Positions 1 through 64,000 of a DNA stretch of 64,000 nucleotides are shown one piece after another. Under the pieces are notes generated by a model that made no database searches, was not told the DNA's origin, and worked only from the letters and a program-made list of their open reading frames with translations. Origin of the DNA: Macrostomum hystrix (Eukaryota > Animalia > Platyhelminthes); contig CATNEN010000038.1 in NCBI GenBank assembly GCA_950097015.1, positions 3,348,001-3,412,000 on the forward strand, given 5' to 3'. Positions within the stretch are counted from its first letter, which is position 1. The number at the start of each line of letters is the position of its first letter. Both the position numbers and the translations under genes were made by a program.

Positions 1-189
1 TTTCTGAGAAGTTTTTGAGATGTCTAAAAATGTGGGCGTCTCATTCTGCCTGACAGGCTGGCCAAGATTTCAGCATCTCATCGTCAAACATGAGCTGCAC
101 TTTTAACTATAACAGTCATTGCCGACGCTACTTATATGGTAAAGCATCTGACACACACAATTCTATAGATCAATGCAAATGCATAGACT

Positions 190-588
190 CACACCCTCCG
201 CTCTTCACACCCTCTGCTCTTCACACCCTACGCTCTTCACACCCTCCGCTCTTCACACCCTCCGCTCTTCACACCCTCCGCTCTTCACACCCTCCACTCT
301 TCACCCCCTCCGCTCTTCACCCCCTCCGCTCTTCACACCCTCCGCTCTTCACACCCTCCGCTCTTCACACCCTCCGCTCTTCACACCCTCCGCTCTTCAC
401 CCCCTCCACTCTTCACACCCTCCACTCTTCACACCCTCCGCTCTTCACACCCTCCGCTCTTCACACCCTCCGCTCTTCACACCCTCCGCTCTTCACACCC
501 TCCGCTCTTCACCCCCTCCACTCTTCACACCCTCCGCTCTTCACACCCTCCACTCTTCACACCCTCCGCTCTTCACACCCTCCGCTCT
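190..588. repeat. 16-bp minisatellite (CTTCACACCCTCCGCT)n
   Basis: Direct tandem copies; source of ORFs 90..596 and 173..790. Confidence 0.95.
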
Positions 589-1148
589 CTATCTAACTCA
601 CTCCTCAGAGTTTTTTTTCAAGAAAATTCATACTTTTCCTAACCTTTTCGTTCCTTCTTACACTCTTGCAAGGCTTCAAATTTGTGCACAAAGTGCACGA
701 GTGTCTCAGCCTGAGGACACCAGTAGGAATGGGTGCGAATTCTACGTCAGCTCGAGGGAGACTCGGACATGCTTTTATCAAAGGCATTAGGAATCAGTCG
801 GCACTGCAGCTGCGGCTGAACAGGTGGGGAAGGAAAGGTAGGGGTGGGTTTGCCTCTCCTGTGTGACATCCGAGCAGGAGGCGGCCATCAGCTGCTCTGA
901 TGAAGAAGACTCTCGCACACTTTGAAAAATGCACTGGGGAAGCCAGGCCGCTGAGAGCTGAGCATGAAAATCGAATGAAAACGGTCCCACTGCCCGGGGA
1001 AATTATTGAAGCCGTAGCTAGGAGCTTCCTCAAACTCTCCCGCGTCCACCCCGCTCTCTTCAGGTTTCTATCCGCACTTGCCAACACTCGATAGACTTTG
1101 GGACTAAAGGATAAAATAATCCTCATAAGCGCTAAAGCTCCAACTCAC

Positions 1149-2226
1149 CATGAGGGCTTGCTTCTCAGTGCGGTACTCGGTAACCAAGGCGACTAGCTTC
1201 TCGGCCATGAAGAAGAAATACACGCCGCACAGGGCCACCAGACCCTTGAGCACCGTCTGGCGCTCATTGTGAAACTTCTGCGCGTGTGCGTCCTCCATGG
1301 CCGACTTGACAATGGCCTGCAGGATTCGGGATTCGAAAAATGGGATTTTTCCTAATTAAGCCTAACCTACCTCTAGTTTGCCTCTCGTGCCAATGTTCGA
1401 TTCCGCGGCGAGGCCAAATTTAGGTGAAGACTTGGGGGCTTGTCGCGAAGTTTACGCCATTGAGGGCCAACCTCCAAGGTGAAAGTGAAAGTTGACACTG
1501 CCGGACGATGAGAAAGTCAGGGCAGATGTACACACCTGTGTGAGCGTGTGCCTGCGTACAGTATCTGTGTGCGTTTGTGCTCAGGAGTCAGCGAAATGGG
1601 CAGAATTGACTCCTCGCTATCTGCGGGTCTAGTGTCACCAAATGATGTGCCATTGCCCGCAGCCCTCCTGCAATCATCATTTGGACCGGCCAAATACTTA
1701 CGTGCGGCAGCAGGTGCAGCATGGCGTCGCCAGTTAGCGAGCCGACAGCCAGGGCTACCAGGTACTGGATAAAGTGGTTGTAGTACTCAGACTGCACCAG
1801 TGGAACCACAGCCACGCCGGCCAGACCGACCAGGCTGATCACCAGGATTGAGACGCACGAGATTAGCCACACTGCGGGAGCGGGTCTATCAATCCATCAG
1901 TCTGACAATCAACCTGACAATCTATCAATCTATCAATCTGCCTATCTGTCCGATTACCCTTGGCTGAGACGGAGCCTCCCTCTCCAGTCCGAGTTCCGTT
2001 CGCAAAGCTCCCATTGCGTCCCAGAGCTTGTTGTTCGTCGTCCGAATGATCGTGGTCATCGCTGGCGGACGATGCTGAACACTGTAAACGGTTGAGCCAG
2101 GCTGCAGCAAATGTCTATGGTAATTATATCTAAAAGCAGAGTTGATATAGCTAGCCAACTTACCAGGCACAGAGTGGCACTCAGCAGCAGTACAGAGACG
2201 CACCTGACCAACTGACGTTGCTGCAT
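1149..2226 (-). CDS. LIV-1 subfamily ZIP zinc transporter (SLC39A6/10, fear-of-intimacy-like), 5' exons only; the gene probably continues past the left edge
   Basis: Exons 2226-2164, 2081-1958, 1871-1702, 1316-1149 join in frame at GT-AG sites: MQQRQLVRCVSVLLLSATLCL-CSASSASDDHDHSDD...VWLISCVSILVISLVGLAGVAVVP...LVALAVGSLTGDAMLHLLPH-AIV...GLVALCGVYFFFMAEK. GDAxLHLLPH is the LIV-1 TM2 signature. An alternative in-frame ATG lies at 2253. Confidence 0.85.
1378..1681 (+). mobile_element. tRNA-derived SINE, copy 1 (ZIP intron)
   Basis: B-box GTTCGATTCC near 1395; body aligns by eye with 7301-7663 and with the reverse complement of 11945-12270; (ATC)n tail. Confidence 0.8.
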
Positions 2227-3084
2227 TCTCTCACCTCCTAGGCAGCCGTGCATTAACAGCAATATATATATATATAAACAGTTGCCTAAACACTGCGCTG
2301 TCGCCAACTCGAACTGACTGACTGGCCCTGCCGCGCCGCTGATCCGGTCTAAAAATGTGCTTCAAACTGAGTGAAGACAGTTGGCCTAGGGTCCGTAGTT
2401 CGCTCGCTTCTGGCCTGAGGGGTCTCGGCTCGATAGCTATATTTTCAGCTCTAAATAGAATTGCAGAAAGAGGAGAGGGAGGGAGAGAGGGCGGAGAGGC
2501 TTGGGTTGGTGAGGGAGGCAGTTTAGCAACAGTGCCATCGACAGCGATCATTGGTCCGTTGGTAATGGCAATTCGTAAATAAAACATGCATTTATCGAAG
2601 CAGAACTGAGCGCACTTGAAATGTGCGATTCTCTGGATATAAGAGCAAAGCCGATGCTACTAGCAGTAGTTGGCGATGCTAAACCGAGCAACTATGCGAC
2701 TTTCTGCTTTCACTTGATGAGAATTAAATTAATAAATCAGGTCGCATTCCGCGTGCCAACCCCCAATCACTGGCCATTGTTGCGAAATTATTTTAACTTC
2801 GGTATTCTTTCAGTAGAACTGCATAATTTTGCTATGGAATGTAATGTTAGCACTTGAAAGTGTAGCCATAATTTGGTCGTGACATTTTTTTAACAAAGTT
2901 GACTGCGTGTCGACAACTGCGACCCCAAAAGGAACTGCATCGATACTTTGCTAACCAACGACGAATACAAGTACCCGAACAATATTCCCAACAGCGACAT
3001 TTCATCAGCTCCACCGAACAATATTCCATTAACTGTGTTTCCGACATCGTACATACTTTACCGATATCCTTATGATATCTAGAT

Positions 3085-3805
3085 GCATCCCATCGACATC
3101 ATAAGAAATTCCTACGATAACTTGAGATATCCCATCGACATCCCTATATCCCATCGACATCCTTAGATATCCCATCGACATCCCCAGATCCCTTCGACAT
3201 CCTTAGATATCCCATCGACATCCACAGATCCCTTCGACATCCACAGATCCCATCGACATCTTTAGATATCCGATCGACATCCTTAGATCCCATCGACATA
3301 CCTAGATCCCATCGGCATACCTAGATCCCATCGACATACCTGATCCCATCGACATACCTAGATCCCATCGACATACCTAGCTAGATCCCATCGACATCCC
3401 TAGATTTCATCGACATCATTTGAAGTCCCATCGACATCCTTAAATATCCCATTGACATCCCAAGATTCCATTAACATCATTAGAAATCCCACCGACATCA
3501 TTAGATATGATATATATCCCCAGATCCCATCGACTTTCCTAGATCCCATTGAAATCCCTAGATCCCATCGAAATCCCTAGATCCCATCGACATCATTTTA
3601 AATCCCACCGACATCCTTAGATATCACATCGACATCCTAAGATTCCATCGACAGAATAAGAAATCCCACCGATATCTTAAGATATCCTATCGACATCCAT
3701 AGATCTCATCGACATCACTTGAAATCCCATCGAAATCATGACAGATCCCATCGAAATCCTTAGAGATCCAATCGACATCTTTAGATATCCCATCGACATC
3801 CTTGA
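3085..3805. repeat. Degenerate ~19-21-bp minisatellite (GATCCCATCGACATCCCTA)n
   Basis: Recurrent CCCATCGACATC core. Confidence 0.9.
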
Positions 3806-4379
3806 AAATTCCACAGACATTATTTATAAGCTAAAAATTCTCACCACGCTACTTGTTTAGTAGTGAGATGCAGCTTCTACAGTTCTGACACAAAAATAAT
3901 TGAAACTTTAATTCTGACGTACAAAAAAGTGTCTTTAATTTTATTTTTCATCATTAAATAGTCTTAAATTTTGCTTTTTACATTTATAATTTGTATATTT
4001 CTAAATTAATATATAAAATTAGTTTAAAATGCGTAACCCAATGCATTAATTTCACAGGTAAACTGGGGAGTGCGCGCCTTTCATAACTGGAGATAAAACA
4101 AAACTGGCTAGAGAGGAAAATCCAGTAGCCAGTAGCCAACAGCCAACATCCAGTAGCCGACTTTGGCTAGGAAAGTCCGAAAAAGCAAAAGTCTTCCTCT
4201 GCTGGGCCAGGGAATAATTAGATGTTCTCTTTCTAAGAAAACGAACCTATAATTATATAGGTCACAAACCTGCACGGCCTGACCACAGCTCTGCCTCTAT
4301 TAGCGCTAACTCTATCTGACAACTGCGGTTCGATTCCCCGATGGCGGCAGCGACAAGCAGTGAGTTCTACTTCTTGTTA

Positions 4380-4572
4380 GGATTCTAGATCAGAGGACAG
4401 GATTCTAGATCAGAGGATGGGATTCTAGATCAGTGGATAGAATTCTAGATCAGAGGATGGGATTCGAGATCAGAGGATGGGATTCTAGTTCAGAGGATTG
4501 GATTCTAGATCAGAGGATGGGATTCTAGATCAGAGGATGGGATTCTAGATCAGAGGACAGGATTCTAGATGA
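4380..4572. repeat. 20-bp minisatellite (GGATTCTAGATCAGAGGATG)n
   Basis: About 10 tandem copies. Confidence 0.95.
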
Positions 4573-4970
4573 GAGAACCTACAGTACCTTCAGCAAGTCA
4601 CGTGAGCTTTTCATCAAGTTGGTGTCGCAAGCTACAGCTTTACTTTCCCATTGCTAAGTGTTTTTCTTTGCGCTAAAAGCAATACTTGCATGGGTCTTGG
4701 CTTGGGTGTGCATGCTAGAAAGTGATACTGCAACAAACTGCTTGAAATCTGAGACAGCAAGGCAGGAAGTCTGTCAACCATGGCCAGCTCTTGGCTATTC
4801 AAGAGTAGGTCCAGCAGACTCAGCCAGTGTTTAGTCTAAGAAACAGCATCGAGCATTTAGTGCCCTTGCCGCCTCTTCCTGTGCAAATTCTACGTTTTTA
4901 AATCGAGAGACGCAGCTCTAAAGACTAAATTAAAATAAGCGGCTTTGCAGTCACGGAGAATTACGAGAGA

Positions 4971-7900
4971 ATGGCTTACTGCAATAATAATAATAATAAT
5001 GATAACAAATTCGCCTTTGTCAATGCGAATGGAAGCCAGACAATGGAGCGTTTGGTGAACACTTCAGATGAAGTTGGTGCTGGCGGCGGCGGAGACAGCT
5101 CCACAGACGGTTGCTACGCGGTCCTGAAGTCCATCATGTTCTTCTTCAATGGAGTGTTCTGGGTGAGTCTTGACGGTCTGATTAATTTGATTAGGCTTAA
5201 CTTGTGTGGCAGGCGTATCAAAGGTAAAATACTGTTGCTATGCAGATGGGATGCGTATCCAAGGTAAACTACTGTTGCTATGCAGATGGGATGCGTATCC
5301 AAGGTAAACTACTGTTGCTATGCAGATGGGATGCGTATCCAAGGTAAACTACTGTTGCTATGCAGATGGGATGCGTATCCAAGGTAAACTACTGTTGCTT
5401 TGGGAGTCTAATCAAACAATAAGCTCTCTCGGTTCTCACTTTCAGTTGCTCGGCGTCGCCACCTTCAGCGTGGGCATCGGCATCCACACTGACCGGGAGT
5501 TCCGGGTGGCCATTGAGGGCTACATTCCCGCCGCTGGCGCTGGGGCCAGCGTCTTCGTCATCGTCGGCGTTGCCATGGTTACCACCGGCTTCCTCGGCTG
5601 CTGCGGAGCCATCAGGGAGAGCCAGTGCATGCTGCTGTCGGTGAGGCTCTGGTTTGTGGGGCCGGCTTTACCTGTCCTCTGTGCTTCCTAGTTTCCCTCC
5701 CTTCATAGTTTCCCTCCCTTCATAGTTTCCCTCCCTTCATAGTTTCCCTCCCTTCATAGTTTCCCTCCCTTCATAGTTTCCCTCCCTTCATAGTTTCCCT
5801 CCCTTCTTAGTTTCCCTCCCTTCATAGTTTCCCTCCCTTCATAGTTTCCCTCCCTTCATAGTTTCCCTCCCTTCATATTTCCATCCCTTTATAGTTTCCC
5901 TGTCTTCCTAGTTATTCTCCCTTCATAGTTTTCCTCCCTTCATATTCCCATCCCTTCATAGTTTCCCTCCCTTCATAGTTTCCCTCCCTTCATATTCCCA
6001 TCCTTCATAGTTTCCCTCCCTTCATATTCCCATCCCTTCATAGTTTCCCTCCCTTCATAGTTTCCCTCCCTTCATATTCCCACCCCTTCATAGTTTCCCT
6101 CCCTTCATAGTTTCCCTACCTTCCTAGTTTTTCTCCCTTCATAGCTTCCCTCCTTTCATCATTCTCCTTTCCCTGGTTCCTTTCTAACACACTCTAAATT
6201 GTTGCTGAAACCGCATTGGTTGTATTAATAGTCGTTCACTGGAAAAGTTTGTCGGCTAACGAAACTAATTTAATAAAAGTGCACCGATAAAAAGGACTCG
6301 TGCGAGCTGATGAGGGCTAAGGGCAGACACCTGACTGACTGGCAGATGGTGCATTTCCTGTAATAGATAAAAAGAGCTGCACATTGCACTGTTCCCATCG
6401 GTAGAAATAATTAAAGTGACTGGGCGCCACCCTGATTCTCAATCAGGTAGATCACAGTCGGGTCAGGTTAGTCACGTGACAGTCAGGTCAGGTGTCAGTC
6501 AGGTCAGGTGTCAGTCAGGTCAGGTGTCAGTCAGGTCAGGTGTCAGTTAGGTCAGGTGTCAGTCAGGTCAGGTGTCAGTCAGGTCAGGTGTCAGTCAGGT
6601 CAGGTGTCAGTCAGGTCAGGTGTCAGTCAGGTCAGGTGTCAGTCAGGTCAGGTGTCAGTCAGGTCAGGTGTCAGTCAGGTCAGGTGTCAGTCAGGTCAGG
6701 TGTCAGTCAGGTCAGGTGTCAGTCAGGTCAGGTGTCAGTCAGGTCAGGTGTCAGTCAGGTCAGGTGTCAGTCAGGTCAGGTGTCAGTCAGGTCAGGTGTC
6801 AGTCAGGTCAGGTGTCAGTCAGGTCAGGTGTCAGTCAGGTCAGGTGTCAGTCAGGTCAGATGTCAGTCAGTAAAGCTAGAGTGACCTTGGAAACCCAATC
6901 ACCGTTTCTCGACGCAGTTCTTTGTGATTCTGTCAGCGGTTTTCACCGCCCTCATTGGGGCTGGCATCTGGGCGGCGGCGTCCAAGGACCGGCTGTCCCG
7001 ACTGCTCTACGGCGCGTTGCAGCGGCGGGTGGAGTTGTACAGCGTCGATCCGACCAGCAGGGAGATCATGGACACCGTCCAGAAGCTGGTGCAGTGAACT
7101 CTGCTAATTTAGTCCTAATCTAAAAATATCATAGCCTAATATGATATAATACTCATGTTACTCGTGAAGTTATTTTTTGCTATCGTTCCTTTCTTACGTT
7201 TGGTTCGTTAATTAGTTTCGTCGTTATTCTTCACGTTTGTTGTTGCGTCTTATTGAAATTTTATACATTTAGGTTGAATTTTACTATATATATTTCTAAC
7301 GTCAGGCGTGAAAGGCAGAGCGGCTAACGCCTCTCGTACCAACGTCCCTGAGCACGACTCCACGGCGAGGCCACATTTACTTGGGGCGCAGCCGCAGAGA
7401 GAAGGCTTGGGGGCTTGTCATGCAATTTACGCCCTTGTGGGCCAACCTCCGAAAACACATTGAGAGTGTACACTGCCTAACGATGAGAAAGTCAGGGCAG
7501 ATGTACACACCTGTGTGAGCGAGTGCCTGCGTACGGTATCTGTGTGCGTGTGTGCTCAGGAGTCAGCGAAATGGGCAGAATTGCCTCCTCGCTGGCTGCA
7601 GGTCTAGTGTCACCAAACGATGTGCCATTGCCTGCAGCCCTCCTGCGATTATTATTATTATTACTGTAAACCTCATTGACAGAAAATGTATTCCTTCGTG
7701 TGTGGCTCATTTTACTCATAAATCTCGTTAATTTTCTCAGCTTTTGTTAATTATTTAATTAGTTAGTATGCCCCGTGGAATTTGATGATTTTCACCCGGC
7801 TCGCCCACCAAAGTTCGAATGCTGCGGCGCGCTCCACGGCGGCTCTGATTATCATCGCACCGGCGCCAAAGTACCCAGCTCCTGCGGAAATCGATTCGGC

Positions 7901-8234
7901 CTTACCGACGGCTGCTTCTACAAGATCAGCAACTCGCTGACGGCAAACCTGGCCCGGGTCACCGGCACCGGCGTCAGCATCGCCTTCATTGTGGTGAGCA
8001 AGACTTCTTTTCGGTTCGAGCAAGAATTTGAAAGTAGGACAATATTCACTACATGCCTACTGAGATCAGTAGGCTTATTAGCAAATTTATTGAATTTTTA
8101 TATTGCAATATTATTGGAAAACCATTCATTAAAAACAGCTGCTCGGCATGGTGCTGTCCATGATGATCTTCTGCAACCTGCGCGATCAGCAGAGCCGCGC
8201 AGCCAGAGCTGCTCAACTGCAGCGTCAGCCGTGA
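4971..8234 (+). CDS. Tetraspanin with 4-Cys EC2
   Basis: Exons 4971-5162, 5446-5640, 6918-7088, 7814-7993, 8139-8234, all phase-0 GT-AG. Motifs: KSIMFFFNGVFW, GFLGCCGAIRESQCML, EC2 CCG...PSSC...GC, TM4 LLGMVLSMMIFC. The start could instead be the Met at 5043. Confidence 0.92.
5215..5400. repeat. 40-bp minisatellite in tetraspanin intron 1
   Basis: ATGCGTATCC recurs at 5251, 5291, 5331 and 5371. Confidence 0.95.
5690..6160. repeat. 17-bp pyrimidine-rich minisatellite (AGTTTCCCTCCCTTCAT)n
   Basis: Tandem copies in tetraspanin intron 2. Confidence 0.95.
6478..6871. repeat. 16-bp minisatellite (GTCAGTCAGGTCAGGT)n
   Basis: Near-perfect tandem array in tetraspanin intron 2. Confidence 0.97.
7301..7663 (+). 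mobile_element. tRNA-derived SINE, copy 2 (most complete; tetraspanin intron 3)
   Basis: A-box-like GGCAGAGCGGCTAA, B-box-like GAGCACGACTCC, head ending GGCCA, shared body, (ATT)n tail. Confidence 0.82.
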
Positions 8235-8504
8235 ATTCGCTGCGGTGGCAAACGCTTCGAGTTTCTAAGAAGTTATTGGATTCATTGGACAAAACGTATT
8301 TTAAATAAGGTCTCAGTAAAGACAATTTTCATGCAGCATACAAGGAGACAAGCGCACTGCTGAATACTAATTTAACCCCACTGAAATTCACCGCCATTCA
8401 TGTTGCACAAACTTTCTCTAACGAAATCTGTCATTGTGGCTGATATGTAAAACAATACAATGAACTACTTTGGTTAAGGCTTCGTTTAAACATTTCTCGA
8501 AGCA

Positions 8505-9220
8505 CTCATTGGAGACATTGTGGGTGAGTTGCAACTAGTTGGAGACATTGTGGGTGAGTTGGAACTCATTGGAGACATTGTGGGTGAGTTGCAACTCATT
8601 GGAGACATTGTGGGTGAGTTGCAACTCGTTGGAGAGATTGTGAGTGAGTTGCAACTCGTTGGAGACATTGTGGGTGAGTTGCAACTCGTTGGAGACATTG
8701 TGGGTGAGTTGCAACTCGTTGGAGACATTGTGGGTGAGCTGCAACTCGTTGGAGACATTGTGGGTGAGTTGCAACTCGTTGGAGACATTGTGAGTGAGTT
8801 GCAACTCGTTGGAGACATTGTGGGTGAGTTGCAACTCATTGGAGACATTGTGGGTGAGTTGCAACTCGTTGGAGACATTGTGGGTGAGCTGCAACTCGTT
8901 GGAGACATTGTGGGTGAGTTGCAACTCGTTGGAGACATTGTGAGTGAGTTGCAACTCGTTGGAGACATTGTGGGTGAGTTGCAACTCGTTGGAGACATTG
9001 TGGGTGAGTTGACACTCGTTGGAGACATTGTGAGTCAGTTGCAACTCGTTGGAGACATTGTGGGTGAGTTGCAACTCGTTGGAGACATTGTGAGTGAGTT
9101 GCAACTCATTGGAGACATTGTGGGTGAGTTGCAACTCATTGGAGACATTGTGGGTGAGTTGCAACTCGTTGGAGACATTGTGGGTGAGTTGCAACTCATT
9201 GGAGACATTGTTGGTGAGTC
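8505..9220. repeat. 30-bp minisatellite (GGAGACATTGTGGGTGAGTTGCAACTCGTT)n
   Basis: About 24 copies; source of the spurious ORFs at 8486-9238. Confidence 0.97.
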
Positions 9221-9994
9221 GTAACCAATTTGAGTCATTGTGAAGACACTCCAGTCACAAGTTGTGTTTAAGGTTGAAGTACAAACAAGGTGTTTGCAAT
9301 CAGTTTTGTGATAAAAATCTGGTTAAGTTTATCGGTTGTATTTACTATAAAAAATTATAAACACATTTAGTCAAGCAGAAAACACTGAAAATTGTTTCTG
9401 GGGGGTAACTCGTAAAAAAATCAAAGCAATATTGCACAGGCACACTCGTATGAAATGTGCATAGTAATTTTAGAGCTGTTTATGTACAGAAAGCTGTATG
9501 TAAAAGTATATGAATATAGAAAACATAAATGTTAAAGGATAACTAACTGAGCCTACGTGGCGCAAAAGTTTTAAAATTCGGATAAAATAGTAACAATTGT
9601 ATTTAAATTTAACAAATCACTATTTATTTTAATCGATCATGTGACATTTTACGACAAAACAACTAATTTAAAACATGCAAAACAGTTTTGGGAGACTCTC
9701 AGAAGTTCCTTCTGTGGCAAGCCGAAGTAAGAATTGGTGTCTAGCCAGTTTAGAAAAGCGCATGAGACAGTTGTAAATTCTGTCTCTTCAAAAAAGTGCA
9801 AACTGAACTAACATTAAATGAGTCCGAACAGGTAAGCGAACAATTATTGGAAACAATTGAAAACAATTTGCCAGACAATTAGGAGTAAAAAAGGAGCTAC
9901 TGCGGCAGGAAAACACTCAAAATGTGGAATTTAGATTCCTCATTCTTAGGGAGTGAGGTGGGTGACCCCAAGGAGTAGGGTGGGTGCTAATTTT

Positions 9995-10330
9995 CCTACC
10001 TGAAAGAGTGGGGTGGATGCGATATTCCTAACCCGAAGAAGTGGGGTGGATGCGATATTCCTAACCCGAAGAAGTGGGGTGGATGCGATATTCCTAACCT
10101 GAAGAAGTGGGGTGGATGCGATATTCCTAACCCGAAGAAGTGGGGTGGATGCGATATTCCTAACCTGAAGAAGTGGGGTGGATGCGATATTCCTAACCCG
10201 GAGAAGTGGGGTGAATGCGATATTCCTAACCCGAGCAAGTGGGTGGATGCAATATTCCTAAGCCGAGCAAGTGGGTGGGTGCGATTTTCCTTGCCCCAAG
10301 AAGTGGGGCAGGTGCGGTTTTCCTTAGCCA
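9995..10330. repeat. 33-bp minisatellite (CCGAAGAAGTGGGGTGGATGCGATATTCCTAAC)n
   Basis: Tandem copies; related to the 11190-11565 array. Confidence 0.9.
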
Positions 10331-11189
10331 AAGGAGTGGGGTGGGTGCGAGGAGAGCTTTACAAAGCCCAAAAAGCGGATTGGATGAATAAAAATTTCGC
10401 ACTGTTGAGTTGAGTTGCTGCATTGTTCTATATAATTCATTTTAAGAAAGATGATAAAACAAGATTAAGAAAAGCCTAAAATGAGTGCATTGAATAACGC
10501 TTTGCTAAATTGCGACAGGTCCAATGTAGTGTAACGAAGCTGGGACTATTTTCTAGCAACTATGCCTGAGTAAAAATAGAATTTAATAAAAATGTTAAAA
10601 TATCACAAAAGGGAGTATTAATAGGAGTTTGTAAAACTATTTCTATTAATCTAGAAGAAGCGCTTTCAGTTCTGATGTACGCTGATAGATCACAAGTGAA
10701 GCAAGTTTATAGGCGTGCATATAACGCGCGAAAAAAGTACGCAAATTATTTGATAAAACTTTCCACTTCACTCTATCTTAGCAAATACGCTCGTGCATAA
10801 TATCGTTTTTATAATAAATGTGACTTAAAATCTAACTTGACTAGACAAATTTAAACCCGAAAAGAGAAAAATTAATATTAATTCGGCTATTCCACTTACG
10901 AACAAAAAAGCACGTACTTTACTATACGATTACTTGAAGTGCATATCAAAATAGCGAAAATTCACGGCAAATACTTCGAAGTAGTTAAGCAGAAGGGATC
11001 TAACTACTCAATATCTTTACACAAAACAAAACAGTTCTAGAATATAGTATGTTAATATCCTCAGAATTAGAAAGTTTATAATAAGGCAAGAGATAAGCAA
11101 AACTACCTATCTGTTTATTTTATGATGTAAGATGTAATATGACAATAATTACCTTTCTAACCTGAGGGAGTAAGTATCGATTTTCCATC

Positions 11190-11565
11190 TCCGAGGAGTG
11201 AGGTAGCTATCGTTTTGAAACCCCGAGGAGTGGGGTGGCTATAGATTTTCTAACCCCCGAGAAGTGGGGTGGCTATAGATTTTCTAACCCCGAGGAGTGG
11301 GGTGGCTATAGATTTTCTAACCCCGAGGAGTGGGGTGGCTATAAATTTTCTAACCCCCGAGAAGTGTGGTGGCTATAGATTTTCTAACCCAGAGGAGTGG
11401 GGTGGCTATAGATTTTCTAACCCCGAGGAGAGGGGTGGCTATAGATTTTCTAACCCCCGAGGAGTGGGGTGGCTATAGATTTTCTAAGCCCCGAGAAGTG
11501 TGGTGGCTATAGATTTTCTAACCCCGAGGAGTGGGGTGGCTATAGATTTTCAAACCCCGAGGAAC
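11190..11565. repeat. 33-34-bp minisatellite (CCCCGAGGAGTGGGGTGGCTATAGATTTTCTAA)n
   Basis: Tandem copies downstream of the ARF6 stop. Confidence 0.93.
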
Positions 11566-11742
11566 AGCTATCGAATTTTACGAACAATTATTTGTTAAAA
11601 AATCTATCTAGTAGACAGCAATAAAGCAGACACTTTTAAGTTGTAACGCCATTATAATTTTGTTTGACAAAGTTAATAACATTTGTAAACTTGTTTCGCA
11701 ATTAACAAACTTTACCTAAAAAAGTGAACCGGCATTTAAATT

Positions 11743-15423
<3,681 letters not shown>

Positions 15424-18159
15424 TTAATTAATTTCTAGTGCCCACTATTATACCTGGAATGAGTTTGATGAATTAGCAGTTTACAACTTATAAACAGTTA
15501 AGGTTTTCAAGATTTTATTATAACATATGCAATGAAAAAAGTAACAGATAAAAATAATTTTATTCTAGGCCTATTGCTTTTTACAAGCAACTTTTACAAA
15601 ATATATTTTAATGCTTTGATCTATAGTATTAGCACATTGATAGGCAGGTCTATCTGATGATTTAGCAACCATAATCATTATTATAGCTACTTTTATTTTT
15701 TCTTTTAATAAAATTTTGTTTTAAGAATGCATTTATGCTAGGTTAAAAATAATTGCAGGGCTGTGGATACACAAAATTTGGTGCAATAGACCTACAACCA
15801 GTGAAAATGAATTTTGCTGACTTCTGAATATACAAACAGGTGCAAGTAAGGAGACTATTTTAACATTAGGAAGTGTGGCTAAACTTTCAATATTTACTTT
15901 TCACTCAATGTTGGTCACCAAAGGGGAAATTGGTATGACAAGCCTTTAAGCTAAGCCTAGCTTCTCTCTCTCTGGATATGCCCCAAATGAATTTGGCACT
16001 GACATAAAAATGCTTCTAAAGGACTTCAATGCGAGTCACCTATGTGTTAAACTACTCTGCTATTCAAACAAAAAAGTTAGGTCGACTTAAAAATAATGAT
16101 TTATTTAAGGATATACAGGCATACAGCTAGTTTCTAACAATGGATAGTAGAAGGAACTTATGATTTACTTAGATATAGTTAGCATAAACGTAGCTAGGTA
16201 ACTAGTGGACTGATCACTTCTTTGTTTCTGTCTTTATTAAAAATAACTAGTTATAATAAAGATTAATGAGTTGTTTTTTTAATAGACTTAACAATAAATA
16301 ATGCAACCCAGTTTATTAGTAGCTAGAAGGCCTAACAACACTTTGGGGGTGTTGAAATTTGCAAAATGTATTCTTTTGACATGCAATACATGTTCGTAAA
16401 TTTCATATTGTAATTCTGAAATAGCGGCAATAGCAAGTAGTCGTACAGTTTGCTTAGATGTGCCGAGTCTGATTGATGAATAGAAAGAGCGTGGCATTCT
16501 AAGGAAAACTGTTTTTTTAGTTTTAAAAAGCTAGCAACTTTGCCTAATTAAACATGAGCGATGCTTTTTAAGCAGTTCTTAAAAGAAGAATTGGTCTGAA
16601 AACTAAGGTAAGTATTCGGTTGCAGAAACTATCGTCATTAAAATTTTGTTATTTTGTGTGTACATTACGACATCATATATAGTAAGTTACACATTTTCTA
16701 CCATTTCGTGCAGCCTTACTTGACGCTTTATCGGGTCACTTTGGTTTATTATTTATCAAGCATCATTAGCAAAGTAAATAAATCATCCGGATTTTCGGCC
16801 AGTTTTAAACTTTTGGATTTTATTTCTAGAAAGTAGATTCAGTTAATATAAAAAATTCTATAAAAAAATATATTTCTGTTTATTGGATTTTATTGGCGCA
16901 AAAACAACTTAAGCAAGGCAGGGTTTTTATAAATCACCTGAAAATTGGAATTTTAAGTTCAGTTTTTTAAAGTCTATGAAAAATACGGTCATTCTCTTTT
17001 TATCTTGAAATTGGCAGAAGCAGAACCGTATAATTTAAACGTTATAAAGCAGAAGCAGAAACTCATAATTTAAACGTTATAAAGTCTTATCCATTGCATT
17101 GAAACTGAATTCTTAATAGTGTGCAAGAGACTCTATAATAATTTGTAAGTACGATTTATACTGTACATGCTTTACAAATAATTGCCACCCGTCGATGCAT
17201 GGAATTCCTACAAACTTATACCCCATTTGTGCATGCATGCGTATACGAGCGCACATATAATATGGTGCATAACAGCTTAAAGCATGAACATTTTGGAATA
17301 GAAAATTTAATGTGTTGGTGGAATCAGGATTGTGCAAAAACGTAATTGATCATATAATAAAGCTCGTTACGCTATTAAAAATATTGTACCAACTGGAATG
17401 TAAATACGAATGTTGATAACGGATGGAGGGGGGTTTATTAAATCAATATGATTAGGAATACAGATGTATCTACACTAAACAAATGCACATATAGTGGATT
17501 CATAAGATATTTAGGATAAGAAGAAGCGCACGCAGACTGCAAGTTCGCATGTGTGGCTGCAGCTATACTAGTATACTAGCCGCTGAATTTTGGGAAGAAA
17601 ACACACAGCTAACTGTAGCAGTGCATGGCGTAATACATTTAGTATTCCAATTCCCCACAAGTAAAGTACTCGTATATTAGCTGGCCTCTCATCGTCCCGC
17701 TAAACAGCGATGCCGATAGCGAAGTAATATTTTTTCACAGACTGCATTGTGTTTGCCCGCGGCTAAGGCAAGATAAGAATTGCCTATAGTTTCTATGATT
17801 TTATGGTAAGTTAATTTAATTCCCCCCCTACAGTTCCGTGCAGATCTTCTCTGTGGAGCCGGGCCAATAGCAAATAGGCACGGCATTTGGTGAAGAAGCA
17901 TTCTTAGAGGATTAAATTACTGCATGTACGAGCCAAATTAGACAAGCCAAAATGAACCTGTTTACCTGTCTCGCACGCACATGTGTCACCTACTACCCAA
18001 GATAAGAGGTACATCTGAAAATACGACACATCAGATACGTTTACTGAGAGGTAAGCTGACATGTAAATACGAGCCAATCGTAGTTAATTAATAAAAATAC
18101 GAGCCATTCAGGTCAATACAAGAAGATAACCTGATTCACAGATAAAAAGCCATATAACC

Positions 18160-19683
18160 GGAATCGCAACTAGAGAGACACAGTCAGAATCGCAGCTACA
18201 GCCAGAATCGCAACTAAAGAGCCGTTGCCAGAATCGCAGCTAGAAAGCCATATGGCAAGAATCGCAGCTAGAGAGACAGCTAGAATCGGAGATAGTGTAA
18301 CAGCTAGAATCGCAGCTAGAGAGACAGCTAGAATCGGAGCTAGTGTAACAGCTAGAATCGCAGCTAGAGAGACACAGCCAGAATCGCAGCTAGAGAGACA
18401 CAGCCAGAATCGCAGCTACAGCCAGAATCGCAACTAAAGAGCCGTTGCCAGAATCGCAGCTAGAAAGCCATATGGCAAGAATCGCAGCTAGAGAGACAGC
18501 TAGAATCGGAGATAGTGTAACAGCTAGAATCGCAGCTAGAGAGACAGCTAGAATCGGAGCTAGTGTAACAGCTAGAATCGCAGCTAGAGAGACACAGCCA
18601 GAATCGCAGCTAGAGAGACACAGCCAGAATCGCAGCTAGAGAGACACAGCCAGAATCGCAGCTAGAGAGACACAGCCAGAATCGCAGCTAGAGAGACACA
18701 GCTAGAATCGCAGCTAGAGAGACAGCCAGAATCGCAGCTAGAGAGACACAGCTAGAATCACAGCTAGAGAGACAGCCAGAATCGCAGCTAGAGAGACAGC
18801 CAGAATCACAGCTAGAGTGATACAGCTAGAATCGCAGCTAGAGAGACACAGCTAGAATCGCAGCTAGAGAGACACAGCTAGAATCGCAGCTAGGGAGACA
18901 CAGCCAGAATCGCAGCTAGAGAGACAGCCAGAATCACAGCTAGAGAGACACAGCCAGAATCGCAGCTAGAGAGACAGCCAGAATCGCAGCTAGAGAGACA
19001 GCCAGAATCACAGCTAGAGAGACACAGCTAGAATCGCAGCTAGAGAGACACAGCCAGAATCGCAGCTAGAGAGACAGCCAGAATCACAGCTAGAGAGACA
19101 CAGCTAGAATCGCAGCTAGAGAGACACAGCTAGAATCGCAGCTAGAGAGACAGCCAGAATCGCAGCTAGAGAGACAGCCAGAATCACAGCTAGAGAGACA
19201 CAGCTAGAATCGCAGCTAGAGAGACACAGCTAGAATCACAGCTAGAGAGACACAGCTAGAATCACAGCTAGAGAGACAGCCAGAATCACAGCTAGAGAGA
19301 CACAGCTAGAATCGCAGCTAGAGAGACACAGCCAGAATCACAGCTAGAGAGACACAGCTAGAATCACAGCTAGAGAGACAGCCAGAATCACAGCTAGAGA
19401 GACACAGCTAGAATCACAGAGCTAGAGTGATACAGCTAGAATCGCAGCTAGAGAGACACAGCTAGAATCACAGCTAGAGAGACACAGCTAGAATCACAGC
19501 TAGAGAGACACAGCTAGAATCACAGCTAGAGAGACACAGCTAGAATCACAGCTAGAGAGACACAGCTAGAATCGCAGCTAGAGAGACACAGCCAGAATCA
19601 CAGCTAGAGAGACACAGCTAGAATCGCAGCTAGAGAGACACAGCTAGAATCGCAGCTAGAGAGACACAGCTAGAATCGCAGCT
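18160..19683. repeat. 24-26-bp minisatellite (GCTAGAATCGCAGCTAGAGAGACACA)n with a 220-bp higher-order duplication at its left end
   Basis: Tandem copies; ORFs at 18225 and 18445 are identical and 220 bp apart. Confidence 0.96.
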
Positions 19684-20004
19684 TGCTGGAGTGCACAGTG
19701 AAAGCTGCTCACATATTTAACAAAGGAATAGAGTCGCAGGCGCGCAGCTATCTCACCCCCTCGTAAGCAGTGCTTTACATAACTGTACATTGGACACCTG
19801 CCCGAATCTTTCTACCTTAATGCACACATATGCAGAAAAAAGTTCAGCTCGTGGTCGGGTCGACTCAAAGTAGCTGCTCTTTAGAGCTTGGCTTCAATTT
19901 ACTGTCTATTTTAAATTCGTCTTTTCCAAGCTTCCTATCAAATGTACTTGCATTCGATTAATTTTAGCCTTCAAAAGCATTTTAGCGGTTAATTAGAAGA
20001 AAGC

Positions 20005-23000
20005 ATGGCCGCGAAGGCAATGATCCAGAGTCACCTGTGGACGCTTCTGCTGCTGAATTTGGCAGATATCTTCACTCAGCGATGCTTAGGTTTGTGTCTG
20101 TTCACTTATTCATTTCTTTTTAGCTATACTCTAGAAGCAAGTGTATGAGCCAGAATCGCAGCTGGAGCTACTAGAATCGCAGCTGGAGCATTGCTAGAAT
20201 CGCAGCTGGAGCATTGTTAGAATCGCAGCTGGAGCATTGCTAGAATCGCAGCTGGAGCATTGCTAGAATCGCAGCTGGAGCATTGCTAGAATCGTAGCTG
20301 GAGTATTGCTAGAATCGCAGCTGGAGCATTGCTAGAATCGCAGCTGGAGCATTGCTAGAATCGCAGCTGGAGCATTGCTAGAATCGCAGCTGGAGCATTG
20401 CTAGAATCGCAGCTGGAGCATTGCTAGAATCGCAGCTGGAGCATTGATAGAATCGCAGCTGGAGCATTGCTAGAATCGCAGCTGGAGCTACTAGAATCGC
20501 AGCTGGAGCTACTAGAATCGCAGCTGGAGCATTGTTAGAATCGCAGCTGGAGCATTGCTAGAATCGCAGCTGGAGCATTGCTAAAATCGTAGCTGGAGTA
20601 TTGCTAGAATCGCAGCTGGAGCATTGCTAGAATCGCAGCTGGAGCTACTAGAATCGCAGCTGGAGCATTGCTAGAATCGTAGCTGGAGTATTGCTAGAAT
20701 CGCAGCTGGAGCATTGCTAAAATCGTAGCTGGAGTATTGCTAGAATCGCAGCTGGAGCATTGCTAGAATCGCAGCTGGAGCTACTAGAATCGCAGCTGGA
20801 GCATTGCTAGAATCGCAGCTGGAGCATTACTAGAATCGCAGCTGGAGCTACTAGAATCGCAGCTGGAGCATTGTTAGAATCGCAGCTGGAGCATTGCTAG
20901 AATCGCAGCTGGAGCATTGCTAAAATCGTAGCTGGAGTATTGCTAGAATCGCAGCTGGAGCATTGCTAGAATCGCAGCTGGATCTACTAGAATCGCAGCT
21001 GGAGCATTGCTAGAATCGTAGCTGGAGTATTGCTAGAATCGCAGCTGGAGCATTGCTAAAATCGTAGCTGGAGTATTGCTAGAATCGCAGCTGGAGCTAC
21101 CAGAATCGCAGCTGGAGCATTGTTAGAATCGCAGCTGGAGCATTACTAGGATCGCAGCTGGAGCTACTAGAATCGCAGCTGGAGCATTGTTAGAATCGCA
21201 GCTGGAGCATTACTAGGATCGCAGCTGGAGCTACTAGAATCGCAGCTGGAGCATTGTTAGAATCGCAGCTGGAGCATTACTAGGATCGCAGCTGGAGCAT
21301 TGCTAGAATCGCAGCTGGAGCATTGTTAGAATCGCAGCTGGAGCATTGCTAGAATCGCAGCTGGAGCATTGCTAAAATCGTAGCTGGAGTATTGCTAGAA
21401 TCGCAGCTGGAGCATTGCTAGAATCGCAGCTGGATCTACTAGAATCGCAGCTGGAGCATTGCTAGAATCGCAGCTGGAGCATTGCTAAAATCGTAGCTGG
21501 AGTATTGCTAGAATCGCAGCTGGAGCTACCAGAATCGCAGCTGGAGCATTGTTAGAATCGCAGCTGGAGCATTACTAGGATCGCAGCTGGAGCTACTAGA
21601 ATCGCAGCTGGAGCATTGTTAGAATCGCAGCTGGAGCATTACTAGGATCGCAGCTGGAGCTACTAGAATTGCAGCTGGAGCATTGTTAGAATCGCAGCTG
21701 GAGTATTGCTAGAATCGCAGCTGGAGCATTGTTAGAATCGCAGCTGGAGCATTGTTAGAATTGCAGCTGGAGTATTGCTAGAATCGCAGCTGGAGTATTG
21801 CTAGAATCGCAGCTGGAGCATTGCTAGAATCATAGCTGGAGCATTACTAGGATCGCAGCTGGAGCTACTAGAATCGCAGCTGGAGCATTGCTAGAATCAT
21901 AGCTGGAGCATTACTAGGATCGCAGCTGGAGCTACTAGAATCGCAGCTGGAGCATTGTTAGAATCGCAGCTGGAGCATTACTAGAATCGCAGCTGGAGCT
22001 ACTAGAATCGCAGCTGGAGCATTGTTAGAATCGCAGCTGGAGCATTGCTAGAATCGCAGCTGGAGCAATGGTCAGATGCTCTAACAACAACTATGAAAAC
22101 GCGCGCAGATTAATATTAGGAAATATTTATGAATTTGGAAATATTAATCCTGTGCATGTTTTGCTACCTGAGGTTTATATATAACCAGCTTATAGAATAA
22201 AGGGACCGTACACCAATTCTCAGTGTCAAGCCAGGAGTCACTGAGCTGTCAGTCCTGCGTGTTCTACGCGAACATCGACATGCCGATCAACAATCCGCTG
22301 TGCGCATCGGGCCGGAACGTCAGTTCAAAGACGTGCGCCGCAAGAGAAGCGTGCCAGGTGAGGCGGTCCGTCTGTTCTTTGGAATATCCCATTGGGATAT
22401 TGTGATTTGTTCTAAAGCGTTAATTATTACGATACGCTCATACAAGGGTGCGTTACGATTTATGATTTTGTGGTTTAAGTGTTGGTGTTGTGGCACTTGC
22501 GTGGTGTTTTTGCTTCAAGGGTCGTGTTGTGTTTCAAGGTTGCTGTCGTGGTTCAATGTTGCTGTCGTGGTTCGAAAATGGTGTTGTGGTTCAACTAAAG
22601 GGCCTGGTGTTGTGGTTCAAGGGCCTGGTGTTGTGGCTCAAGGGCCTGGTGTTGTGGTTCAAAGATGGTGTTGTAGTTCAAGGGCCTGGTGTTGTGGTTG
22701 AGCCTGGTGTTGTGGTTCAAGGGCCTGGTGTTGTGGTTCAAAGATGGTGTTGTGGTTCAAGGGCCAGGTGTTGTGGCTCAAGGGCCTGGTGTTGTGGTTC
22801 AAAGATGGTGTTGTGGTTCAAGGGCCTGGTGTTGTGGTTCAAGGGCCAGGTGTTGTGGCTCAAGGGCCTGGTGTTGTGGTTCAAGGGTCTTGTGTTGTGG
22901 TTCAAGGGCATGGCGTTGTGGTTCAAGGGCCTGGTGTTGTGGTTCAAGAGCCTGGTGTTGTGGTTCAAGGGCCTGGTGCTGTGGTTGAGCCTGGTGTTGT

Positions 23001-25875
23001 GGTTCAAGGGCCTGGTGTTGTGGTTCAAGGGCCTTGTTTTGTGGTTCAAGGGCATGGTGTTGTGGTTCAAGGGCCTGGTGTTGTGGTTCAAAGATGGTGT
23101 TGTGGTTCAAGGGCCTGGTGTTGTGGTTCAAGGGCCAGGTGTTGTGGCTCAAGGGCCTGGTGTTGTGGTTCAAGGGTCTTGTGTTGTGGTTCAAGGGCAT
23201 GGCGTTGTGGTTCAAGGGCCTGGTGTTGTGGTTCAAGAGCCTGGTGTTGTGGTTCAAGGGCCTGGTGTTGTGGTTCAAGAGCCGGGTGTTGTGGTTCAAG
23301 GGCATGGTGTTGTGGTTCAAGGGCCTGGTGTTGTGGTTCAAGAGCCTGGTGTTGTGGTTCAAGGGCCTGGTGTTGTGGTTCAAGAGCCGGGTGTTGTGGT
23401 TCAAGGGCATGGTGTTGTGGTTCAAGGGCCTGGTGTTGTGGTTCAAGGGTGTGGTGTTGTTGCTCTTGTGTGTTGCGGTAGTGCGTTACACTTCATTTGC
23501 GTGTCCGAAACCAAAGCTCAAACCAGTCATCCTGGACGGCGCACGCAGGTCACATTCCTTCAGGACTCCAACAGTTCAATAGTACATGCAGCTAGGAGCT
23601 GCCAGAAGCCCATAGTGCCAGGTCGAGCCGTAGTTTTCAACGCAAGGACCACAATGTACTGCCCCAGCAGCGGCTGCAACAACAACTGGCTGGGCGAGCC
23701 GACCCGCGGTCCGGCCAGCGGCAGCTCTCACCTGCACTGCTGGGTTGGCTACGGCAAGAGCATCGACGACTTTAAACTGCTGCCGTGTAGCGACAGAGTC
23801 ATCCGGCTTGTGAAGGCCATGACGGCAGGCAACAGCACGAGCCAGCGGCTGACTGCGGTGTGCCAGCTGGCTGTGAGTCCAATGCACTGTGTGTAATGCT
23901 TCTCATATGCCACTGCCTTAGAATGTGCCCTCAGTGTCAGCAGTATCAGCACGGAATTACCAGCAGCCTCTCCCACTCTTGAAAACAGCTTCGGCCTTTC
24001 ATCTCAGATTGTCAATGCAAAGAACCGCATGCTTGTCCGAATGACTTACTAGCAATTGCAGCATCTGCGTCAAACCATCAGTGACCCAAGGCCTTAAGAC
24101 ACAATGGAATGGTCAGTCATACCCTTGCAAACTGTCAAATGAATACTTCAAAAGACTTTAAGGACTTAAAAAAGTGCCTCCCAAGTGTGCGTGTTGGTTG
24201 AAAAACGTCTTTAGCAACCACGGAACTGACCCGCAATTTACATGCTTGACAGTTGGTGTCTGTGTGCGTATAGGTATGGCATCCTTGATCCGGAGCGGGA
24301 CATTGCTACATGCGTGTACCGCCGCAGCTCTGGTCTCTGGTGACATTCTTCAGTTTTTCTGTTCGCTTTGGAATGGAACATTTTCGGAGATCCATTGACT
24401 ACCATTGTATCCGTTGAACACTAATCACAAGAAATTGCGACAAATGAATTGGTTTCAGTGAAACTATAAACATATTTTAGACAGTACTATCGACTGTTGG
24501 ACATTGTCATGCCATGAAAACTTACGCGTACATCCCGATTTAGATAATAACATAATCTAGCATAGTGAAATAAATAGTGAAAACACCTGCATAGTACACC
24601 TTGTACTTTTATAACTCTGCGGAAATTTAAATAGGAAAAATGGGGCAGACTCTCAGATTCTGACAAAAACTCGATGCAATGGCCAGCCAAAGTCTAATAT
24701 TAAAGAAAAAACTAATTTGGCAAGCCTGTTTCAACATCCCAAGCGTACAAAATCGCATGAAAAGTGCTGTTTACATCGGCCCTCGCACCATTAGCCTTGT
24801 CCGCGTGTCGGCCGATGCACGCATAACAAAATTCTGTTTTCATGCCAGCAACCCTTTTTTGAAGGCCTACGCGGCACTTTTCACGGAACGGAGACCCATT
24901 TGGGCATGGGCCAGCAACAGGAGCGCCTTCGACCATCTTGTCTTGTCTTTGAAGAAGCAGCCTCGGTTACTAGGGGGCTAGTCTTTCTCCCGGTTTGAAT
25001 TCTTTAAAAGATAGAGCGGGGCAAACAAGAAAACATTCTGTTTGACATTTCGCAGCCCGTTAAAAACTCAGCTGCCACTGTACCTTTAAATGGTAGTTCT
25101 TGCCCTAGTTAGCGGAGCCGAGACGGTTTCTGGGTGGCCCTGTTGGCAGCACCCACAGTGCATAACTGACCTTTCGAACTTGCTTGCTAAATATAAAAAG
25201 GTTGATTGTCTGTGGGCTCAGTTGCTAAATCAGGAAGATAAACTTAGAGGGAGTCGTAGCCAAAAACGTTTTGAATAACGTCATCAATTGCTTACATTTT
25301 TTAAATGACCTCCTTACTTGCCAAAACATTTTTGTGACGTCATCACTTGCCTAAATCTTTTAAATGACGTCATCAGTTGCCAAAAACTTTTTTGTGACGT
25401 CATCACTTGCCTAAATCTTTTAAATGACGTCATAAGTTGCCAAAAACTTTTTGTGACATCATTAGTTTGCCAAAAACGTATGACGTCACCAATAGATTTC
25501 AAGTTAATGACGTCATCAGCATAGCTAAATTACATGACGCCCCTGCACCCAAACACGCAGCAACTAACGCGGCAGATCACATACAAAGGGAGGCCATTCG
25601 AATCGACTCTATACCTGGCCGACTGTACGCCCCATGCCACAGGTGTCTATGGCCGCAACTATCCGATGTTCGAGTACGAACGAGTCTGCAGCGAACCCGG
25701 CTGCAATGCGGGCGCGGCGGCGGCAAAGTTTCAGGACGGCGTCATGCTGCGAATGCCGGCCCGCACCGTTGGTGGCTTCGCATGCGCCACTAAGGCTGTG
25801 GCAGCAACTTGGGTTGCATCTGCGACGGCTTGCTGGCTGATCGTACGCAGCGCGGCCACCGTGTTGCTATGGTGA
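20005..25875 (+). CDS. Secreted, probably GPI-anchored protein with two Ly6/uPAR (three-finger)-like domains
   Basis: Exons 20005-20089 (signal peptide MAAKAMIQSHLWTLLLLNLADIF), 22224-22357 (LSCQSC...C...C...C), 23549-23872 (RSC...MYCPSSGCN...LHCW...), 25576-25875 (...RVCSEPGCN, then small residues and a hydrophobic C-terminus). Phases 1, 0, 0 are consistent. Two CxxxxCN ends are typical of LU domains. Confidence 0.75.
20148..22068. repeat. 21-23-bp minisatellite (GCTAGAATCGCAGCTGGAGCATT)n
   Basis: About 85 copies filling intron 1 of the Ly6-like gene. Confidence 0.97.
22580..23460. repeat. 21-bp minisatellite (GGTTCAAGGGCCTGGTGTTGT)n
   Basis: Fills intron 2 of the Ly6-like gene; source of many overlapping ORFs. 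Confidence 0.96.
25275..25520. repeat. 30/60-bp repeat carrying TGACGTCA palindromes
   Basis: TGACGTCA at 25335, 25365, 25395, 25425, 25481 and 25508. Confidence 0.85.
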
Positions 25876-26169
25876 CGCAATCTAGCACGAGCAGCTTTGT
25901 TATTACATTATTTAGTATTTAGTTCTTTTTCTGTTTTTTTTTCGCAATATATACTATATTAGCCGAGAGACCACTAAAGTATATGTTAAGAAGCCGAAAT
26001 CTTAACTGGTAAAATATATTCTGATAACAAAACGACAATTAGCAAGATATTTTAATCTGTCTAAATAAACTAATGTTTCAGTTTATTCGTTGATTTGAAA
26101 ATAGAAGTCAGTTTATGACTTCTATTTTCAAATCAACTAATTCTTGATACATTTACACGGCTTCACAAT

Positions 26170-27452
26170 GCTACCTGTCTGGTGTGAGACTGAGCAACCT
26201 GTCTGGTGTGAGACTGAGCAACCTGTCTGGTGTGAGACTGAGCAACCTGTCTGGTGTGAGACTGAGCAACCTGTCTGGTGTGAGACTGAGCAACCTGTCT
26301 GGTGTGAGACTGAGCAACCTGTCTGGTGTGAGACTGAGCTACCTGTCTGGTGTGAGACTGAGCTACCTGTCTGGTGTGAGATGTGAGCTACCTGTCTGGT
26401 GTGAGATGTGAGCTACCTGTCTGGTGTGAGACTGAGCTACCTGTCCTGGTGTGAGATTGAGCTACCTGTCTGGTGTGAGATTGAGCTACCTGTCTAGGGT
26501 GAGATTGAGCTACCTGTCTGGTGTGAGATTCAGCTACCTGTCTGGTGTGAGATTGAGCTACCTGTCTGGTGTGAGACTGAGCAACCTGTCTGGTGTGAGA
26601 CTGAGCAACCTGTCTGGTGTGAGACTGAGCAACCTGTCTGGTGTGAGACTGAGCAACCTGTCTGGTGTGAGACTGAGCAACCTGTCTGGTGTGAGACTGA
26701 GCAACCTGTCTGGTGTGAGACTGAGCAACCTGTCTGGTGTGAGACTGAGCAACCTGTCTGGTGTGAGACTGAGCTACCTGTCTGGTGTGAGACTGAGCTA
26801 CCTGTCTGGTGTGAGATGTGAGCTACCTGTCTGGTGTGAGACTGAGCTACCTGTCTGGTGTGAGACTGAGCTACCTGTCTGGTGTGAGATGTGAGCTACC
26901 TGTCTGGTGTGAGATGTGAGCTACCTGTCTGGTGTGAGACTGAGCTACCTGTCTGGTGTGAGATTGAGCTACCTGTCTGGTGTGAGATTGAGCTACCTGT
27001 CTAGGGTGAGATTGAGCTACCTGTCTGGTGTGAGATTCAGCTACCTGTCTAAGGTGAGATTGAGCTACCTGTCTGGTGTGAGACTGAGCAACCTGTCTGG
27101 TGTGAGACTGAGCAACCTGTCTGGTGTGAGACTGAGCAACCTGTCTGGTGTGAGACTGAGCAACCTGTCTGGTGTGAGACTGAGCAACCTGTCTGGTGTG
27201 AGACTGAGCAACCTGTCTGGTGTGAGACTGAGCAACCTGTCTGGTGTGAGACTGAGCAACCTGTCTGGTGTGAGACTGAGCTACCTGTCTGGTGTGAGAC
27301 TGAGCTACCTGTCTGGTGTGAGATGTGAGCTACCTGTCTGGTGTGAGACTGAGCTACCTGTCTGGTGTGAGATTGAGCTACCTGTCTGGTGTGAGATTGA
27401 GCTACCTGTCTGGTGTGAGACTGAGCTACCTGACTGGTGTGGGATTGAGACA
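26170..27452. repeat. 24-bp minisatellite (GTGTGAGACTGAGCWACCTGTCTG)n
   Basis: About 53 copies with an internal ~507-bp higher-order duplication (identical ORFs at 26558 and 27065). Confidence 0.97.
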
Positions 27453-27747
27453 CGTACTGAGGTAACAGTGCAGTATGATTATAAGCTGACAGCCCAGAGT
27501 TTGACTAAATATTGGAAACAAATTATAGCGGTAAGAATTATTTGATCTAAATTTTTAGCGGCATTTGGTTGATAAATTCATAGTGCTTAAATTTGCCAGC
27601 ATTTTATTTAGCTAATAATGAAATAGAATCGAAATTGCGCAGAATAAAAATACTAATCCAACAGGCGATGATAAAAAGCGAAACGCTGGACATCATAAAG
27701 ATCTGAAAAACATGCAGTCATTTCAATACTTAGCACAAGTATCAGCG

Positions 27748-28932
27748 CTATACCATCTGTGCCAGCAGCTTGTCTGCCACGGTCTTCGCAAGCTGTTGAG
27801 CTGGCGCGGCCAGCGCCTCCGGCATCGCCGCCCGGCCTTCGTCCATGCAGGCGGCGAGAGCCGGGTCGATGGGCAGGCAGCCCAGGAATGGCAGGTCCTT
27901 GGCCCTGGCCAGCTCCTGACCGCCTCCGCTTGAGAAAACATTTGAGCAGTGTGAGCAGTGCGGGCAGGCGTAGCCGCTCATGTTCTCAATTAGGCCCAGC
28001 ACGGGCAGGCCGGTCTTCACACAGAAGCCCAGCTCCCGACGGACATCGCCCACGGACACCAGCTGGGGCGTGGTGACCAGGACCGCTCCGCGGCGGCGGC
28101 AAGCTGACCCCAATGGTAGGGCCTCCAACACGGCCAGGTGCTCGTCTGAGGTGCCCGGAGGTGTGTCCACCTGGGTTCGGTTGTTTTACGCACCGCGGTG
28201 ACGGGAAAAATGAGTTTATCTGACATTATGGCATTGGTCTGACATCCCATGGCATTGGTCTGACATCCCATGGCATTGGTCTGACATCCCATGGCATTGG
28301 TCTGACATCCCATGGGAGTTGGTCTGACATCCCATGGCATTGGTCTGACATCCCATGGCATTGGTCTGACATCCCATGGCATTGGTCTGACATCCCATGG
28401 CATTGGTCTGACATCCCATGGGAGTTGGTCTGACATCCCATGGCATTGGTCTGACATCCCATGGCATTGGTCTGACATCTCATGGCATTGGTTTGACTCG
28501 TTCCTTACTCACCACCAGGTAGTCCAATCGTTGCCAGTGCACGTCGCGCACAAACTGACCAACCATGGCCGTTTTCTTAGGGCCGCGCCAGATCACCGGA
28601 TCGTCCCGACCCTCCAGCAGGAAGCCGATAGACATCACAAGCAGCTCGGCTTCGGCTGCCGTCGGGTCGACATCGTCGACAGCTGCTGCTGACCGTGGCA
28701 GCTTGACATGCACGGGAACCCAGCCCTCCGGGCACTGGTGCACGCGCTGTCCCGTTAGGCCCAGCATCCTGGGGACATTGGGCCCGCACAGGTCAAGGTC
28801 AAGCAGACCAACCCGGTAGCCGCACTGGGCCAGCGCCAGGGCCAGCTGTACGCTCACTGTTGACTTGCCGACACCGCCCTTGCCTGACAGGACGAGCAGC
28901 GCAGTGTCGATCTGGCAGGCTCCGGCGGACAT
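27748..28932 (-). CDS. NUBP2: Cytosolic Fe-S cluster assembly factor NUBP2/Cfd1
   Basis: Exons 28932-28513 and 28170-27748: deviant Walker [52 protein letters not shown]. No N-terminal 4-Cys extension, so Cfd1-type rather than Nbp35-type. Confidence 0.93.
28225..28495. repeat. 21-bp minisatellite (CATCCCATGGCATTGGTCTGA)n in the NUBP2 intron
   Basis: Tandem copies. Confidence 0.95.
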
Positions 28933-28969
28933 TTTCAATTAGCTGAATGGCCAGCGGATATGAGAAAAA

Positions 28970-29445
28970 TGTGAGACTGAGCTACCTGTCTGGTGTGAGA
29001 CTGAGCAACCTGTCTGGAGCGAGGTTGAGCTACCTGTCTGGTGTGAGATTGATCTACCTGTCTGGAGCGAGATTGAGCTACCTGTCTGGCGTGAGATTGA
29101 GCTACCTGTCTGGTGTGAGATTGATCTACCTGTCTGGAGCGAGATTGAGCTACCTGTCTGGTGTGAGACTGAGCAACCTGTCTGGAGTGAGACTGAGCTA
29201 CCTGTCTGGAGTGAGATTGAGCAACCTGTCTGGTGTGAGATTGAGCTACCTGTCTAGGGTGAGATTGAGCAACCTGTCTGGTGTGAGATTGAGCTACCTG
29301 TCTAGGGTGAGATTGAGCAACCTGTCTGGTGTGAGATTGAGCTACCTGTCTAAGGTGAGATTGAGCTACCTGTCTGGTGTGAGATTGAGCTACCTGTCTG
29401 GTGTGAGATTGAGCTACCTGTCTGGTCTGAGATAAAGCAACCTGT
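28970..29445. repeat. 24-bp minisatellite of the same family and orientation as 26170-27452
   Basis: GTGTGAGATTGAGCTACCTGTCTG units. Confidence 0.96.
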
Positions 29446-29935
29446 GTAGATCGAGTTTGCACATACGAAAATGAAATGCGTAACTGCAACAGAAACATTC
29501 AGTGGCGCAGTCATTTATTTGAGTTAGTTTTTAACTTTACAGTTTATTTAATTACAAAGAAAAACATTAAAGCACAAACCTGCCTTGCCTTTGGCTACTC
29601 CCCAGTCAGTTGCTTTCTATCTAGTAGAAATTATTTTTTTTACATTTGTTGGTCATTAATGAACCAGTAATTTGGGATTCAGTTTACTAAACAACTGAAT
29701 TTAGTAAACAAATAATAAACAATAACGCAGAAAATGCAGAAAGAATGCTGCGCAAATATACGTTTTTTCAATTGGGACGCCCTGACACAGAAGGTCGGCA
29801 GCGTGTTCGCCAAATTACGCACAATGGTGAGCGAGCGAATTGTTTTTCTGACAGCAAATTAGCTCTTTGGGAATAAAATACGAAATTTTCGCTACGGTTA
29901 GTGACAGTGCGCAGGTAACAGTACATTGTGCTGAA

Positions 29936-31049
29936 TCAAAACCTGGCATGCTTGCTGCTGCTGCTGCCGCGACTGTGATAGAATCCGCTGTCACTTGACG
30001 ATCGCTTCAAGTTACCCTGATGCTGCTGGTGCTGACGATAATCAAACTGCTGCTGATGCTGAAAGTGCTGCGGCGGCGGTGGTGGCAGCAGAGGAGGCTT
30101 TGAAGCCGAAGGTGCCCGAAAGCCATCAGCCGGCTGGTCATCGTACCGCTGCTGACGCTGATTTTGACGGCGATGCTGATGAGTCGGCGGCGGGAGCAAC
30201 GGCGGTGGAAGCTGAGGAAAACTCGGCGGCGGAGGCGGCGGCAGTGGAGGCTGCGGAAGGTGTCGATGCCGATGTTCATGATGCTGGCGATGTCTGTTGT
30301 CCTGGTAGGCTCGGTCAGTTCTTTCCCGATCAGCCGCTCTCTCCGAGGCCTGCATCTCCTGCCACTGACGTTCATGACAGCTGCCCTGACGCGGCTTAAC
30401 TAGAAGCTCGGATCCAAGGAGGCGCTGGGTCTGGGGAAAGGGGAATCAGACAACTGAATACTCCCAGCTCAGCCAACTGAATACTCCCAGCTCAGCCAAC
30501 TGAATACTCCCAGCTCAGCCAACTGAATACTCCCAGCTCAGCCAACTGAATACTCCCAGCTCAGCCAACTGAATACTCCCAGCTCAGCCAACTGAAACTC
30601 CCAGCTCAGTTAACTGAATACTCCCAGCTCAGTTAACTGAATACTCCCAGCTCAGTCAACTGAATACTCCCAGCTCAGTCAACTGAATACTCCCAGCTCA
30701 GTTAACTGAATACTCCCAGCTCAGCCAACTGAATACTCCCAGCTCAGCCAACTGAATACTCCCAGCTCAGTTAACTGAATACTCCCAGCTCAGCCAACTG
30801 AATACTCCCAGCTCAGCCAACTGAATACTCCCAGCTCACCCTAAACAGTCTGCAGGCGTACAGCACGGACTCCTCGTGTTTAAATGTGACAAAGGCGTAG
30901 CCGCTCTTGCCATCGCGGCCAGAGACCAGTTTGACTGGGCCCTCCAGCGGACCGGACTGAAGAAACAGCTCAGTAAGCAGGTCGGCGTCAACAGCGGCTC
31001 CGAGATTGCCAACCCACAGGGTGCGCTCACGGCTGCCATCGTTCATCAT
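29936..31049 (-). CDS. RBM7: RBM7/RBM11-like RRM protein
   Basis: Exons 31049-30840 and 30430-29936: ERTLWVGNL...LLTELFLQSGPL...GYAFVTFKHEESVLYACRLF-RTQRLLGSELLVKPRQGS matches the RBM7 RRM; Pro/Gln/His-rich tail. Confidence 0.85.
30452..30839. repeat. 23-bp minisatellite (AACTGAATACTCCCAGCTCAGCC)n forming almost the whole RBM7 intron
   Basis: The array begins exactly at the GTGAGC donor on the minus strand. Confidence 0.96.
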
Positions 31050-31149
31050 TGAGGCAGAAGCGATGAGCTGAGCTTCAACTGGTTGACTGCGGGATTAGGT
31101 TTAGGTATGTGATTAATGTGCATGACCCAGCACTGACAGCTGATCAGTA

Positions 31150-32371
31150 ACACTGCAGCCTAATTCAACAGCTGATAATCTGTCACACTGCAGCCTAATT
31201 CAACAGCTGATAATCTGTCACACTGCAGCCTAATTCAGCAGCTGATAATCTGTCACACTGCAGCCTAATTCAACAGCTGATAATCTGTCATACTGCAGCC
31301 TAATTCAACAGCTGATAATCTGTCACACTGCAGCCTAATTCAACAGCTGATAATCTGTCACACTGGAGCCTAATTCAACAGCTGATAATCTGTCACACTG
31401 GAGCCTAATTCAACAGCTGATAATCTGTCACACTGGAGCCTAATTCAACAGCTGATAATCTGTCACACTGCAGCCTAATTCAACAGCTGATAATCTGTCA
31501 CACTGGAGCCTAATTCAGCAGCTGATAATCTGTCACACTGCAGCCTAATTCAGCAGCTGATAATCTGTCACACTGCAGCCTGATTCAGCAGCTGATAAAC
31601 TGTCACACTGCAGCCTAATTCAACAGCTGATAATCTGTCACACTGCAGCCTGATTCAGCAGCTGATAATCTGTCACACTGGAGCCTAATTCAGCAGCTGA
31701 TAATCTGTCACACTGGAGCCTAATTCAGCAGCTGATAATCTGTCACACTGCAGCCTAATTCAGCAGCTGATAACCTGTCACACTGCAGCCTAATTCAACA
31801 GCTGATAATCTGTCACACTGCAGCCTAATTCAGCAGCTGATAATCTGTCACACTGCAGCCTAATTCAGCAGCTGATAATCTGTCACACTGCAGCCTAATT
31901 CAGCAGCTGATAATCTGTCACACTGCAGCCTAATTCAACAGCTGATAATCTGTCACACTGCAGCCTAATTCAGCAGCTGATAATCTGTCACACTGCAGCC
32001 TAATTCAGCAGCTGATAATCTGTCACACTGCAGCCTGATTCAGCAGCTGATAAACTGTCACACTGCAGCCTAATTCAACAGCTGATAATCTGTCACACTG
32101 GAGCCTAATTCAACAGCTGATAATCTGTCACACTGCAGCCTAATTCAACAGCTGATAATCTGTCACACTGCAGCCTAATTCAACAGCTGATAATCTGTCA
32201 CACTGCAGCCTAATTCAACAGCTGATAATCTGTCACACTGCAGCCTAATTCAACAGCTGATAAACTGTCACACTGCAGCCTAATTCAACAGCTGATAATC
32301 TGTCACACTGCAGCCTAATTCAACAGCTGATAATCTGTCACACTGCAGCCTAATTCAACAGCTGATAATCT
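31150..32371. repeat. 35-bp minisatellite (CACTGCAGCCTAATTCAACAGCTGATAATCTGTCA)n
   Basis: About 35 copies between the CSTF2 3' end and the RBM7 start. Confidence 0.97.
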
Positions 32372-32685
32372 TTCAATGTGGTTTATATTACAATTCTTTA
32401 TTATCAGAAAGAAAACGAAATCAAAGCCAAAGTGCTTCACTCCACTACGCTTTGTTTATTGGCCAGATAAATGGCATTAGGGCTTCAAACGACAAGGGGT
32501 TAAACATGACTCGGAGCCTAGGCAAAACTAGCAGCCTTAACCGGTATAGAAACGAACATTAAAAAAACACAATAAAATAAGCACAATAGTTTACTTAGAA
32601 ACAACATTGAGCAGTAGAATGCAGAAAAAACTATTGAGGGTGCAAGTAAGAGTTTCAGAGACAACAAGCGAAGAAATGGTAAGCA

Positions 32686-34610
32686 TTAAATATGGCCAGC
32701 CTTGGCCAGCTGCTCCTTCAGAATCATGATTGATCGGCGCTGGTCCTCAGGCAGCATGTGGATCTGTTCGTCTGATAGCTGCAACACCTGCATAATCAGG
32801 GCGGCCTTCTCCTGGTCACCGCCTGCAATGGAGCCCATGGACATTGCTGGCGCAGCAGCGGCTTGCGACGACTGCGGCTGCGGCGGTGGCGGAGGCGGCG
32901 GCTGGCGAAACGGCTGCTGCTGCGAGTACATCGGCTGCTGCTGCTGCGGCGGAGGCGGCGGCGGCGGCTGATGGTGATAAACCTGCTGGCTGGGGCCGCT
33001 GCCCCACTGTTGCTGCATCTGAGGCGGCTGCTGATATTGCTGCTGCTGCTGCTGCTGATGGTGCATGGGCTGATGATCGGCCGGCATTATTGGCGGTATC
33101 TGCTCAGCGGGACGGCTGAGCATGGCAATAGCCACCTTGGGGTCCACCAGCTTCATCACAATCTGAGCCTGCAGAAGGGCATAGGCCAGCTGCGGATTCT
33201 GCAGCAGCATGTTGCGAGCCTCCTGAGGATTGTTCTGAATGCACTGCTTCATCTGGCGCATCAGCTCAAACATCTGCTCAGGTGGTAGGCTGGCCACGGC
33301 GCGGCTAATCTCCTCGGGCGCATTTTGCGGATCCACCTGAGGGGAGCAATGGACAGGTAGAGCTGAAGTTCCCAACATCCCTCAGACACATCTGTTCCCC
33401 AACATCCCTCAGACACATCTGTTCCCCAACATCCCTCAGACACATCTGTTCCCCAACATCCCTCAGACACCTCTGTTCCCCAACATCCCTCAGACACATC
33501 TGTTCCCCAACATCCCTCAGACACATCTGTTCCCCAACATCCCTCAGACACCTCTGTTCCCCAACATCCCTCAGACACCTCTGTTCCCCAATATCCCTCA
33601 GACACATCTGTTCCCCAACATCCCTCAGACACATCTGTTCCCCAACATCCCTCAGACACCTCTGTTCCCCAACATCCCTCAGACACCTCTGTTCCCCAAC
33701 ATCCCTCAGACACCTCTGTTCCCCAACATCCCTCAGACACATCTGTTCCCCAATATCCCTCAGACACCTCTGTTCCCCAACATCCCTCAGACACCTCTGT
33801 TCCCCAACATCCCTCAAACACCTCTGTTCCCCAACATCCCTCAAACACCTCTGTTCCCCAACATCCCTCAGACACATCTGTTCCCCAACATCCCTCAGAC
33901 ACATCTATTACCCAAAATCCCTCAAACACCTCTGTTCCCAACATCCCCAAGACACATCTGTTCCCAACATCCCTCAGACACATCTGTTCCCAACATCCCC
34001 AAGACACATCTGTTCCCAACACATCCCTCAGACACATCTGATCCCAACATCCCTCAGACACATCTGATCCAAACATGCACCAGACACATCTGTTCCCAAC
34101 ATCCCCCAGACACATCTGTTCCCAACATGCCCCAGACACATCTGTTCCCAACATCCCCCAGACACATCTGATCCCAACATGCCCCAGACACCTCTGTTCC
34201 CAACATCCCAATGCGCCAACCTTGTCTCCGTAGGGCGAGTCAACAGGCGGGCCGGAGGTGCCGGGGCCGTGTCCCAGACTGTCCTGCTGCTGCTGCTGTT
34301 GCTGATTCTGTTCTCCAGCAGCGGGGCCAATGCGCAGCGGTCGGCCGCAGAATTCGATATTCTGTAGATTGCGCAGAGCAGCCTGAGCAGTAGGCAGGTC
34401 TTTGTACTCACAGAAGCCGTAGCCCTTGGGCTTGCCGGACTCGCGGTCGTACACCAGGCGGAAGCCGATGACGGGGCCGGCCTGTTCAAACATTTCTTTG
34501 AGCCGGTCCTCCGAAGCCTCGTAAGGAATGTTGCCAACGAAGATTGACCGGGCGGTTCGTTCTAGAGCTTCTCGTTCGCGCTGATTCTGACTTTGCCGAT
34601 CAGCTGCAGC

Positions 34611-34644
<34 letters not shown>

Positions 34645-34670
34645 ATTTGCTGGGGAACAGCACCTGACAT
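32686..34670 (-). CDS. CSTF2: Cleavage stimulation factor 64-kDa subunit (compact form)
   Basis: Exons 34670-34221 and 33336-32686: RRM (SIFVGNIPYE...DRESGKPKGYGFCEY), hinge (PEEISRAVASLPPEQMFELM...QNPQLAYALLQAQ), C-terminal domain (DQEKAALIMQVLQLSDEQIHMLPEDQRRSIMILKEQL). Confidence 0.97.
33368..34208. repeat. 26-27-bp minisatellite (CCCCAACATCCCTCAGACACATCTGTT)n in the CSTF2 intron
   Basis: Tandem copies. Confidence 0.96.
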
Positions 34671-34707
34671 GACGATTAGAGCTGGAAGTGAGCAGCAGAC
34701 AAAGGTG

Positions 34708-35085
34708 TTGTTAGACAGGGTACCTAATAGAAACGTAACCTGTAAGACAGGGTACCTGTTAGAAAGGGTAGGCGTTAGACAGAACCCTGCTATACAGAAT
34801 ACCTGTTAGACAAAATACCTTTTAGACAGGGTGCCTGTTAGACAGAATACCTGTTAGACAGAATACCTGTTAGACAGAATACCTGTTAGACAGAGTGCCT
34901 GTTAGACAGAATTCCTGCTAGACAGAATATCTGTAAGACAGAATACCTGTTAGACAGGGTACCTGCTAGACAGAATACCTGTAAGACAGAATACCTGTAA
35001 GACAGAATACCTGTAAGACAGAACACCTGTAAGACAGAATACCTATTAGACAGGGTACCTGTTAGACAGGGTACCAGTTAACACA
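34708..35085. repeat. 16-bp minisatellite (ACCTGTTAGACAGAAT)n
   Basis: Between the ZCCHC4 3' end and the CSTF2 start. Confidence 0.92.
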
Positions 35086-35313
35086 GAGCTAGCCAGTAGT
35101 GAGTAACAGAAACTGCTATTGTAATAAATCAATGAAACAGCTTAAAACCAATTAGGACTCTTTCCCTGACATACACAGATTTATTTGGCAATCACAATCA
35201 TATTAACATAAATTTGTCATCTAGAATGTACTTTAAAAAGAAATACCACTCGAAAAAGCAATTTCGATACAAGAAATGCAATCGATAACAAAAAAACGGC
35301 CAAACGGGTGACT

Positions 35314-37844
35314 TCACAGAGTCGCGCCAGCATTTGCATCGGCAATGCCCCGCCGGCACTCGTGAGTATTCAAGTACTTGGCCTTGACGCATCTGTCACA
35401 GGCGGAGCAATGCACTCTGGCTGGCGGGTGCGCAGTCACGCACCTGCCACAGGCGTCGCAGTGGGGATTCCAATTGGCCGAATGTCGGTGGCAGTCGGCG
35501 CACCATCTGGTGCCAGGCGGCGGCGGCAGCCGGGCTTCGGGCACGTCGGAGAACAGTCGTACAGCGGAGCTGGCTGATGATCGCAGCCTGGCGTGATTGG
35601 CGTAGGACAGCTGGCAATCGTGCATGCGTAGACCACGTGGCTGCAGCCAGCGCTTTCCCAGGTAGTACGGCACCGCCACCGCCTTGAACACCTGGCAGTG
35701 GGGGCAGGTAAGATGCTGACCTTTGTAAATATTTTTATTTGGTACTCATAGCAAAGCAGAAAACCAGAAACTCGAAATTAAAGAAACCGAATACGAGAAA
35801 CCCGAAACCGAATACCAGAAATTCGAAACCGAATACGGGAAACCCGAAACCGATTACGAGGAACCCGAAACCGAATACGAAAAACCCGAAACCGATTACG
35901 AGGAACCCGAAACGGAATACGAGAAACCCGAAACCGATTACGAAGAACCCGAAACCGAATACCAGAAATTCTAAACCGAATACGGGAAACCCGAAATCGA
36001 ATACGAGAAACCCGAAACCGAATACGAGAACTTCGAAACCGAATACGGGAAACCCGAAACCGAATACGGGAAACCCGAAACCGAATACCAGAACCCGAAA
36101 CCGATTACGAGGAACCCGAAACCGAATACCAGAAATTCTAAAACGAATACGGGAAACCCGAAACCGATTACGAGGAACCCGAAACCGAATACGAGAAACC
36201 CGAAACCGAATACGAGAAACCCGAAACCGATTACGAAGAACCCGAAACCGAATACCAGAAATTCTAAACCGAATACGGGAAACCCGAAACCGAATACGAG
36301 AAATTCGAAACCGAATACGGGAAACGCGAAACCGAATACGGGAAACCCGAAACCGAATACGAGAAACCCGAAACCGAATACGAAGAACCCGAAACCGAAT
36401 ACCAGAAATTCTAAACCGAATACGGGAAACCCGAAACCGAATACGAGAAACCCGAAACCGAATACGAGAAATTCGAAACCGAATATGGGAAACCCGAAAC
36501 CGAATACCAGAAATTAGAAACCGAATACGGGAAACCCCGAAACCGATTACGAGGAACCCGAAACCGAATACCAGAAATTCGAAACCAAATACGAGAAACC
36601 CGAAACCGAATACCAAAACCTCCAGACCAGTGTTGCCATCGTTGAATTGAAAAAAAGTCTCGCAGCTTTCAAAATGGGGATGTTTTTCTCTTCTTGTTGA
36701 GCTTGTCGCAGCTTGTCTAGGGCTTTTTGAACTTCCTGCTCGGCCTGGATGCAACGAGCTTGAGCCTCCTTTTTCTGTTCATCCTGCCTTCTAATCAACT
36801 CAAGCTATTCGCACTTCGCACAGCAGAACAATGTAAGACCGTAACTAAATAAGATAAATAAATAAATATTTTCTTAGAAAACTGAACTTAAACTGAACTC
36901 AACTAGCAAACTAAATCCAAAAAAATCATAACTGCATTTAAGAAAATAATGAGTTTTTCTTAGAATCCCGATGTGAAAAAAAATCCCAGGACGTCACAGA
37001 CCTGGCTGCACCCAGCCTCTGCGGCGGCAGTTGCCAGCCAATCGAGACAATCCACCAGAGGTGTAAGCAGGCCGCCAAACGGCGGATCAGCGACAATCAG
37101 GCAAACTGAGGACGCAGATTCCAGGCTCTTGGATTCCTTCAGCCTCAGCATCCGCCGGAACTGGGCCTGACCGTCGGCCTCCAGAAAGGTGGCATTGAAC
37201 ATGTTGAAGGCCAGCCAAGTAGGGAAGAATTCTCCCAGTCGATTGTCGGCGTCCAGCAGGAGGCTTTGGCATCGTTGCCGACGTCCACCGGATGAAAACG
37301 ACGCCGCATAGTTGACGGCTTCGTGTAGGCGCGGACAGCCGACGCAGAGCAGACGGCGGCATTGCAGCCGACGAACCAGTTTCAACAGATAGGCCAAACT
37401 CTCCGGCGAGAAGAAGTACTGCGACGACTGGCGAGCCGTCAGCGGCGGTAGAAAACCAGTCGGAGCCAGGAGGCGTCGTCTGGGTAGTCGCCGAATCAGC
37501 CGATGCCCTGCGCAGCTGTTCAGAAGCTCGGCTTCGCCAAGCCTCACCCGGCCGCAGTCCAGGCAGTAGGCGCGCAGACGGGCGGGCGTGGCCAAGGCGT
37601 CGCCGAGGCGGCAACGTTTAGGGAGCGGCGATGCATCCGATGATAGGCGAGGCGGACGACAGGCAGCGGGCTGGCGGGTGAAGGAGCAGCAGTGGCGCAG
37701 GCTGCCATCGTCCAGCACCAAGGCCAGCATCGGACCGTGCAGAGGGCAGGTCGGCGTCTGATCGTCGCCGACATCGTCCGAGCCATGCCCGTTGACTATG
37801 GTGGCAATTAGGGCTGAGCGGCTGGGCTTCTGTTTCTGGGGCAT
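35314..37844 (-). CDS. ZCCHC4: 28S rRNA N6-adenosine methyltransferase ZCCHC4-like
   Basis: Exons 37844-37002 and 35691-35314: N-terminal CPLHGPML zinc finger, YCLDC...H, SQYFFS, LLCVGCPRLHE, SLLLDAD, FNMFN, catalytic DPPFGGL, and C-terminal CxxC/HCxxC repeats. Confidence 0.88.
35762..36620. repeat. 21-bp minisatellite (GAAACCCGAAACCGAATACGA)n in the ZCCHC4 intron
   Basis: Tandem copies; source of the 339-aa and 303-aa low-complexity ORFs. Confidence 0.95.
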
Positions 37845-38841
37845 CAGTTCAACTGCTGAAATCTGAGGAGACACGCAAACCTTTTATGCAAGTGAGTACA
37901 GATAGAATACAAATGACACCACAGCCCAGCTGGGTTGAGTGCCTGTGCACAGCTGTGTACGGTGGTTTAGTCCATGGACAGAGGGAAGGACAGGACTCAA
38001 TGACATATATTGTCTGTAGTTGTACTGAGATTCGAACACCCAACCTATTTAAAATCTGAGCTTTTACCACTGAAGTGCAAGCTCCCTTTGCCATCATGTA
38101 CAAAATAACCGAAAATTAAATAACAATAGGCACATAAAACACTTTGATTTTTTTCTAGTTTATTAACAAATTAACACTTTTTAATTGACAGCCGGCGAAA
38201 TTTCCCAAAATATTTGTTTTGGGTAGAAAGAAAGCCAAACAGGTTAAGGCTAGAAGACAGAAGATGGTATCATTGGACACATGACAGATAAGAAAAAGAG
38301 CAATAAGATGGCCCACTGCTATCGATTCTTACATTATTATATAGAAATTAAATTTGCGCCAGAAATAGTTCATTTAAACAAAACTGAATATTTCAGTAGA
38401 AATTTAATTTCTGAATAATTAAGCAACAGAAAGGCCAAAGCTTTTCAGAATAAATATTCACGCAAAACAAAATAAACTAAATTGCCTGCATCAAAGTACT
38501 TTCTTTGTTTTCCACCAGACAAAACAAAATTCTTCTAAACACAGAATAAATTTAAAAGTATACTTTCTGTCATTAACCATGAACATACAGTTATAACTCA
38601 AAAGACATCAAATTGATGATCTTGTACTGTACTGAATATGCAAGCACTTGAAATTCTTATGGTACATTAACTAGCAGATGAGGCTGAGGGAAAGACTGCT
38701 CGCGTTTTAAGAGAAGGTTTAAAGGAATAATATGAAATATTGTTGGTTCGTTTATAGGCAAAAGCATCACCGTACAGCAACTGAACTAGAAAATGAGATG
38801 CGCTTGAATGGCTAGAAATATCCCGCTATGAGCAGTCAGGC

Positions 38842-39805
38842 AGATGAGGAAGGGTGAAGGAGAGATGAGGCATGGGGAAGGGGAGATGAGGCAGGAAGAA
38901 GGGGAGATGAGGCAGGAAGAAGGGGAGATGAGGCAGGAAGAAGGGGAGATGAGGCAGAGGGAAGGAGAGATGAGGCAGGAGGAAGGGGAGATGAGGCATG
39001 GGGAAGGGGAGATGAGGCATGGGGAAGGGGAGATGAGGCATGGGGAAGGGAGATGAGGCAGGAGGAAGGGGAGATGAGGCAGGAAGAAGGGAAGATGAGG
39101 CAGAGGGAAGGAGAGATGAGGTATGGGGAAGGGGAGATGAGGCAGGAGGAAGGGGAGATGAGGCAGGAAGAAGGGAAGATGAGGCAGAGGGAAGGGGAGA
39201 TGCGGCAGGAGGAAGGGGAGATGAAGGGGAGGAAGGGGGAAGGGAGGAAGGGGAGATGAGGCATGGGGAAGGGGAGGTAAGGCATGGGGAAGGGGAGATG
39301 AGGCATGGGGAAGGGGAGATGAGGCAGGAGGAAGGGGAGATGAGGCAGGAGGAAGGGGAGATGAGGCAGGAAGAAGGGAAGATGAGGCAGGAGGAAGGGA
39401 AGATGAGGCAGGAGGAAGGGGAGATGAGGCAGGAGGAAGGGAGGATGAGGCAGGAAGAAGGGAAGATGAGGCAGAGGAAAGGAGAGATGAGGTATGGGGA
39501 AGGGGAGATAAGGCAGGAGGAAGGGGAGATGAGACATGGGGAAGGGGAGATGAGGCAGGAAGAAGGGGAGATGAGGCAGGAGGAAGGGGAGATGAGGCAG
39601 GAGGAAGGGGAGATGAGGCAGGAGGAAGGGGAGATGAGGCAGGAGGAAGGGGAGATGAGGCAGGAGGAAGGGAAGATGAGGCAGGAAGAAGGGGAGATGA
39701 GGCAGGAGGAAGGGGAGATGAGGCAGGAGGAAGGGGAGATGAGGCATGGGGAAGGGGAGATGAGGCATGGGGAAGGGGAGATAAGGTATGGTGAAGGGGA
39801 GATGT
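38842..39805. repeat. 21-bp polypurine minisatellite (GAGATGAGGCAGGAGGAAGGG)n
   Basis: About 45 copies with strong purine/pyrimidine strand asymmetry. Confidence 0.96.
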
Positions 39806-40335
39806 TAGATAGTGCACTCCTAAAAAATCTGAAATTAGATAGTGCGCCGAGAAGACAATGAAAGTTGAAAGGGACAGCCAGAAAATGAGGCAGAATATCA
39901 AGGCATTTCTTACTTACCGTGGCGCCTTCAAAAGGCAATATAGATAGATTATCGATTAGACTGATGACATCAAGGCGTACAGTGTTTTTATATTTACAAA
40001 TGGACATTATCTAGGATTCAATTGATTTAAAAATCGACGAATAGAAAACTTGATTGCTCTGAAAAATCGATGAATCAAGTTTTAGTCGTTTTCAAAAATC
40101 TACGAATAAAGCCTCGCTGGATTACTTGCAACAAAAGAGAACTATGAAACTTGTCTTTTATTATTATGTATTCTATACTAATCCTATGTAGCACATTCAA
40201 TAGCTATTAGTAAAGGGAGCGATTAAATTAAGGCAACAGAACAGAACTAAATTAAATGTTCTAATTAAACAAAAAAATAGAAAAAATCCGGGTCAAGTTT
40301 AACAAATTGCGACACAAAAACATGGACCAAAAAGC

Positions 40336-42713
40336 TTAGGAAGTGCCAATAGTTGTCTTAATAGCGCGAACAAACTGACATGGCACCCAGTACAGCCAGT
40401 ACATGGACTGCTCTGTAGTGCCCAACTGCAGGCCGACAATGTGATAAGCTTCCTGTCCGTCAATGGGTTCGCTAACTATCCGCTTGATAGATGACATGGG
40501 GATCTTATTAGTGCGCTCCTTGGTGCCGATCCACAACTCGTCTATCTCCATCTTGAAGGTTAAGCGCACCTGAGGCAGAGCAAATGTCCGAATTTTAGGC
40601 CCTTTTAAACCAGAGGCTTGTTAACCTTGAGAGTATAGCGAATATGAACCTGAAACTTTACTAAACCCGAAACTAAATAAACCCAACACTTTACTAAACC
40701 CGAAACTAAATAAACCCAACACTTTACTAAACCCGAAACTAAATAAACCCAACACTTTACTAAACCCGAAACTAAATAAACCCAACACTTTACTAAACCC
40801 GAAACTAAATAAACCCAACAGTTTACTAAACCCGAAACTAAATAAACCCAACACTTTACTAAACCTGAAAATAAATAAACCCAACAGTTTACTAAACCCG
40901 AAACTAAATAAACCCAACACTTTACTAAACCAGAAACCAAATAAACCCAAAAGTTTACTAAAACAGAAACTAAGTAAACCCAACACTTTACTAAACCCGA
41001 AACCAAATAAACCCAACAGTTTACTAAACCAGTTTATGTAAACCTAAAAATTCCGAAAATATTTGAAACCGAAAGTTCACTACTTGTTCGGTTTTAAACA
41101 AGAACCAAAATCGGTTTCAAACTAACCTTGGCACCCTGCCTATTGTACATGCCGCTCAGCGGAGCAGGCGGCAACGGTAGGTTCGCATTGAGAACTCCTG
41201 GAAGGAGGTCGTCTGGCCGGCCGTACTTGTCCAGCACTCGCCTGTGAAAATCTTTCTGCGATAGGCGGGTTGCGCCTGCGTCGGCAGCAGCGGAAGATGC
41301 GCCTTTGGACCTGCGAGCAGGACGTTGTGGAAACTTTAGCAAATTTCTGCGAACACCTAATTAACCTGAAGCTCACAAACTACAAGCCGACCTGCAATCT
41401 ACAAACCTGTTGTAAAATCTGCGACCAGGCTTACTCGTAGAAATCTGCAATCAAACGCTACAATCTGCTACCCGATGCTTCAATCTGCAATCTGACCTTA
41501 CAATCTGCAACCAGAACCTACAATCTGCAACCCGATCCTTCAATCTGCAACTCGATCCTTTAATCTGCAACCCGATCCTTCAATCTGCAACCCGATGCTT
41601 CAATCTGCAACCCGATCCTTCAATATGCAACATGACTCTACAATGTCCAACCCACCCTTAAAATCTGCAACTAAACGTTAAAGTCTGCAATCCGACGCTA
41701 CAATCTGCAACCAAACGTTAAAATATGCTACCCGAACATACAATCTGCAACCAGACCCTACAATCTGCAACCAGACCTAAAATCTGCAACCAGACCCTAC
41801 AATCTGCAACCAGACCTAAAATCTGCAACCAGATCCTACAATCTGCAACCAGACCCTACAATCTGCAACCAGACCCTACAATCTGCAACCAGACCCTACA
41901 ATCTGCAACCAGACCCTACAATCTGCAACTAGAGATTGAAATCTGCAACCCGACCCTACAATCTGCAACCAGACCCTACAATCTGCAACTAGAGATTGAA
42001 ATCTGCAACCCGACCCTACAATCTGCAACCAGACCCTACAATCTGCAACCCGACCCTACAATCTGCAACCAGACCCTACAATCTGCAACCCGACCCTACA
42101 ATCTGCTCAGCCGTACGCACTTCAGGCTGGCCCAATTGTGGCATGCATTAATAAGCATTTTTTCATTTTTACTACGAGCCCTACAATAATATTCACATAA
42201 ATACTACTCATCCAGCGACTTATTAAGTAGACAAAATGGAATATTTAATTCTCACCTGGAGGCATCGGCTTCGCCAACTGCGTCAAGACGCCGCACCGAT
42301 GCAAGACTATCCGGCGTGCTGCCAACCAGCATCAACTTGGCGCCGTCGCCGACGCCCAATTCGCTAAGCCGGCAATCGTCTTGGCAGAGGCCGCGAAACA
42401 TCAGTTTCTGCATGTCTACAGGCACGCCGGTCACCTCCTGAAGTTGGCGCTTCAAAGCGATCACCTTCTCCGAGGCGGGAAATGTTAAATCAATCTTGCG
42501 CTTATTGTAGATCACTTTCAATGAAACTTGAGTGACATCGCCGACAGTGTTGACCTCATCCGGGCCATCAACTGACACCTCTTCGTCGGCTGCATCAGGA
42601 GCAATGGTCGGGCCTTCAATAGCTGGGCCTATTTCTTCTGATTCCAAGCAGACTGGTGGCTCCAGTTGTAGCGGCTGCTGAATCTCAGCCGCTGTTGAAT
42701 TCTCTTCAGTCAT
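40336..42713 (-). CDS. UBFD1: Ubiquitin domain-containing protein UBFD1
   Basis: Exons 42713-42256, 41310-41127, 40569-40336: UBL domain (LKVIYNKRK...TGVPVDMQKLMFRGL...KLMLVGS), then HRRVLDKYGRPDD...PLSGMYNRQGAKVRLTFKME...LWIGTKERT...YWLYWVPCQFVRAIK, the UBFD1 C-terminal domain. Confidence 0.95.
40655..41032. repeat. 39-bp minisatellite in UBFD1 intron 2
   Basis: (ACTTTACTAAACCCGAAACTAAATAAACCCAAC..)n tandem copies. Confidence 0.93.
41440..42106. repeat. 20-bp minisatellite (CAATCTGCAACCAGACCCTA)n in UBFD1 intron 1
   Basis: Tandem copies, more degenerate to the left. Confidence 0.93.
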
Positions 42714-43530
42714 TTTGCAGAGCTGGAGTTAAATTTGCTTTTAATATTAAGGCAAATAAGCTATATTGATAATACAGCAAATCATTTACATGGACTGAGG
42801 AGGGGGCATGAAGCAGATTCCCGCATAGAAACTGAAATACTTGCAGTCTTTGAATAAACCACGGGAACAACCATACCTACTTATAGTACTGTAGGTAAAA
42901 AACTTAAATGCATAAGAATATTAAGAATACATAAATACGATTTTCGGCCAACTTTAGATGAGCAAGAAATTCCAGTTCCTAAGATTACAATTAAGGTCAT
43001 TTCAAGCCATAATAAGTAAGCAAGTATGTGAGTTAAGTTAGTTCTCATAACTAAGATGGAATTGTCATCGATATGATAAGGCTAGCTTTAGGGTAGTCAA
43101 GGTCCCTAAATTGGAAAATTTATTATTAGTTGTTTCTATGAAACCAATTAGTATTTTTAGCTTTAAAATAGAGATCATTCGTACTTTGCTCAATTAAAAG
43201 CAACAACAAATTTTTTTCTCTTAAAAAATTTAGGTCATAAAGTTTGGCTTTTCAACTTTATTGTGATTTTTATTACATAGGTAAAATATTAGATAGGATA
43301 TATAATATTATTATAAAATTCGGTACTTATGATATTACTTAATATATACTTAACATACAAAAGCAGTATAGCCCCAGCCAAGCAAACTGCGCTCCTGCAA
43401 TGGTTGTTTTGATCTAAACAATAGAGACCCTAGACTATGTATAGCTCTCTGCTTTCAGAGCTGGTATTTTGCCACAGGAAACTATTGGTACAGTTAATCT
43501 ATACCTAAGAAAGAGCAATTTAGGCCAGAT

Positions 43531-43810
43531 CATACATGCGCAACACCCGGCCGACCCGGCCGAATCGGCCGGGTGAAACGAAGGCCAAGCAAGGTAAGTC
43601 GCAAAAACCAATAGACCAAGTGCAAAAAATCAAAGGGGGGACCAAGGGACAAATAAGGAAGGCGTGAAGAAAAGGAAATAGGGGAGAGAAAAAGAGAGCA
43701 TATGAGAGCAAACTAAGTCGTAAATAGAGCAATGAAACGAACTAAGTCGCAAATGAGAGCAAAAACTAAGTCGCACGGCCGGCTAAGATTTGGGAGGTTG
43801 CGCATGTATG
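43531..43810. mobile_element. hAT-type MITE, copy 1 (280 bp)
   Basis: Perfect 14-bp TIR CATACATGCGCAAC / GTTGCGCATGTATG; exact 8-bp TSD GGCCAGAT at 43523-43530 and 43811-43818. Confidence 0.9.
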
Positions 43811-44434
43811 GGCCAGATAATATAATTCTAGCTACGGAAATTCTTTTTGACAGCATAGCATACAATAAGATGTAACAACTTAGAATTTTGATTGTTAAGG
43901 TTGCTTTTTGGCACTTAACAAATTGGGGGCTGCTTCTAGGGTACAAAACTTGTCTATGGCAAATGTTCAGTGTGTGGGGAGATAAAAGCAAAATGGTTGA
44001 CATGCTTAGGAGTGTCTATGGCCAAAAGGGATAAGCTGTTTAGTCGGAGGAGAAGCATTAGCAGATCTTTTGTATTCTGCTAACATGCTCTACTAATTTT
44101 CTGCCATTAACTGTAACACACTCAAAGTCTATGAACACCCTGCCTAACACTAGGTAAGCCTAGCAATACCGTCATTTATTGTCAATCTAAACTCCCTCAT
44201 TATGATTACCCTTGCTAAATTTTGACATGCAATCTTACAGAATTTTGACACAACATTTGATGCTAATCATATCATTGCTTCCAATTGTTTCATTGTTTCC
44301 CAATGTTTTTGCATTGATTTAAATTAAAACTTAAAAAAAACTATAACAAATGATCTAAAAAGAATGCCCACAATAGCTAGCTATAGGGCAGTGCGAGGTA
44401 TAGGCGTACTTGTATTTGCACAGTTAATACACAG

Positions 44435-44703
44435 CATACATGCATAGGCCCTAACACCCGGCCGACCTGGCCAAACCAGCCAGATGAAACGAGGGCCAAC
44501 AAGTTAAGTCACAAAAACCAATTGACCAAGCGCAAAAAAATCAAAGGGGGGACCAAGGGACAGAAAAGGAAAAAGGGGAGAGAAAAAGAGAGCAAATGAG
44601 AGCAAACTAAGTTGTACATAGAGCAATGAAACAAACTAAGTCGTAAATAGAGCAAAAACTAAGTCACATAGCTGGCTAAGATTTGGGAGGTTGTGCATGA
44701 ATG
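44435..44703. mobile_element. hAT-type MITE, copy 2
   Basis: Body homologous to copy 1; ends CATACATGCA / TGCATGAATG; exact 8-bp TSD ATACACAG at 44427-44434 and 44704-44711. Confidence 0.88.
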
Positions 44704-44726
44704 ATACACAGAAATTGAGTTGCCTA

Positions 44727-45460
44727 GGCCTATATAGTTGTGGCAGAGCTTATTCCCACGTCCCATGCTGATAATTTCAATTTTATCTACACGGATCTGT
44801 GCCAATAATTTTCTGCTTATCAACACGGCAGCTTGTATAAATAGGTCTACAACTCTTTGTATATGCTGTGCCGTTAATTTTAATTTTATCCACACTTAGC
44901 ATGCCGATAGTTTTCTGCTTATCCACACAGCAGCTTGTATGAATAGGTCTAAAACTCTTTATTATATAAATATGACGTGCCTTTAATTTCAATTTTATCT
45001 ATACGGTTCTGTTCTTTGAAATGAGGCCCTTTTGGGTTTGAATGTTTTGTTGAACCCTTGAGCCAATAGATCAAAAAAGTTGCCAGTGTTACAAGTGTTC
45101 TACATTTCAACCTACACATTCATTAACTGACATTAATGTCATCCTTTTTAATTATTGTAATAACAAATTACTAAATCTTTTGTCATCATTAGGCCCCCTA
45201 CCTGTTTTCATTCAAATTGTATTGACTTTCAAAGTAAGAAGTCTATCAAAGAAAACCATATGCATTGATAGTGTACACTATAAACTATACTCAGAAGCAA
45301 AAGCCTTATGCTCAGAGAAGAAGGTAGGGACTTAAAAGTAGACCTATTCATACAAGCTGCCATGTGGATAAGCAGAAAATTATCAGCACAGATGTGTGGA
45401 TAAAATTGAAATTATCCGCACGGGACCGTGGGAATAAGCACTTCCAATTTAGAAAGGCCT
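44727..45460. mobile_element. Fold-back/MITE-like element with ~120-bp imperfect terminal inverted repeats
   Basis: 44745-44850 (GCTTATTCCCACG...ATAGGTCTAC) is the reverse complement of 45339-45440; a direct sub-copy lies at ~44875-45010; no clear TSD. Confidence 0.65.
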
Positions 45461-47645
45461 GAACATAATTTAGTTACACATTGCTTCAGAAACAGCTTCT
45501 TGTAAATTACATTCTGAATAACTCTGAATAAACTGCACACTACACTTGCCAAGTTGGAAAGCTATTGCATTAGGCCCATGAAGCTGTTTCTTAAACTACT
45601 ATAGGCCTATGCAAATAAAATATTGTAAATGTTACTTTTTAGACCCACTTGTAGGCCTATTATTATTACTGTTTATATAGCTGCTAAAATGTGTATGTAT
45701 GCAGGCAATAAAATATTATTGAATATTACATTTTCTTTCGATATAATCTATCTCTACAGGCAGGATGCAGCTAGTTACATATATCATTTATCTAGGCCCT
45801 ATTTATATACAAGTACATGTGTAAGCAAAGCATGTTTTGTTTGTGTACATTGTACACGTGCCTGTAGATCTAGATGTGTAACAACGACTATATGACGTAG
45901 TCCAGGGACCGGGTACGATCAATTCAGGTCCTTACCTTACAATTCAAATGATCTCTATTGATTTTTAACAAATAATAATTACAATCTGACATTTTCTAGT
46001 AATTACGCAATGATTTCTCTTGAAATGATATCTAGTTATTTTTATTTACGCTTTTTGTGACTTACATTTTAAAAACTTTTCTAGCGACATAACGATTAGT
46101 TGTTTCTTTAATTTCGTTAAAATGGCACCTATAGCAATTTCGCCGCGCCGCCCGTTTTATACCAGGGGAGTAAAAATTCCCTCCTTGGTAGTTCTACTGT
46201 TAAATCGCCATAAACTGCAGATTCAGATGAAATAGAAAATTCTTATTCGAAGTCTAGCTTTTAAGACGCCTCGCGTGTCCCAGAATATGCTTATAACTCG
46301 TGTGTTTTTATCTTCTGAAGTGTGTTTTACTTTTTTGTACTTTTGCTCACACTGATCTGTATGTATGTCCAATGCATTATCTCTGTTTTATTACTGTCTT
46401 AGGTCATTGTAATGAACGAGAGGCCGTTTTAAATATGCTAAGTCCTTTTACGTGTACCATACTTTAGAGACCTTTGACTCATACGCTTATTTACAAGTGC
46501 AAAACAACTTTAAATATGGTATTAAATAAAATGCACATTCCTTATACAATATACACAATGGAGGCATGAGGCAACGGAAGCATTTTCTCCTTTTAGCCAA
46601 TCAAACTGCAGTGTTGCTACTGTTATCTAGACTAAAATCTACAAGCTTGTCAGATTTAGTTCTGTACACTGTTTTTTCAACCTCTGAAATCCTTATCAAT
46701 CATCATAATTACCTATGCAACTTCGGCGGTGGCTTGTGCTGAACTACTGGAAGAAGCGACGCCAGCACCACCATCCGCTAAAAGGCGGAGGCCAGAAGCA
46801 GCCGATTACAGCCCTTGCTGAAGAGCCAGCCCGCCTATGATAGCCACAGCAATAGGCCTGACATCCCATAACATTCACACAATTCGGTCGTACTGGACGT
46901 GCATTTATAAGTATTTATACGTGCAAAACCTGCAAAATCAAAATAACTCGAAGCAAGAACTAAGCAATTCATGTTTGTGTAGGCTAACAACGGGGAAGCA
47001 ATTATTGTTTAAGGATCTTGTATTTAATTAGCTGTACTTTAACTAACGAATTTATCGCAACAGACCGGCTAGCACACAATATCTAAAAGGAGGGCGCGAG
47101 TACATGTGAGAGAAAATGTGAATCATCAAACAGCTATTTGAACAAAGGCTGTGTGAGGAATCGTTCATTGAAAATACAGTACGCACTGCAAACCAAAATC
47201 GGAATTTTGCATGCCTTTGTAACAGGAAATTTGTCGTGCATTTTTAATGAGTTCAGATTTTTATCTATATGCTAAACTTTTCATTTTGGTTATGCAGTTC
47301 GTGTACATTAGCAAAATGAGGATGAGCCAGATACCTGTAGGACATGCCACAATGAAATATACTCAAGGGGTGCGTACAATGTCACACAAGTGTAGTTCAT
47401 ACGTATGTTCTGGTTTAGTATAATTTAATAAAGTAAAAGAGGTATACATTTGCGAAAGCAGCTAGATCGTGTAGATTTTGTTATTGGCAGAAAGCTGAAT
47501 TATTTAATAAAAAATAAATTAAGGGCATACATAATTAGGTAATAAAAAACTGAGAGAAATTTGAACACGCGTATAGTTCAAAGTACTTCAGTTGGAAGGT
47601 GTTGATCATTGTTATAATAGTTCGTTGCCTATTAATTAGCAGGCC

Positions 47646-50600
47646 TCAGGCGATGTGGCTGCCAGGCTTACCGGCGGACCGCTCAGTTGCCGGCCCCTCC
47701 ACTGGGTCGTAGAAACGAGCTCGGCCTATAGAAAATTGATTCAAGGATTTAAAAGAGTTTTATTCTCTGAAGCTAACTTTCTGCTCTTTTTTTAATTGAG
47801 TCCCATAGCCCAAAAGTCTTAGACGGGGTCGATATGCTAAATATGACATATTCTACCCATTTTTATATCTACCCCTTCCCCAAGGAAGGGCAGGAATCTA
47901 CCATCACTTCCCTAGGAGTCTACCATGCACTTACCCAGGAATCTACCATGCACTTCCCTAGGAATCTACCATGCACTTCCCCAGGAATCTACCATCACTT
48001 CCCTAGGAGTCTACCATGCACTTCCCCAGGAATCTACCATGCACTTCCCTAGGAATCTACCATGCACTTCCCCAGGAATCTACCATCACTTCCCTAGGAG
48101 TCTACCATGCACTTCCCCAGGAATCTACCATGCACTTCCTCAGGAATCTACCATGCACTTCCCCAGGAATCTACCATGTACTTCTACAGGAATCTACCAT
48201 GTACTTCCACAGGAATCTACCATGCACTTCCTCAGGAATCTACCATGCACTTCCCTAGGAATCTACCATGCACTTCCCCAGGAATCTACCATGCACTTCC
48301 CCAGGAATCTACCATGCACTTCCACAAGAATCCATGCACTTCCCCAGGTAAATCTACCACTTTCCCAGATATCTATCTCTTAATTGTACAAGCTTCTATC
48401 ATTCACATTACCTACCGCATTTCTATAGTGCCTCAGTTTAAATATTTTGAAAAAATTGACTAGCTAGACTGTGCTAGATGAATGTCTTAAGTTAAGCGCA
48501 CCCTATACCTCAGCTGTACAATGGGTTTCAGCAACAGCTGGATCAGAAATTCGTGTTGGTTTTTGTCAGCCCCCCCAGTCCATGGACTATACTGCGCTCT
48601 GCTTTTGGAAGTGCCGCACAATAGCTGTGGCTGTACCGTTGGCATTGTTTGGGTGCCATTGTTCTAGCATAGATTTTCTTAAATCCACTCTAGGCCTTGC
48701 CCTGAAATTCCTCTAATCTCAGGAAATAATCGAGTGCAATTATCGAAGTAAGAGACGGGTTTGTTGCTTTAGTGCTAGGCATTATTGAGTTTGTTTGTCC
48801 ACTTTGAAGTGTCACTCAGCACCCAGCCAGTTCACCCCAACGCAGACCCCCAACCTGCTCCGTACGGCTCCTCAATCCTGTAGGTCGTCTTCACTTTCAG
48901 GTCATCCCTCAGTCGCCTGGTTTGCACGGTGTACACCTTAAGATTGATTAGAGAATGGATTATTTGCTTATTTCTTGCATACTCTATTTCGAGTAATGTA
49001 CAAACATATTGACACTGAGAAGTCTGTCTTACGATGATAAAGATTATGAGCACAAGCAAGAAGACTCCGCCAATCACTGCAACCAGAATGATCAGGATCG
49101 TGTAGTCCTGAGAGGGTGCCACCGCAGGAGTTGCAGTTGTCGCCGAGACACTACGGGAAGATCCAGCTGTCGTAGTGTCCGCCAGAGGCGCTGTCGTGGA
49201 GTCTGTTACCGGAGCTGCTGTAACAGCTAAAGTTCATGAAAGAAAAAATACTGAATAAATTTAAGTTATTTCGACAAGGTACGCACTGACTCGATTAGTC
49301 AAAACAAAATTTACCTGAGGACCCCACGCTATCCACAATGATTCCGCCAAGGTCAGTTGCTTTTAGGCTTCTGCTAAGCAGATCAACCACTGTGGTTGGT
49401 GTATTTGTGGGTGTGTTTCGTACAACCATACTTCCAGTGACGACGACACTTCCAGCCGTAAACTGGAAGTTAACTACGTTTTGCAGTTCGCCGTATAGCG
49501 ATGTAGATCTTGAGGCCTTCATAATGCTCTCAAAGGCGTAATTCGCCAACTGCTTGTAGCGCCAGCTATTTGGATCCGAGTAGTCTGCGAACCATTGCAG
49601 ATTCGAAAAGCGGAAAGAAAATGGCACCGCAGTCACGCTTTTGAAAACTGGCTGATAATTTACTGGACAAATGCATGATGTAGTTGTTGGGATCACTGTC
49701 GTTGTGGTGGTCGGTGTTGTTGTTGTAGTTGACGTCGTGGTTGTTGTCGTGCTTGTGGTTGGTGTTGTAGTAGTAGTCGTTGGGGTTGTCGTGGTAGTCG
49801 TTGGGGTTGTTGTGGTAGTTGTTGGGGTTGTCGTAGTAGTCGTTGGGGTTGTCGTAGTTGTTGTTGGAGTCATCGTAGTCGTGGTAGTCGTTGGTGTTGT
49901 TGTAGTTGACGTTGTGGTTGTCGTACTTGATGTAGTTGGAGTTGTTGTGGTCGATGTTGTTGTGGAAGTTATGGACGTCGTTGGAGTAGTCATGGTTGTA
50001 ATTGGGGTTGTTGTCGTACTTGTAGTTGAGGATGTTGTTGGAGTACTCGTCGTCCTTGTTGTTGTTGGTGTGGTGCTTGTCGACGTAGAAGTTGTTGGTG
50101 TGGTGCTTGTCGACGTAGAAGTTGTAGGTGTGGTTGTTGTCGTTGAAGTTGTTGTCGATGTTAAAGTCGTAGGCGTAGTCGGTGTAGTTACAGCAGTAGT
50201 TGTTGTGGCCGTTGTCGATGTTGTAGTCGGTGTGGTTGTTGTCGTGGGTGTCGTGGTAGTTGGTGTCGTCGTAGTTGATGTGCTAGTGGTAGGAGTAGTT
50301 GTACTTGTTGTTGTGGGTGTTGTAGGCGTTGTGGTAGTCGTGGAGGTAGTTGTTGACGTCGTTGGTGAGGTAGTTTTAGTTGTTGTAGGTGTCGTAGTGG
50401 TGGTTGTGGTCGTTGTTGTCAGACAGACAGCCGGAAGTGGTGTGGCACACGCAAATATTTCTAGATAAAACTGATAGCTAGGCGACACTGGCGCCTGCAT
50501 AGTTTGCGGAAAGACAATGACGTTAGACATGTTGAATCCAACGGCGAAACAGAACTGGCCCTTAGTAGTTATGCTGGTCCTGGTTGACGACAGAAGATTT

Positions 50601-53600
50601 ACATAGTAGTCTGACACTGATGCCTTGTATCGAATAACAACATCTTGTACATTTCCGGTCAGACAAATCTAAAATATTTTAGGCCAAATATGCAAGGAAC
50701 GGAAAAATAAAAGAATTATCTATTTTAACAATAAAATAAGTCAAATATTCATTGCATGGTATAATAAATTGAAAGTTGGTTTCAAGCATACCTGATGTAC
50801 GTAAATCGAGTTACGACAGCCGTGAACTGTCAGATCCGCCACAATGCCGTCCGTTGTACCTACTGGAAAACTGTACCCAGAAATCGGACTGAAACTGCCA
50901 CCAACGATCGCAAACTGTGGCATGTAGATCTCGCTCGATAGAATATTTATGTATGGACAAACTAAAATAATAAATGTGGCACACAGTTAGCGCAAAAACA
51001 TCTTGACGAAAAAAAAAGTTTTTTTTCGTACCTGTAGTCGTCACGGTAGTTGTTGTCGGAGTTGTAGTTGTGCTCGTTGTTGTTGGTGTCGTTGTAGTTG
51101 TTGTCGCAGTTGTTGTTGATGTGGTTGTTGCAGTAGTTGTTGAAGTAGTCGTAGGTGTCGTGGTTGTTGTGGTGGAGGTTGTTGTTGTCAGGCAGCTTGC
51201 TGGCACTGTTTGAAAGCACCCATTTATAATAAGATACATCTGAAAGCTAGTGCTTGTTGATGATGCAGTTTTAAGCGTGCGCGGAACAATGATAAACTGC
51301 GCAACTGGGAACCCGAGACTGAAGCACAGATCTGCGGCTGTATCAGATGTTACTGTGCTGGCGAGATTCTGGAAGGGCGCTGTGTACAACTGCTTGTATC
51401 GAATCGAGGCCTCTCTGACGTTTCCAGACAGACATAGCTAAAAGTTCATCGTTTAAAAAAGGAACATATTTATGTTATAAAAATGGTGTTACGCTCCAGT
51501 GAATTTTAATGACGCCAAAGAAGCTCAGCTCACCTTATCAACATAAGTAGCAGAGACACAGTTTCGTATGGTGAGATCTACGGTAAGATATCCTTCGCTT
51601 CCAGTGCGAATATTGTAACCAGTGGCATCGCTAAAGCTATCTGCTCCCATAATGGAAGTCATCGGAAGTAATGCAGGGCTCGAGAGGGCATTGACGAACG
51701 GGCAAACTAAAAAGAAGTGTTTTTGGCCATCCATTAATTGTTTATCAGCTTTTATTTCATAAAAATCGAATACATAAATCAAAGGGTATCATCAAAAGAC
51801 TAAACTAACACGTGGTTCCGACAGTTGTGGTGCTTGTAGGAGTGGTTGCCGTGGTTGTCGTGCTGGTGCTCGCACTGGTGCTGGTTGTACTCGTGGTTGT
51901 TGTTGAGCTAGTTGTTGTAGTGCTTGTGGTGGTGCAACCAGGAATTGGCATGAAACAGCCATAAACTGACAGAAAAAACTGATAAGCTGTAGATCCTGAC
52001 GAAGAAGTCTTCAATTCTCTTGGAGCTATAATGATGGAGCTGACATTTAAGTTCAGGTCATAGCAGAGCAAGCCTGGGCCGTCCTGTGTGAGCGTCAGTG
52101 ACTGAGTCAGTTGTTGATAAGACTGCGTTGGTGACGTCTGATAAATAAGGTCCGCTCGCCTAACATTTCCTCCAACCAGGCAGACCTAGAATTCGATGCG
52201 AATAAAAAGTTTTTTAGGTTTGTGTTTTAAAATAAAAGGCTTGCAAAGTTGACATAGTTGAAGCTCAGAATTGTACCTGTGTGACATGCTCCGGGCGGCG
52301 ACAGTTGTTTGATGTCACGTCAATATAAAGTCCCTGGCCAGGAAGCATGGAGACAGTGTAGCCCGAAAAAGGAGAAAAGGTTGCACCGCTGATGGCCCAA
52401 GAAGGCAGCAGGGATGTGTCAGCGATTGCATCGACAGAAGGGCAGACTAAAGTTTTAATAAGCGAAAATAAAGTTTTTTTGAGAAACCAAAGCCTAATAT
52501 TATAAAACAGCATATATTCGTATGCTTACATGTTGGCTTAGGTGTAGTGGTCGTTGTCGCAGTGGTTGTTGAAGTTGTTGGTGTGGTTCTAGTTGTCGAC
52601 GTTGGTGTTGTCGATGTTGTCGTTGATGTGGTTGAAGGAGTCGTAGTTGAAGATGTCGTTGTACTTGTGGTCGTAGGGGTTGTTGAGGTTGTGGTTGTTG
52701 GAGTTGTGGTTGTGGTCGAAGTCGAAGTTAAAGTGGTAGTCGGAGTTGTTGTCGTTGTGGTTGTTGGAGTTGTTGATGTCGATGTAGAAGTCGTGGTACT
52801 TGACGTCGACGTTGTTGGTGTTGTGGTTGTTGTAGTTGTCGGTGTAGTCGTGCTAGTGGTTGTTGATGTAGTTGTCGATGTGGTTGTTGGCGTTGTAGTT
52901 GTGGTGGTCGTCGGAGTTGTCAGGCAAGCGCCCGTGAGTGGCGTAAAGCAGGCATCGATTCGAACAAAAAAATTAAATGCCGTGTCTGTCGAATAAGACG
53001 ATTTTAATCGCAGCGGAACAATTGCGAGCTGTGCAACGGTATCTTTGTTTAAAATAGTGTAGCACCAAGGGTTGTTCGTGTCTATTGAAATGCTGGCTGC
53101 GGAAAAATCTGGTGTGTACTTTTCGCCCTTAATTCTAGCGTACAGCAAATTCGCTTCCCGGACATTTCCTATAAGGCAAACCTAAAATATGAATTTGCTT
53201 AGTTGCTAAGAAGCACGAAGGAATTTTGAATGCTTTTTTATTAAAAGTTTCTTTACTGAAACCAAAACTTGCATTTTAAACACAAAAGGCTTACTAACCC
53301 GATCAACAACGATTGGCGGTCTGCACGAATTGACGGTGAGGTCAATTACCAAGCTCCCATTCCTCAGAGGCAACCTGTAGCCATAGAACGGGTCGTATTC
53401 TCCACCAGATACGGCAAAGGATGGAATCAGATTTGACTGGTAGAAGCCGTCGATCAGGCATGTGGTTGTGGTCTCCAAAGTGGTGGTTGGTGTAGTCCTG
53501 GTCGTGGTTGATGTAGTTGTACTCGGAGTTGTGGTCGTAGTTGTTGTCGGTGTTGTTGTCGTGGTAGTAGTTGTTGGTGTCGTTGTTGTTGATGTGGTCG

Positions 53601-56600
53601 ATGTCGTTGTGGTGCTAGTACTGGTGGTCGTGGTTGGGGTTGTCAGGCATGTCGAATTCAGTGGGTACACGCAGGCCATTAGGGACACGAAGAACTGATA
53701 CTCGGTGGAGATATAGCCAGGCTTCGTTCCTCTGGGAACAATCATCAGCTCGGAGGTGAGGCGATTGAGATCATAACAGATTGGATCACCGGTGGAGGAA
53801 GTCTTTCCAGGGGTGCTGAAGTCGAGCACGAGCTTGTCACTAGTTGGCTCTCGAATCATAATTCCTGCGCTGAAGACATTTCCAGCTATACAGAGCTGAA
53901 ATGATTTGCATGTTTTTAAAGAGCTGTAAGAGTAATATAACTTCGGATCAATCATCTGATGTTCTGTAATACACAACTGATAGTTCTTACGCGAGAAACT
54001 ACAGTCGCCGGTCTGCACCCAAACACTGTAAGATCAACCCTAAGACCAGCAGAGCCAATAGGAAGAATGTAGCCTGCAAAATCGCGGTATTCCCCTCCCG
54101 TTATAGCGAACGGTGGAATAAGGTCTGAGCGGCTGAACGCATCCAAGAGACATGCTGAAATTGCGAATGAGCCATGTTAAACGATGCGGTGTTTATCAAG
54201 AAAAAGTTATCGAAATGTTTATAAAAATATTGACCGTATTGGAGTTATTCGTTGTTAGAATAAATATTAGAAGCCATTAAAAATTACTTGTTGTTGTCGT
54301 TGGTGTTGTCACTGTAGTAGTAGTTGGAGTAGTTGTAGTTGTCGGCGTTGTTGTAGTGCTCGTTGTAGGCGTTGTTGTCGTTGTAGACGATGTTGTGCTT
54401 GTAGATGGTGTCGTTGTGGAGGTTGCGGTTGTCGATGTCGTAGTAGGGATTGTTGTTGTCGGAGTTGTGGCGGTGGAAGTGGTTGAAGTCGAGGTTGTGG
54501 GTGTGGTAGTCGGCGTTGTTGTGGTTGCTGTTGATGTAGTTGTCGGTGTAGTTGTTGATGTGCTAGTTGTAGTTGTTGTCGTACTCGTGGTACTGGTTGT
54601 GGTAGTGGTCGTTGATGTCGTCGTTGGTGTTGTTTGGCAGGTTTCGTTTAAAGGTAGAAAACAGGCTTGGATTGTCAAGAAAAACTCATAGTTTGAGTTT
54701 CCTGTTTGAAGCACTGTTGGCTTAATCTGAAGTTCAACCATGTCGATGTTTAAGTTGTAGCACAACTGCGGTGTGGATGTTTCAATTGTTACTGAATCGG
54801 TGTAAAGCACAGGATAGTCCAAAAATGTCCTTCGATAAACGACGTTTGACCTTTTAACGTTGCCAATCAGGCAAACCTGCAACGGATTGCGAAGCATTTT
54901 GTTCATTGATTCTGTGTTTCGCTTAATGTTAAACTAATAATATAGAAATCTGACCATATGACCCGTAGTTAGAAATAGAGATACCCACAAATAGTTAAAA
55001 CATTTTTTATAATGCCTTACCTGTTTAACATTCAAAAAACCACGGCAACCACGTGCTGTGAGGTCGATGGCCATATAGCCACCGCTAGATACTGGAATCG
55101 TCCAACCTTTAGCTCCGTCGAAAGTTGCTCCAGTGATAGTAAAAGATGGTAGGTAGACAGGACTTGACAAGCCATTAACCACTGGGCAAACTGGAATAAA
55201 AAAGAGATCGATCGATTGGCAATTCATAGCAATGAATAAATAGTAAAGTACCAGAGATCATAAAGCACAATCATACTTGTTGTAGGCACGGTAGTTGTCA
55301 GCGTCGTAGTCAGAGTTGTTGATGTCGTTGTAGTTGTCGTTGATGGTGTTGTTGTGGTTGTTGTGGTTGGCGTTGTCGTAGTGGATGTGGTAGTTGTTGT
55401 TGGAGTAGTTAAACAAGTGCTGTTCAACAGTGTAAAGCAAGCCTTGATGGAGATGTACGCACGAAACGCGGTATCAGAGCTAAACGCGCTTTTCAGCTGC
55501 TGCGGAGAGATCCGCACACCGGTTAGCATCATGCCTGTTGGCGGAGTGAAGCATAGCGGATCGGACACCCCCGGTGCCGACTGGCTGGCTGAAAGAATGT
55601 TTGGACTGTAGCTCCCACCATAGACCGTTTGGTACAGGATGTACGAGGTCTGAATGTTTCCGAGGAGACAAATCTGAAAGTTTTATGATCTGGCGATTGT
55701 AAAACAGCATTCCATATTACTATTTTTTTAAGAAATGGCAGATCCAGAAATAAAGTAAAAACTACTCACACTTTCAACTTTAATCGGCGAGCGACATCCG
55801 AATACGGAAAGATCAACAGTCATAGCAAATGACCCTCCAAGAGGAAGTATGTACCCAGAAACAGTCGAGGTAGCTCCGCTAATTGCAAATGGTGGAATAA
55901 ATCGCTCATCAGATAAGCCATCAACAGCACATGATGCTGTTGTGGTTGTAACAGTTGTGCTAGTACTCGTCGTGGTGCTTGTCGTCGGGGTTGACGTCGT
56001 CGGAGTTGTCGTCGTTGTCGACGTCGTGGTTGGTGTGGTTGTGGTGCTTGTTGTTGATGTGGTTGTCGTTGGAGTTGAAGTGGTGGTTGAAGTAGTTGTG
56101 GTAGTGCAGGATGTTGGTAAAGGAGTGAAACAGGCTTCGATAGTGAGGAAGAACTGATACGTTGAGGTGTCTAAAGTTCCACTCTTGAACTCCTGTGGAA
56201 TAACTCTCAACTCGCTTATGGGAAGCATAGGGAAGTAGCAAAGTGGATTTGCTGTGTCGCTCGTGTTGTACAGAGACATGACAAAGAAGTCCCAGAAGAG
56301 GTTAGATCCTTGTCGAATAATTAAATTAGCTCTTTTAACGTTGCCACCGAAAAGACAAATCTAGAATGTGCGAATTATCAAGTCAAAATATATATGAGAG
56401 CGTGTTAGAAAGCTTTAATTACTTCTAAGTTATAAAAACTTACCCGGTTAATTAGTATGGGAGTACGGCATCCAGAAACTGATATGTCTATATAAACACC
56501 GTCTACTGAACCCCTAGGTACATTGAATCCAGTGATCGGGTTGTAAGATGGAGCACTGATTGACGAGCTCGGAATATAGACGCCATTAACTCCGTTGACT

Positions 56601-59600
56601 AAGCAGGATGTTGTTGTTGTCGGAGTTGTCGTTGTTGTCGTAGTAGCTGTCGTTGTGGTTGTTGGAGTCGTGGAAGTAGTTGTTGGAGTTGTTGAAGTTG
56701 ATGTAGTTGTTGATGTTGTAGAAGTTGTGGCGGTCGTCGTCGTAACAGGCTGGGTTTGGCACGATGCAGAGAGCGAAGTAAAACAGCCCTCGAGATTCAG
56801 GAAGAAAGAATAGTTTACATCGGATGAGGAACTATTTTGCAAGGCGACAGGTGTGATCGCGATGCCGGTTATGTTTGCTCCAAGGGTTATGCAGAGAGGA
56901 GTCGCTGAAGATGAAACGGAAACCAAATTAGATTCTAAGACAAGATCGAAACGACCAGTCGGATAGTTTGTCTGCGTGGACACCGTCACTTGTCTGACAT
57001 TGCCAGTTACACAAACTCGAGTCAAATAAGTCGGACTCGGACGACATCCACCGGCGGTCAAATCGATTATAAGATCCCGACGAGCACTGACAGGCATTTC
57101 ATATCTGCCCGTGACATACGTAGCGCCGATGATAGCCCAGTCTGGAATATATTGCCTATCACTTAGACCATTTATTGCTGGGCATATGGTTGGCTTCACA
57201 GTAGTGGTTGTCGTTGTTGAGGTCGTTGTGGAAGTTGTCGGTGTTGTTGAAGTCGAAGTTGTAGTCGTTGTTGGCGTTGAAGGTGCTGTTGTTGTTGGAG
57301 TAGTTGTCGTAGACGTTGTTGTACTAGTCGTTGGCGTTGTTGTCGTCGTTGGACTCGTTGTTGTTGGGGTTGTTGTTGTCGAGGTCGTCGATGTCGTGGT
57401 CGGAGTTGAAGTGGTTTGTGTTGTTGTCGTTGATGTTGAAGTTGTTGGTGTTGTAGTGGTAGAAGTAGTGGGAGTGGTTGTCGTTGTTGTCGAAGTTGTG
57501 GTTGGAGTTGTGGTTGTCGTAGTTGTTGGTGTCGTGGTTGTCGGTGTTGTTGTTGTGCTGGTTGTGGTTGTACTCGTAGTTGTCAGACAACTGGAATTCA
57601 AATGAACAAAGCATCCGTAGACATTCATATAGAATGCAAAGCTCGGTCCTGTTCCAGCGATTACAGTTTGAGGCATCAGCTGCACTGCGGTCACATCCTT
57701 GTTAATTTGAAGACACAGCAGACCACTACCACCGGTCACGCTTGCTGGGAAAAGTACCAGTCGAGAATTTCGATTGTCCTGGAGCGCAATCAAAGTAGTT
57801 TGCACGTTACCACCTAGACAGACACTAAAGATTCGAGTTGGAGCCCGACATCCACGAGCCGAGACGTCAATCACGATGGAGCCTAGAGGTTGCACAACAA
57901 ACGCTCCAGCGCCGTTGATCATTGCTCCTGTGATGTCCTGGTCGGGAATGAACATGGAGCTCGACATTCCATCCTGTACCGGACAGTCTGAAAGGCATAT
58001 ATGTAACTTTGTGAAGTTGCTGAGAAGTTAACTCAATGTGAAGCGAGCAGAACTGAAAAATCATATGCCTAAATTAATCAAGCCCGTTGATTAGGAAGAA
58101 TTAGAGCAAACTTGCGATTAAAATATAAATAATACACATTAGGCTTACAAGTTGTGGGTGTAGTCGTTGTTGTTGAGGTTGTTGTCGACGTTGTCGGAGT
58201 TGTAGTTGTTGTGCTGGTAGTTGTTGATGTTGTTGTTGGCGTTGTACTAGTAGTGCTGGTTGTTGTAGGAGTTGTGGTGGTTGTGGTTGGAGTCGTTGTT
58301 GGTGTAGTCATCGTGCTGGTTGTTGTTGGAGTAGTTGTTGTAGTTGCTGTTGGTGTCGTTGTAGTACTAGTGGTTGTTGGTGTCGTTGGCGTCGTGGTCG
58401 ATGTAGCTGTTGATGTTGTCGGTGTGGTCGTCGTAGATGTAGTCGAAGTTGTCGTTGTTGAGGTGGTAGTTGTTAGACAGGTCGCGTTCAGGTTTGTGAA
58501 ACAGCCGTGAATAGAAAGGAAGAAAAAGTACGAAGTGGTTCCTGTCGTCTTAAATAACTGTGGAGCGATTTGAACACTGATGACATCCATGTTAACATCA
58601 ATGCACAGAATTTCTCCTTCCTTTGCGGTAAGCCTAGCCGAGTCTGGTATCAGATAGGGTATTACGAAAGTGTTAAACCGAACTAGAACAAACGCTTGCG
58701 CGACGTTTCCAGCCATGCAGACCTGCAAGAAAAGTGTCATACGTTTAATTTGAAAAAAAAGAAATGAACTTGATCATCGCAATCGGTTTTTATTGTCCAA
58801 ATCTTGTCGCATATTTCATAGATTGCAAATCAGAGAGTATTACTTACCCTCATCACTCGTGTCGCTGGTCGACAGCCCCTAGCAGAGATGTCAACAATTA
58901 TGGACTTTCCGGGCGCCAATGTGAACGCACCCGAGACCTCTCGTCTGCCATCGGTCGCAATGTCAGTTTCCGGTATCATTGAGGGATAAAGAAGGCCGTC
59001 AACAATCGGACAATCTAAAAAACAAATATAAATGAAAATTATAAATCATCAGTAAATTTAAGGCGCCTAATACGACAATGCACTCTCTTTTTAGCTCCTT
59101 TGCTTACGGAATGAGGCATTGCTAACCTTACATTTTATTTTTCTTACGTCTTGTACACATTTTCAAGCTTACAAGTCGTTGTAGGTGCCGTAGTTGTTGT
59201 GCTAGTTGTTGGCGTTGTCGTAGTCGGCGTTGTTGTTGTGGTCGTAGATGTGGTCGTCGGAGTTGTAGTAGTCGAAGATGTGGTCGATGTAGTTGTTGGT
59301 GTCGTTGTTGAAGTGGAAGTTGTGGGAGTGGTAGTCGTTGTTGTAGAAGTAGTGGAAGTTGTCGGAGTCGTTGTTGTTGTGGTGGTGGTCGGAGTTGTTG
59401 TGGATGTTGTTGTGCTTGTTGTCGTCGTAGGTGCAGTGCAAGTGCTTGGAAGCGGTTCAAAGCATCCCTCAATAGTGACAGAAAAACGATAGTGCAGGTT
59501 GGAAGAGTCGTATGATTTTATCATTTGCGGTGCGATTCTCACAGCCGAGATATTAAATCCAAGCGAGTAGCACAGAGAATCGGAAATTGTATCACCAGCT

Positions 59601-62600
59601 GTCACAAATGACAGCACAGAGAAAACTAGATTTGACGCGCCGTTTCTCTGTATTAGAATGTTTGCCTGCTTGACGTTTCCATTCAAGCATATCTGCAATA
59701 ATCATGTGTTCGGGTTGTTTTCTCATAGTAATACTCAGCGTTTGATTTTTCAAAGATTTAATAACTAAATTTCTAAATTTTACCCTCTCAATGTAAACAG
59801 GGTTGACACGGCAGTTAATGGCCGACAAATCAATATCCATATAACCAATAGTCGAACGAGGAATGCTGTACCCGAAAATTTCGTCAGACAAGACGCCACT
59901 GACAGAGTAAGGCGGGATGTAGATGTTACTTGAAAGTCCGTTGATCAGCGGGCAAACTAAAATGGGAGCATTTTAGTAGCAATTTATATATCTGACACTT
60001 AAAATGACGAGTAGAGAAAACGTTTACAAAGCATAACTTAAGCGCAGTTCCTACTTGTGGGCTTGGGAGTGGTCGTTGTTGTTGTTGTCGTCGATGTGGT
60101 TGCTGTAGTTGTTGTAGTCGGAGTTGTTGTCGTCGATGTCGTTGTTGGTGTAGGCGTCGTTGTTGTAGGCGTTGTTGTTGTCGATGTTGTTGTTGAAGTC
60201 GATGTCGTTGGTTTTGTAGTAGACGTAGTCGTTGCTGTGGTTGTTGTTGGAGTAGTAGAAGTTGTCGTTGGAGTCGTAGTTGGTGTTGGTGTGGTCGTTG
60301 TTGTTGGGGTTGTTGTCGTTAAAGTTGTTGAGGTGGATGTTGTCGTTGGAGTTGTGGTGGTTGTGGTAGGCGTTGTTGTCGTCGTAGAAGTTGTGGTAGT
60401 TGACGTTGATGTTGTTGGCGTAGTGGTGGTTGTTGTTGTGCTAGTTGTGGGGGTAGGTGTTGTGAGGCATATTGCTGGCAAGGGCAAAAAGCAAGCATTA
60501 ATCGTCAGATAGAACTGGTACTGAGTTCTACTCGCTGCGGAGGACTTGAATTCTAGTGGGAAAATTCCGATCTGGGCTGCAACCAGTTTTATATCGTAGC
60601 AAAGATCGCCCACATCATTCGAATCTGACGCGGTTTTCGGGACGGGTGTGAATGGCCGACTACTCGACTCGCGGTACAAGATGCTAGCTCTCTTGACTGT
60701 TCCACTTATACAGATCTGAAACGATGGGTGAAATCATGCTTTAAACTCCCTTGGTTTGTTCATTCGATAGTTTTTTAACCAACTATACGCTCGTATTGTT
60801 AAAATTGTTAAATTGTTAAAATTAAATTTATGAAATCTGCATGCTCTAGACTTTTCTATTGTCGAGTCTACTGAATGTCGAGAGGAAACTTAAAATCCCT
60901 TGCTTACTACTATAAGTAGGTTCTATAAGGATGTGGTGAATCATCGCAATCCGTCTCACCGATTCAACTAGGATCGGGCTGCGGCAAGTTCCCAGGACCA
61001 GATCAACTAGCATGACATCGTTCTGGTTGACCAACCAGCCTCTGAACGGATCCGACATGGCGAATTGAACAGCGGTTGGCGGAATGTAGGAGAAATCAGA
61101 CATGCCGTTCACGATTCGACAGTCTACAAGGACGAATAGTTCATTATTATTCAACTTAGTCCTACTGCGAAATCATGCTCTGTAAATGCCACTCACAGGT
61201 CGTCGTTGTTGGTGTGGTAGCCGTGGTGGTTGTCGACGTGGTAGTGCTAGTGGTTGTCGATGTTGTCGCGGTGGTCGTTGCTGTCGTAGGCGTTGTAGTC
61301 GTTGTAGTTGAAGTAGTAGGCGTCGTTGTTGTGCTAGTCGTGCTAGTAGTCGGGGTTGTCGTTGTGGTAGTTGTGGAAGTAGTTTGGCAGCTGTCGTTCA
61401 CTGGCGTGAAGCAGCCATCGATGGTCAGAAACACCTGGTACGAGGAAGCTGAAAGCGCGCCAGACTTTAGTGCGGCGGGATAGAGTGCCAGACGAACCAT
61501 CCGCGCATTGAGGTCATAGCACAGCCGAGATCCGCTGACGTCGGAGAACAGCGTGCTGGATGGTTCAAATGGAATATAGCGACTGCTCATTGTGGGCATA
61601 TACTTGACGAACGCTCGAAGCACGTTGCCAGTCATGCACAGCCTTTGGATGTAGACCTCAGTAGTCCTACAGCCTTCGATAATGAAATCGAATTCCATCT
61701 GCTCGTTGAAGTTGATTAGGAAATCACCCGATAAGCCCGGACGACCACCATTGATGGATTTGTCCGGGATGTAGGACTTCTGCGACAGACCGTTCACATA
61801 GGCGCACACTGAAAGAGAGGCCAGAATTCGCTAAGCCAAAATATGATCGAACAGTTGTCCTTGAGCAAGAAAATTAATTTCACCTAGCTGTAAAATGGTT
61901 ATCGGTATTAGGTAAGGTAGTAGTCAGGGTGGATGTGGTGGCCATGTTCGCAGCTTATGGAATCGCAATAGATGCGGCTGTGCTACCAGTTATAAATGTG
62001 GCCCAAATTGCCCAGGACTAATTATAAATACTCGTACATGTTCATATTCAGCAAATACGCGTGTAATGCATATCTTATATACTAAAAATGAAATGGTTGG
62101 TTGCTTGTAATTGATTTTCTCCCGAACGGCTCAACCGATTTTTCAATCATACTAAAGATTGAACCCAAGGGTCCAAAACTATTTTTACCTGGTGTAGTCG
62201 TTGGCAGCTGCGTCGTTGTCGACGTACTTGCAGTCGTCGTCGTGGTGGTTGTCGGTGTCGTGGTGGTTACGGTGGTAGTCGGCGTTGTCGGAAGTGGCGT
62301 GGTGAAGGCATATTTGGTTGTCAAAGGCACGCATGAGCAGAAAGGTTCCGGTGTTGTGAAACTGGCAGCCGGGCAGCACAGTGCAGCCAGCAGAATGAAT
62401 GCGGCTACACCTGCGGTGACAGCGGTTTATAGCTTCAATTAACGAAATATATTTTTAAGCTAATTTTTAGTCACGAGATAGTCGTTATTTTATTCGATCG
62501 AGCGTATGTTTGATTTTCGTACGCATTTCTTAATTTTACTACTTACGAAGTGCAAACTTGATTAGAATAAATTACAGAATAAATAAGATTGTTCGTAAAT

Positions 62601-62623
62601 CAATCAGCTTCACCTTCCAACAT
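47646..62623 (-). CDS. Giant type I membrane mucin-like protein: signal peptide, 14 Cys-rich discoidin-like modules with Thr-rich spacers, SEA domain, TM helix, cytoplasmic tail (roughly 3,500 aa, estimated)
   Basis: Exon 62623-62614 (ATGTTGGAAG) splices to 62410-62189, giving MLEGVAAFILLAALCCPAASF. A repeating module follows (C..NGLS...YIP...I.G...LxIDLT..GCR...|ICLxGNV...LCY...IxP...YQFFLTIxACFxPL...C-TTT). SEA at ~49320-49650 (FSFRFSNLQW...YSDPNS...FTAGSVVV); TM ILIILVAVIGGVFLLVLIIFII at ~49030-49100; terminal exon GRARFYDPVEGPATERSAGKPGSHIA* ends at 47646. Confidence 0.85.
47890..48365. repeat. 23-bp minisatellite (AGGAATCTACCATGCACTTCCCC)n
   Basis: Tandem copies in the last intron of the mucin gene. 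Confidence 0.95.
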
Positions 62624-63712
62624 GATCGATCGACTCGCAAGTCGCATTGCTGTTAGTCCAAGCTGGGCGGACACGAGTTGTCGCTGTCACACCCAACAAT
62701 AGTTAAGAAGGTTTGATCTCAGCGTGCTGAACGTCTTGGGCTGCTCAGGTTAGAGACGCTCCCGGCTTGTTTGCGAGCTTTAGTTGGCAAAGCGAGGGGC
62801 GATCGAAGACAGCTTCTTAATATGCAAAGTTCATTCTCGACCTGCACGAGTTTGAAGAATTGCCACTCGAGTGAAGTCCAACCAGTTCGGCAGCCGCGCC
62901 CATCGCCGCCCACCCCCTCCAGAAAATAATATCTTCAACTGGTGTTCCTTTCTCATTGTATCTGTGAAACTACCCTATTCTCGGCTTTTCTCGCATCATC
63001 CTTCCACCTTTCGATCTTCTCTATTCAGTAGCGACCGCGTCGAGTAGTCTGCCTCCCCGCTGACAGCAATCCCGCGCTCCCTGTGTGATCGCCGCGGTTC
63101 GGTCCGCAGAGTTTGGGTGGCCAATGCAGAAAAGCATGAGTCTAATTCGGCTCAGCCTATGAAACAGAGTCCTGGCCTGAGCATGCTGGAGCAATGAATG
63201 GCCAGGAGATGGCTGCGTGTCTGCGTGAAAAGTGCAGAGTGTCTATAAAAGGTAATGCATGAACTCAAATTTTCACAAAGAATTTAGAAAACAGTGGCTG
63301 TAAAAAACCCGCTAAAGGATTACACCATCTGTTCACTTTTCCAAATTATCAATTAAGACCTATATATCGTATATTACAGCAAGAAAAACTCTAATCTGTG
63401 CCAAGTGTACAAGATATGGATGTGAGGTTAATTAGAAGCGAATTGCAAGGTTCGACAAGTGCATTGTTAGGATTGTGAGCAAGATCTGCTCAAGTGGTGG
63501 GGTGGCGACCCTACGCAGGACTTCACTAAACTGCTTCCAGACTTCAACGCAGCTATAGGAAGACAAGTTTTTGTTTCCAAATAAAGTAACAAATGATTTT
63601 CTTTCATTCTCAGAGGAAATAAGCTTGCATCACTGGAACAGCCCGCCGTTGCTAGCCACCCACTCTCATCTTGAGCTTGAATAAGAAGCGTAAAGCATTG
63701 ACGACCTGTCCA

Positions 63713-63953
63713 TTACGCCCCAGGAGAGGCAGCAGGCGATTTTCTGAGCGAGCTTTCATCAACCATTTTTGGAATGCTTTGTAACGCACCTTTAATTCTT
63801 CTTCTCGTCACCTTCAGAAATGTTTTTTGGAGCCACGATGTACTAAAAAAGCGGATATTTCTTGTAGTACTATTCGTTTTGTTACAAATGAAATCAACTT
63901 TACGTGACAATACTTCGTTGAACACGCCTATTCGATTCGAATAACGGGACAAA
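63713..63953 (-). CDS. Possible terminal exon of an upstream minus-strand gene, product unknown
   Basis: 79-codon non-repetitive frame preceded by a TCTTTAG acceptor and ending in TAA; no family recognised. Confidence 0.3.
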
Positions 63954-64000
63954 CTAAAGATTTCAAACTTTACAGACCTTTATAGATATGATGCCACCTA

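What the first reader, a model, noticed from the sequence alone, without database searches (positions are those of the whole stretch)
47646..62623. Giant beads-on-a-string surface mucin with 14 divergent discoidin-like modules and a self-cleaving SEA domain
Seen in sequence: 14 copies of a ~130-aa module with 6 invariant Cys, starting near 61809, 61125, 59957, 59014, 57989, 57185, 56605, 55932, 55191, 54155, 53462, 52447, 51707 and 50961. Each is followed by a ~40-250-aa Thr/Ser/Pro stalk, and the chain ends SEA-TM-tail. Established: F5/8 type C (discoidin) domains begin C..LG....IP...I.ASS, contain LxIDL and end IxP...ELxGC, which these modules echo loosely; G|SVVV is the MUC1-type SEA autoproteolysis site. 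Inference: a sheddable, multivalent glycan- or lipid-binding glycocalyx/adhesion filament with diversified binding heads. I do not recognise this architecture from any named protein family.
Basis: partly seen in the sequence, partly recalled or inferred. Interest (0 to 1): 0.85.

Follow-up and report, generated by a model that had tools for sequence, protein, structure and literature searches.

The report
Flatworm membrane mucin with discoidin beads
A Macrostomum flatworm gene, real and expressed, encodes a cell-surface mucin of about 3,600 residues whose sugar-carrying thread carries 14 different discoidin-fold "beads" and ends in a SEA domain, a membrane anchor and a short tail; this is an unstudied lineage-specific variant of known membrane mucins, not a new kind of protein.

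Summary
One 26-exon gene lies on the minus strand, from the ATG at 62623 to a stop ending at 47683 or 47646 (two alternative tails). Every intron is GT-AG and the frame stays open for 3,587 or 3,603 residues.

The protein reads: signal peptide, conserved two-cysteine tip, then 14 six-cysteine modules of 133-142 aa. The modules are 23-42% identical to each other. Each is followed by a 42-249 aa stalk of about 73% threonine. Then come a SEA domain with GSVVV, one membrane helix and a tail.

Spliced contigs from three public runs reproduce the last ten introns exactly. One contig spans four modules.

The "discoidin-like" reading holds for the fold. The model has pLDDT 93.7, and its best structural matches are all discoidin (F5/8 type C) domains, at Z about 12. 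It does not hold for sequence: Pfam PF00754 and a small profile-profile test find nothing. The SEA fold is also confirmed.

The module family is rare: 16 hits among 1.84 billion proteins, from Macrostomum lignano, one chiton and unnamed contigs. The genome holds paralogs, and module positions correspond one to one with a 14-module copy.

This scan already noted what is probably that paralog on other DNA (s1-381993).

Function is inferred: an apical glycocalyx mucin with lectin-like heads. I class it as a new variant of a known kind.

The parts
62614..62623 (-). Exon 1: ATG plus 7 nt (M-L-E-G...), phase-1 donor GTGAAG
   Evidence: Sequence read. Needed because exon 2 has no in-frame ATG. Both close paralogs have a similar phase-1 ATG mini-exon. 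Not checked with reads.
62189..62410 (-). Exon 2: signal peptide, conserved tip motif PEPFCSCVPLTTKY, first short Thr-rich stalk
   Evidence: The tip motif is conserved in both close paralogs and in M. lignano P0001.
61387..61806 (-). Module 1 (140 aa, no internal intron)
   Evidence: E 1.5e-44
60467..61121 (-). Module 2 (137 aa; phase-0 intron 60716-60959)
59438..59954 (-). Module 3 (142 aa; intron 59693-59783)
58477..59012 (-). Module 4 (137 aa; intron 58723-58847)
57587..57985 (-). Module 5 (133 aa, no internal intron)
56759..57184 (-). Module 6 (142 aa, no internal intron); the module that was folded
56106..56605 (-). Module 7 (139 aa; intron 56361-56443)
55413..55931 (-). Module 8 (141 aa; intron 55674-55769)
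   Evidence: M. lignano P0005 is 84% identical.
54637..55188 (-). Module 9 (136 aa; intron 54877-55020)
53647..54152 (-). Module 10 (137 aa; intron 53896-53990)
52924..53460 (-). Module 11 (140 aa; intron 53182-53298, donor GTTAGT)
   Evidence: The intron is seen as a joint in three runs.
51934..52444 (-). Module 12 (140 aa; intron 52186-52276)
   Evidence: Joint seen.
51192..51704 (-). Module 13 (139 aa; intron 51438-51533)
   Evidence: Joint seen.
50423..50959 (-). Module 14 (138 aa; intron 50669-50791)
   Evidence: Joint seen.
49682..50422 (-). Longest stalk (249 aa, 73% Thr), with five exact TPTTTTTT repeats
   Evidence: Transcript contigs break at about 50090-50096 inside it.
49316..49681 (-). 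SEA domain (122 aa)
   Evidence: Pfam PF01390, E 4.6e-10. AF2 pLDDT 82.6. Foldseek top matches are MUC16, TMPRSS11D and TMPRSS6 SEA domains.
49439..49453 (-). GSVVV, the candidate autoproteolysis motif (cut expected between G and S)
   Evidence: Read from the sequence. It lies between the model's strands 66-74 and 80-88. Cleavage was not tested.
49033..49098 (-). Transmembrane helix (22 residues), which ends exactly at the exon 24 donor
   Evidence: Sequence. Joint 49033|48936 seen in three runs.
48866..48936 (-). Exon 25: basic juxtamembrane tail. An alternative donor 11 nt downstream makes the exon end at 48855.
   Evidence: Joints 47725|48866 (X2, X5) and 47725|48855 (X7)
47646..47725 (-). 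Exon 26, coding part. The stop ends at 47683 (3,587-aa isoform) or 47646 (3,603-aa isoform).

Best explanation
This is one expressed gene of a Macrostomum flatworm for a type I membrane mucin. Shown: a signal peptide and a conserved tip motif with two cysteines. Shown: 14 globular modules with a discoidin (F5/8 type C, galactose-binding-domain-like) beta-barrel fold, each followed by a Thr-rich stalk of mucin type. Shown: a juxtamembrane SEA domain carrying the GSVVV motif, one transmembrane helix, and a short basic tail in two splice forms. Inferred: the stalks are densely O-glycosylated and stiff. They would hold the 14 heads at different heights above an apical epithelial membrane (epidermis, pharynx or gut) as part of the glycocalyx. 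Inferred: each head keeps its own identity across paralogs and species, so the heads are under selection as distinct binding units, for glycans, lipids or proteins of microbes, mucus or neighbouring molecules. Inferred: the SEA domain cleaves itself during folding into two non-covalently held halves, which lets the ectodomain come off under force, as in MUC1-type mucins.
For: Gene model: 26 exons, all GT-AG, no stop. Ten introns match spliced contigs in runs X2, X5 and X7 exactly, and one 2.4-2.6 kb contig crosses modules 11 to 14. Module fold: pLDDT 93.7. Discoidin domains fill the top of both structure searches, at Z 11-12.2 and rmsd about 3 A over 120-127 residues, ahead of CBM32 and DOC domains at Z about 10. 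SEA. Stalk composition. Position-specific conservation: modules 1-14 each match best the same-numbered module of the paralog on contig C29 (39-58%, a perfect diagonal), against 23-42% within the protein. M. lignano orthologous modules are 74-84% identical. The same layout (modules, then SEA, with the same unsplit modules 1, 5 and 6) occurs in the C29 paralog. Literature: SP-PTS-SEA-TM is the standard plan of membrane mucins and has been reported in a sea anemone (PMC9080433). F5_F8_type_C domains are described as characteristic of lophotrochozoan mucin-like proteins (PMC4948705).
Against: There are no data on tissue, glycosylation, cleavage or ligand. The discoidin kinship has no sequence support: PF00754 misses the modules, the module profile finds no PDB sequence, and hhalign against five canonical discoidin fragments of the same genome gives probability 0.2% (that alignment was small and fragmentary). 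Fifteen introns and the start codon rest on sequence logic and paralog comparison alone. No single transcript contig covers the whole gene, because the contigs break in the repetitive stalk. The run types are not on record; that they are RNA is inferred from the precise intron removal.
Confidence: 0.6

Rival explanations
1. The beads are structural, not ligand-binding. Like CysD domains in gel-forming mucins or the SEA repeats of MUC16, they would interrupt the glycosylated thread, set its stiffness and spacing, or link neighbouring mucins to one another, with no outside ligand.
For: The alternating bead and PTS design matches MUC16 and CysD-bearing mucins (general knowledge). Three disulfides per module and a frequent N-x-S/T sequon just before the last Cys point to a robust scaffold. 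Discoidin domains such as retinoschisin act by oligomerising, and retinoschisin is among the structural matches.
Against: Simple spacers would not need 14 distinct identities kept one-to-one between paralogs and at 74-84% between species. The most variable parts fall in long loops (columns 70-100), as expected of binding loops.
Confidence: 0.2
2. It is a dedicated adhesion or recognition receptor and not a general glycocalyx mucin. Examples would be the surface partner of the secreted glue on anchor-cell microvilli of the adhesive organs, or a gamete or mating recognition molecule.
For: In M. lignano the glue protein Mlig-ap1 is proposed to hold on to the glycocalyx of anchor-cell microvilli (PMC6410801). 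Tandem discoidin proteins serve adhesion in echinoderms (papers listed). The family is restricted to the lineage.
Against: There are no localisation data. The transcript is present at moderate depth in whole-animal runs of two studies. Orthologous modules are well conserved, not fast-evolving.
Confidence: 0.15
3. It is not one functional gene: several adjacent genes, a pseudogene, or an assembly artefact of repeats.
For: Transcript contigs break in the long stalk near 50090-50096. One contig joins 49917 to 50349 at very high depth, which looks like repeat collapse.
Against: The frame stays open over 10.8 kb across 25 canonical introns. Spliced contigs link SEA, helix and tail, and link modules 11-14. 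The modules differ too much for repeat collapse. A paralog has the same 14-module order.
Confidence: 0.03

Closest known systems
Vertebrate SEA-type transmembrane mucins (MUC1, MUC3, MUC12, MUC13, MUC17) and the 'mucin1-like' SP-PTS-SEA-TM proteins reported from a sea anemone (PMC9080433)
   Same: Signal peptide, long Thr/Ser/Pro stalk, juxtamembrane SEA domain with GSVVV, single helix and short tail. Stalk length varies between samples: 3- and 6-nt indels.
   Different: Those mucins have one continuous PTS region, at most with EGF domains near the membrane. Here the PTS is cut into 15 pieces by 14 globular discoidin-fold modules. Outside the SEA domain there is no sequence similarity.
MUC16 (CA125)
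   Same: A membrane-tethered beads-on-a-string design: many folded modules separated by glycosylated linkers. MUC16 SEA5 is the best structural match of this protein's SEA domain.
   Different: The MUC16 beads are SEA domains and are similar to each other. Here the beads have a discoidin fold and are only 23-42% identical.
Discoidin / F5/8 type C domains (Pfam PF00754: factor V/VIII C2, neuropilin b1, DDR1/2, CASPR2, discoidin I, retinoschisin)
   Same: Eight-stranded beta-barrel fold at Z 11-12. A Cys at the first residue and a Cys near the end lie at the ends of the aligned range. A loose motif echo: C-x3-(N/D)G-x5-IP-x3-I, then 'IDL', then 'GC'.
   Different: No detectable sequence homology. 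There are four extra Cys per module. The canonical discoidin genes of the same genome are a separate set.
Hemolectin/hemocytin-type and lophotrochozoan gel-forming mucin-like proteins with F5_F8_type_C domains (Lang et al. 2016, PMC4948705); sea-urchin nectin and sea-star Sfp1 adhesives (papers listed)
   Same: They combine discoidin domains with mucin-like or adhesive extracellular proteins, and are said to be typical of Lophotrochozoa.
   Different: Those are secreted and VWD-based or plain tandem discoidins, recognised by Pfam. This protein has no VWD, is membrane-anchored through SEA and a helix, and alternates each bead with a PTS stalk.
Chiton Liolophura sinensis 'mucin-2-like' XP_064614628.1 (P0007) and M. 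lignano UniProt entries A0A1I8G2V1, A0A1I8FZS0, A0A267DIP9
   Same: They carry the same module family (E 9e-29 for the chiton; E 1e-47 to 1e-191 for M. lignano) with Thr/Pro-rich linkers between modules. The M. lignano entries are orthologues or paralogues.
   Different: The chiton modules keep only the first Cys and a CC pair near the module's end, and the model shows no SEA or helix. The M. lignano models are fragmentary or frame-shifted and carry only automatic names. None has been studied.

Membership tests
SEA domain (Pfam PF01390) | Match to the family profile above the curated cut-off | tested here: met
   40 bits against a cut-off of 26.4, E 4.6e-10, profile positions 3-95 of 106
SEA domain (Pfam PF01390) | Alpha/beta sandwich fold of solved SEA domains | tested here: met
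   AF2 pLDDT 82.6 with strand-helix-strand-strand-helix-strand order. The seven best Foldseek matches are SEA domains, TM 0.55-0.73. phmmer against PDB sequences found none.
SEA domain, self-cleaving subtype (MUC1 type) | G-S-[VI]-V-V motif in the turn between strands 2 and 3, and actual cleavage | tested here: inconclusive
   GSVVV is present at residues 77-81 of the domain, between model strands 66-74 and 80-88. Cleavage itself cannot be tested with these tools. The C29 paralog has GSVRA and two distant copies have no GS.
Membrane (SEA-type) mucin | Signal peptide, PTS region, SEA domain, single helix, cytoplasmic tail, in that order | tested here: met
   The stalks total about 1,350 residues at roughly 73% Thr.
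Membrane (SEA-type) mucin | Dense O-glycosylation of the PTS region | not testable with these tools
   Inferred from composition only
Discoidin / F5/8 type C (Pfam PF00754) | Distorted eight-stranded beta-barrel of the galactose-binding-domain-like type | tested here: met
   Z 12.2 (CASPR2), 12.1 (factor V C2, neuropilin-1 b1), 11.8 (discoidin I), 11.6 and 11.4 (DDR1, DDR2)
Discoidin / F5/8 type C (Pfam PF00754) | Sequence match to the family profile | tested here: not met
   No Pfam hit at E<=1 for modules 1, 5 and 6. A genome-wide PF00754 scan hits 58 other places but none in this gene. hhalign against own-genome discoidins gives probability 0.2%. I therefore file it as discoidin-fold, not as a PF00754 member.
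Discoidin / F5/8 type C (Pfam PF00754) | Disulfide joining the N-terminal Cys to a Cys at the C-terminal end | tested here: inconclusive
   The structural alignments run from model residue 1 (first Cys) to 135-142, just past the fifth Cys at 134. The chiton relatives (P0007) keep the first Cys and a CC pair at the fifth-Cys position, and P0011 and P0015 a single Cys there.
Discoidin / F5/8 type C (Pfam PF00754) | Ligand binding through loops at one end of the barrel | not testable with these tools
   The most variable alignment columns (about 70-100 and 115-125) fall in loops of the model. Which end of the barrel they occupy could not be read.
Gel-forming mucins / hemolectin type | VWD-C8-TIL units and a cystine knot | tested here: not met
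   No such Pfam hits in the exon translations scanned (exons 2-3, 10, 15-16, 23-24). The rest of the chain is fully taken up by modules and stalks.

The most novel reading that the evidence does not exclude
The 14 heads form a fixed, position-coded array of different lectin-like binders displayed at graded heights on a sheddable stalk. This would be a membrane mucin that not only shields the cell but also reads out or traps many different ligands (microbial glycans, the animal's own glue or mucus). The SEA break point would work as a force-sensitive release. It would define a macrostomid 'discoidin-mucin' family with no counterpart among described mucins.
Probability: 0.2. Interest if true: 0.7.

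Novelty: new variant of a known kind. Interest (0 to 1): 0.5.

Why it matters
Membrane mucins have been studied almost only in vertebrates, where the glycosylated thread is essentially featureless. This flatworm shows a complete, expressed example in which the thread carries 14 folded heads, each individually conserved. That gives a natural test of whether a glycocalyx mucin can also act as a multivalent binder. The genus is a laboratory model with RNAi and in situ methods, and its temporary-adhesion mechanism is proposed to depend on the glycocalyx, so the function can be tested. The gene also adds a strongly diverged discoidin-fold family that no domain database covers. The components (PTS, SEA, discoidin fold) are all known, so this is an extension and not a surprise of principle.

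Tried and rejected
1. Pfam on exon translations: only SEA was found and nothing for the modules. Pfam on the database relatives gave no discoidin hit either.

2. phmmer or hmmsearch of a two-module exon, the SEA domain and the module profile against PDB sequences gave nothing meaningful.

3. Profile-profile comparison of the module alignment with five canonical discoidin fragments from the same genome gave probability 0.2%. That reference alignment was shallow and made of exon fragments, so this is weak negative evidence.

4. ESM Atlas look-alikes of module 6: best score 0.78, below the level that means anything.

5. SL trans-splicing at the exon 2 acceptor as the source of the start codon: rejected. 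The premise that the Macrostomum spliced leader ends in ATG is from my memory. An ATG placed directly before exon 2 reads ATG-GTG-TAG (sequence).

6. Several genes, a pseudogene or repeat collapse: rejected.

7. Literature searches for Macrostomum with mucin, SEA, discoidin or glycocalyx, and for the M. lignano locus tag, found no paper on this protein.

The taxa behind the unnamed metagenome hits P0010-P0016 therefore stay unknown.

10. An earlier scan note says the glue protein Mlig-ap2 shares the bead design. The ap2 paper mentions no discoidin and I did not test the claim.
Full report
**What is there**

Stop-to-stop translation of the minus strand between 47 and 64 kb shows a long series of open pieces. 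They alternate a cysteine-bearing segment with a run of about 73% threonine. I enumerated GT donors and AG acceptors that keep the frame and obtained a single model. After correction with read evidence it has 26 exons.

Exons, high to low coordinate:
- 1: 62623-62614
- 2: 62410-62189
- 3: 61808-61197
- 4: 61123-60960
- 5: 60715-60055
- 6: 59956-59784
- 7: 59692-59173
- 8: 59014-58848
- 9: 58722-58149
- 10: 57987-56444
- 11: 56360-55770
- 12: 55673-55277
- 13: 55190-55021
- 14: 54876-54288
- 15: 54154-53991
- 16: 53895-53299
- 17: 53181-52530
- 18: 52446-52277
- 19: 52185-51810
- 20: 51706-51534
- 21: 51437-51032
- 22: 50961-50792
- 23: 50668-49315
- 24: 49226-49033
- 25: 48936-48866 (alternative donor: exon ends at 48855)
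- 26: from 47725 down to a stop ending at 47683 or 47646

Every intron is GT-AG. 22 of the 25 introns are 70-244 nt; the first is 203, the second 380 and the last 1,140. The product is 3,587 or 3,603 residues.

**How the joined model was handled**

The joined coding sequence and protein exist only inside local scripts, where they served for frame checks, module extraction and identity tables. No joined sequence went to any search, fold or database tool. Those tools received single exons or parts of exons by reference. Three modules (1, 5 and 6) lie within single exons and served as full-length queries. The other eleven entered the alignment as separate N- and C-halves (alignment A1).

**Transcript evidence**

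The stretch 47650-53640 was laid against Logan contigs of four runs. Runs X2, X5 and X7 come from organism A in two studies. They carry contigs in which the following joints appear, all with CT..AC ends on the plus strand, which is GT..AG on the minus strand:
- 53181|53299
- 52446|52530
- 52185|52277
- 51706|51810
- 51437|51534
- 50961|51032
- 50668|50792
- 49226|49315
- 49033|48936
- 48866|47725 (48855|47725 in X7)

These are my predicted introns to the base. The data also corrected my first model, which had read on through the donor that follows the membrane helix.

One contig of 2.4-2.6 kb runs from the stalk after module 11 (X2), or from the start of exon 17 (X5, X7), through modules 12 and 13 to the stalk of module 14. 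Another joins the stalk, SEA, helix and tail exons. The contigs break at about 50090-50096, inside five exact TPTTTTTT repeats.

The run types are not on record. I take them as RNA because the introns are removed precisely, while the probable source run X1 holds 98% of the genomic words. Run X9 (labelled organism B, possibly RNA) holds near-identical spliced pieces.

They rest on four things: canonical sites, the frame, recurrence of the same two intron positions in every module, and paralog comparison. Both close paralogs also need a phase-1 mini-exon carrying the ATG.

**The modules**

Fourteen modules of 133-142 aa each hold six Cys in fixed register. The consensus is roughly C-P-x-(V/I)-(N/D)-G-L-S ... 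I-P ... I-x-G ... (I/V)-D-L ... G-C-R ... (I/V)-C-L-x-G-N-V ... L-C ... I-x-P ... Y-x-F-F-L-x-I-x-(G/A)-C-F-x-x-L-x-x-x-C.

Pairwise identity is 23-42%, mean 32%. Eleven modules carry a phase-0 intron at the same place, after G-C-R plus eight or so residues. Ten stalk-to-module junctions carry a phase-1 intron just before the first Cys. This is the footprint of growth by duplication of an exon pair.

A profile of the modules finds no further copy elsewhere in the window.

**Fold of the module**

AlphaFold2 on module 6, with A1 as its alignment, gave mean pLDDT 93.7 and pTM 0.87. The model has eight main strands.

Foldseek against the PDB returned discoidin domains almost exclusively among its best matches: muskelin, neuropilin b1, factor VIII and factor V C2, retinoschisin and lactadherin C2, with E 7e-5 to 2e-3 and TM about 0.5; a few non-discoidin jelly rolls (HSPC034, IFT25) appear lower down.

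The search that does not depend on Foldseek gave these scores, each over 120-127 of 142 residues at about 3 A rmsd:

| Match | Z |
|---|---|
| CASPR2 discoidin | 12.2 |
| Factor V C2, neuropilin-1 b1 | 12.1 |
| Discoidin I | 11.8 |
| DDR1, DDR2 | 11.6, 11.4 |

IFT25, DOC and CBM32 domains follow at Z 9-10.8. So the fold is the galactose-binding-domain-like barrel, closest to the discoidin branch.

Sequence methods do not see this. There is no PF00754 hit on the modules. A genome-wide PF00754 scan finds 58 places, none in this gene or its paralogs. The module profile finds no PDB sequence. hhalign against five canonical discoidin fragments of the same genome gives 0.2% (that reference was weak).

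I therefore call the modules discoidin-fold and do not file them under PF00754.

The structural alignments span from the first Cys to just past the fifth. The chiton relatives keep the first Cys and a CC pair at the fifth-Cys position, and several single-module relatives keep a single Cys there. It is therefore likely, but not shown, that the first and fifth Cys form the canonical discoidin disulfide and the other four Cys form two added bridges.

**Stalks, SEA domain, helix and tail**

- The stalks are 42-249 aa, with T 64-78%, S 7-21% and P 2-12%.
- The SEA domain passes Pfam's cut-off.
- With the SEA exons of four paralogous loci as alignment (A2) it folds at pLDDT 82.6.
- Its seven best PDB matches are SEA domains of MUC16, TMPRSS11D and TMPRSS6.
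- GSVVV sits in the turn between strands 2 and 3. From general knowledge, that is where MUC1-type SEA domains cut themselves. Cleavage remains untested.
- The 22-residue helix ends exactly at an exon border.
- The tail is basic next to the membrane and has two endings, produced by alternative donors 11 nt apart.

**Relatives**

The module profile was scored against 1.84 billion representative proteins and found only 16 hits at E<=1e-3. By cluster names the five looked up among the nine strongest (P0001, P0003, P0004, P0005, P0007) are Macrostomum lignano predictions, fragmentary or frame-shifted and with automatic names only, except the chiton protein Liolophura sinensis 'mucin-2-like', which has seven modules between Thr/Pro-rich linkers. 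P0002, P0006, P0008 and P0009 were not looked up; their sequences nearly duplicate the named M. lignano entries. The remaining hits are unnamed proteins on eukaryote-like metagenome contigs, some with a VWC domain. No planarian or parasitic flatworm protein appeared.

M. lignano modules orthologous to modules 2, 3 and 8 are 74-84% identical to ours, so the window comes from a congener. Its genome is 220 Mb in 42 contigs. An earlier scan note names the species as M. hystrix; I did not verify the species.

**Paralogs in the same genome**

- C29:8209789-8224195 (+) has 14 modules and a SEA domain. It has the same unsplit modules 1, 5 and 6. Each of our modules matches best the same-numbered module there (39-58%), a perfect diagonal.
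- C38:3269170-3285800 (+) lies about 113 kb from our gene in opposite orientation. It has ten modules corresponding to our 1 and 6-14 (52-96%) and a SEA domain with GSVVV.
- C15:1573463-1585284 (-) holds at least 14 divergent, intronless modules in Thr-rich frames.
- C39:6376057-6380441 (+) holds a small gene with a few modules and a SEA-like end.

The 14-module order therefore predates the duplication. The duplication in turn predates the split from M. lignano, whose P0001 goes with the C29 copy. The modules have not been homogenised. Each position is conserved as itself, which is the main argument that the heads are functionally distinct.

The tip motif PEPFCSCVPLTTKY is conserved in all three close paralogs and in M. 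lignano.

**Function**

Nothing here shows function. The most economical reading is by analogy with SEA-type membrane mucins: an apical glycocalyx protein whose stiff O-glycosylated stalk carries lectin-like heads. The rivals are structural spacers or cross-linkers, and a dedicated adhesion or recognition receptor; the report lists them with tests. The M. lignano adhesion paper proposes that the glue holds on to the glycocalyx of anchor-cell microvilli (PMC6410801). That makes a glycocalyx mucin of this genus worth testing, but it is no evidence for this gene.

**Novelty**

- SP-PTS-SEA-TM mucins are standard and have been reported in a cnidarian (PMC9080433).
- F5_F8 domains are described as characteristic of lophotrochozoan gel-forming mucin-like proteins (PMC4948705).
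- No searchable paper describes a membrane mucin whose thread is regularly interrupted by discoidin-fold beads, nor this Macrostomum family.
- Within this scan the design has been noted before on other DNA of the same genome. Note s1-381993 is probably the C29 paralog. Notes s1-262272, s1-410592 and s1-410595 describe secreted mucins with discoidin-like beads.

I rate it a new variant of a known kind, of moderate interest.

Model coordinates cannot be read, so disulfide pairing and loop geometry are inferred.

Noticed in passing
G000:C29:8209789-8224195 (+), loci L032/L033: A full paralog: 14 modules in the same order, with the same three unsplit modules, then a SEA domain with GSVRA in place of GSVVV, then a helix. 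M. lignano P0001 is its orthologue.
   Followed up: partly
G000:C38:3269170-3285800 (+), loci L030/L031 (about 113 kb from this gene, outside the window): A paralog in inverted orientation with ten modules (equivalents of 1 and 6-14, 52-96% identical) and a SEA domain with GSVVV. The two halves of its module 11 equivalent lie about 5.9 kb apart, which could be an insertion or an assembly gap.
   Followed up: partly
G000:C15:1573463-1585284 (-) and G000:C39:6376057-6380441 (+), loci L034-L036: More distant members. C15 has at least 14 divergent, intronless modules inside Thr-rich open frames of up to 1,357 aa. C39 is a small gene with a few modules and a SEA-like end lacking the GS motif.
   Followed up: no
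window 48855-48866 and 47646-47725: Two alternative donors 11 nt apart shift the frame of the last exon and give two different C-terminal tails. X2 and X5 use 48866; X7 uses 48855.
   Followed up: yes
window 49715, 53522, 53582: In-frame length differences in the stalks between runs: 3 nt missing, 6 nt inserted, 3 nt missing. This is mucin-like VNTR variation between samples.
   Followed up: no
window 62300-62345 (tip motif); L030, L032: The mature N-terminus carries a motif (PEPFCSCVPLTTKY) that is nearly invariant across three paralogs and two species. It is far more conserved than the modules, and its role is unknown.
   Followed up: partly
modules 1, 4, 5, 8, 9, 10 (for example window 57587-57600): An N-x-S/T sequon sits directly before the last Cys in six of the 14 modules, so N-glycosylation at the module-stalk junction is likely.
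   Followed up: no
L032, C29:8208794-8209290: A tandem array of a unit of about 66 nt (about seven copies) lies directly upstream of the C29 paralog's first exon.
   Followed up: no
window 48297-48808: A low-depth 512-nt contig (X5) lies inside the 1,140-nt last intron. It could be unspliced precursor or a small separate transcript.
   Followed up: no
window 38001-40000: Extreme base skews (GC skew 0.54, AT skew 0.34) on the plus strand, inside the region of another note (s1-850735). Not examined.
   Followed up: no
G000, 58 places (for example C1:8455104-8498246, C3:4452994-4462611): Large tandem clusters of PF00754-positive exons with a 'CC-x-(D/E)-R-L-N-x-F' signature. They look like fucolectin-type lectin arrays and are unrelated to this gene.
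   Followed up: no
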